Shown: positions 1 to 38,965 of the stretch, piece by piece | Position numbering within the stretch: the first letter of the stretch is position 1 | Layout of the letters: every line of letters starts with the position of its first letter | Origin: Candidatus Heimdallarchaeota archaeon | GTDB lineage: Archaea > Asgardarchaeota > Heimdallarchaeia > Heimdallarchaeales > Heimdallarchaeaceae | Assembly: GCA_016840095.1 (NCBI GenBank) | Contig: JAEOSZ010000109.1 | Span: 1 to 38,965 of the forward strand | Direction of reading: 5' to 3' | Length of the DNA: 38,965 bases | Notes under the pieces: model-generated | What the model saw: only the letters and a program-made list of their open reading frames with translations | The model's database searches: none | What the model was told of the DNA's origin: nothing | Program-made: the position numbers and the translations under genes

Positions 1-13
1 AAAAGTGATATCT

Positions 14-1150
14 ATGGAAGAGATGATTCAAAATAAACCGCTGGTTATAGATAACGGTACAGGTTTTACAAAGAACGGTTTTGCAGGCGAGGATCAACCA
101 AGAAGTGTTTTTCCAACAATAATTGGTTATCCAAAATATCAGATCATCATGACTGATGTCGAACATTATGTTCGTGAGTATTACATTGGAGAAGAAGCAA
201 TTAACCTTCGTGGTGTTTTGAAACTTGTTTATCCAGTCGAACATGGACAAGTTCAAGATTGGGATGCTATGGAAAGAATCTGGCATTATACATTTTATAA
301 TGATTTAAGAGTCAATCCAAATGAACATCCTGTTCTATTAACTGAACCTCCATTAAACAAAAATCAAAACAAGGAGAAAATGGCAGAATTAATGTTTGAT
401 ACATTCAATGTTCCCGCAATGTATATATCAATGCAAGCTATTCTATCACTTTATGCTTCTGGTCGTACAACTGGAATAGTTGTAGACTCAGGAGATGGAG
501 TTACTCACATTGTTCCTGTCTATGAAGGTTTCGCAATCAGTCACGCGATACACAGATCCGATATTGGTGGTCGAGATGTTACAGATTACCTCAGAAGACT
601 TCTACGTCAAAGAGGATATTCTCTATCCAGCAGTGCTGAAAGAGAAATAGTCCGTGATATTAAGGAGCGCCTTTGTTACGTAGCTTTAGATCCTGAAAAG
701 GAACTAAAACTAGCAGAAAAAGTATCTGGAATGGAAAAGACATATACACTACCCGATGGTGAAACATTGACCATTGGTGCCGAGCGTTTCATGGCTCCCG
801 AGTTGTTCTTTAATCCAGGTGCTATCGGTTCAGAAGAAAACCCATTAGATGAATTAATCTATAGATCCATCCAGAATTGTGATGTCGATCTCAGAAGAGA
901 TCTATATGCAAATATCGTTTTATCCGGTGGTTCAACAATGTTCCCAGGTCTTAAGGAACGTTTACACAAAGAATTAACTGAACTTGTTCCAGAAACAATG
1001 GAAGTTAAAATCATTGCCCCACCTGAAAGAAGATATTCAGTCTGGATTGGTGGTAGTATTTTAAGTTCTCTAAAAACATTCGCTAAATTGTGGGTCACCC
1101 GCAAAGAATATAGAGAAATTGGTCCTACCTCAGTTTATCGCTGTATCTAA
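14..1150 (+). CDS. Actin (Asgard conserved actin / Lokiactin-type)
   Basis: Actin motifs throughout: VIDNGTG, YPVEHG (His73 equivalent), [72 protein letters not shown]. The ORF track starts at GTG 5; ATG 14 (MEEMIQ) is more likely, with GTGA just upstream. Confidence 0.97.
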
Positions 1151-1152
1151 GA

Positions 1153-1186
1153 TTTTTTCCTTTCTTTTTCTTTTATTTTTTATTAA
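1153..1186 (+). terminator. Oligo-T terminator after actin
   Basis: Long T-rich tract immediately after the TAA stop, typical of archaeal termination. Confidence 0.6.
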
Positions 1187-1329
1187 TTTGTGAGTTCTGA
1201 AACAACAAGTATACAATAATGGCAATATTAATATCCAAAAATTAGATTGTGCTCTGTTTCCCGTTTATCAAAAGATTTATTTGATTTACACTGCTGCATT
1301 GTTTTAGTATATACGTGAGAGTAAAACAA

Positions 1330-1671
1330 ATGGCAGCACCACAAATTACACCAGAGCAACAGGAAGACATTCAACGATTCAACCAACTTGTTCAGCAATT
1401 GGAAGTTATTCGAATGAATTTGCAACAGCTTGAGCTAGAGAAACGTGATGTAGATATTGCACTGAAAGAAACAAAAGACATGGATTCTTCTACAGTTATT
1501 TATCGTTCCGCAGGAAGATTGTTGTTCCAATCAAGTGTTGAAGATATCAAAACTTACCTTACAGAAGAACAAGAAAAAATTGAAGTCAGACTTTCCTCGT
1601 TAACCAATAGAGAAAAGAAACTAATGGCTTCCGTAAAAGAACTACAAGAGAAGCTTATGGGGAAGAAATAA
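1330..1671 (+). CDS. pfdB: Prefoldin beta subunit
   Basis: Coiled coil / beta hairpin (VIYRSAGRLLFQ) / coiled coil, ~113 aa. Followed by the small ORF and DHH gene as in the conserved archaeal block. ATG 1330 preferred over GTG 1315. Confidence 0.9.
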   Translation: MAAPQITPEQQEDIQRFNQLVQQLEVIRMNLQQLELEKRDVDIALKETKDMDSSTVIYRSAGRLLFQSSVEDIKTYLTEEQEKIEVRLSSLTNREKKLMASVKELQEKLMGKK

Positions 1672-1716
1672 TTCCCATTTCAACTCTTCTTCAATTATTT
1701 TAAGAGTAAAACAAAA

Positions 1717-2022
1717 ATGTCATCTGAAATAGAAGATATAGGAATAAAAGCCTTAACTGATGAGGAATTGGAAGAAATAGCGTTTAATGTAGAAGAGAAA
1801 ATTCTCAATTTTATTCAGAATCATACATCTGGACAACTTCTTACAGATTATAGTATAATTGTAAATCTTTCACAAACTCCAGACAACATACTCACTTTAG
1901 CTTTAGATTTAGACATTGCTGGAGGATTATCTTCCTCACAATTAGAGAGTTTACAACAAGAGCTTTTTGAATATGGCCAAATAACTCTAAAGGAGGAACT
2001 GAAATGTCTCAAGAATTCTTAA
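1717..2022 (+). CDS. Small acidic conserved archaeal protein (DUF3194-like)
   Basis: 101 aa, LTDEELEEI N-terminus, helix-strand-strand-helix pattern. Its position between pfdB and DHH matches the usual DUF3194 locus. Confidence 0.6.
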   Translation: MSSEIEDIGIKALTDEELEEIAFNVEEKILNFIQNHTSGQLLTDYSIIVNLSQTPDNILTLALDLDIAGGLSSSQLESLQQELFEYGQITLKEELKCLKNS

Positions 2023-3014
2023 AAATGGTAGATTTACTTAATCAAGAAAACACCAAATATATTGGTATTTTTACACACCAGAATGCTGATCCTGATTCAG
2101 TATCAAGTGCAATTGGTTTGAAGTATTTACTAGAAAAATATGTTCCTTCATCAACAATATATCTGTTTTCTCATACTATGAGTACATTATCTAAAAAACT
2201 ATTAGAGTTTACAAAAGATAGATTCTTGGATACTATAGAAAACATAGATTTAGACGCAATCTTCCTTTGTGATACAAACAATCTTGAGCAAATCGGGGGA
2301 TTTTCATTAAGTAAATTTTTTGAAAAAAAAGGTTTATCCTTTGTAATAGATCACCACTCTCATCATGATTTCACAGATCAAGTTAATTATTCGATAATCA
2401 AGAAGTTATCTTCAACAGCAGAGATCCTATCCCAAATTTACCTTGAGTTGAAAATTAAACCACCTGCAGATATAGCCACTTTACTTCTAATAGGAATGAT
2501 TTTTGATTCAAGACGATTTCAATATATTTCTTCATCAACTTTTTCTACAGTAGAATTACTTATTCAAAATGGAGGAAATTATGAAAAGGCGCTCTCTACA
2601 TTGCAATCACAAATGACAGTATCTGAAAGAATGGCTAGATTAAAAGGAACAAAGAGAGCTTTGCATTATAAAGATGGCGAAAACATTTACACAATATCCT
2701 ATATCAGTAGTTTTGAATCATCTGTAGCACGTTCTTTGATAGGTGTTGGAACAGATTTTGCAGCAATTGTTGCACTAAATCAAGAAGATGAGATAAGGAT
2801 TAGTTTGAGAAGTTCAGTTCAGTTCGCTAAGAAAAATAATGTTAACCTTGGAGAAATTGCAAACAATATAGCAAATAAGTTCCATGGTTCTGGTGGAGGT
2901 CATTTAACTGCTGCAGGGATGAATATCAAAACAGTTGAAAGTTTCCCAAAAGATAAAGAGAAATTATTGGAATATATATTAGATTTAATTTTAAGTGAAA
3001 TCAAGAATAAGTAG
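2004..3014 (+). CDS. DHH/DHHA1 family phosphoesterase (NrnA-like)
   Basis: HQNADPDS, DTN, IDHH and C-terminal GGGHLTAAG motifs. Confidence 0.92.
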   Translation: MSQEFLKMVDLLNQENTKYIGIFTHQNADPDSVSSAIGLKYLLEKYVPSSTIYLFSHTMSTLSKKLLEFTKDRFLDTIENIDLDAIFLCDTNNLEQIGGFSLSKFFEKKGLSFVIDHHSHHDFTDQVNYSIIKKLSSTAEILSQIYLELKIKPPADIATLLLIGMIFDSRRFQYISSSTFSTVELLIQNGGNYEKALSTLQSQMTVSERMARLKGTKRALHYKDGENIYTISYISSFESSVARSLIGVGTDFAAIVALNQEDEIRISLRSSVQFAKKNNVNLGEIANNIANKFHGSGGGHLTAAGMNIKTVESFPKDKEKLLEYILDLILSEIKNK

Positions 3015-3032
3015 TATTTTGGAGGTTGAGTT

Positions 3033-4499
3033 GTGAAAGAAACCACCATCTCATTTAACAACTTCAGTTTCAAGTATTTATTCAGAGATCAACCTGCACT
3101 TGTTGACTTCAATCTTTCAGTTTCCAGAGGAGAGTTCTTGGTAATTACAGGTGCTAGTGGTTCAGGTAAGAGTACTATATGCTATTCGATGTTAGGTTTA
3201 TTAGAAAAATTCTATGAAGGAGAAAAACAAGGAAATCTACAATTGAATGATATTGAAATCTCTAATTCGCAGACCTCTGAACTTTCAAAACTTATAGGAT
3301 ATATTCCACAAAGGATTGAAAATTCCTTTGTTACACCTTACGTATTCTCAGAAATTGCTTTTTCTTTAGAATACCAGAAATATACAAAATCTGAAATTAT
3401 GTCCAAGGTTCATTCTGTTGTTAAAGATTTAAACATTCAGAAGATTTTTGAAAGAAAATTAAACGAACTATCAGAAGGGGAAAAACAACTTGTTGCAATA
3501 GCAGCAGCTATTGTTAATAAACCAGCGATAATTATCGCGGATGAGCCTTTAGCAAATTTAGATCAAGCTAACAAGAAGATAATTCTTGAAACATTGTACC
3601 AATTAAACAAAAAGGGAAAAACAATAATAATAGCAACCCATGAGTATGAAGAATATTTGCAATTTGCTTCAAGAGTCATTAAAATGTATATGGGAAGAAT
3701 AGTGGATGAAATTCTTCCCAAAAAAAGCCCTATTTCTAAAACAAAGAAAGAGAAATCAATCATTACAACTGATGTTGACATTGATACAACTGCTAAGTTA
3801 AGTGTTGAAAATCTTAATTTTGGTTTTTCAAATGAATTTCAGATATCAGATATTTCATTTAAAATCAATGAAGGTCAAGTTCTAGCACTTGTAGGTGATA
3901 ATGGTTCAGGAAAAACAACTCTACTTAAACTTATTATTGGGTTACATAAACAGAAAAACGGCTCTGTTAAAATAGATAACATAGATCTGAAATCTCTTTC
4001 TTGGATTGAGAGAACTCAGAAAATTGGTGTTGTTTTCCAAAATCCAGATGTACAATTTTTTGAAGAAAAAACTATAGATGAAATTTCATTAATATCTAGA
4101 AATCTTGGAAAAGAAATAATCTCTGACGATATTATCATAAATTCGAGACAAAGCGGCTTAGAAAAACTACTACAATATAACCCTCATTCACTGTCTCACG
4201 GAGAAAAAAGAAGACTGGCTTTTCTCTCAACAATACATCATAGACCAGAAGTTCTAATTTTAGATGAGATTACAAGTGGTTTGGATGACAATAATAAATC
4301 CTGGATTAAAAATCAGATTGAAACTCTGAAAGCTGAGGGAACTACTATAATAGTAATTTCACATAACATGAAATGGGTTCATGAAGTCGCTGATGAGGTG
4401 CTAGGATTAAAAGATGGTCAAATCAAATTTAGACTTCCAATAGAACAATTTGATATTGATTCTTATACTGATTATTTTGAAAGTTCTATAAAGGAGTGA
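3033..4499 (+). CDS. ECF transporter ATPase with two fused ABC domains
   Basis: Two Walker A motifs (GASGSGKS, GDNGSGKT), signatures LSEGEKQ and LSHGEKRR, Walker B ADEP and LDE, FQNPD. Overlaps the downstream T component. Confidence 0.92.
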   Translation: MKETTISFNNFSFKYLFRDQPALVDFNLSVSRGEFLVITGASGSGKSTICYSMLGLLEKFYEGEKQGNLQLNDIEISNSQTSELSKLIGYIPQRIENSFVTPYVFSEIAFSLEYQKYTKSEIMSKVHSVVKDLNIQKIFERKLNELSEGEKQLVAIAAAIVNKPAIIIADEPLANLDQANKKIILETLYQLNKKGKTIIIATHEYEEYLQFASRVIKMYMGRIVDEILPKKSPISKTKKEKSIITTDVDIDTTAKLSVENLNFGFSNEFQISDISFKINEGQVLALVGDNGSGKTTLLKLIIGLHKQKNGSVKIDNIDLKSLSWIERTQKIGVVFQNPDVQFFEEKTIDEISLISRNLGKEIISDDIIINSRQSGLEKLLQYNPHSLSHGEKRRLAFLSTIHHRPEVLILDEITSGLDDNNKSWIKNQIETLKAEGTTIIVISHNMKWVHEVADEVLGLKDGQIKFRLPIEQFDIDSYTDYFESSIKE

Positions 4500-5242
4500 T
4501 AAAAGTGGAAATAGTTGTAATAAAAGACATAGGAAAAAACCTTCTGAGGAGAAGATTCAGTTTCGATCCAAGAACAAAAGCAATAGTAGTTCTTGTGGTG
4601 CTTATTTCTGTCCTTTATTCAGACAATATATATTTATTGGGTAGTTTAGCAGTGTTTTCTCTTTTCATAGTTCTCCTTGAAAAGGCAAAAACAAAGTTTA
4701 TACTTCTATCGTTATTCTTTCTTTCATTATTTTCTCTAATTGCTACACTTCTTGCAAATATTACTCTTGCTGTTGAAAATGTCTACCTTCTTTATGCAGT
4801 TATTTTATGCCGATTTGTCACATCTTTTCTGATTGTGTCTTGGTTTTTCCATTCAGTAGAACCTTATGAGTTAGCTCTCTCTTTGGAGAGAATGTATATC
4901 CCTGCTATGTTGGTTTGGTTTATTATTACTATTTACCAGTTTATCCCAGTGACTGCAAAGGAAGCAAGAGAAGTAAATGATACTAGAAAAATTAAAGGAT
5001 TAACAGCAAAAAGTTGGCAAATTCGAAAACAATTCTATAATCTTAAAAAAACATTAAAGCCCTTAATTGCAGGTTCAATAAACAGAGGTATTGATTTAGC
5101 TGAATCTATGATGATTAAAGGATTCATTCCAAAAAGAAGAAAAAATATTTATTTTGATGTGAGAATTAGATTTATTGATATTATCACAATGGTTGTTTTG
5201 ATTTCAGTATTGGTTTTAGTAATTTTGTTTCTAAAAGAGTAA
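4496..5242 (+). CDS. ECF transporter transmembrane T component (EcfT/CbiQ family)
   Basis: DPRTK motif, hydrophobic N-half, coupling helices (RKIKG, LAESMMIKGF). Coupled to the ATPase. Confidence 0.88.
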   Translation: MIKVEIVVIKDIGKNLLRRRFSFDPRTKAIVVLVVLISVLYSDNIYLLGSLAVFSLFIVLLEKAKTKFILLSLFFLSLFSLIATLLANITLAVENVYLLYAVILCRFVTSFLIVSWFFHSVEPYELALSLERMYIPAMLVWFIITIYQFIPVTAKEAREVNDTRKIKGLTAKSWQIRKQFYNLKKTLKPLIAGSINRGIDLAESMMIKGFIPKRRKNIYFDVRIRFIDIITMVVLISVLVLVILFLKE

Positions 5243-5243
5243 T

Positions 5244-5873
5244 TCATCTTTTCTCCAAATATTCAACAATGAATTTTTGAAGATCATCCTCTACTTCTTG
5301 AATTGATTTATTTACATTCATAACATGAATTAAATCCGGGAATTTTTCAGCTAGTTTAAAGTAAATTTCACTTACTTTTTGCAGATTCTCTTTTTTCTCA
5401 AATGTATTTACACCTTCTTCTCTCTCTGCAGATATTCTAGCTATTGCTTCATCTATTGGCAAATCTAAAAGCAAGACAATGTTTGGAACAATTGAAACCT
5501 TTAAATTTTCTTCAAGAATGAAGTTCCAATCCAACCCCCTTGCACCCTGATATGCTACAGATGAGAAATAATATCTGTCTGTAACAACTATTTTTCCATC
5601 CTTCAACATAGGAATAACTTCATCCCTAAGATGAATAATCCTATCTTCCAAGAAAAGCTTGAATTCTTCTTCAACAGGTAAACGTTCAGGATAAAAGAAA
5701 CTTTCTCTTAATCTTCTACCAGGTAACGAATATCTAGTAGGCTCAGTTGTGTAAACTGCATCAAATCCAAGAGAACATAGATATCCTACGAGTAATCTAG
5801 AATGAGTGGTTTTCCCTGAACCATCGATTCCTTCAACACATATGAATACACCAGAAGAAGGAGATTCTAACAT
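5244..5873 (-). CDS. tmk: Thymidylate kinase
   Basis: EGIDGSGKTT P-loop, TEP, DRYYFSSVAYQG. Confidence 0.95.
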   Translation of the reverse strand: MLESPSSGVFICVEGIDGSGKTTHSRLLVGYLCSLGFDAVYTTEPTRYSLPGRRLRESFFYPERLPVEEEFKLFLEDRIIHLRDEVIPMLKDGKIVVTDRYYFSSVAYQGARGLDWNFILEENLKVSIVPNIVLLLDLPIDEAIARISAEREEGVNTFEKKENLQKVSEIYFKLAEKFPDLIHVMNVNKSIQEVEDDLQKFIVEYLEKR

Positions 5874-5996
5874 AACACCTACTGTTAAGAAATAGAATAA
5901 AACAATTTTGGTGGGATACAGAGAATTTTCAGAGAAATGTTTTTATTGAAACTATCGTGGTTAAAATACGATAGAAACAAGTATTTGAGTGATATC

Positions 5997-7358
5997 ATGT
6001 TCACAGAAAATTTTATTTCTTTAACCGATTATGCTGTAAAGGCTTTTGAATCAAGTTCATTTGATTCATACGAGATAAGTTGTGTTGACAGATTGCATGC
6101 ACTTACAAGATTTGCGGAATCCACAATTCATCAAAATGTTTCTGATCATACAAACAGATTTCTTTTCAAAGCTTCAAAAGGGAAAAAACTTTGTTCTTTA
6201 TCTCTTACCTCTCTTACCAAAAAATCAATTGATTCAGCTATATCACAATTGGAATCAATGTTATCTTTTATCCCAGAAATTCCATTTTATCAAGGATTTC
6301 CTGAAGATTCGGATAAAATAATACCATCTATTAATGCAACAGGTAATTTACTGGATGAGTATCAACGTGCAGATGTAGTAGAAACAGCTATTGCTGAAGC
6401 TGAAGCTGTAGATAAGAGTGCCAAATTAGCAGGTGCAACTTCTATCACTGATCTTCGTTATAGAGTTTTGAATTCTAATGGCATAGATATCTCTCATAGA
6501 ATAACCTACAATAGTCTAATTATCAATTCCTTAACTGAAAAGGAAAACAAAGGGTATGCAAAAGAAGAACAACATGAAAGAAATCCGAGTTTATTCAAAC
6601 CTGAAGAACTTTCCAGAAAAGCAACAGAATTATCTATAAGTACATGTTCCTCAAAAGATTATGAGCCTGGAGAATATGAAGTTGTACTCTCTCCTGGAGC
6701 TGCTAGTACTTTGATGAGATTCCTATCATTTGGATTTAATGGATTAGGATATCATGAATCACAAAGTTTTGTTACTGACCAAATTGGTTCTCAAATGTTT
6801 GACTCAAAATTAACATTACAAGACGATCCATTGAACCCTGAAACTCTACTAGCATCACCAATAGATGGAGAAGGTGTGAGGAAAAAACCAGTTTTTCTGG
6901 TTGAAGAAGGTATTCCTAAATCAATTATTTATAATAATTTCATTGCATCAAGATACTTAAACGACAAAGGACTTAGCACAGGGCATCAAGTCATTCCTTT
7001 TAGTGATTATATTTTTGGAATGGTAATGCCTATCAATCTAACAGTTTATCCAGGTGATTCCTCTATTCCAGAAATGATTGAAGAAACTAAGAAAGGTTTC
7101 TTTGTTAACAGATTACATTATACTAATTTTGTTAATCGTAAATTAGGTGCAATTACAGGCTTAACAAGAGATGGTATTTTATACATTGAAGATGGAGAAG
7201 TTGTTTCTGCAGCTAAAAATTTCAGATTTACTGACAAACTTACTTCTTGTCTCAAAGACATACCTTTGATTGGTAAAGAGCAATCAACTGGTGTCTCTAT
7301 GAATTGTCCTGCACTTAAACTAAAATCCTTCAATTTCACAGGCAAGAGTAAACATTAG
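5997..7358 (+). CDS. TldE/PmbA family protein
   Basis: TRFAESTIHQN, PGEYEVVLSP, DGEG, TGLTRDG, NFRF. Lacks the HExxxH motif, so it is the non-catalytic partner. ATG 5997 preferred over 5937. Confidence 0.88.
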   Translation: MFTENFISLTDYAVKAFESSSFDSYEISCVDRLHALTRFAESTIHQNVSDHTNRFLFKASKGKKLCSLSLTSLTKKSIDSAISQLESMLSFIPEIPFYQGFPEDSDKIIPSINATGNLLDEYQRADVVETAIAEAEAVDKSAKLAGATSITDLRYRVLNSNGIDISHRITYNSLIINSLTEKENKGYAKEEQHERNPSLFKPEELSRKATELSISTCSSKDYEPGEYEVVLSPGAASTLMRFLSFGFNGLGYHESQSFVTDQIGSQMFDSKLTLQDDPLNPETLLASPIDGEGVRKKPVFLVEEGIPKSIIYNNFIASRYLNDKGLSTGHQVIPFSDYIFGMVMPINLTVYPGDSSIPEMIEETKKGFFVNRLHYTNFVNRKLGAITGLTRDGILYIEDGEVVSAAKNFRFTDKLTSCLKDIPLIGKEQSTGVSMNCPALKLKSFNFTGKSKH

Positions 7359-7371
7359 ATGTGAGTTTACT

Positions 7372-8325
7372 ATGATAGAAAAGATAGAAAAAGTACATAA
7401 TAGAATCAAGAACACAATCAACAAAACACCTGTTATGACATCCACAATGCTAAATCAATTATCTAAAGCTACTTGTTTTCTCAAAATGGAAAGTTTTCAA
7501 AGAACAGGTTCGTTTAAGTTTAGAGGTGCTTACAATGCTATCTCAAGTTTACCATCAGAACTTAAAGCTAAGGGTGTAACTACTCATTCTTCAGGAAATC
7601 ATGCTCAAGCACTATCACTTGCAGCTAAAATGGCAGAAGTAAAGGCAGTAGTAGTTATGCCTGAAAATGCTCCGTCAATAAAGGTAGCAGCTACAAAAGG
7701 ATATGGTGCTGAAGTGGTTTTCTGTGGAACAAATCCAGGTGATAGAGAAGAAACAACTCAAACACTAATTGATGAACAAGGGTATACATTAATTCATTCA
7801 AATAATAATCTGGATGTTATTGGGGGACAGGGAACTTCAGCATATGAATTAATAGAGGAAGTTGGGGAGTTAGACTATATTTTTGCACCTTGTGGCGGAG
7901 GAGGATTATTATCAGGTACTGTCACAGCTGCAAAAGAATTGAGCTCTAAAACTAAAGTAATTGGAGTTGAACCAAAGAATGCTGATGATGCTTATAGGTC
8001 ATTTAAAGAAAAGAAGTACCATCCAGTCTTAAGCCCAAACACAATAGCTGATGGGTTACGTGTTTCTCTTGGTTCTAACACATTTAAAATCATACTTGAA
8101 CATGTGACTGACATAATTACCGTTACAGAAGAAGAAATTGTTAATGCTATGGAATTTTTATGGTCAAGAATGAAGCTTGTTGTTGAACCATCAGGTGCTG
8201 TTTCCTTAGCAGGAATTTTATCCGGCAAAGTTAACCTAGAAAACAAAAGAGTCGGAGCAATAATATCAGGAGGAAATGTCGATTTAACTGTTTTTTTCAA
8301 TATGATTAGAGAAAAGATAAGCTAA
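7372..8325 (+). CDS. PLP-dependent threonine/serine dehydratase / serine racemase family
   Basis: QRTGSFKFRGA (PLP lysine), SSGNHAQ, GGGGLLSG, TIADGL, EPSGA, SGGN. No ACT domain. Confidence 0.92.
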   Translation: MIEKIEKVHNRIKNTINKTPVMTSTMLNQLSKATCFLKMESFQRTGSFKFRGAYNAISSLPSELKAKGVTTHSSGNHAQALSLAAKMAEVKAVVVMPENAPSIKVAATKGYGAEVVFCGTNPGDREETTQTLIDEQGYTLIHSNNNLDVIGGQGTSAYELIEEVGELDYIFAPCGGGGLLSGTVTAAKELSSKTKVIGVEPKNADDAYRSFKEKKYHPVLSPNTIADGLRVSLGSNTFKIILEHVTDIITVTEEEIVNAMEFLWSRMKLVVEPSGAVSLAGILSGKVNLENKRVGAIISGGNVDLTVFFNMIREKIS

Positions 8326-8336
8326 TCTATTAATAG

Positions 8337-8361
8337 AAAAAGAAAAAGAAAAAAGAAGAAG
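8337..8361 (-). terminator. Oligo-T terminator of the 811-aa surface protein gene
   Basis: A-rich tract on + (GAAAAAGAAAAAGAAAAAAGAAG), which is a T tract on -, directly after that gene's stop. Confidence 0.55.
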
Positions 8362-8362
8362 G

Positions 8363-10798
8363 TTAGTATTGACTTGGAGGACTTGCGGGAGTTTTTGATT
8401 TTATTTTAGGAATAACTACCCTAAATACTACAAATACTAAAATACCAAGACCAATAACTCCACCTATTGCAGCTAATGCAATTATTCCAGCTAGACCTAA
8501 TCCTTTAGATATTATTGATGCCATTGATTCAATTGGGGCACATGCATAAGGTGTGAATACAAACTCAACATTGCCACTCAGATCGATGTGTTCAACTCCA
8601 AACATGAAAATCATATTAGGATCTAGCACTCGAAATTCTGTATCAAAAGTAACACGGGTGATGTTAGAACTATCATAATTGAAGTTGAAAGTTGAATCTC
8701 CGATATCTAAAGAATAATATTTATTCCAGACAGAATAGAACCAGACAAAGCTGTTAAAGTATGCATCATAATTCATGAAGTTGTACATAGTACTATCCAT
8801 TAGTCCATTTTCAATTACAATATCAACCCTATACCAAGTATTTTCAGGAACTGTAGCACGAATGAGATAGTAGTCGTATTCGTTTGTTGTGTTATCGAAA
8901 GCATCACTTAATGAGAATCTTCCTTCTTTATCAACAACTGGTTCAAAGTATTTTACATTGACATCGTCGAAATCTTCAGGTAACCCTGAATCTGTTTTGA
9001 ATTGGAGTTCTACAGCCTCTGGATCAGTGAATGCTAATCCCTTTGGTCCAGCATATCCAGTATTGTTGTAAACATCCAGTACTTCAAACAAAATGTAACG
9101 TATGGTTGGTTCTCCAGTTGAAAGGAAATTAAGAATCTGTAAATCATTAAATGGATATCCTTCATAAACTCCATCCACTTGTTGATTACCAACAGTTGTA
9201 GTACCACTAGTCCAATCAAGGATTGGATTATTTTCAAGATAGGTAGTATATGCAAAATCTACAGTTCTGTTTTGTTGTGTCAGTAAGCTGAAATTGTAGT
9301 TATGATAAGCAAAATCTGTGTGTGTAACCTTATAAAGTCGTAAATTCGATGGATCTCCATCTCGTTTACTAACTGTAAAGCTTGTTGAATCTACAAAATC
9401 CTCTGCAAGTACTGCATTATATTCAAGATTGAAATCGTATAAACCTTCGTATGGATTAAAGAAGTAATAATACCCAGGCTGAAGCAGTAACATTGTCGGA
9501 TTAATACCGTTAGTGTTTATTGTATAATAGTTTCCAAACATTAAATTCTTATCTCTATAACTCACCATCCAAAGAGTGTGTGATCCAGATGAAATATTGA
9601 AATAAGCAATTTGAGTTTGTCTTACATCTATTCCAAAACTAATGTAGTTATCTTCATATTCATAGATTTCTCCTGGTTGTAATTTTAGAGTGTCCAGCTC
9701 ATTAACAGCAAATATGTAATCGAATTCAACATAGTCATTATTGTCTCTTTCTGCAGTAATGTATACAAGAACTTTTGTGTCATAATCGAAACTGAATATA
9801 GCTGTATCAGCATATGATGACCCAATATTGAGGTTTAGATATTGAGGTGATGATGCTGACTCATAATACAAACTAGGAATGTAAACATATGCATTTGATG
9901 ATATACCTCCATCAAATCTAATATACTTAAACTCGTAAACACCTTTTGGAATATTCACAAAGTAAGCATCTACACTTTCCGAATTATCGTTATCTACAAA
10001 AACTTGTCTTGCTTCATCCCATATGTTATTTGGATCATTAACAAATGAACCAGCTACAAAGTCTCCTGCAGATATTGAGGATACGTCAATTTTAACAGGA
10101 TCAAACACAACATAATTATTAGAGTTAGAGTAAAGGTAGATGTAATAATCACCAGATCCTCTAGCTGCCAGAGGTTGTATATTTCGTGTTTCACCATTAA
10201 TAGATCCAGATCTGCTTAAGTAATCATTGTAATAAATATAGTATGAAACAGAATTGATTGATTTCAAATTTAAGTCGTACATGTCTCCAGCTTGTAAATG
10301 AACTTTGAAAACATAGTAAGTATCTTGTTCCATTTCAATAGCTGTTTCTGAGCCCATAGAAAGTGTTCCTTGGTCGTTTACACCTGTTGTAAAAATCAAA
10401 TTTGCTTCTGTACCAGTATCATTTTCTGCTTGAACATATATAGGATGATATTCCCAAACTGATTGTTCAACATCATATCTAGCATAGTCATCATAATATG
10501 TATTTGCTAGATTCGTTCTAAAAATAGATGTATCATTTGCCATACCATGTGAAGCTGTGCCAATTTCTTCTTTTACATAATTCACAGTTGTAGCATATTG
10601 AGTTTCTAACAGTTGGTTTTCTCTTAGACGGTTACCATCAAGAACCCCATATCCTACATTATCGTAATAATTTAACGATACTTCATTAGTTTCATTCAAA
10701 TCATAAGCTAATGAATTTATTGAAATGAAAGTAAATGAAACAAGAAGGGAAGTGAGAATGTAAAAAAGAGCTATTTTTTTCTTTTTTTGATTAATCAT
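8363..10798 (-). CDS. Large secreted, C-terminally membrane-anchored surface protein of unknown function
   Basis: Basic plus hydrophobic signal peptide (QKKKKIALFYIL...SLA), Tyr/Asn/Asp-rich beta-strand ectodomain with many N-x-S/T sequons, Gly-rich C-terminal TM helix, short tail KIKSKTPASPPSQY. Confidence 0.8.
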   Translation of the reverse strand: MINQKKKKIALFYILTSLLVSFTFISINSLAYDLNETNEVSLNYYDNVGYGVLDGNRLRENQLLETQYATTVNYVKEEIGTASHGMANDTSIFRTNLANTYYDDYARYDVEQSVWEYHPIYVQAENDTGTEANLIFTTGVNDQGTLSMGSETAIEMEQDTYYVFKVHLQAGDMYDLNLKSINSVSYYIYYNDYLSRSGSINGETRNIQPLAARGSGDYYIYLYSNSNNYVVFDPVKIDVSSISAGDFVAGSFVNDPNNIWDEARQVFVDNDNSESVDAYFVNIPKGVYEFKYIRFDGGISSNAYVYIPSLYYESASSPQYLNLNIGSSYADTAIFSFDYDTKVLVYITAERDNNDYVEFDYIFAVNELDTLKLQPGEIYEYEDNYISFGIDVRQTQIAYFNISSGSHTLWMVSYRDKNLMFGNYYTINTNGINPTMLLLQPGYYYFFNPYEGLYDFNLEYNAVLAEDFVDSTSFTVSKRDGDPSNLRLYKVTHTDFAYHNYNFSLLTQQNRTVDFAYTTYLENNPILDWTSGTTTVGNQQVDGVYEGYPFNDLQILNFLSTGEPTIRYILFEVLDVYNNTGYAGPKGLAFTDPEAVELQFKTDSGLPEDFDDVNVKYFEPVVDKEGRFSLSDAFDNTTNEYDYYLIRATVPENTWYRVDIVIENGLMDSTMYNFMNYDAYFNSFVWFYSVWNKYYSLDIGDSTFNFNYDSSNITRVTFDTEFRVLDPNMIFMFGVEHIDLSGNVEFVFTPYACAPIESMASIISKGLGLAGIIALAAIGGVIGLGILVFVVFRVVIPKIKSKTPASPPSQY

Positions 10799-10893
10799 TT
10801 AAATCAAAAGAAAATATCGATTTTTAACTAAAAAAAGGTTGCGAAAGTTTTCTGCCAATTTCAAGTATAAATGTACTGCAAATAATTTCTGAA

Positions 10894-11703
10894 TTACTCT
10901 AAGCCTAGTTTTGACTGTATCTTTCTGACAACAGTTGAAAAAACCTCTTTTGTTTTATCATTCACCATAACTGCAGGTTTTCCTATGTCCCCGGCTTCAC
11001 AAATTTGGGATATTAGAGGGATGACACCTAGAAAATCTAAATTTAGTTGTTCTGCAATATTCTTTCCACCATCTTTTCTGAAGATATTTGTTATTTCATT
11101 ACAATGTGGACATACAAAGCCAGACATGTTCTCTACTATTCCTAATATAGGGACTTTGGTCTCTTGTGCAAAGTTGATTGATTTAGTAACATCAAGCAAT
11201 GAAACGGCCTGAGGAGTTGTAACAATAACCATTCCATCAAGATCTTTGATTATTTGAACTATACTTAAAGGTTCATCACTACTTCCAGGAGGTAAGTCAA
11301 CTATAAGGAAATCTAATTCACCCCAATTAACATCTGCAAGAAGCTGTTTAAGAGCTTTGATTTTCATTGGTCCCCGCCATATAACAGCTTTTGTTTTATC
11401 TTGGAGTAAGAACTCAATGGACACAATTTTTATCCCTCCAGTATTAACAGGAATAATCTTGTTGTCATCTGTTGTCATCTGTTGATCTTCTACACCAAAC
11501 ATCAGTGGCACATTAGGACCAGTAATGTCAGCATCTAGCACTCCAACTTTGTATCCTTCATTTGAAAGAGTTTGAGCTATGTTTACAGCAACTGTTGTCT
11601 TTCCAGTTCCCCCTTTACCACTTAAAATAGCAATTTTATGCTTAATTTTTCTAAGTGTTTCTTCAATCTTTTTATCTTCCTCAGTTTGTGCATTCAAGTG
11701 CAT
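10894..11703 (-). CDS. mrp: Mrp/NBP35 (ApbC) Fe-S cluster carrier ATPase
   Basis: SGKGGTGKT, DADITGP, WRGP, DLPPG, VTTPQ, ENMSGFVCPHC. Start at 11703 is preceded by GGTGA; the ORF track extends to 11775. Confidence 0.93.
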   Translation of the reverse strand: MHLNAQTEEDKKIEETLRKIKHKIAILSGKGGTGKTTVAVNIAQTLSNEGYKVGVLDADITGPNVPLMFGVEDQQMTTDDNKIIPVNTGGIKIVSIEFLLQDKTKAVIWRGPMKIKALKQLLADVNWGELDFLIVDLPPGSSDEPLSIVQIIKDLDGMVIVTTPQAVSLLDVTKSINFAQETKVPILGIVENMSGFVCPHCNEITNIFRKDGGKNIAEQLNLDFLGVIPLISQICEAGDIGKPAVMVNDKTKEVFSTVVRKIQSKLGLE

Positions 11704-11855
11704 TTCATCACCAATTTCACCTAAATCTCTAATCGTTAGCCTTAAAAATTCGATGCTTTGTCCATGAAATTTCATATTCTTGGTATAAGATTTTTAAATA
11801 GTATATTTCCACTATATCTGAATTCATCTGAATTTTCCTCTTAACAGGTGAGAGA

Positions 11856-13199
11856 ATGAACGACAAACACTATGATGTTGTAATAGTTGGAGCTGGAATA
11901 TTTGGAATGGCTACAGCTTATCACTTAAAGAAAGAAAATGCACAACTTTCTATGCTGGTTGTAGATAAAGCTGCTCAAGCAGGAGCAGGAAACACCGCGC
12001 AATCAGCAGCAATGTATCGAGACACATTTTCTTCAGAAGTCAATCTATTACTTAGTAGCACAACTAGAGATTTCTTCAAGTATGTTCAGAATGACTTGGA
12101 AATAGATCTATCTCTAAGAGATATTACTTATCTTTGGTTAATGGACAGATTACAGTTTGAGAAAAACAAGAATGCTATTGAAATTATGTTAGAAAATAAA
12201 GTACGAATAGAGATACTAGATAAAAGTGATATAAAACAAAAAATACCCAGTCTTGTAACTGATTTTGATGACAATGAAGAAGCCCAGTTACTTAATCTAA
12301 AAAATATAGACTACGGTCTTCTTGGATATGATTGTGGAGAACTTGATGCAGATAAAATAACTCGAGATTTCTATGAAGCTGAATTCAAAAAAATGGGAGG
12401 AGAAAGTCTTTACAATACAACAGTCACCAAACTGATTTTAGAACCTAAAGGTGAAAAGCTTGGGATTCCAGGAGAACCTGTTGGTTGGCAGGAAAAAAAG
12501 ATTGGCGGAGCATTAACAAGTAATGGAGACACAATCAAATCAGATTGTTTTATCATTGCAACTGGGGCTTGGGCTAATGAACTTCTTTTACCTATAGGCG
12601 TAAATTGTCATACAATGCCAATAAAGAAATATTTGTTCAGAGTACAACATTCAAAATTAGCCAATTTCTTAGATAATATTCACTTTAATGGGGAGAATAC
12701 AATACCATTTTTCATTTTCCCAGTTCATGGGATTCATCTAAAACCAGTAAAATACAACAATAGTATCTGGATAGGAGGTGGATCCCTTATAGGAAAGCCA
12801 TATATCATGACTAAACCAGAGGAAATAACTCTTGAAGATAATCCTTTAGATGATACTCAAGCAAATGATAGAGATTATGAATTTGATAGATATTTGATCT
12901 TATCTGAATATTTACCCATTCTAAAAGATGTACCACTAACAAATTCTTGGGGGGGATTTTATGCAATGAATACAATTGATAAAAATCCTGTTGTATTCAA
13001 ACCAAAAGGAATCAAGGGATTACAAGTGGTTGCTTCTGGTTCAGGTAGTGGAATAATGAAAGCAGATGCAATTGGAAGAATTGCTTCTGCATTGTTTAAC
13101 AACGAGGAGTATGCAGAGCTATTTGGAGGATCCAAATTCAAAGTATCTAGATTAGGTTTAGAAAAGAGAGATGTTGACAAAGAAGATTTTGTAATTTGA
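11856..13199 (+). CDS. FAD-dependent oxidoreductase, DAO / sarcosine oxidase beta / dye-linked proline dehydrogenase family
   Basis: GAGIFG dinucleotide motif, GNTAQSAAM, ATGAW, WGGFY, SGSGIMKADAIGR. AGGTGA RBS upstream. Confidence 0.87.
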   Translation: MNDKHYDVVIVGAGIFGMATAYHLKKENAQLSMLVVDKAAQAGAGNTAQSAAMYRDTFSSEVNLLLSSTTRDFFKYVQNDLEIDLSLRDITYLWLMDRLQFEKNKNAIEIMLENKVRIEILDKSDIKQKIPSLVTDFDDNEEAQLLNLKNIDYGLLGYDCGELDADKITRDFYEAEFKKMGGESLYNTTVTKLILEPKGEKLGIPGEPVGWQEKKIGGALTSNGDTIKSDCFIIATGAWANELLLPIGVNCHTMPIKKYLFRVQHSKLANFLDNIHFNGENTIPFFIFPVHGIHLKPVKYNNSIWIGGGSLIGKPYIMTKPEEITLEDNPLDDTQANDRDYEFDRYLILSEYLPILKDVPLTNSWGGFYAMNTIDKNPVVFKPKGIKGLQVVASGSGSGIMKADAIGRIASALFNNEEYAELFGGSKFKVSRLGLEKRDVDKEDFVI

Positions 13200-13256
13200 A
13201 ATAGATTCTAAGAAATTAAGCCAAAACTATATAAAATTGCAGAATTTCTAATACTC

Positions 13257-14354
13257 ATGGTTTGGATTTCGTATGGAATAGGGATAGTATCAATATTCTT
13301 CCTACTCCTTGGGGCAATTCTGGTAATCGGGAAGCAAATACGAACTTCATCATTATCAGCGTATTTCTTTTTATCCCTGATTCTTTGTGTAATGGGATGG
13401 ATAATTAGTAATATTTTTGTTGTCTATTTAAGTCAGAGAGCAAGAGAAAGTGACGCCTTATTTGCTTCAAGATTTGCTACAATAATTAGTATGGTAGGTA
13501 TGATTGCAACTGTCTTATTTGCTCTAACAGTAAGCCCTAGACAGAGATTCAACCCTATAATTATCTCTATTGCCATATTTCTTTTAGGAGGAGTTATAGG
13601 ATTAACAGTCTCAGGAGATTATACAGTAACTCTGTTACCAGTTATAGGAGGAGACTATTATTTTTACATTGCTCAGACAAGTATAACCTGGGTTATTTTT
13701 GATACAGGACTAGTGCTATTTGCAGGAACTGTGTTTCTTGTGTATTTAGCTAAGCAAAGAGGTTTCGTAGAGGAAAAACATCAAAGAGTCATTGAAATTA
13801 TGATTTTAGGAGTTATTGTAGCTTACTTCTTTAGCGCCATTCTATTTGCAACAACAAAAATAATCTACGCAATCACTGGAGAAATAATGTTATTACATAT
13901 GGAATGGGGATCGGTTGCAGTAGGAGCACTAATAATAGGCATTTCAATTTATATGGGAGGAATAGAAGCTTTTTACTATTCTACAGAAATTCATTCGATT
14001 GACATTTTTGATAAAGCTGGAAGTTCTATATATTCAGCATCCGCAAAAAAGAGGTTGAAGGCAAGGAATCATACGATTCTTAGTATAACGACGGCTTTTT
14101 CTGAATTTGCGGGAGAATTAATAGGAAAAGATGTATATCCCAAAGAAATTGATTTAGGAGATTCTTCACTTATGATTGAAACAAAGGATAATTTTGTTTG
14201 CTTCTTGTGTAGCAGAATACCAACAACATATTTACGTCAAGCTATAAAGCATCTTCTTGAGGATTTAACACCAAATATATCAGAAACAGATATATCTTCC
14301 TTAGTAGAAAAATATCTAGCATTTCAACCGATTTTATCTAATCAAATCGAGTAG
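13257..14354 (+). CDS. 7-TM membrane protein with C-terminal longin-like domain
   Basis: Seven hydrophobic segments in aa ~1-235, then IHSIDIFDKAGSSIYS...ITTAFSEFAGEL...KEIDLGDSSLMIE..DNFVCFLCS...LRQAIKHLLE, a beta-beta-alpha-beta-beta-beta-alpha-alpha pattern typical of longin folds. Confidence 0.7.
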   Translation: MVWISYGIGIVSIFFLLLGAILVIGKQIRTSSLSAYFFLSLILCVMGWIISNIFVVYLSQRARESDALFASRFATIISMVGMIATVLFALTVSPRQRFNPIIISIAIFLLGGVIGLTVSGDYTVTLLPVIGGDYYFYIAQTSITWVIFDTGLVLFAGTVFLVYLAKQRGFVEEKHQRVIEIMILGVIVAYFFSAILFATTKIIYAITGEIMLLHMEWGSVAVGALIIGISIYMGGIEAFYYSTEIHSIDIFDKAGSSIYSASAKKRLKARNHTILSITTAFSEFAGELIGKDVYPKEIDLGDSSLMIETKDNFVCFLCSRIPTTYLRQAIKHLLEDLTPNISETDISSLVEKYLAFQPILSNQIE

Positions 14355-14357
14355 AAT

Positions 14358-14384
14358 CTTTTTCTTTTTCTTTTTCTTTTTCTT
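14358..14384 (+). terminator. (TTTTTC)n oligo-T terminator
   Basis: About four tandem TTTTTC units directly after the TAG stop. Confidence 0.6.
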
Positions 14385-14398
14385 CAAAAGCTTAATAA
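14385..14398 (+). promoter_or_regulatory. BRE-TATA promoter (CAAAAG-CTTAATAA)
   Basis: Purine-rich BRE followed by a TTAATAA box. The predicted TSS ~14421-14422 coincides with the 5' base of the downstream hairpin. Confidence 0.5.
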
Positions 14399-14421
14399 GG
14401 GAATGATGTGTCCTTATATTA

Positions 14422-14488
14422 GGAGACCAAAATGGGGTATCGCGTTCTTCTTAACTGAATTGAAGGATATCTGTATTAGTGGTCTCCA
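14422..14488 (+). ncRNA. Candidate small structured ncRNA / leader RNA
   Basis: Terminal stem GGAGACCA (14422-29) / TGGTCTCC (14480-87), internal loop, second stem GGGTATC/GATATCT, apical TTCTTC..GAATTGAA pairing. Promoter upstream and T-rich tract downstream. Confidence 0.45.
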
Positions 14489-14620
14489 GGTTTCTTATGT
14501 TTTTAACAGTTCAATAATGACTAAAGATAACGCTTTTAATAGGATGTTATTGTTTTTAGAAGAAGAGTTCAAAAGCTGTTACAAGAATGAAGAAATTCAC
14601 AAATCAAGGAGGTTTCCAAC

Positions 14621-17551
14621 ATGACTTTTCTAGATGAAATACGTGAAATTGAAAAAAAATGGCAAAAAAAATGGCAAGAAGACCAAATATTTGTTGGTAA
14701 TGTAGATAGCTCAAGACCTAAGTGGTTTTTAACTGTATCCTATCCCTATGTTCAAGCTCCTTTTCATATAGGTCATAGTCGGACTTATGGATTAGGAGAT
14801 ATCTTTGCTCGTTACAAAAGACAAAGAGGATTTAATGTTTTATGGCCAATGGGATTTCATATTACAGGCACACCTGTCCTCGCTGTATCTTGGAAAATTA
14901 AGAATAAAGATGAAAACGAATGGGAAAAATATCGTGATTATGTCTCAATCTATGAAGATGATGAGCAAAGAATAGAAGAACTAGTTGCTTCTTTTGCAGA
15001 GCCTGAAAATGTAGCAAATTATTTCTCCGAAAAAATAATCAATGATTTTCTCCTAATGGGATATTCACTTGATACTACAAGACAATTCACTACAGGTGAT
15101 AAAGATTATAATAAATTCATTGAGTGGCAGTATTTTAAACTAGATGATAAAAATCTTATTTCAAAAGGAAACCATCCAATTCTATGGTGTGTGAATGATA
15201 AAAATGCTGTTGGTGAAGATGATATACAATCAGGGGATGAACTAAAAGTAGAAGTTTCTGAATTTGTTGGTATTAAGTTTAAACTTGATAATGGAACATT
15301 TCTAGTTGCAGCAACTCTTCGTCCTGAAACTATATATGGTGCAACCAATGTTTGGATTCACCCTGAAGCTTCATACAATGAAATTACAATTAATAGTGAG
15401 AAATGGATAGTTTCTAAAGAAGCTACTATGAAGTTAATAGAACAAAATCATGAGATTGAGATTATAAGAGAATTAGAAGGTAAAGAATTATTGGATAAGA
15501 ATGTTGAAGTTCCTCTAACAAAAGCCAAAATACCAATTTATCCTGCAATTTTTGTTGATACTGATCATGCTACCGGAGTTGTGTATAGCGTCCCAGGTCA
15601 TGCACCTTATGATTATGCAGCTTTAATGGATTTGCAAAAAGATGAAGAAACCATCTTGAGTTACAACTTGGATTCAGAGAAGTTAAAGCAAATTAATCCG
15701 ATATCTTTGATAGAAGTAAAAGAATATGGAGAATTTCCTGCTGTTGAAATATGCCAAAAATTGGGAATAGAATCTCAAAAAGATACTGAAAAATTAGAAG
15801 AAGCTACTCAGACAATCTACAAAGATGAATATTATTCTGGAAAAATGAAGGATAATACTGGAGAATTTAAAGGATTAAAAGTTGAAGAAGCAAAGGATAG
15901 AGTTGCTTTTAGTCTATTAGAAATAAACCTAGCTGCACCAATATATGAACCATCTACTAAAGCATTTTGTAGATGTGGTGGTCAAATTGTTGTTGCTATA
16001 ATCCAGAATCAATACTTCTTGAATTATGGTGATAAAGAATGGAAGGAAGGTGCTTTCAAAGCATTAGATAAGATGCGTATCATCCCTGAAAAATACAGGT
16101 TAAGCTTTGAAAATACATTTCATTGGCTGAATCAAAGACCTTGTGTCAGAAGACGAGGATTAGGTACAGAATTTCCTTTTACTAAAGGAGAAGGATGGAT
16201 AATAGAATCTTTAAGTGACTCAGTCATCTACATGTCCTTCTATACTATCATCAGACATATTAGAACTAACAAGATTAAACCTGATCAACTTAAACCAGAA
16301 TTGTTTAGTTATGTGTTTCTGAATGAAGGAAACATCAAAGAAGTAAGTAAGAATACTTCAGTATCAGAAGACATTCTTAAACAGATGAAAGAAGAATTTG
16401 AGTACTGGTATCCAAATGACTTAAGACATACTGGTATTCATCATATCTCAAACCATTTGTCATTTGCAATTTTCCATCATGTTGCAGTATTCCCAGAAAA
16501 ATACTGGTTACCAGCGTTCTCAATAAATGAGATGCTCAGTTATGAAGGAGAAGCAATGAGCAAAAGTAGGGGAAACGTAATTCCCATAGCTCACATACCA
16601 AAAAGATATAGTGTCGATCTAACAAGATTGCATTTAGCTGCTGTTGCAACAGCAGATACTGTTGTAGATTGGAAAGAATCTGAGGTAAGTTTTGCCCAAC
16701 AAAGAATGAAGAAGTTTTGGGATTATGCATTAAGCATAATTGATGTGGAAAAGGCAAATGGGTATGATTGTTCTTTTCCATCTAAGGTATTTCTTTCTTC
16801 AGTCAAAACAAATCTAGAATTAGCAATAAAAGCAATTGAAAATTTCAATGTAAGAGACTATATTTTAGAGGGTTACTATACAAATATTAAAGCTATTGAT
16901 ACTTTTCAGAAACTAGCAGAACACTTACCTGAGGTTGAAAGAAAAGCTGTTCTAAGAGATGTTATTGAATTAATGGTTATTCTTATGGCTCCCGCTATTC
17001 CTCATATCTGTGAGGAATTAAATGAAAGAATGGGATATAGTGACTATGTTTCATTGAAGCTGATACCTGAAATAGAAATAACTGAAGAAGATAAAATCTA
17101 CGCTCTCCAAGCTAAATACATGGAAAATCTGATAGAGGATATTGAGCAAATTGTAAAGCTTGTCAAGAAACAACCAAAGAAAATTCATATCTACATAAAT
17201 GCAGATTGGAAGAATACATTGTATTCATTGGCTAATGATATTTTCAAAGAAGAAGCAGTTCAAATAAACAAAATTATGCCAGAAGCAAAAGCCAACAAAG
17301 AACTAAGTAACTATATGAAAGAAGTTGCAAACGAAGCAAAACTAATGTTAAAGGATCCCACAATATTCAGAATTAAGATGCTTAATTCAGAAGATCAGAA
17401 GAAAGCAATTGAAGGGTATCTGAAATTTATCAGTAAAAAATATGGTGGCTCAGAAATCTTGATTCATCTAGCAGATGATAAAGAGATTTACGATCCTCAA
17501 AATAAAGCTTCAAAAGCTAGGCCAATGAAACCAGCTCTGTTGTTGGAATAA
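14621..17551 (+). CDS. leuS: Leucine--tRNA ligase, archaeal/eukaryotic type
   Basis: YPY..PFHIGH, ATLRPET and SVPGHAPYDY (CP1 editing), IESLSDS, YWYP, AMSKS, C-terminal KARPMKP. AGGAGG RBS. Confidence 0.96.
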   Translation: MTFLDEIREIEKKWQKKWQEDQIFVGNVDSSRPKWFLTVSYPYVQAPFHIGHSRTYGLGDIFARYKRQRGFNVLWPMGFHITGTPVLAVSWKIKNKDENEWEKYRDYVSIYEDDEQRIEELVASFAEPENVANYFSEKIINDFLLMGYSLDTTRQFTTGDKDYNKFIEWQYFKLDDKNLISKGNHPILWCVNDKNAVGEDDIQSGDELKVEVSEFVGIKFKLDNGTFLVAATLRPETIYGATNVWIHPEASYNEITINSEKWIVSKEATMKLIEQNHEIEIIRELEGKELLDKNVEVPLTKAKIPIYPAIFVDTDHATGVVYSVPGHAPYDYAALMDLQKDEETILSYNLDSEKLKQINPISLIEVKEYGEFPAVEICQKLGIESQKDTEKLEEATQTIYKDEYYSGKMKDNTGEFKGLKVEEAKDRVAFSLLEINLAAPIYEPSTKAFCRCGGQIVVAIIQNQYFLNYGDKEWKEGAFKALDKMRIIPEKYRLSFENTFHWLNQRPCVRRRGLGTEFPFTKGEGWIIESLSDSVIYMSFYTIIRHIRTNKIKPDQLKPELFSYVFLNEGNIKEVSKNTSVSEDILKQMKEEFEYWYPNDLRHTGIHHISNHLSFAIFHHVAVFPEKYWLPAFSINEMLSYEGEAMSKSRGNVIPIAHIPKRYSVDLTRLHLAAVATADTVVDWKESEVSFAQQRMKKFWDYALSIIDVEKANGYDCSFPSKVFLSSVKTNLELAIKAIENFNVRDYILEGYYTNIKAIDTFQKLAEHLPEVERKAVLRDVIELMVILMAPAIPHICEELNERMGYSDYVSLKLIPEIEITEEDKIYALQAKYMENLIEDIEQIVKLVKKQPKKIHIYINADWKNTLYSLANDIFKEEAVQINKIMPEAKANKELSNYMKEVANEAKLMLKDPTIFRIKMLNSEDQKKAIEGYLKFISKKYGGSEILIHLADDKEIYDPQNKASKARPMKPALLLE

Positions 17552-17556
17552 CACAG

Positions 17557-17578
17557 TTTTTCTTTTTTTATTTTTTTG
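17557..17578 (+). terminator. Hairpin plus oligo-T terminator after leuS
   Basis: T tract right after the stop, preceded by a short inverted repeat spanning the stop. Confidence 0.55.
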
Positions 17579-17795
17579 CTAATTTTGGCTATTTCTCAAG
17601 AATTTTAATGTTTCATGGCCATATAATATTGCATAAAGGGTAGGTTTTTAAAGGTATGAATTGCAATTACAAACTGACATAAATACAATTACAAAAACGC
17701 AATATTTTATGTTCATAAAAGGAAGGTAATATTAAATACTCCTTCACACTACATAAACTGCGACAGGTAAATTGTTTAGCTGTGGGGCTAAAAAA

Positions 17796-18479
17796 ATGAT
17801 GGTACCTAACTCTAAAATTGATGGCAGAACACTCAAAAAAATGATGATTACTGCCGCTCATAATCTTGAGCAAACAAAAGAAGAAATAAACGCAATCAAT
17901 GTTTTTCCAATTCCTGATGGTGATACAGGAGTCAACTTATTTCTGACAATACGAACTGTAGTTGAACAGTTTGATGAATTTGATTCAACCTCTATTGCAG
18001 AAGCTGCACAACTCATTACAAAAGGTAGTTTCTTAGGAGCTAAGGGAAACTCAGGTGTAATTATTTCTCAATTCTTCCAAGGTTTCAGTTCTGAAATTGA
18101 AGAACATGACACAGTAGATATTGATATTTTTGCGAAAGCTCTAGCTGAAGGAAGCGAATGGGCTTACGATGCTGTCCTTCATCCTACTGAAGGAACCATT
18201 CTTACTGTAATTAAGGATACAGCAGCTGTTGCTAAATCCATTGTAGAAAAGGGTGGAGACTGGACAGAGATGATTACTGAAACATATTCAACTGCCGTCA
18301 AATCATTAGAGAACACTCCAAATCTACTACCAGTTTTGAAAGAAGCTGGCGTAGTTGATGCAGGAGCAAAAGGTTTTGTAAATGTCTGGCTGGGTTGGTG
18401 CTTCCAACTAATGGATAGCCTTGGTATAAAAATCGCACATATTGAAGAAGAAAACGAAAAACTTCAAAACGGGAATTAA
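17796..18479 (+). CDS. Standalone DAK2-domain protein (FakA/YloV N-terminal kinase domain type)
   Basis: INAINVFPIPDGDTGVNL, GAKGNSGVIISQ, EGTILTV, LPVLKEAGVVDAGAKG. ATG 17796/17799 preferred over TTG 17772. Confidence 0.9.
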   Translation: MMVPNSKIDGRTLKKMMITAAHNLEQTKEEINAINVFPIPDGDTGVNLFLTIRTVVEQFDEFDSTSIAEAAQLITKGSFLGAKGNSGVIISQFFQGFSSEIEEHDTVDIDIFAKALAEGSEWAYDAVLHPTEGTILTVIKDTAAVAKSIVEKGGDWTEMITETYSTAVKSLENTPNLLPVLKEAGVVDAGAKGFVNVWLGWCFQLMDSLGIKIAHIEEENEKLQNGN

Positions 18480-18537
18480 TTCCCACTTCAGTTTACTTAC
18501 GAATTTTAAAAATAAGAGAAGAATGATTTCACTTAAA

Positions 18538-20457
18538 TCATTCGAAATTTTCTATTTGCTTGATTACTTTACTAATGAAATTAGGAATCTTTACCCCAAA
18601 TTCAACTTTGTTTCCTCGAGACCTAACAGCAATTGTTTTAGATTCAATCTCTTTATCTCCAACATTAAGAATGTAAGGAACTTTGTTCACAGTAGCTTGT
18701 CGTATTTTATACTCCATCCTTTCTCCACTAAGGTCAGCTTCAGCTCTGATTCCCACTTCGAGTAATTTTTCAACAACATCTTTTGCATATTCGATGTGTT
18801 GATCAGTAATTGGTATTACTTCCACTTGAACTGGACTTAACCAAATGGGCATTTTTCCAGCATAGTTCTCTACAATTATTGCTAGAAATCTTTCCATTGC
18901 CCCGAAGATAGTTCGATGAATTACGAACGGTCTATGCTTTTGGCTATCCTCACCAATGTAATTAATATCAAATCGATCTGGGAGATTGAAATCTACTTGG
19001 ATAGTAGCAAGCTGCCATCTTCGACCTAGTGCATCCATAACATCTACATCAATTTTAGGACCATAGAAAGCTCCATCACCTTCCTTTATCTTGTAAGGAA
19101 GATTAGTTCTCTCAATGGCTCTCATTAATGAATTAGTTGCATGTTCCCAGCCTTCATCAGTTCCAATTGCTTTTTCAGGTCTAGTGCTAAGGAAATATTC
19201 CCATTTTTGAAAACCAAAGACTTTGTAAAAGAGTTCTACTAACTCGATTACTCGAACTATTTCATCTTCAAGTTGATTAGGTAGCATGAAGATATGAGCA
19301 TCATCTTGAGTAATGCTTCTGACTCTGAATAAACCGTGTAACGCTCCAGAAAGCTCATATCTATAAACAGTACCCATTTCACCAAATCTTACAGGTAGCT
19401 CTCGATAGGAATAAGCCTTACGATTATAAATCATCATATGTCCTGGACAGTTCATAGGTTTAACGTACCACTGCTCTCCTTTCATATCTACTGGAAACAT
19501 ATTCTCAATGAAATACTCTGTATGGCCACTTGTTTGCCACACATTTTCTTTGTAGATATGTGGTGTCTGCACTAGTTCATATCCAGCTTTTCTATGCTCT
19601 TTCTTCCAAAAATCTTTCAGAATATCAAGAATAACTGCACCTTTTGGATAAATAAGAGGCATACCTGGACCCCATTCATCTGCAGTACCAAATAGATCTA
19701 ATTGAGCACCTAATATTCTATGATCTCTTTTTTTTGCTTCTTCTAACATAGTCAAATGTTTTTTGAGTTGTTTCTCATTGCTAAATGCAACACCATAAAC
19801 TCTTTGTAGAGATTCTCTGCTAGCATCAGCTCTCCAGAAAGCTGAAGAAGCATCTAGGATTTTTATTGCTTTTATTCTTCCAGCAAAGGGAACATGTGGT
19901 CCTCGGCAAAGGTCTGTGAAATTTCCTTTTCCATGAGAATAGAAAGAAACTCTATCAACTTCTGTCTCTTTGAGAATTTCAACCTTGAATTTGTTCTTAT
20001 CAACCTCTTCATAATACTTTATTGCATCAGCAAGAGACATTTCATCTCTAACAAATTCAGAGTTCTCTTGAATAACCTCTTCAACCCTTTTCTGGATTCT
20101 TTCAATATCCTCCTGAGTAAATGGATTTTCTACAAAGAAATCATAATAAAATCCCACAGGATCAATACTTGGTCCTATTGTAGGTTTAGCATTTGGAAAT
20201 AAATCAACAACTGCTCCAGCCATGACATGAGCTGCGCTATGATTAAGAACATGTAATGCCTCTTCTGATTTTTCAGTTAATATTTCTAGTTTAACATCAG
20301 AGTTGATTACATAATTCAAATCTACTAAATCACCGTCAACTTTTCCTGCTAAAGCAGCTTCTGCAAGTCGAGGTCCAATTTCATTAGCAATATCTAAAAC
20401 AGTTTTTCCTTTAGATATTTCTAGTATACTTCCATCTGGTAACTCTATTTTAACCAT
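18538..20457 (-). CDS. thrS: Threonine--tRNA ligase, bacterial/eukaryotic architecture (TGS + N2 editing domain)
   Basis: TGS N-terminus (IELPDGS), HSAAHVM, DLCRGPH, RDHR, KPMNCPGH, YRYELSG, QDDAH, AFYGPKID, HRTIFG. GGTGA RBS. Confidence 0.97.
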   Translation of the reverse strand: MVKIELPDGSILEISKGKTVLDIANEIGPRLAEAALAGKVDGDLVDLNYVINSDVKLEILTEKSEEALHVLNHSAAHVMAGAVVDLFPNAKPTIGPSIDPVGFYYDFFVENPFTQEDIERIQKRVEEVIQENSEFVRDEMSLADAIKYYEEVDKNKFKVEILKETEVDRVSFYSHGKGNFTDLCRGPHVPFAGRIKAIKILDASSAFWRADASRESLQRVYGVAFSNEKQLKKHLTMLEEAKKRDHRILGAQLDLFGTADEWGPGMPLIYPKGAVILDILKDFWKKEHRKAGYELVQTPHIYKENVWQTSGHTEYFIENMFPVDMKGEQWYVKPMNCPGHMMIYNRKAYSYRELPVRFGEMGTVYRYELSGALHGLFRVRSITQDDAHIFMLPNQLEDEIVRVIELVELFYKVFGFQKWEYFLSTRPEKAIGTDEGWEHATNSLMRAIERTNLPYKIKEGDGAFYGPKIDVDVMDALGRRWQLATIQVDFNLPDRFDINYIGEDSQKHRPFVIHRTIFGAMERFLAIIVENYAGKMPIWLSPVQVEVIPITDQHIEYAKDVVEKLLEVGIRAEADLSGERMEYKIRQATVNKVPYILNVGDKEIESKTIAVRSRGNKVEFGVKIPNFISKVIKQIENFE

Positions 20458-20735
20458 ATTATCACCTGTAAAATATTATTCAATTTGTTCAGGAGGACTT
20501 TTCTTCTTAACAGTAGGGATATTAAAAAACCGCTATATAATTGTTTCATATTCACCTAACATTGTCCTCAATTGAAAATAGGTCAAAAGCATTTAAAAAA
20601 CTTATTACTTTCTCAATTTTTTGGTCTCAATCATACTTTTCGTTTAAGGATATATTTTAATTAGCACAAAGTTAATAACCGACTACAATTCCCAAAATTC
20701 TAACTAAGAAAAGTAATTCTTTGTAAGAACATTAG

Positions 20736-22370
20736 ATGATTAAAATGAAGAGAAAACACTTCGCTAGTCTTTCGATATTTCAGATAATGGCTATGTTTCG
20801 TAGAGGTATTTTCTACTTCTTTCTTAGTATCTATTTGAAAGAATTCTTAGGTGTTTCAAACACAGAGATGACTCTTTTCGCAACTCTACCTATGATTGCA
20901 AACATATTTGCACAATCTGCTATTTGGGGGAGAATTTCTGATAAATTTAAGAAAAGAAGACTTTTGATTGTTTTTGGAGAAGTGTTCGCAGCTGTTGGCT
21001 ATCTATTAGTTTTCTGGATTCACAATGTTGTGAACAAAGGAAAAGCTGGAATTGGTCACATTAGTGATGTGTTGTTTTCTCAGTCAGAAGTATTAGGATT
21101 ACTTGATACAGCATCTACTTATGATGCTAGTTTCATTCCGAAGATCCTTCAAACTTCAGCTTATATCATAATATTTGGTTTCACAATAATTGAAGCAGGG
21201 TGGAGTAGTAGTAATTTAGGTTGGACAACACTAATTGCTGATCTAACAAGAGAATCAGAAAGAAGCAAAATTATGGGTCTTTTACAGTTTATTGGGGGCA
21301 TAGGGAATGTTCTTGGAGTAACTGCAAGTGGTTTCTTATATCAAGATGGATTTGGTTTTTGGCTAGGAAATTTATTCTATGTCTCTTCAGGCATAATGAT
21401 TTTCAGCATCATCGCTCTATTTCTGATACCTGAATCTTATGCTGATCTTGAGGAAGATTATTTCAAAGATGGTGAACAAAAAAAGAGTCAGTTAGCAATT
21501 GAAGATAGAAAAACGAAAAAGGAAATTAAATCAGATTGGCCATTAAGACTGTTTATCTGGCTGGTAGTTGTGCTTGCAATTGTGAATATTGGAGGTAATA
21601 GCATAAATCAAATGATTCAAATTCATGTTAGACTTCCCAATACTTTCAGAGCATCAGATTCTGTTGTTGCGGGATTACGGAATGCGAGCAGCATTGCAAT
21701 GATTATTGGGGGTTTAGTTATTGGATTTCTTACTAGTAGATTTGGAGATGGAAATATGCTTCTTGCAGGTTTTCTATTTGCTTTCATAGGAACAATTCTT
21801 CTGCCATTAGTACCATCAATTGCTATTTTCTTTGTTTATATGGTATTGAAAGGCACTTCAAGAGTATGGATACAAACAACTGCATATTCAATGGTAAATA
21901 GAGTTGTACCACTTGAAAAAAGAGGAAGAATGATGGGGTACTATAATGCAGCATTTTATCTTTCTTGGGGAATGGGTGGAACTCTAATAACAGGTCCAAT
22001 AGCAGATGCCATAGTTAATTCTAATTTTGTAATAATTCTTATCTATACTGTAATAAGTTTGATAGTTTTAGGAATTCTATTCTACTTACTAGTAGATAAA
22101 CTAACAAAGTTGAAACTGAAAAGAAAAGCTATCTTCTTCTCATCTGTTGGTATTTTTACTTCAGGATTAGCAGTTTTAATAGTTTTTACTTCTAAGCCAA
22201 TTACAAGTTGGTTGATAAATTCTGGAAATACAGATTCTTATGCTTACAAAATCACATTTTATGTAGCTGCTATATTGATAGCAATTGGAATTATAGTTTA
22301 CACTTTATTCAGACCTAAGAATTTTAATTATTTAATAAAAAGCAATAACAATATGCTAGGTGATCAATAA
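20736..22370 (+). CDS. MFS transporter
   Basis: WGRISDKFKKRR motif A, ADLT..ERSKIMG, KRGRMMG. At least 12 TM segments, with extra hydrophobic segments near the C-terminus. Confidence 0.88.
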   Translation: MIKMKRKHFASLSIFQIMAMFRRGIFYFFLSIYLKEFLGVSNTEMTLFATLPMIANIFAQSAIWGRISDKFKKRRLLIVFGEVFAAVGYLLVFWIHNVVNKGKAGIGHISDVLFSQSEVLGLLDTASTYDASFIPKILQTSAYIIIFGFTIIEAGWSSSNLGWTTLIADLTRESERSKIMGLLQFIGGIGNVLGVTASGFLYQDGFGFWLGNLFYVSSGIMIFSIIALFLIPESYADLEEDYFKDGEQKKSQLAIEDRKTKKEIKSDWPLRLFIWLVVVLAIVNIGGNSINQMIQIHVRLPNTFRASDSVVAGLRNASSIAMIIGGLVIGFLTSRFGDGNMLLAGFLFAFIGTILLPLVPSIAIFFVYMVLKGTSRVWIQTTAYSMVNRVVPLEKRGRMMGYYNAAFYLSWGMGGTLITGPIADAIVNSNFVIILIYTVISLIVLGILFYLLVDKLTKLKLKRKAIFFSSVGIFTSGLAVLIVFTSKPITSWLINSGNTDSYAYKITFYVAAILIAIGIIVYTLFRPKNFNYLIKSNNNMLGDQ

Positions 22371-23161
22371 TGCTTGTAGGAAGAGTTAAACACAATAATA
22401 GAATCTTTTCGGTTATCTTTGATAATTATGAAAACATTGTTTATGAAATATTTGCAGAAATAGAAGAAATTTTGGAGACTATTAAATCTGATATCGATAT
22501 AAGCTCAAAGGGTATTCCAGTTTCTGAAGTAGAAATTCTAATACCAACCAAACCATCAAAGATTGTAGGAATTGGGAGAAATTATGTAGGTCATGTTAAA
22601 GAATTGGGCAGTCAAATACCTGATGAGCCTGTTATCTTTTTCAAACCACCAAGTAGTTTAATCCCCAATAAAGGTGAAGTAATTTATCCTACTCTGACTG
22701 AAAGATTGGAATACGAAGGTGAACTAGCTTTGGTAATGAGAAGACAAACCAAGAATGTTTCAGCTGCTGAAGTAAAATTGAATCCTCAATTCTATTTTGG
22801 TTATACATCTTTTCTAGATATGACTGCAAGAGACATCCAGAAAATGGAGGAAGTATGGTCTAAATCTAAAGGGTTTGATACATTTGGTCCTATAGGTCCT
22901 TGGATAAATTTAGATCCCCTTCCTGAGTCACTGAAGATTAGAACATTCCTTAATGATGAAATATGTCAGGATGATGACATTGTAAATATGATATTCAAAC
23001 CAGAGAAAATAGTTGAATACGTATCTCAATATATGACTCTGGAAATTGGTGACATTATTATTACAGGAACCCCAGAAGGAGTAGGTCAAGTTAAGGAAGG
23101 AGACAGGATACGTTTAGAAATTTCGACATTAGAAACTCTTGAAGTAGTAATAACAAAATAA
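22370..23161 (+). CDS. Fumarylacetoacetate hydrolase family protein
   Basis: KIVGIGRNY..H, FFKPPSS, EYEGEL, DMTARDIQ, KGFDTFGPIGP, GDIIITGTPEGVG. Confidence 0.93.
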   Translation: MLVGRVKHNNRIFSVIFDNYENIVYEIFAEIEEILETIKSDIDISSKGIPVSEVEILIPTKPSKIVGIGRNYVGHVKELGSQIPDEPVIFFKPPSSLIPNKGEVIYPTLTERLEYEGELALVMRRQTKNVSAAEVKLNPQFYFGYTSFLDMTARDIQKMEEVWSKSKGFDTFGPIGPWINLDPLPESLKIRTFLNDEICQDDDIVNMIFKPEKIVEYVSQYMTLEIGDIIITGTPEGVGQVKEGDRIRLEISTLETLEVVITK

Positions 23162-23165
23162 AAGA

Positions 23166-24155
23166 CTACTCTATAAAATCATATTCATCAATTTTTGGGC
23201 TCTTTTGTTGAATCATCTTTGTTAAGAGTTCATCTCCTTCTGCTTTAACAATTCGCAGAGGGATTTTAGGGAATTTACTGTGGTTAGAAATGATTCTAGT
23301 TTCCATAGATATTGTGGCTTTAATATCATCTAATAGTGCGGTTAGAGCTGCTTGAGTACCTACATTTTTAGACCCTGCACACAGAATTATTACTTTTGAT
23401 TTATCCCAAGGATTTGGTAAAAGTGCTAGTAATCCTGAGAGTAGACCAATTGGAGATTCTTCACTGTAAGTTATATCTGTTAACTTACTATAGATATTCT
23501 TACTTGATGGTGTAAGAAATTTAATAGGTAAACTCTCACCATATAGTTCAATTATCTCCGAAGTAATTCTATTTACAGCACCCGAACCTATTACTAATAA
23601 GTTCTCATTCTTAGCATGTCCAGCTTGATAATCCAGTAATGATTTTATTTTAATATTATCAATTGGAATTTTTTTATTCCTGTAACCCCAGTATGACAGC
23701 ATTTGTGAAATCTCAGGAATATTGAGCCCGTCTATAGTATTTGCAGCTTCAGTCATCCATGATCCAAATACAATTGTTAGTTGGAGGGTATCTCCAATAA
23801 TTAAGCATTCAGGGAAATCATCCCATGTACATTCAAAATCGAGAGCAAGTGTAGAAGGCCTTTCAAGATCTTGAAATTCTTGGAGAAGATTACGGAAAAA
23901 ATCACCAGAAATAACCTCTTGATTTGGTGAATAGAATACTCTGGTTGAACCTCCGAATTTAACCTCTCGTTTTACTATCAGACCTAACTCTGTTAGTCGA
24001 TCTAAAATATTATAGAGAGTACTTCGATTAGTTATTGGAAGATTGTCCAATAGTTCTGCTGCTGAAACAGCTTTGGAGAATGAAATAATCTGTGATAAAA
24101 CCATTCTTCTTGAAGTATCAGAGAGATAATCTCGAATTTCTTCTTGTTCAACCAT
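23166..24155 (-). CDS. Winged-HTH transcriptional regulator with uncharacterised C-terminal alpha/beta domain
   Basis: ArsR-like wHTH (RSTLYNILDRLTELGLIVKRE...RVFYS). C-terminal domain with NLLVIGSGAVN and PNPWDKSKVIILCAG..GTQAA. Confidence 0.75.
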   Translation of the reverse strand: MVEQEEIRDYLSDTSRRMVLSQIISFSKAVSAAELLDNLPITNRSTLYNILDRLTELGLIVKREVKFGGSTRVFYSPNQEVISGDFFRNLLQEFQDLERPSTLALDFECTWDDFPECLIIGDTLQLTIVFGSWMTEAANTIDGLNIPEISQMLSYWGYRNKKIPIDNIKIKSLLDYQAGHAKNENLLVIGSGAVNRITSEIIELYGESLPIKFLTPSSKNIYSKLTDITYSEESPIGLLSGLLALLPNPWDKSKVIILCAGSKNVGTQAALTALLDDIKATISMETRIISNHSKFPKIPLRIVKAEGDELLTKMIQQKSPKIDEYDFIE

Positions 24156-24259
24156 ACAATTTACTTTATCGGCATTCTATCTAAATATTACTAAAGAATC
24201 GTTAAAACCTCTTTGAGACATGAACTGAAATATTAAAAACAAGCTTTGAAATACATTCT

Positions 24260-25405
24260 ATGAGTAAAATGCAGATAACAGAAAACGATGTTATACCAAT
24301 TTTAAAACGGTTAGTGCAAATAAAAACAGAAAATCCTCCAGGAACAACTATTGAAGCAGTTGAGTATCTAGTTGAAGTATTTCAACAAACTGGAATTGAA
24401 TGTCAAATTCAAGAATATGCTGAGGGAAGAGCAAATATCATTGCAGAATATGGAGATGCAAGTGAAACAATAATTCTAACAGGTCATTTAGATACTGTCC
24501 CTGCAGGAAATGAAGAGAAGTGGAAATTTCCCCCATTTGAAGCAAAAGAGGATGAAGGAAGGATATATGGTAGAGGAACTACAGATATGAAAGGTGCAGT
24601 TGCAGCTTTTGTAGCTGTTGTAAAGAAACTCAAAGAGAATCAAGTAAAATTGAGTAAAAAAATTATCTTTCTTGGAACAGCTGATGAGGAAATAGGGATG
24701 GATGGGTCTCAAGAAGCAAAGAGAAATGGCATTATGGAAGGTTGCGTTTTTGTTGTTATAGGAGAGCCCACAGAATTACAAGTAGGAATTGCAGAAAAAG
24801 GAACTTTATGGGTAATTATTAAGATTAAAGGAGAATCAGCACACGGTTCAACTCCACATCTAGGGATTAATGCAATAGAAGGAGCAGCTAAATTAATTCC
24901 AAAAATGAAGGAAATTATTCCTGATCTTGAACATGAGATTCTAGGAAAATCAACCTTGAATATTGGTAAAATTGCAGGAGGTACATTGATCAATGTTGTA
25001 CCTGAATATTGTGAATTTAGATGTGATTATAGATTAGTCTCAGATAGTCTAAGAGAGAGAGTAAAAAATAGCTTGCAAATTATAATAGAAGAGTTCAATA
25101 GAGACAATAAAGCACAAGTAGAAATGGAAATAATTCATGAGATTCCAGCTATTGAATTAACCAAAAGAGATCAATTTTTCGAAACATTAAAACAAAAAGC
25201 CATAGAAGCAGGTAAAAGCGAAATTATAGGTGTGAATTATGGAACAGATGGTGCAATGTTAGTTCCTGAATATGATACTCCTTTCGTGATTATGGGACCT
25301 GGTAAACTTGATCAATTACATGTAACTGATGAATATACAGAAAAACAAGAAGTCTTAGATTATGCAAATATAATATATGATGTATTAGTTGAGAATTTTG
25401 GATAA
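24260..25405 (+). CDS. M20 family metallohydrolase (ArgE/DapE-like)
   Basis: GHLDTVP, GRGTTDMKG, DEE, GEPT, AHGS.P, TDG, GPG...HVTDEY. Confidence 0.93.
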   Translation: MSKMQITENDVIPILKRLVQIKTENPPGTTIEAVEYLVEVFQQTGIECQIQEYAEGRANIIAEYGDASETIILTGHLDTVPAGNEEKWKFPPFEAKEDEGRIYGRGTTDMKGAVAAFVAVVKKLKENQVKLSKKIIFLGTADEEIGMDGSQEAKRNGIMEGCVFVVIGEPTELQVGIAEKGTLWVIIKIKGESAHGSTPHLGINAIEGAAKLIPKMKEIIPDLEHEILGKSTLNIGKIAGGTLINVVPEYCEFRCDYRLVSDSLRERVKNSLQIIIEEFNRDNKAQVEMEIIHEIPAIELTKRDQFFETLKQKAIEAGKSEIIGVNYGTDGAMLVPEYDTPFVIMGPGKLDQLHVTDEYTEKQEVLDYANIIYDVLVENFG

Positions 25406-25496
25406 TCATTACTCTATCTTTCCTTTTTACTTCTGTAAATGGAAAGCTTTTAATGAAATGTAGTCCATATTTTTTCGGAGAAAATCAGGGGTATAA

Positions 25497-26351
25497 ATGA
25501 ATCCAAGTAATGATATTTCTGAAAATTTTAAAGAAAAAAGACAAAGAAAGGAAGAAATAGCAAAATCCTTCTTAGAAGAAACATATTCAATATCAAAATC
25601 AGATTCTGCTATAATCAAAACTGTTGAAGATGCAGTTTTAGAGTGTCTCAACTATGGTTGGGAAATAGATTCAATGCTTGAAGATGATAAAATATCTCCA
25701 TATGAGTTTGATCAGATTTCGTCGCATTTAGAAAAATTAGGAACTGTGACTAAAAAATTGGAAGAAAATGATGAGGACAACTATAAAGCTGTGAACAAAA
25801 TTCTCATGATTTACGATTGTTTGAGGGAAATAATAAGTGAGGTACAATATACTGTCGATGTAAAGTTAGGGCTTGGAAACATGCCTCTACCTAAAAATGA
25901 AAAGGGATATGTTGTTGAAGAAGAAACCTATCTAAGTAATCTAGAATATCTGATTGAAAACTTGGAACAAAGGAAGATAGATTCAGAAGAACAAATATCA
26001 AAGTTAGAAAGAGAGATATTAAAAGCCATTAAAACAATTGGGATGATTGATAAAGAGATAACAATGAATGTGTTATACATCAGGCCCACTTTCTACATGA
26101 AGGAGATTATTGATTCTGTTGAAGTTTTACGAGCAGCGATTGAGCCTATACATACTCTGATAAAAGGTTATTATTTCAGAGAGGAGATAAAGAGTGCAAA
26201 AATAGGTATTAGTTTGATGTCTGAAGATAAGAGTCTAAATGTTGGGGATGCCATTAAAATAAGAGGGCTGTTTAGTAGAGTAAAAGGATTAGGATCTTTA
26301 GAAAAACTAAGCCGAACATTGAAAACAGTCGATAATGAAAATTCTGATTAG
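25497..26351 (+). CDS. Hypothetical protein, helical/coiled-coil
   Basis: 284-aa ORF filling the gap between M20 and TldD with normal composition. No family recognised. Confidence 0.7.
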   Translation: MNPSNDISENFKEKRQRKEEIAKSFLEETYSISKSDSAIIKTVEDAVLECLNYGWEIDSMLEDDKISPYEFDQISSHLEKLGTVTKKLEENDEDNYKAVNKILMIYDCLREIISEVQYTVDVKLGLGNMPLPKNEKGYVVEEETYLSNLEYLIENLEQRKIDSEEQISKLEREILKAIKTIGMIDKEITMNVLYIRPTFYMKEIIDSVEVLRAAIEPIHTLIKGYYFREEIKSAKIGISLMSEDKSLNVGDAIKIRGLFSRVKGLGSLEKLSRTLKTVDNENSD

Positions 26352-26394
26352 ATTTTTAGAAAAAGATTTTTAACAAGAGTATAGATTTGAAATT

Positions 26395-27867
26395 ATGCAA
26401 GAGGCTTCTGAAAATATTTCTGATTTAGTTGCTTATGGAATCAAATGCTGTAGTGAAAAGGGAGTGGAGTATGCAGATGTTAAGTACATGCATACTGAAA
26501 TGGAAAATATCACTTTCAAAAATAAAACTCTAGATAGATTGGATCGAATTGATAAGAAAGGAATTGGTATCCGATGTATTATGAATAAGAGCTGGGGTTT
26601 TGCTAGTACAAATGAATTAACAAGGGATAAAATCACTGAATTGGCAGCACTAGCAGTAAAATTAGCAAAGGCTTCCTCATTAGTGAAAAAATTTGATATT
26701 GTACTTGCAGAAGAACCTATTTACGAGGATAAAGTACAAACTCCTGTAAAGAAGGACCCGTTTGAAGTTGAACTAAAGGAAAAAGTGGAAATTCTAGAAG
26801 AATGCTCTAAGAGAGCTAAAGATTATTCTGAAACAATCAAAGTTGCCTCAAGCCATTATGTAGGCAGAAAAGATCATATGATACTCCACACAACAGAAGG
26901 ATCAAAAATAGATCAAACAATTATTTGGTGTGGAGGTGGAGTAGCATCTACTGCTGTTGAAGGAGGAGAATCTCAAACAAGAAGCTTACCAGCTAGTTTT
27001 AGAGGTGATTTTCATACTGAAGGCTACGAATATTTTGAAGGTCTTAAGCTATTAGATGTTTCTGAACAAACAGCCAAAGAGGCAATTCAATTACTGAAGG
27101 CTAAGAAAATGCCAAGTGGTGATTCTACCATCATTCTCGGTCATTCGCAATTAGCTCTTCAGGTTCATGAAAGCTGTGGTCACCCAACAGAGTTAGACAG
27201 AGCAATTGGATATGAAGCAGCTTATGCAGGAACCAGTTTTCTAGTACCAGAACTAATCGGAACTGGTTTCAAATACGGAAATGAATTAGTTAACATGGTA
27301 GCAGATGCAACAATTCCTGGAGGTTTAGGTCATTTCTATTACGATCATGAAGGAGTAAAAGCACAGCGTACGATTATGGTCGATAAAGGAATATTTACTA
27401 ATTTCATGTCTTCAAGAGAAACTGCTACAGCTATCGGTCAAAGTCGCAGTTCAGGAGCCGCAAGATCTATGGGATACGATAGAATTCCACTTGTAAGAAT
27501 GACCAATGTAAATTTAGAACCGGGTGAGTGGGACTTTGATGAACTTATAGCTGATACAAGAGATGGTTATTTCTTAGATACAAACAGAAGTTGGAGCATA
27601 GATGACATTAGGATGAACTTCCAATTTGGAACCGAAATAGGTTGGAGAATAGAAAAAGGGGAAATGACTGAAATGGTCAAGAATCCTACCTATGAAGGTA
27701 TCACTCCCGAATTCTGGGGAAACGTAAGTGGTATATGTAATAAAAAACATTGGGAGATTTTTGGCACACCAAACTGTGGAAAAGGAGAACCGGGTCAAGC
27801 AGCTTATGTAGGTCATGGAATTGCTCCTACAAGATTTGAAAATGTTAGAATAGGGATTTTAAAATAA
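26395..27867 (+). CDS. tldD: TldD family metalloprotease
   Basis: HESCGH zinc motif, YDHEG, RMTNVNLEPG, NCGKGEPGQ...GHG. Confidence 0.93.
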   Translation: MQEASENISDLVAYGIKCCSEKGVEYADVKYMHTEMENITFKNKTLDRLDRIDKKGIGIRCIMNKSWGFASTNELTRDKITELAALAVKLAKASSLVKKFDIVLAEEPIYEDKVQTPVKKDPFEVELKEKVEILEECSKRAKDYSETIKVASSHYVGRKDHMILHTTEGSKIDQTIIWCGGGVASTAVEGGESQTRSLPASFRGDFHTEGYEYFEGLKLLDVSEQTAKEAIQLLKAKKMPSGDSTIILGHSQLALQVHESCGHPTELDRAIGYEAAYAGTSFLVPELIGTGFKYGNELVNMVADATIPGGLGHFYYDHEGVKAQRTIMVDKGIFTNFMSSRETATAIGQSRSSGAARSMGYDRIPLVRMTNVNLEPGEWDFDELIADTRDGYFLDTNRSWSIDDIRMNFQFGTEIGWRIEKGEMTEMVKNPTYEGITPEFWGNVSGICNKKHWEIFGTPNCGKGEPGQAAYVGHGIAPTRFENVRIGILK

Positions 27868-27882
27868 ACTATGAAATGAGTT

Positions 27883-28785
27883 TTAGGAGAAAAGATTTTT
27901 CACAAATTCTCCTATTTTTCTTAATGCCTTCATACTCTCAGGTAGTAAATATCCAAAGATTTGAAATACATGAAACATTCCTTCCCATAAATCCAAAGTA
28001 ACCTGTACACCACTGTTTTTAGCTTTCTCTGCAAACCTTTTTGAATCATCCAAGATAATTTCATGTGTTCCAACTTGTATTAATAATGGGGGTAATCCTC
28101 TCAAATCTGCATAGAGCGGAGAAGCTAATGGATTTTTGGTATCAATCTCGTTCAAATACATTGCAGCTGCTTGATGTGCTTCATTTTCTGTAACCATTAT
28201 TTCAACATTATAATTACCTTTGATAGAATCTCCAGTTAATGCTAAATCTGTCCAAGGAGATAAAGCTATGGCTCCAGCTGGTAGATTTATTTTTTCATCT
28301 CTTAATTTTAATAGAGTAGCAAGAGTAAGACCCCCTCCTGCAGAATCTCCAGCAATAACTATTCTTTCAGATTTAATCTTCATTTCCTCAATTAACCACT
28401 TATATGCTGAAACAGCATCATTTAATCCAGCAGGAAATGGATTTTCTGGAGCAAGTCTATATGCTAAACTGAGAACAGGTGTATCCGACATTTTTCCGAT
28501 TCTAGCAGCTAAGCTTCTATGTGTATTAAGAGATCCAGAAAGATAATATCCTCCATGTAGATATAGAATTGCTTTATCCTTGACTTGGTCTTTCTGACAT
28601 AACCATTCTGCTGGAATGTCATTTACTATCAAACTCTGTACTTCTGTTTTTCTAGGCATTTTGAACAAAAATACGTCATCCTCAAGTTTTTTCCGTTTTT
28701 TCTCTACATCCATAATACCATCTTCATTTTTGAGAGAAAATAGCTTCATAACTTGCATAAAGAATTTTGTTCTTAAACTAACCAT
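27883..28785 (-). CDS. Alpha/beta hydrolase, HSL family esterase/lipase
   Basis: LHGG, YRLAPENPFPA, GDSAGG nucleophile, SPWTDL, HVF. Confidence 0.93.
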   Translation of the reverse strand: MVSLRTKFFMQVMKLFSLKNEDGIMDVEKKRKKLEDDVFLFKMPRKTEVQSLIVNDIPAEWLCQKDQVKDKAILYLHGGYYLSGSLNTHRSLAARIGKMSDTPVLSLAYRLAPENPFPAGLNDAVSAYKWLIEEMKIKSERIVIAGDSAGGGLTLATLLKLRDEKINLPAGAIALSPWTDLALTGDSIKGNYNVEIMVTENEAHQAAAMYLNEIDTKNPLASPLYADLRGLPPLLIQVGTHEIILDDSKRFAEKAKNSGVQVTLDLWEGMFHVFQIFGYLLPESMKALRKIGEFVKNLFS

Positions 28786-28904
28786 AGATAATGACTTATT
28801 AGCTTATAAATAAAGAATTAGGAAGATTTTGATTTCCAATTTATACATAATTTAGCCTAATAATCTATTTATATTAGTATAACAGAATTTTTCTTTAGAT
28901 TCAA

Positions 28905-29303
28905 ATGGCAGTTGAAGAAAAACTCCTTGATGAATTAAGAAGAATTCGAAAACTACTAGAACCTAAAGAGGAACCTGTAGTTGAAAAAGTGAAACCAAAA
29001 GGCATTAAAGCTAAATCAATCAAATTCAAAGATGATTTTGTAAACTTCATCAAAAAATACAAAGTAATGGGACTAGCTGTGGCGTTTATTATGGCGATAT
29101 ACTTAGGTGGTCTTGTTCAAGCACTTGTTGATGATTTGATTATGCCAATACTAGCATACATTCCAGGTATTGATGTTATAGCTGATTGGGCAGTTGGACC
29201 TTTCCTATTTGGTCACTTCATCTCCGCTCTTCTTACATTCATTATAGTAGCTTTAGTAATCTTTCTTCTAGTAAAACTTACAACTAAAATAGGGATAGAG
29301 TAA
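28905..29303 (+). CDS. mscL: MscL-family mechanosensitive channel
   Basis: FKDDFVNFI (S1 helix), VMGLAVAFIM, LVDDLIMP, FGHFISALLTFIIVALVIFLLVK. Confidence 0.88.
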   Translation: MAVEEKLLDELRRIRKLLEPKEEPVVEKVKPKGIKAKSIKFKDDFVNFIKKYKVMGLAVAFIMAIYLGGLVQALVDDLIMPILAYIPGIDVIADWAVGPFLFGHFISALLTFIIVALVIFLLVKLTTKIGIE

Positions 29304-29378
29304 TCTCTATACTTCCTTTTTTCTTTATATTAGTAATTCATCCAAAAATTAAAATGCCTGTAAAAACTGCTTGATTTC

Positions 29379-30836
29379 ATGATAGATTTAACTATGGATA
29401 ATACCCAATTGGAGCAAACAATTGGTAGAGCTAGAGAAAAAAACATAATTATTCCAACTTTTGCTCAACAAAGAGATCCCAACTTAGTTCCTTCTACTAT
29501 ACAGAGAGATTTAGAAGAAATAGGATTATGGGATGTACATCCAAGAAACTTATTCAGAATAACATGGAAAAACGAACCTATTCCTAAAGGGGGAGGATTT
29601 GGTGGAGTTAATTATCTTGAATTACCTCCTGAATTAACAGGAGTAGAAGCTAGAATTATTGCTTTGGTTGGTAAATTCTTTCCAACAGGAGCACACAAAG
29701 TAGGGGCATCTTTTGGCTGTTTAGTTCCAAGATTAGTAACTGGACAATTTAATCCTGTAAAACACAAAGCTGTTTGGCCAAGTACTGGTAATTATTGCAG
29801 GGGAGGAGCATATGATTCAGCTCTTCTTGCTTGTGATTCTATAGCAATTCTTCCAGAAGAAATGTCTGCTGAAAGATTCAAGTGGTTGAGTTCTGTTGCA
29901 GGTGAAGTAATTAAAACTCCTGGGAGTGAAAGTAATGTTAAAGAAATCTTCGATAAAGTATGGGAATTAAGAAGAACAAGAGACAATATTTCTGTTTTCA
30001 ACCAATTTGAAGAGTTTGGTAATTATCTTTGGCACTATGATGTAACTGGACATGCAATGAAAGAAGTGTTTGACAACATCAAAGGCAAAGGATCATTAAG
30101 AGGTGTAACATATACAACAGGATCTGCTGGAACAATAGGTTCAGGTGATTTCTTAAAGGAACTAGATCCTGGCGTTAAAATTGCTGCAGGGGAGGCTCTC
30201 CAATGTCCAACAATGCTACTAAATGGTTATGGAGCTCATACTATTGAAGGGATAGGTGACAAGCACATACCTTGGATACACAATGTCAAAAACACAGATA
30301 TGGTTGTAGCTATAGATGATAAGGATACACAATGGATTATGAGATTGTTTAATGAACCTGAAGGTCATTCTCTCTTAAAAGAAATAGGTGTTTCAGAGGA
30401 ACTTATTAGCAAACTTCATCTACTTGGTATTTCCAGCATTGCAAACCTTCTAATGAGTATTAAAATGGCTAAGTACTACGAACTAACATCCGACGATATT
30501 GTTATGACTATATTTACAGATTCTATGGAATTATATCAATCAAGACTTCAAGAAATGAGAACAGAATACGGTCAATTTACTAAAGAAAACGCGATAAGGT
30601 CCTTGTATGCACATTTACATGGACAAAAAATGGATAATATGTTGGAATTGAATTACTTGCAAAAGAAGAGAATTCATCATCTGAAGTACTTTACATGGGT
30701 TGAACAACAAGGAAGGAGTCTAGAAGAATTAGATTCACAATGGTATAACCCTGGTTACTGGAAAAATATCCAGAATACTGTTAATAAAATTGATGATCTC
30801 ATTGTTGGTTTTAATGAAAAAGTAGGAATTTCTTAG
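29379..30836 (+). CDS. PLP-dependent fold-type II (cysteine synthase / TrpB-like) enzyme of unknown specificity
   Basis: FPTGAHKVGA (PLP lysine), WPSTGNY, TGSAGT phosphate loop, IEGIGDKH. Confidence 0.82.
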   Translation: MIDLTMDNTQLEQTIGRAREKNIIIPTFAQQRDPNLVPSTIQRDLEEIGLWDVHPRNLFRITWKNEPIPKGGGFGGVNYLELPPELTGVEARIIALVGKFFPTGAHKVGASFGCLVPRLVTGQFNPVKHKAVWPSTGNYCRGGAYDSALLACDSIAILPEEMSAERFKWLSSVAGEVIKTPGSESNVKEIFDKVWELRRTRDNISVFNQFEEFGNYLWHYDVTGHAMKEVFDNIKGKGSLRGVTYTTGSAGTIGSGDFLKELDPGVKIAAGEALQCPTMLLNGYGAHTIEGIGDKHIPWIHNVKNTDMVVAIDDKDTQWIMRLFNEPEGHSLLKEIGVSEELISKLHLLGISSIANLLMSIKMAKYYELTSDDIVMTIFTDSMELYQSRLQEMRTEYGQFTKENAIRSLYAHLHGQKMDNMLELNYLQKKRIHHLKYFTWVEQQGRSLEELDSQWYNPGYWKNIQNTVNKIDDLIVGFNEKVGIS

Positions 30837-30899
30837 AAAATTCCTCATTTTATTTTCCTCGTATATAAATGAAAGTACAAATTATATTATGAAGTACGT

Positions 30900-31715
30900 A
30901 TGACCGAAGTCATTAGAGGAGATAATAAAGAACTGAAAAAAGATTTGATATCTTCGCTAATTGATGTAGAAATAGATACTAAAGAGAAATTTCTTCAATC
31001 TCTTGAGAAACAAGAAGAGAAGGTCCAAACTTGTTTAGATGAGTTGATTGATGCTCTTCAGGAACATGTCCCCAGAGAATTTCTTATTCAAGCTGTTACG
31101 CATTTTGAAAATCTTCAGCTTCTTTTAATTGTAAAGAAGTTAACTAATAACAAACACTTCACTAAAAATCAAATAGCAGTCAATTTTCTTGCAATTTTAG
31201 ATAATTTACTGGCTTCTACTTATGATAAATTATCTCAGTTCCATTTCGAAATCTTACGTGAAAATCTACAAGGATTAAGCAATGGTAAATCATTTAGTTA
31301 CAATGCGATGAAGAAGATCCAGATTGAATTAATACAAAAAGGCTATATTTCAAAAATCCGAAAATTAGGTTATACTTTGAGATTAAAAGATCAATATTGT
31401 AAAATCATAAATCATATGATGACAGTATACCCTCAACATTTTGAGAAATTGAGTGCAATGGAAATCAAAGGTTATGATTTAGTTCATTCCAAATCTATCC
31501 CAAAAATCGAAGTAACTCAATCAGCAGCTGTAGTTGTCGGATCGTTAATTAATGATTATTTCAAGAAAAAAGATGATCAAACTCTTTTATGGAAATATCT
31601 TGAAAGCATTACTGATGAAGAGGAAGAAAAAATCAAAAGAAAGGTATATAGGTTCAAATCTAATCTAAAAAAGGAAAATAGTGAATCAGAATTATTCAGT
31701 TATAGTTTAGAATAA
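30900..31715 (+). CDS. Hypothetical protein, possible central winged helix
   Basis: 271-aa ORF with a TATA-like element upstream (TATATAAA). Central SYNAMKKIQIELIQKGYISK..GYTLRL resembles a wHTH recognition helix and wing. Confidence 0.65.
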   Translation: MTEVIRGDNKELKKDLISSLIDVEIDTKEKFLQSLEKQEEKVQTCLDELIDALQEHVPREFLIQAVTHFENLQLLLIVKKLTNNKHFTKNQIAVNFLAILDNLLASTYDKLSQFHFEILRENLQGLSNGKSFSYNAMKKIQIELIQKGYISKIRKLGYTLRLKDQYCKIINHMMTVYPQHFEKLSAMEIKGYDLVHSKSIPKIEVTQSAAVVVGSLINDYFKKKDDQTLLWKYLESITDEEEEKIKRKVYRFKSNLKKENSESELFSYSLE

Positions 31716-31794
31716 TCTTACTTTTGAAAAACCAAAATTCATTTCATTATGTTTATATAGTTTCCAGAAATTGCGTTAAATATTATTTTGGAAC

Positions 31795-33306
31795 GTGGAT
31801 ATCTTGACTGATGATGGACCAGACCCTAACCCCTCAGCTGAAATTCCATTGAAAGAAGAGATGTCCATTGAAGTTACTGCAGATGATATAAAAACTGAAG
31901 AAACAGAACCCACTTACAAGGATGTTTTCAAAAATAAGCATTTTATGCGACTACTAACTGGTCAGTTATTCAGCAATTTTGGTGATGCTATTTTTAGGAT
32001 TTCAATCCAGTTCTTTGTCTATCATCTAACAGGTTCTGCAACAGCAATGACCCTGGTCTTAGCTGCTCAAACAATTCCATGGATAATCATAGGTCCTATA
32101 GCGGGTGTTTTTGCAGATAGAGTTAGTAGAAAAGCAATTATGATTGGTGCAGATATAGTTAGAGCTATGTCAATTCTAATACTTCCATTTCTTTCCTATA
32201 TATCAAACACAAATGGAATCATTATTGGGGTCGTAATAGTATCTTTCATTTTAGGTGCAGCAGCAGCTACCTTCGTAGCTCCTCGTTCAGCAGCTATTCC
32301 AGAGATTACTGGACTAAGATTGTATGTTAAGGCAATTTCCTTAAGTCAATTAGTCTTTCAAACCTTGGCGGTTTTAGGTCCTATTTTCGCTGCACCTATT
32401 TATGTACTTCTAGGCGAACAAACATTTTGGATAACAAGTGGTTGTTATGTAGTTTCAGCTATAGTAATTTACTTTACACTTATTCCCTCTGCTAACAGAG
32501 ATAAAGCTGAAAAAATTGGAATAAAACTAGTACTCAAAGATTTGAAAAATGGATTCTCATTTCTTCTGAAGCATCCCACTGTCAGACTGTTAATCTTCTT
32601 ATTTACCTTTATAGTAATCGGAACCGCATTTTCTGGACCCCTTCTTCTCCCATATCTTTTTGAAATAAAACACAATGCAGTTGCTATTCAATACTTCAAT
32701 GTACCATCAACGGTCTTTCTTGGAGCAGATCCATCATATCTAGCAGTGCACTATTATGGAACATCTCCTGCAATATTTAGCAATTATGAACCTTCATTTT
32801 TGGAAACTGTAAGAAATCTGTCAGACAGTCAGTTCGGTTTTCTAGGGGCTAGTAGTGCATTAGGATCCATCATTGGAAATCTTGCTTTTGGGAAATTTGA
32901 AAAGATAATAGGAAGACCTAAAGCAATTTTACTTGGTTCAATTGCTATATCTGGTTACTACTTTGTGTTTTTCTTTAAACCTGGATTTGTAGTTCTACTT
33001 TTTGCAGGTTTTATATTAGGATTATTCAATGGAATGTTCAGTTTAGCGATAAATGCAGCATTTGCAGAGAATGTACCAAACGAAATTCGAGGTAGAGCAT
33101 ATAGTGCAACAAACGCCTATATACAAGTTTTAAGTGTTGCATGTTTAGCACTTTCTGGTTTAACTGCAGATTCAATAGGAATAGTTATTACTATTACTGG
33201 CTCAGGGATTTTCCTCTTAATTACAACAGTGATTATTACTATTTGGACTAAAGCTTACAAATTTGCAGCAGAAACACCAAACCCATACCTTCATTTGGAA
33301 AACTAA
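31795..33306 (+). CDS. MFS transporter (DHA3/MefA-like H+ antiporter)
   Basis: GQLFSNFGD, GVFADRVSRK, ENVPNEIRGRAYS. The exact start is uncertain (GTG 31795 or ATG 31861). Confidence 0.9.
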   Translation: MDILTDDGPDPNPSAEIPLKEEMSIEVTADDIKTEETEPTYKDVFKNKHFMRLLTGQLFSNFGDAIFRISIQFFVYHLTGSATAMTLVLAAQTIPWIIIGPIAGVFADRVSRKAIMIGADIVRAMSILILPFLSYISNTNGIIIGVVIVSFILGAAAATFVAPRSAAIPEITGLRLYVKAISLSQLVFQTLAVLGPIFAAPIYVLLGEQTFWITSGCYVVSAIVIYFTLIPSANRDKAEKIGIKLVLKDLKNGFSFLLKHPTVRLLIFLFTFIVIGTAFSGPLLLPYLFEIKHNAVAIQYFNVPSTVFLGADPSYLAVHYYGTSPAIFSNYEPSFLETVRNLSDSQFGFLGASSALGSIIGNLAFGKFEKIIGRPKAILLGSIAISGYYFVFFFKPGFVVLLFAGFILGLFNGMFSLAINAAFAENVPNEIRGRAYSATNAYIQVLSVACLALSGLTADSIGIVITITGSGIFLLITTVIITIWTKAYKFAAETPNPYLHLEN

Positions 33307-33363
33307 ATTTTTTGTAAAAAAACTAGATTTAATACTAAACTTGAGTTTTTTTATTTGGTTAAA

Positions 33364-33759
33364 ATGAACATACCAGAAAATTATAAGGATTTGTTTCTTG
33401 GAAAGAATTTTGCTAGTGTAGCAACTGTAAATCCAGATGGATCACCTCAAGTAACACCTATGTGGATTGATTATGATGAAGAATCAAATGAAATTCTCGT
33501 CAATACTGCTAAGGGTAGAAAGAAAGCTAGAAATATGACTGTGGGCTCTAAAGTAGCTTTAACAATCTTAGATAGTACAAATTTTTACAGATATGCTGCA
33601 ATTCAAGGAGAAATTCTTGATGTTACAACAAAAGATGCTGAAGATCACATAAATAAGTTATCAATGAAATACTTTGGTAGAGAAAAATATAATCTAGGAG
33701 AAGGAGAAATTAGAATTTTAGTAAAAATAAAACCAAACTATGTTCATGTTAGCGGTTAA
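33364..33759 (+). CDS. PPOX-class (split beta-barrel) putative F420/FMN-binding oxidoreductase
   Basis: ATVNPDGSPQVTPMW, NTAKGRKKARN, YRYAAIQG, INKLSMKY. Confidence 0.88.
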   Translation: MNIPENYKDLFLGKNFASVATVNPDGSPQVTPMWIDYDEESNEILVNTAKGRKKARNMTVGSKVALTILDSTNFYRYAAIQGEILDVTTKDAEDHINKLSMKYFGREKYNLGEGEIRILVKIKPNYVHVSG

Positions 33760-34295
33760 CGAACATTTGAAGAGAGAAACTTATCCAATCCCTTCGTTCT
33801 TTTTTCTTGATCAAGGAGTTGCTTCTTTCTAGGATTGTTTGCTTGACCAGCAAATTTACCTAATTTTCCACTAGATAGAATAACTCGATGACAAGGAATG
33901 ATTGGTCCAAATCTGTTTTTCATCATTACATTTCCAACAAATTGAGCAGCTCCAGGATAGCCTGCTTTTTCAGCTAATTCACCATAGGATACAGTATCTC
34001 CTACTGGGACCTCAAACAGTGTTTGTAGAACTTTTGCTTCTTTATCGGTAAATCCAGTAAAATCAAATTCTATATTAGGTAAATTGTAATCTGTTCCATT
34101 CTCAATTCCGAGCATGGCCTTGATATATGGATGTTCATTTTCTTCAATACTTACATCCTCACCAGCTATTTTTGACAAGTAGGCAACTGCATCTTCTTTG
34201 CTACTGAAAGAAGAATGTGTATAGTAGAGTTTCTCATTATTCAGTAGAATTCCTGCCCATTTGTCTTCATTTCTTGAAACTACGATTTTCATCAT
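33756..34295 (-). CDS. ogt: Methylated-DNA--protein-cysteine methyltransferase (MGMT/Ogt)
   Basis: VPVGDTVSYGELA, AAQFVG, IIPCHRV active site. Start placed at ATG 34295 (MMKIVV), which removes the overlap with the divergent gene. Confidence 0.9.
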   Translation of the reverse strand: MMKIVVSRNEDKWAGILLNNEKLYYTHSSFSSKEDAVAYLSKIAGEDVSIEENEHPYIKAMLGIENGTDYNLPNIEFDFTGFTDKEAKVLQTLFEVPVGDTVSYGELAEKAGYPGAAQFVGNVMMKNRFGPIIPCHRVILSSGKLGKFAGQANNPRKKQLLDQEKRTKGLDKFLSSNVR

Positions 34296-34353
34296 ACCAC
34301 AATTTTTTTCTACTATTTCAGTATATAAACAAATACTGAATGGTGATTCTTTC
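34296..34353. promoter_or_regulatory. Compact divergent promoter between ogt and the APH-kinase gene
   Basis: 58-bp gap with a central GTATATAAAC box (34321-34330) and GGTGA before ATG 34354. Confidence 0.5.
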
Positions 34354-35391
34354 ATGCCCTTATCAGTATTATCAATTAACAAAAATCTTACTAGATATTT
34401 TGAAGATAAGTTTCCAGAAAGAAGAGAAAATAGTATATCAGAAGTGAAATCCCTTGCTAAGGGATGGGAAACTGAACTTTTTTCTTTTGTGTACAAATAC
34501 AATAGGGGAATAGAAACAATTGAGCAGAATCTTATTCTTCGAATCTATCCAGGAAATGATTTAGAAAACAAGATTAAGTGGGAGTTTGATGTTTTGACTT
34601 CTCTATTTAGAGCAGGATATCCAGTTCCAGAAACACATATCCTTGAGTTAAATGCTGAATATTTTGATTATCCTTTTATTATTATGGACACTATAAGTGG
34701 TTCAGACATGGGAGAATCTTTTGGGTCAGATCTTCAAAATAATCTGATGATATTAAATGAACTGTTTGTTAAACTTCATAATTTGGATTGGAGAATACTT
34801 CCCACAGACATAGTTGAAAACAAAACATTGGATCCTGTTGAACTTATAAATAGACGTATAAATAGAATAGAAGGAAACATAGAAAGATTTCAAATTCAAG
34901 AATTATCCACCTTAATAGAATGGCTTAGAACAAATCGAGATAAAGTAAAGTTTGAGAGAATCTCTATTCTTCATAATGATTTTCATCCTCATAATGTTAT
35001 GATATCAGAGAACGGTAAAGCTTATGTTATTGACTGGCCAGCGTGCTCAATAGGTGATTATCGTCAGGACTTAGGCTGGACTTTACTCTTAACAGGTGCT
35101 TATTCTTCACGAGATGTTCGTGATTTAGTTCTGAAAAGTTATGAAGAAGTATTAGGTTCTGAAGTAGAAGATATAGAATATTTTGAAATTTTTGCAGCCA
35201 CACGAAGAATCATGGACATGTTTATGTTCTTCGGACAAGATGCGAAGGAAGTAGGAATTAGGGAAGATGCACTTCAACAGATTAAGGAATCAGTATCTCA
35301 TTTGGAATATATCTCTTCTTTAGTTAAGGAGGTAACTAATATCTCCATTCCAAGATTTGATGATTTGATTCAGTCACTTTTAATAGAGTGA
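34354..35391 (+). CDS. Aminoglycoside/choline kinase-like phosphotransferase (APH family)
   Basis: GWETE, LILR, PVPE, HNDFHPHNV (Brenner motif), IDW, GDYRQDL. Confidence 0.88.
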   Translation: MPLSVLSINKNLTRYFEDKFPERRENSISEVKSLAKGWETELFSFVYKYNRGIETIEQNLILRIYPGNDLENKIKWEFDVLTSLFRAGYPVPETHILELNAEYFDYPFIIMDTISGSDMGESFGSDLQNNLMILNELFVKLHNLDWRILPTDIVENKTLDPVELINRRINRIEGNIERFQIQELSTLIEWLRTNRDKVKFERISILHNDFHPHNVMISENGKAYVIDWPACSIGDYRQDLGWTLLLTGAYSSRDVRDLVLKSYEEVLGSEVEDIEYFEIFAATRRIMDMFMFFGQDAKEVGIREDALQQIKESVSHLEYISSLVKEVTNISIPRFDDLIQSLLIE

Positions 35392-35456
35392 GAGATTTAT
35401 ATCATTTGAGAATTACAGAAACTAAAAATCTAAAAAATCAGTGAGTTGTGAAACAT

Positions 35457-36122
35457 ATGAATGAGGTTCAGGTTGTCAGCTTTCCATATAAGGGAGAAAT
35501 TCTTCATGGAAGTATTGTTAGGAAGAATAAGAAAACTGTTACCGTAAAAACTGAGTCTCACACTTTTCGAGTACCATACTCATTGTTAACTCCTAAAATG
35601 AAACCACCACGGCCAAAACCTAAAGCTAGAGAATGGTCTGAATCACAATCTAAGAGTTACAATAAATCACTAGAAGCAACTATCGCCCCTTTACCTAAAG
35701 GAAGTGTTAAAGTTCTTCATGTCGCAGTAAAATTTCTTGCTAAAGCTCTAAGAAATGGGGATGAAGAGGCAATAAATGATTATACAAATGAAGCAATTGC
35801 TGAATTAAATAGAATTTACAAACTTCCACATTTACATGTTTATACAGGAGGAAAAAGACGACTTACTAAGAGAGGAGGTCAATATTATGGAGTGTATAAA
35901 ACCAGAGGAAAAGAAGAAGAAAGACACTCAATATCTGTTTATAGTAGAACTGCAAAAACACAGAAGTATGTTGCACCAAAAACATTTCTTCGAACATTGA
36001 TTCATGAATGGGGTCATCACTATGATAAGTACAAATTAAGATTAACTAATACTTATCACACAAAAGGATTTTATGATAGACTGAACACAATTTACTCCAA
36101 ACTTAAAGAACCTTTAGAGTGA
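35457..36122 (+). CDS. Basic HExxH zinc-metalloprotease-like protein (SprT/WLM-like) with SH3/KOW-like N-terminus
   Basis: TLIHEWGHH...HTKGFY. N-terminal VSF..GSIVRKNKKTVTVKT..FRVPYSLL beta-barrel pattern, followed by a Pro/Lys linker. Confidence 0.7.
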   Translation: MNEVQVVSFPYKGEILHGSIVRKNKKTVTVKTESHTFRVPYSLLTPKMKPPRPKPKAREWSESQSKSYNKSLEATIAPLPKGSVKVLHVAVKFLAKALRNGDEEAINDYTNEAIAELNRIYKLPHLHVYTGGKRRLTKRGGQYYGVYKTRGKEEERHSISVYSRTAKTQKYVAPKTFLRTLIHEWGHHYDKYKLRLTNTYHTKGFYDRLNTIYSKLKEPLE

Positions 36123-36180
36123 AATCCAGTTAAGTTAAAATAGTTCCTCAAATCTGTTTTCTTAGTTATAGGTAGAGACT

Positions 36181-36966
36181 ATGAGCGATTCTGGATATAT
36201 ATTTGACATAAAAAAATTTGCAATTCATGATGGCCCAGGGATTAGAACTACAATCTTTCTGAAAGGATGTCCTATGAATTGCTGGTGGTGTCACAATCCA
36301 GAAAGTAGGAATTTGAAACCAGAACCAATACAAAAAGCATCCAATAAAGAAGAACAAGAAACAATCGGTAGAGAAATGTCTGTAGAAGAGGTTTTGGAAG
36401 AGATTGAAAAAGATTTGATTTTCTACGAAGAATCTGGAGGAGGAGTTACTTTTTCAGGAGGAGAAGCACTTATGCAGCACGAATTCCTTTACTCTATTCT
36501 AGCAAAGTGTAAAGAAAGAAATATTCATACTACTCTAGATACTTCCGGTTTTGCTCCTAAAGAAGTTATAGAGAAAATTAGTACAGTTGTAAATCTATTT
36601 TTGTTTGATTTGAAATTAATCGATGATGAAATCCATAAAAAATACACTGGTGTTTCAAATAATCTGATCTTAAGCAATCTGAAATTGTTAGATAAATTAG
36701 GTAAAAAAGTAATCATTAGAATACCAATAATTCCAGGTTTTACAGATGCTGAATCTAATCTTTCACAGATATCTGACTTCATTGTTAATCTGAATACTGT
36801 TCAAAAAGTTGATTTGTTGCCTTATAATAAGATGGGAGTAGAGAAGTATAAGAGATTAGAGAAACTATACAATTTAACAGATGTATCAGTTCCTTCTGAA
36901 GAACGTATGAATGAACTTAAAATCTACTTCGAAAATAAAGGAATTAAGGTTCAAATAGGTGGTTAA
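36181..36966 (+). CDS. Glycyl-radical enzyme activating enzyme (radical SAM)
   Basis: HDGPGIRTTIFLKGCPMNCWWCHNPES, GGVTFSGGE, DTSG, RIPIIPG, LLPY. Confidence 0.95.
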   Translation: MSDSGYIFDIKKFAIHDGPGIRTTIFLKGCPMNCWWCHNPESRNLKPEPIQKASNKEEQETIGREMSVEEVLEEIEKDLIFYEESGGGVTFSGGEALMQHEFLYSILAKCKERNIHTTLDTSGFAPKEVIEKISTVVNLFLFDLKLIDDEIHKKYTGVSNNLILSNLKLLDKLGKKVIIRIPIIPGFTDAESNLSQISDFIVNLNTVQKVDLLPYNKMGVEKYKRLEKLYNLTDVSVPSEERMNELKIYFENKGIKVQIGG

Positions 36967-36968
36967 TA

Positions 36969-38965
36969 TTGAATGAAAGAGTAAGGAAACTTAGAGAACA
37001 AAGTCTAACAGCTAAACCATACCTTTCTTTAGAGAGAGCCACTTTATTAACAGATTTTTATGATGGTGGAAAAGCCAAAAATGTATCAATTCCTGTAGCT
37101 AGAGCTCTTGCTTTCAAATACATCCTTGAAAACAAAGAAATTTGCATTAATGAAGGTGAATTAATTGTAGGGGAAAGAGGACCTGAACCTCAAGCAGCAC
37201 CAACATATCCAGAAATCTGTGTTCATACCTTAAAGGATCTAGATGTACTCAATTCTAGAAAGAAAATTTCATTTTCAGTTGATGAAGAAACTAGAAGAAT
37301 TTCAGAGAATAGGTTGATACCTTTCTGGAAAAGAAAATCTATTCGAGAAAAAATATTTGAAAGTATGGAAACCGAATGGATTGAAGCATATGAAGCTGGT
37401 GTCTTTACTGAATTTATGGAACAAAGAGCTCCAGGTCACACTGTTTCCGGAAAACATATTTTTCTGAAGGGTTTTTCTGATTTGAAAAAGGAAGTTGAAG
37501 AGAGCATTAAAAATTTAGATTTTATCAATGATTCTGAAGCTTATTCCAAGAGAGAGGAACTAGAAGCAATGGATATTGCTGCAGATGCAATAATACTGCT
37601 AGCAAAACGTTATTCTGATAAAGCTAAGGAACTTGCACTTCAGGAAAAAGATCCAATTAGAAAGAAAGAATTAGAGAAAATTGCTGAAACTTGTTCTTAT
37701 GTTCCAGAAAATACTCCTAGGACAACCTGGGAAGCTCTACAACACTATTGGTTTATACATCTAGGAGTTATTACTGAATTAAACACCTGGGATTCATTTA
37801 ATCCAGGAAGGTTAGATCAGAATATCTTTCCATATTATGAAAGGGATGTAAATGAAAGAGGTATTTTGGTAGAGGAAATTAAAGAATTATTACAATGTTT
37901 TTGGGTAAAATTCAATAACCAACCTGCCCCTCCAAAGGTTGGAGTAACTGCTGAAGAAAGTAACACATACACAGATTTTTGTTTGATCAACTTAGGAGGA
38001 GTAAAAGAAGATGGCTCTAATGCTGTAAATGATCTTTCTTTTCTGCTTCTTGATATAATAGAGGAAATGAGAATTTTGCAGCCAAGTTCAATGGTTCAAA
38101 TAAGCAAGAAAACGCCTAATGACTTCTTAATGAGAGCAATGAAAGTTATTCGAACAGGATTTGGACAACCTTCAATTTTCAATACAGATGCGATTATTCA
38201 AGAGATGCTAAATCAAGGGAAATCTATAGAAGATGCAAGAAATGGTGGAGCAAGCGGTTGTGTAGAAACTGGTGCTTTTGGTAAAGAAGCATATATTCTC
38301 TCTGGATATTTTAACACAGTAAAAGTATTAGAAATTACACTAAATAATGGAACTGATCCTAGAACAGGTAAATTAATTGGTTTGAAAACAGGAGATGCAA
38401 AAACATTTCAAACTTTTGAGGAATTGTTTGATGCTTTTACTAAGCAATTAAATCATTTTATTGACATCAAAATTAAAGGTAATAACATTATAGAAAGGCT
38501 TTGGGCGGAAAAATTACCTTCTCCTTTCATGTCTTTACTTGTTGATGATTGTATTAAAAAAGGGAAAGATTACAATGATGGAGGAGCAAAATATAATACA
38601 ACCTACATCCAAGGAGTTGGTTTGGGTTCAATAACCGATTCTCTTGTTGCAATAAAATACAATATTTTTGATAGAAAAAATTTCAGTATGAACAATCTTC
38701 TTTCCGCATTAAACTCGAATTTTGAAAATCATATAGCAATTCAACAATTAATTCTAAATGAAACTCCAAAATATGGAAATGATAACGATTATGTAGATGA
38801 AATTACTATTCAAGTTTTCGAAGAGTTTTACAAAGCTATAAATGGAAGACCTAATACAAAAGGAGGTCACCATCGTATCAATTTACTTCCAACTACAGTG
38901 CATGTTTATTTTGGAAGTGTTTTGGGAGCTACTCCAGATGGAAGAAATGCGGAAGAACCTCTTTC
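36969..38965 (+). CDS. hypD: Glycyl radical enzyme, trans-4-hydroxy-L-proline dehydratase-like (3' end outside window)
   Basis: Not in the ORF track. Hand translation of several segments from TTG 36969, all in one frame, gives MNERVRKLREQS..., FTEFMEQRAPGH, ELNTWDSFNPGRLDQ, FNNQPAPPKVG..EESNTYTDF, ASGCVETGAFGKEAYILSGYFN (Cys codon 38259) and LLPTTVHVYFG..GATPDGR. These match my recollection of Clostridioides difficile HypD. Confidence 0.88.
   Translation, partial: MNERVRKLREQSLTAKPYLSLERATLLTDFYDGGKAKNVSIPVARALAFKYILENKEICINEGELIVGERGPEPQAAPTYPEICVHTLKDLDVLNSRKKISFSVDEETRRISENRLIPFWKRKSIREKIFESMETEWIEAYEAGVFTEFMEQRAPGHTVSGKHIFLKGFSDLKKEVEESIKNLDFINDSEAYSKREELEAMDIAADAIILLAKRYSDKAKELALQEKDPIRKKELEKIAETCSYVPENTPRTTWEALQHYWFIHLGVITELNTWDSFNPGRLDQNIFPYYERDVNERGILVEEIKELLQCFWVKFNNQPAPPKVGVTAEESNTYTDFCLINLGGVKEDGSNAVNDLSFLLLDIIEEMRILQPSSMVQISKKTPNDFLMRAMKVIRTGFGQPSIFNTDAIIQEMLNQGKSIEDARNGGASGCVETGAFGKEAYILSGYFNTVKVLEITLNNGTDPRTGKLIGLKTGDAKTFQTFEELFDAFTKQLNHFIDIKIKGNNIIERLWAEKLPSPFMSLLVDDCIKKGKDYNDGGAKYNTTYIQGVGLGSITDSLVAIKYNIFDRKNFSMNNLLSALNSNFENHIAIQQLILNETPKYGNDNDYVDEITIQVFEEFYKAINGRPNTKGGHHRINLLPTTVHVYFGSVLGATPDGRNAEEPL

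Follow-up and report, generated by a model that had tools for sequence, protein, structure and literature searches.

A seven-helix membrane module related to HisKA_7TM and a predicted longin domain joined in one Asgard archaeal protein

What does a protein do that joins seven membrane helices to a longin-like domain inside the cell? The question is raised by one coding sequence in a 38,965 nt stretch of DNA from Candidatus Heimdallarchaeota archaeon (contig JAEOSZ010000109.1, assembly GCA_016840095.1), referred to here as the window. In this one Asgard protein, a sensor module otherwise present on archaeal histidine kinases is joined to a eukaryote-style longin domain. Asgard archaea have dozens of small GTPases as well as longin and roadblock proteins, and the 7TM-longin protein could be a direct line from the cell surface to the small-GTPase or adaptor machinery.

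The gene and its surroundings

The gene and the two signals that flank it are:

13257..14354, + strand: coding sequence of the 7TM-longin protein (P0001), 365 aa, ATG start, stop codon included
13228..13236, + strand: TATA-like box TATATAAAA, read from the sequence, some 21-29 nt before the ATG
14359..14385, + strand: T-rich tract, (TTTTTC)x4 then TTC, beginning 5 nt past the stop codon

The open reading frame is a real, conserved gene, with full-length homologues and a conserved N-terminus. Fifteen proteins match at E<=1e-3 in a collection of 5.8 billion proteins, and 14 of these are full length (362-372 aa, 53-100% identity), with M1 and W3 invariant among the homologues. The architecture is distributed Asgard-wide, across many families of the phylum. 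With regard to expression, no RNA run is listed among five runs, which come from two sediment-metagenome studies. No longer fused form of the whole protein is found at E<=1e-3, which is weak evidence because the search is word-based.

In archaea, transcription starts about 26 nt downstream of the TATA box. The position of the box thus suggests a promoter belonging to this gene alone and an mRNA with a short leader or none. Oligo-T tracts end archaeal transcription, and the tract behind the stop codon is likely such a terminator and sets the 7TM-longin gene apart from LeuRS at 14621. The putative promoter and terminator together suggest a separate transcription unit.

The LeuRS gene directly downstream could indicate that the 7TM-longin protein is a functional partner of leucyl-tRNA synthetase, acting as an amino-acid sensing module. 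LeuRS, or an ORF of 976-989 aa, follows in all 12 close loci with a visible downstream side (confirmed by Pfam in L007 and L014), and LeuRS also follows in the metagenome locus L030 and in the window. However, all 20 further loci, in other genera and families, have lost the adjacency, and one of these 20 has LeuRS nearby on the other strand. In addition, the 7TM-longin gene carries a promoter-like box and a T-rich terminator of its own, the latter ahead of a spacer of 266 bp. We therefore read the adjacency as inherited gene order and reject a coupling to LeuRS as highly improbable.

The membrane half and its relation to HisKA_7TM

The protein consists of the following parts:

13257..13982, + strand: seven-helix membrane module, residues 1-242 (AlphaFold2 model, hydropathy, K/R bias, hhalign against HisKA_7TM)
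13626..13673, + strand: beta-hairpin between TM4 and TM5, residues 124-139, predicted extracellular (strands from the AlphaFold2 model, side from the K/R topology)
13956..13988, + strand: juxtamembrane stretch GGIEAFYYSTE, residues 234-244, joining TM7 to the first longin strand
13989..14318, + strand: predicted cytoplasmic longin domain, residues 245-354 (fold model, structure matches, conservation)

AlphaFold2 places TM1-TM7 at residues 2-30, 33-60, 64-92, 100-117, 143-170, 173-207 and 215-232 (mean pLDDT 73.4), in agreement with Kyte-Doolittle hydropathy. The loop between TM4 and TM5, DYTVTLLPVIGGDYYFY, folds as two strands, residues 124-129 and 135-139 (block pLDDT 77-80), and is flanked by D121, Y122, T141, W145 and D149, all invariant in the homologue alignment. 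Conserved acidic and histidine residues (D121, D149, H214 and E216) lie near the outer face. The juxtamembrane stretch is helical in the model (residues 235-244), and its motif [IV]EAF[YF]YS[TS]E is, together with the PKEID loop of the longin domain, the most conserved part of the family. At E<=1, no kinase, cyclase or other Pfam domain matches the protein, save two chance-level TM matches. The seven helices, the hairpin-like loop and the missing kinase or cyclase output that an earlier, sequence-only reading had proposed are all recovered here.

The topology can be read from the charge of the loops. In 14 homologues, the average numbers of K/R in loops 1, 3 and 5 are 2.3+2.0+4.6 versus 1.1+1.1+0.3 in loops 2, 4 and 6. 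This bias points to an N-terminus outside and a C-terminus inside the cell. The C-terminal domain is thus cytoplasmic, as had been assumed, which fits the cytoplasmic kinase domains on homologous 7TM modules.

Profile-profile alignment reveals where the membrane half probably comes from. When 20 TM halves are aligned with 12 Asgard HisKA_7TM regions using hhalign, the probability is 93.5% (E 2.3e-7, score 53.0, 203 columns), and the alignment is nearly full length, columns 18-232 versus 7-220 of 226. The controls stay far below this score, at 16.5-17.2 for reversed profiles and no more than 29.9 in 20 block shuffles. The close subfamily alone reaches only 51.8% and the distant group alone 81.2%. 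By these alignments the membrane half is remotely homologous to HisKA_7TM, so the resemblance noticed earlier is more than superficial, and it can be suggested that the protein contains a kinase-type sensor module whose output has been swapped for a longin domain.

The Pfam model of HisKA_7TM (PF16927, cut-off 28.6 bits) does not match the window protein at E<=1 and has no match in its own genome, which is 89% complete. Two of the 21 family members match it; the best, P0029, covers the full-length model at 21 bits (E 3.4e-4), i.e., below the cut-off. In the ESM Atlas, the best value for the N-terminal half is 0.86, and one cluster carries HisKA_7TM on 10% of its members; being below 0.9, this is a lead only.

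HisKA_7TM is counted among the sensor domains of archaeal kinases in the relevant passage of PMC5847659. In true Asgard HisKA_7TM proteins (L054 and L055), the bundle is followed by PAS, HisKA and HATPase_c domains. The 7TM-longin protein has a homologous bundle in the same orientation, with the output inside the cell, and a K-Q...G motif at the TM5-TM6 cytoplasmic loop is common to both. In contrast to the kinases, it has no PAS, HisKA or HATPase_c domain, and the longin domain follows TM7 instead. Two short HisKA_7TM proteins, L061 and L063, were considered as bridging proteins and rejected, as neither has a longin domain after the bundle (L063 domain E>=1.1, L061 no match).

We know of no ligand or signal for any HisKA_7TM domain, and of no function for the fold. 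This leaves room for a transporter, channel or membrane enzyme with the longin domain as a regulatory appendage, where D121, D149, H214 and E216 could line an ion or substrate path. However, neither the protein nor its 21 relatives match any transporter or enzyme family in Pfam, the homologous module is the input domain of kinases, and 49 of the best 50 fold matches of the TM half are GPCRs or GPCR-like bundles by title. We therefore consider this explanation very unlikely.

The likeness to GPCRs would be one of architecture at most. Like them, the protein has seven helices, with a K/R bias for N-out/C-in topology, and the model aligns to GPCRs of several classes with Z 12.4-16.4 and rmsd 3.4-5.0 over 207-228 residues. 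The structure-comparison tool itself notes, however, that helical bundles commonly reach Z values near 14, so the similar helix arrangement may reflect no more than a general architecture. No GPCR family in Pfam matches the protein or its 21 relatives. DRY and NPxxY are signature motifs of GPCRs; the sequence lacks the former, and its TM7 lacks the latter. Further, the output of GPCRs is a heterotrimeric G protein, while here it is a fused domain. A search by sequence with the full-length profile against solved structures gives the motilin receptor as the best match, which is not significant (E 0.26). One rhodopsin, 7ytb_A, is among the best 50 fold matches. In 13 of 14 homologues, however, TM7 has no lysine that could serve as the retinal site of microbial rhodopsins, and the single K lies at the cytoplasmic end.

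The cytoplasmic domain

The C-terminal domain begins at about residue 243, which corresponds to base 13983. Modelled in isolation from an alignment of 24 rows, residues 243-365 give a structure with pLDDT 88.8 and pTM 0.81 and the elements E3-10, E15-20, H29-47, E55-57, E62-68, E71-77, H82-93 and H101-112. This is the longin order, two strands, a helix, three strands and two helices, and it is seen in both the isolated and the full-length models. The conserved loop V[YF]PKEID covers residues 293-299.

In the VIA comparison, all best 50 rows for the isolated domain belong to the longin/roadblock superfamily. CPLANE chain 7q3d_C comes first, with Z 11.4 and an rmsd of 2.4 across 106 residues. 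Among these 50, the longin matches have Z 9.3-11.4 and rmsd 2.2-3.3 with 99-115 residues aligned, from model residue 1/2 to 111/116. They include AP-2/3/4 sigma and mu, Sec22, TRAPP and Mon1-Ccz1 (5ldd_E, Z 9.9); AP sigma/mu, the VAMP7 longin, TRAPP Trs23/Bet5 and Mon1-Ccz1 span model residues 2-115 at Z 9.7-11. The top Foldseek match is Mon1-Ccz1-Bulli (8c7g_C, E 1e-4). The domain thus has a longin fold and not PAS or GAF, in line with the longin-like domain that the sequence-only reading had placed at this position.

At the sequence level, the domain matches no Pfam family at E<=1, including Fuz_longin_1 (PF19036). A search of solved structures with the longin family profile gives RsgI9 (E 0.048) as the best match, with TRAPP Trs23 at E 1.1, none of them significant. 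In the ESM Atlas the best value is 0.83, to Asgard clusters of about 133-140 aa with Fuz_longin_1 on 22-34% of members; as this is below 0.9, we use it as a lead only.

Members of the roadblock/LC7 family have an N-terminal helix before the first strand, lack a second C-terminal helix and match Robl_LC7 (PF03259). The window domain ends in two helices and has no match to PF03259, and roadblock structures align only to model residues 1-100, with Z<=9.2. We therefore place it outside this family. The roadblock platforms of MglB-MglA and Ragulator-Rag have a similar core fold (Z 8.1-9.2 in VIA) and the same general logic, a small alpha/beta platform docking a Ras-like GTPase. They differ from the window domain in covering only its first 100 residues, without the two C-terminal longin helices.

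The best structural matches come from the tri-longin Rab exchange factors (Mon1-Ccz1, Fuzzy-Inturned/CPLANE and HPS1-HPS4/BLOC-3), namely from the first longin domain of each. However, these factors have three tandem longins per subunit and are recruited to membranes, while the window protein has a single longin domain, ends at residue 365 and is fused to a polytopic membrane module.

Longin domains also act without GTPases, for example in SNAREs and in adaptor sigma/mu subunits, and both of these types are among the best 50 VIA matches. The protein could thus be a structural or trafficking protein, in which the longin domain marks or sorts a membrane region and the 7TM part is a mere anchor. 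The good matches to VAMP7, Sec22, the SRX domain of the SRP receptor and the AP/COPI small subunits (Z 8.5-11 in VIA) would agree with this. However, seven conserved helices, invariant polar residues and a conserved hairpin exceed the needs of an anchor, the bundle and the sensor module of kinases are homologous, and the chain stops at residue 365 with no SNARE or coiled-coil segment after the longin domain. A purely structural or trafficking role is for these reasons quite unlikely.

The 7TM-longin protein is part of a large and shuffled Asgard repertoire of longin and roadblock proteins and their fusions, as far as passages of two studies describe it (10.1101/2020.10.19.343400; PMC10933270). 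It is not described in those passages of Liu et al. 2020 (10.1101/2020.10.19.343400) and Tran et al. 2024 (PMC10933270). The word "transmembrane" occurs 0 times in the latter, and "7TM" and "transmembrane" 0 times in the main text of the Liu preprint, whose supplementary tables and Fig. 5c may list the protein.

Candidate partners and a possible mechanism

We tentatively suggest that the 7TM-longin protein is a signal-responsive membrane sensor, with the longin domain as a docking platform in the cytoplasm. What docks there may be a GTPase or a paralogous longin protein, or the two together. Here we infer that the protein signals at all, as well as what it senses and what binds the longin domain.

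The input would be the seven-helix bundle of HisKA_7TM lineage, with its conserved polar cluster and beta-hairpin on the outer face. The output would be the cytoplasmic longin domain, of Fuz/Mon1 first-longin type, in the usual place of the kinase, and the short invariant juxtamembrane helix would couple it rigidly to TM7. A change in the bundle, caused by a ligand, an ion or the state of the membrane, could then (i) alter the presentation or pairing of the longin domain at the inner membrane face and (ii) thereby switch the docking of the partner. This partner would most likely be one of the about 40 Ras-superfamily GTPases of the genome, possibly joined by a paralogous longin protein, e.g., a TPR-longin scaffold. 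Prediction of a longin homodimer (residues 243-360, two copies) gives 0.32, 0.29 and 0.33 against a mark of 0.42, which speaks neither for nor against pairing.

The genome has 40 Ras-family and 9 Roadblock matches, and eukaryotic longin pairs in comparable platforms bind Rab, Arf or Rag GTPases. The sequence-only reading had gone further and proposed direct signalling to a small GTPase, an analogue of GPCR-GEF signalling. The locus offers no evidence of such a link. No GTPase gene was found on the 39-kb contig of the window, and among 94 neighbour proteins scanned around the relatives a single one is a Ras-family GTPase, two genes away and in one genus, i.e., there is no conserved GTPase neighbour. 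Moreover, 106 longer proteins share the longin subtype, and the Pfam records of all of them are free of GTPase domains. The GPCR-GEF analogue is therefore a hypothesis that derives from the roles of eukaryotic longins, plausible by analogy.

In its strongest form this would be a one-protein switch, where an outer stimulus repositions or pairs the Mon1/Fuzzy-type longin, which in turn recruits a Rab/Arf/Rag-like Asgard GTPase to the membrane or catalyses its nucleotide exchange. We regard this specific form as unlikely. If true, longin-based exchange factors would have a forerunner in prokaryotes, and the switch would resemble receptor-to-G-protein signalling in function but not by homology.

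As a separate observation, with a threshold set post hoc and not counted here, four of the nine loci in this genome with the longin subtype have a Ras-family match at a distance of up to about 8 kb, where about 1.5 would be expected; none is adjacent.

The paralogues in the genome allow another reading, a longin-longin adaptor network without a GTPase. The 7TM protein and giant single-pass proteins would recruit TPR-longin scaffolds, or pair with each other, forming a membrane-proximal complex with its output in the TPR part. The family profile finds the longin subtype at eight further places in the same genome, and it is C-terminal in three TPR proteins, two large proteins with one TM segment each, another 7TM protein and a protein with two longin domains. 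The 106 longer carriers are TPR scaffolds, 7TM proteins and giant proteins without Pfam domains, and TPR families are the only Pfam domains on record among them. Eukaryotic longin domains also usually work as pairs of paralogues, as in Mon1-Ccz1 and TRAPP. However, the TPR-longin genes do not adjoin the 7TM-longin gene, and a network entirely free of GTPases seems somewhat doubtful. The adaptor and GTPase readings are compatible, since eukaryotic longin pairs are what bind GTPases.

For the docking-platform reading, the consequences depend on the partner. A GTPase would mean that membrane-localised longin control of small GTPases predates eukaryotes, while a TPR-longin scaffold would define a new archaeal receptor-adaptor system; with either, HisKA_7TM gains a second output context for comparison. 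As an Asgard-wide fusion of a membrane sensor and a longin domain, the protein is also a concrete, expressible entry point to the GTPase and longin proteins of these archaea. The isolated longin domain of 120 residues can be screened against the GTPases and longin paralogues of the genome, and searches for a ligand could be aimed at a defined site, the seven-helix half.

The paralogous domains also hint at the type of longin involved. Fuz_longin_1, which stands for the first longin domain of FUZ/MON1/HPS1, is matched by three of 15 paralogous domains (best E 8.8e-7) and Intu_longin_1 by one of the 15; these are the only longin-type Pfam families that they match. One paralogue, the TPR-longin protein C148, lies at the border of detection, as it scores 28.5 bits against Fuz_longin_1 in six-frame translation and 25.8 bits as an ORF, with the cut-off at 26.1.

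The gene and its membrane half

The gene of the 7TM-longin protein and two adjoining elements read from the sequence are as follows.

13257..14354, + strand: 7TM-longin gene, a 365-aa ORF
21-29 nt upstream of its ATG, + strand: TATATAAAA box
14359-14385: perfect (TTTTTC)x4 repeat, beginning 5 nt past the stop codon

Among 5.8 billion proteins searched by word index, 15 matched, 14 of them full length (362-372 aa, 53-100% identity), and exhaustive HMMER comparison with 1.84 billion cluster representatives gave 21 matches, ten of them below 1e-30. In the alignment of the 14 homologues the mean column identity is 73% and the N-terminus is conserved, which together with the matches shows that this is a real gene under selection. 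The named relatives are 'hypothetical proteins' from Heimdallarchaeota or Heimdallarchaeaceae MAGs. Archaeal promoters and oligo-T termination are well established, and read against them the box and the T tract make the gene look like a transcription unit of its own.

The AlphaFold2 full-length model, built from the 14-row alignment (mean pLDDT 73.4, pTM 0.64), has seven long helices, with which hydropathy concurs, and a two-stranded hairpin (124-129 / 135-139) in the TM4-TM5 interval. This hairpin coincides with the loop quoted in the sequence-only reading, and the seven helices and the hairpin described there are thus confirmed. Across the 14 homologues, the mean number of K/R is 8.9 in the odd loops vs 2.5 in the even loops. 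This excess gives an N-out, C-in topology, so that the longin domain lies on the cytoplasmic side, as had been proposed. The polar residues S59, Q60, D121, Y122, T141, W145, D149, T207, H214 and E216 at the outer helix ends are invariant, E216 almost so also among distant relatives (21-row alignment), and the cluster is a candidate binding pocket. A retinal protein is excluded because a lysine within TM7 is absent in 13 of the 14 homologues.

In the VIA structure comparison of the TM bundle, titles mark 49 of the 50 rows listed as GPCRs or GPCR-like folds and the remaining one as a rhodopsin (Z 12.4-16.4, rmsd 3.4-5.0, 207-228 residues). Class A GPCRs are also what Foldseek finds (E about 2e-4), and the TM-scores of its listed matches range from 0.23 to 0.50. 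Since helical bundles often score a Z near 14, the modelled likeness to GPCRs probably extends only to the same general seven-helix arrangement.

The resemblance to HisKA_7TM (PF16927), the seven-helix input domain of archaeal histidine kinases, had also been noticed earlier. A Pfam search of the window protein gives no family match, and two of 21 relatives touch HisKA_7TM, the best being P0029 (21 bits over the whole model, under the 28.6-bit cut-off). For a profile comparison, 12 Asgard regions above the PF16927 cut-off were set against 20 TM halves of the 7TM-longin family. Here the hhalign probability is 93.5% (E 2.3e-7, score 53.0), with 203 columns aligned (18-232 vs 7-220 of 226), while reversed profiles score 16.5 and 17.2 and 20 column-block shuffles at most 29.9, with probabilities of at most 20.9%. 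Taken separately, the close subfamily (9 rows) reaches a probability of 51.8% and the distant group (11 rows) one of 81.2%. The score, set against these far lower controls, bears out the resemblance and identifies the TM half as a remote homologue of HisKA_7TM.

In PMC5847659 and PMC6944256, HisKA_7TM is given as a sensor domain of archaeal kinases. The Asgard PF16927 proteins at loci L054 and L055 have PAS, HisKA and HATPase_c behind the bundle. A 653-aa protein from the window's genus (L053:250-2208, - strand) has a strong HisKA_7TM match (226 bits) followed by PAS domains, where PAS_4, PAS_9 and PAS match three stretches each. It has no HisKA or HATPase_c match at E<=0.01 and is another kinase-less HisKA_7TM protein.

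The longin domain

Residues 243-365, folded alone with 24 aligned rows (pLDDT 88.8, pTM 0.81), have the element order of a longin, and all 50 rows listed by VIA belong to the longin/roadblock superfamily. Longins proper (CPLANE 7q3d_C, AP-2/3/4 sigma and mu, VAMP7, Sec22, sedlin, TRAPP Trs23/Bet5, Mon1-Ccz1) match across the whole domain at Z 9.3-11.4, and COPI delta/zeta and DENN are lower (Z 8.7-9.3). Roadblocks (MglB, LAMTOR, Asgard roadblocks), in contrast, have Z<=9.2 and an alignment that ends at residue 100. Foldseek places Mon1-Ccz1-Bulli first (E 1e-4), then TRAPP and AP-2. PAS and GAF proteins are absent from the structural matches listed, and with the element order and the longin/roadblock matches this upholds the longin-like assignment of the C-terminal domain.

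A Pfam search of the window's longin domain gives no family match, and Fuz_longin_1 (PF19036) is matched by three of 15 domains of the same subtype (best E 8.8e-7), Intu_longin_1 by one. Against a Fuz_longin_1 cut-off of 26.1 bits, the copy at C148 in the window's own genome reaches 28.5 when searched in six frames and 25.8 as an ORF. Conservation within the family is highest in two stretches, the juxtamembrane GG[IV]EAF[YF]YS[TS]E, a direct passage from TM7 to the first longin strand, and the loop V[YF]PKEID, behind the long helix of the longin domain.

Distribution and gene neighbourhood

The full-length profile (E<=1e-10) has matches in 108 of the 301 genomes sampled from the phylum, a count that includes longin-only matches. 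Strong full-length matches are found in the window's own family (some match in 28/28 genomes) as well as in one more family of the class (8/11), and weaker matches spanning both halves in further families. All 20 such loci examined have an ORF of 356-403 aa that matches the full-length model (E 2.4e-140 to 5.7e-12); 12 of them come from nine further families (f2, f4, f5, f10, f11, f14, f24, f27, f28), with the longin starting at residue 230-263. With matching ORFs in so many families, the architecture is Asgard-wide.

Some loci hold more than one such gene. At L040:4863-8831, a pair of paralogous 7TM-longin genes (403 and 365 aa) on the same strand is separated by two opposite-strand ORFs (332 and 163 aa) without Pfam match, and L015 and L027 show this arrangement too. 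At L015:11380-12927 and L028:10305-12140 there are genes for a eukaryote-type DNA topoisomerase IB (Topoisom_I, E 1e-59 to 1e-62), a few kb away from paralogous 7TM-longin genes. At L049:2392-5915, three genes in a row on one strand encode proteins of 369, 369 and 380 aa, of which the last is a 7TM-longin, the middle one matches the longin model only and the first matches nothing; the trio may be a tandem paralogue array.

Among close relatives the gene order is Mrp/NUBPL ATPase, DAO-type oxidoreductase, 7TM-longin, LeuRS, Dak2, ThrRS. LeuRS or a LeuRS-sized ORF is next downstream in all 12 close loci whose downstream side can be seen (Pfam-checked in two), and LeuRS is downstream also in the metagenome locus L030. 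This adjacency is found in 0/20 further loci, and the neighbours of distant members are heterogeneous. At the window's 5' end, the Asgard contig starts with two genes, the first highly eukaryote-like.

5-1150, + strand: eukaryote-like actin gene, running off the 5' end (PF00022, E 1.6e-134, 381 aa)
1315-1671: prefoldin subunit gene, behind actin

The 811-aa ORF at 8363-10798 (- strand) has no Pfam family at E<=0.01, and ORFs of 812-835 aa occupy the same syntenic place in the Heimdall loci L002-L011.

A Ras-family GTPase is found once among the 94 neighbouring proteins scanned with Pfam, two genes from the 7TM-longin gene at L043; a sister locus from the same genus has a 182-aa ORF, outside the Pfam scan, at the matching place. 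Ras-family matches number 40 in the window's genome and Roadblock matches 9, all of them on contigs other than the window's.

Other carriers of the longin subtype and a possible role

The longin subtype is a shuffled module. A family profile search finds the same longin domain at eight other places in the window's genome, five of which are listed here.

C148:2732-3082: TPR protein with C-terminal longin subtype
C11:34541-34831: TPR protein with C-terminal longin subtype
C112:1543-1746: TPR protein with C-terminal longin subtype
C25:36843-37067: very large protein, open frame of 1199 aa
C122:134041-134337: very large protein, open frame of 1671 aa

The three TPR-longin frames (L017, L018, L021) have about 680-763 aa, and a form of about 640-680 aa is recurrent in many Asgard genomes. 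The two very large proteins (L022, L024) begin with a long stretch that Pfam does not match, followed by one hydrophobic segment, the longin subtype and a further C-terminal region resembling a small helical domain; the longer carriers include more proteins of this kind, with about 1170-1210 and 1640-1670 aa. Elsewhere the subtype ends a second 7TM protein (C11), opens an open frame whose second half resembles a second copy by eye (C102), or stands behind a coiled region (C7). Other Asgard genomes have it stand-alone (126-141 aa), in two-domain proteins (266-269 aa), in TPR fusions and in a 1137-aa polytopic membrane protein. A profile search aimed at longer carriers gives 106 proteins (252-1976 aa), in which the recorded Pfam domains are TPR families only, the others having none, and a GTPase domain is on record in 0/106. 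Liu et al. (preprint, 10.1101/2020.10.19.343400) have already stressed how extensively domains are shuffled in Asgard longins, fusions to two-component domains included.

Both domain assignments, seven-helix sensor-type and longin, are supported. The architecture would make the protein a one-component membrane sensor whose input module, of the kinase type, acts on a longin output. Direct signalling to a small GTPase, suggested earlier as an analogue of GPCR-GEF signalling, receives no support from gene context (1/94 neighbours) or fusions (0/106 carriers). By the titles of the matched structures, longins elsewhere dock proteins, mostly small GTPases and mostly as paralogue pairs, and a docking role is stated by Tran et al. 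(PMC10933270). On this analogy we tentatively suggest that the 7TM-longin protein could serve, on the inner face of the membrane, as a longin platform that docks a partner in response to a signal, this partner being a small GTPase, a paralogous longin (for example a TPR-longin scaffold) or both. A pure adaptor network, indicated by the fusion partners of the longin subtype, is nearly as good a reading, if in itself a somewhat unlikely one.

Two kinds of protein that are known already, 7TM sensors whose output has been exchanged and Asgard longins fused by shuffling, meet in the 7TM-longin protein, which is a variant of both. Literature searches on Asgard longins, archaeal 7TM proteins and HisKA_7TM found no 7TM-longin protein described in the texts covered. 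Among the ESP families that a 2026 preprint takes over from earlier catalogues, '7TM proteins' and 'TRAPPC2-like longins' are listed separately, and the preprint also has a 'class C GPCR' cluster shared with eukaryotes. Any of these may or may not be the 7TM-longin family.

Two 344-aa open frames in the window's genome, C90:3203-4006 and C62:5865-6668 (both - strand), have a Ras-family GTPase domain (about 60 bits) and downstream of it a weak Fuz_longin_1 match (16 bits, under the cut-off). They are Rag-like GTPase-longin fusions, with a longin subtype that the 7TM-longin family profile misses.
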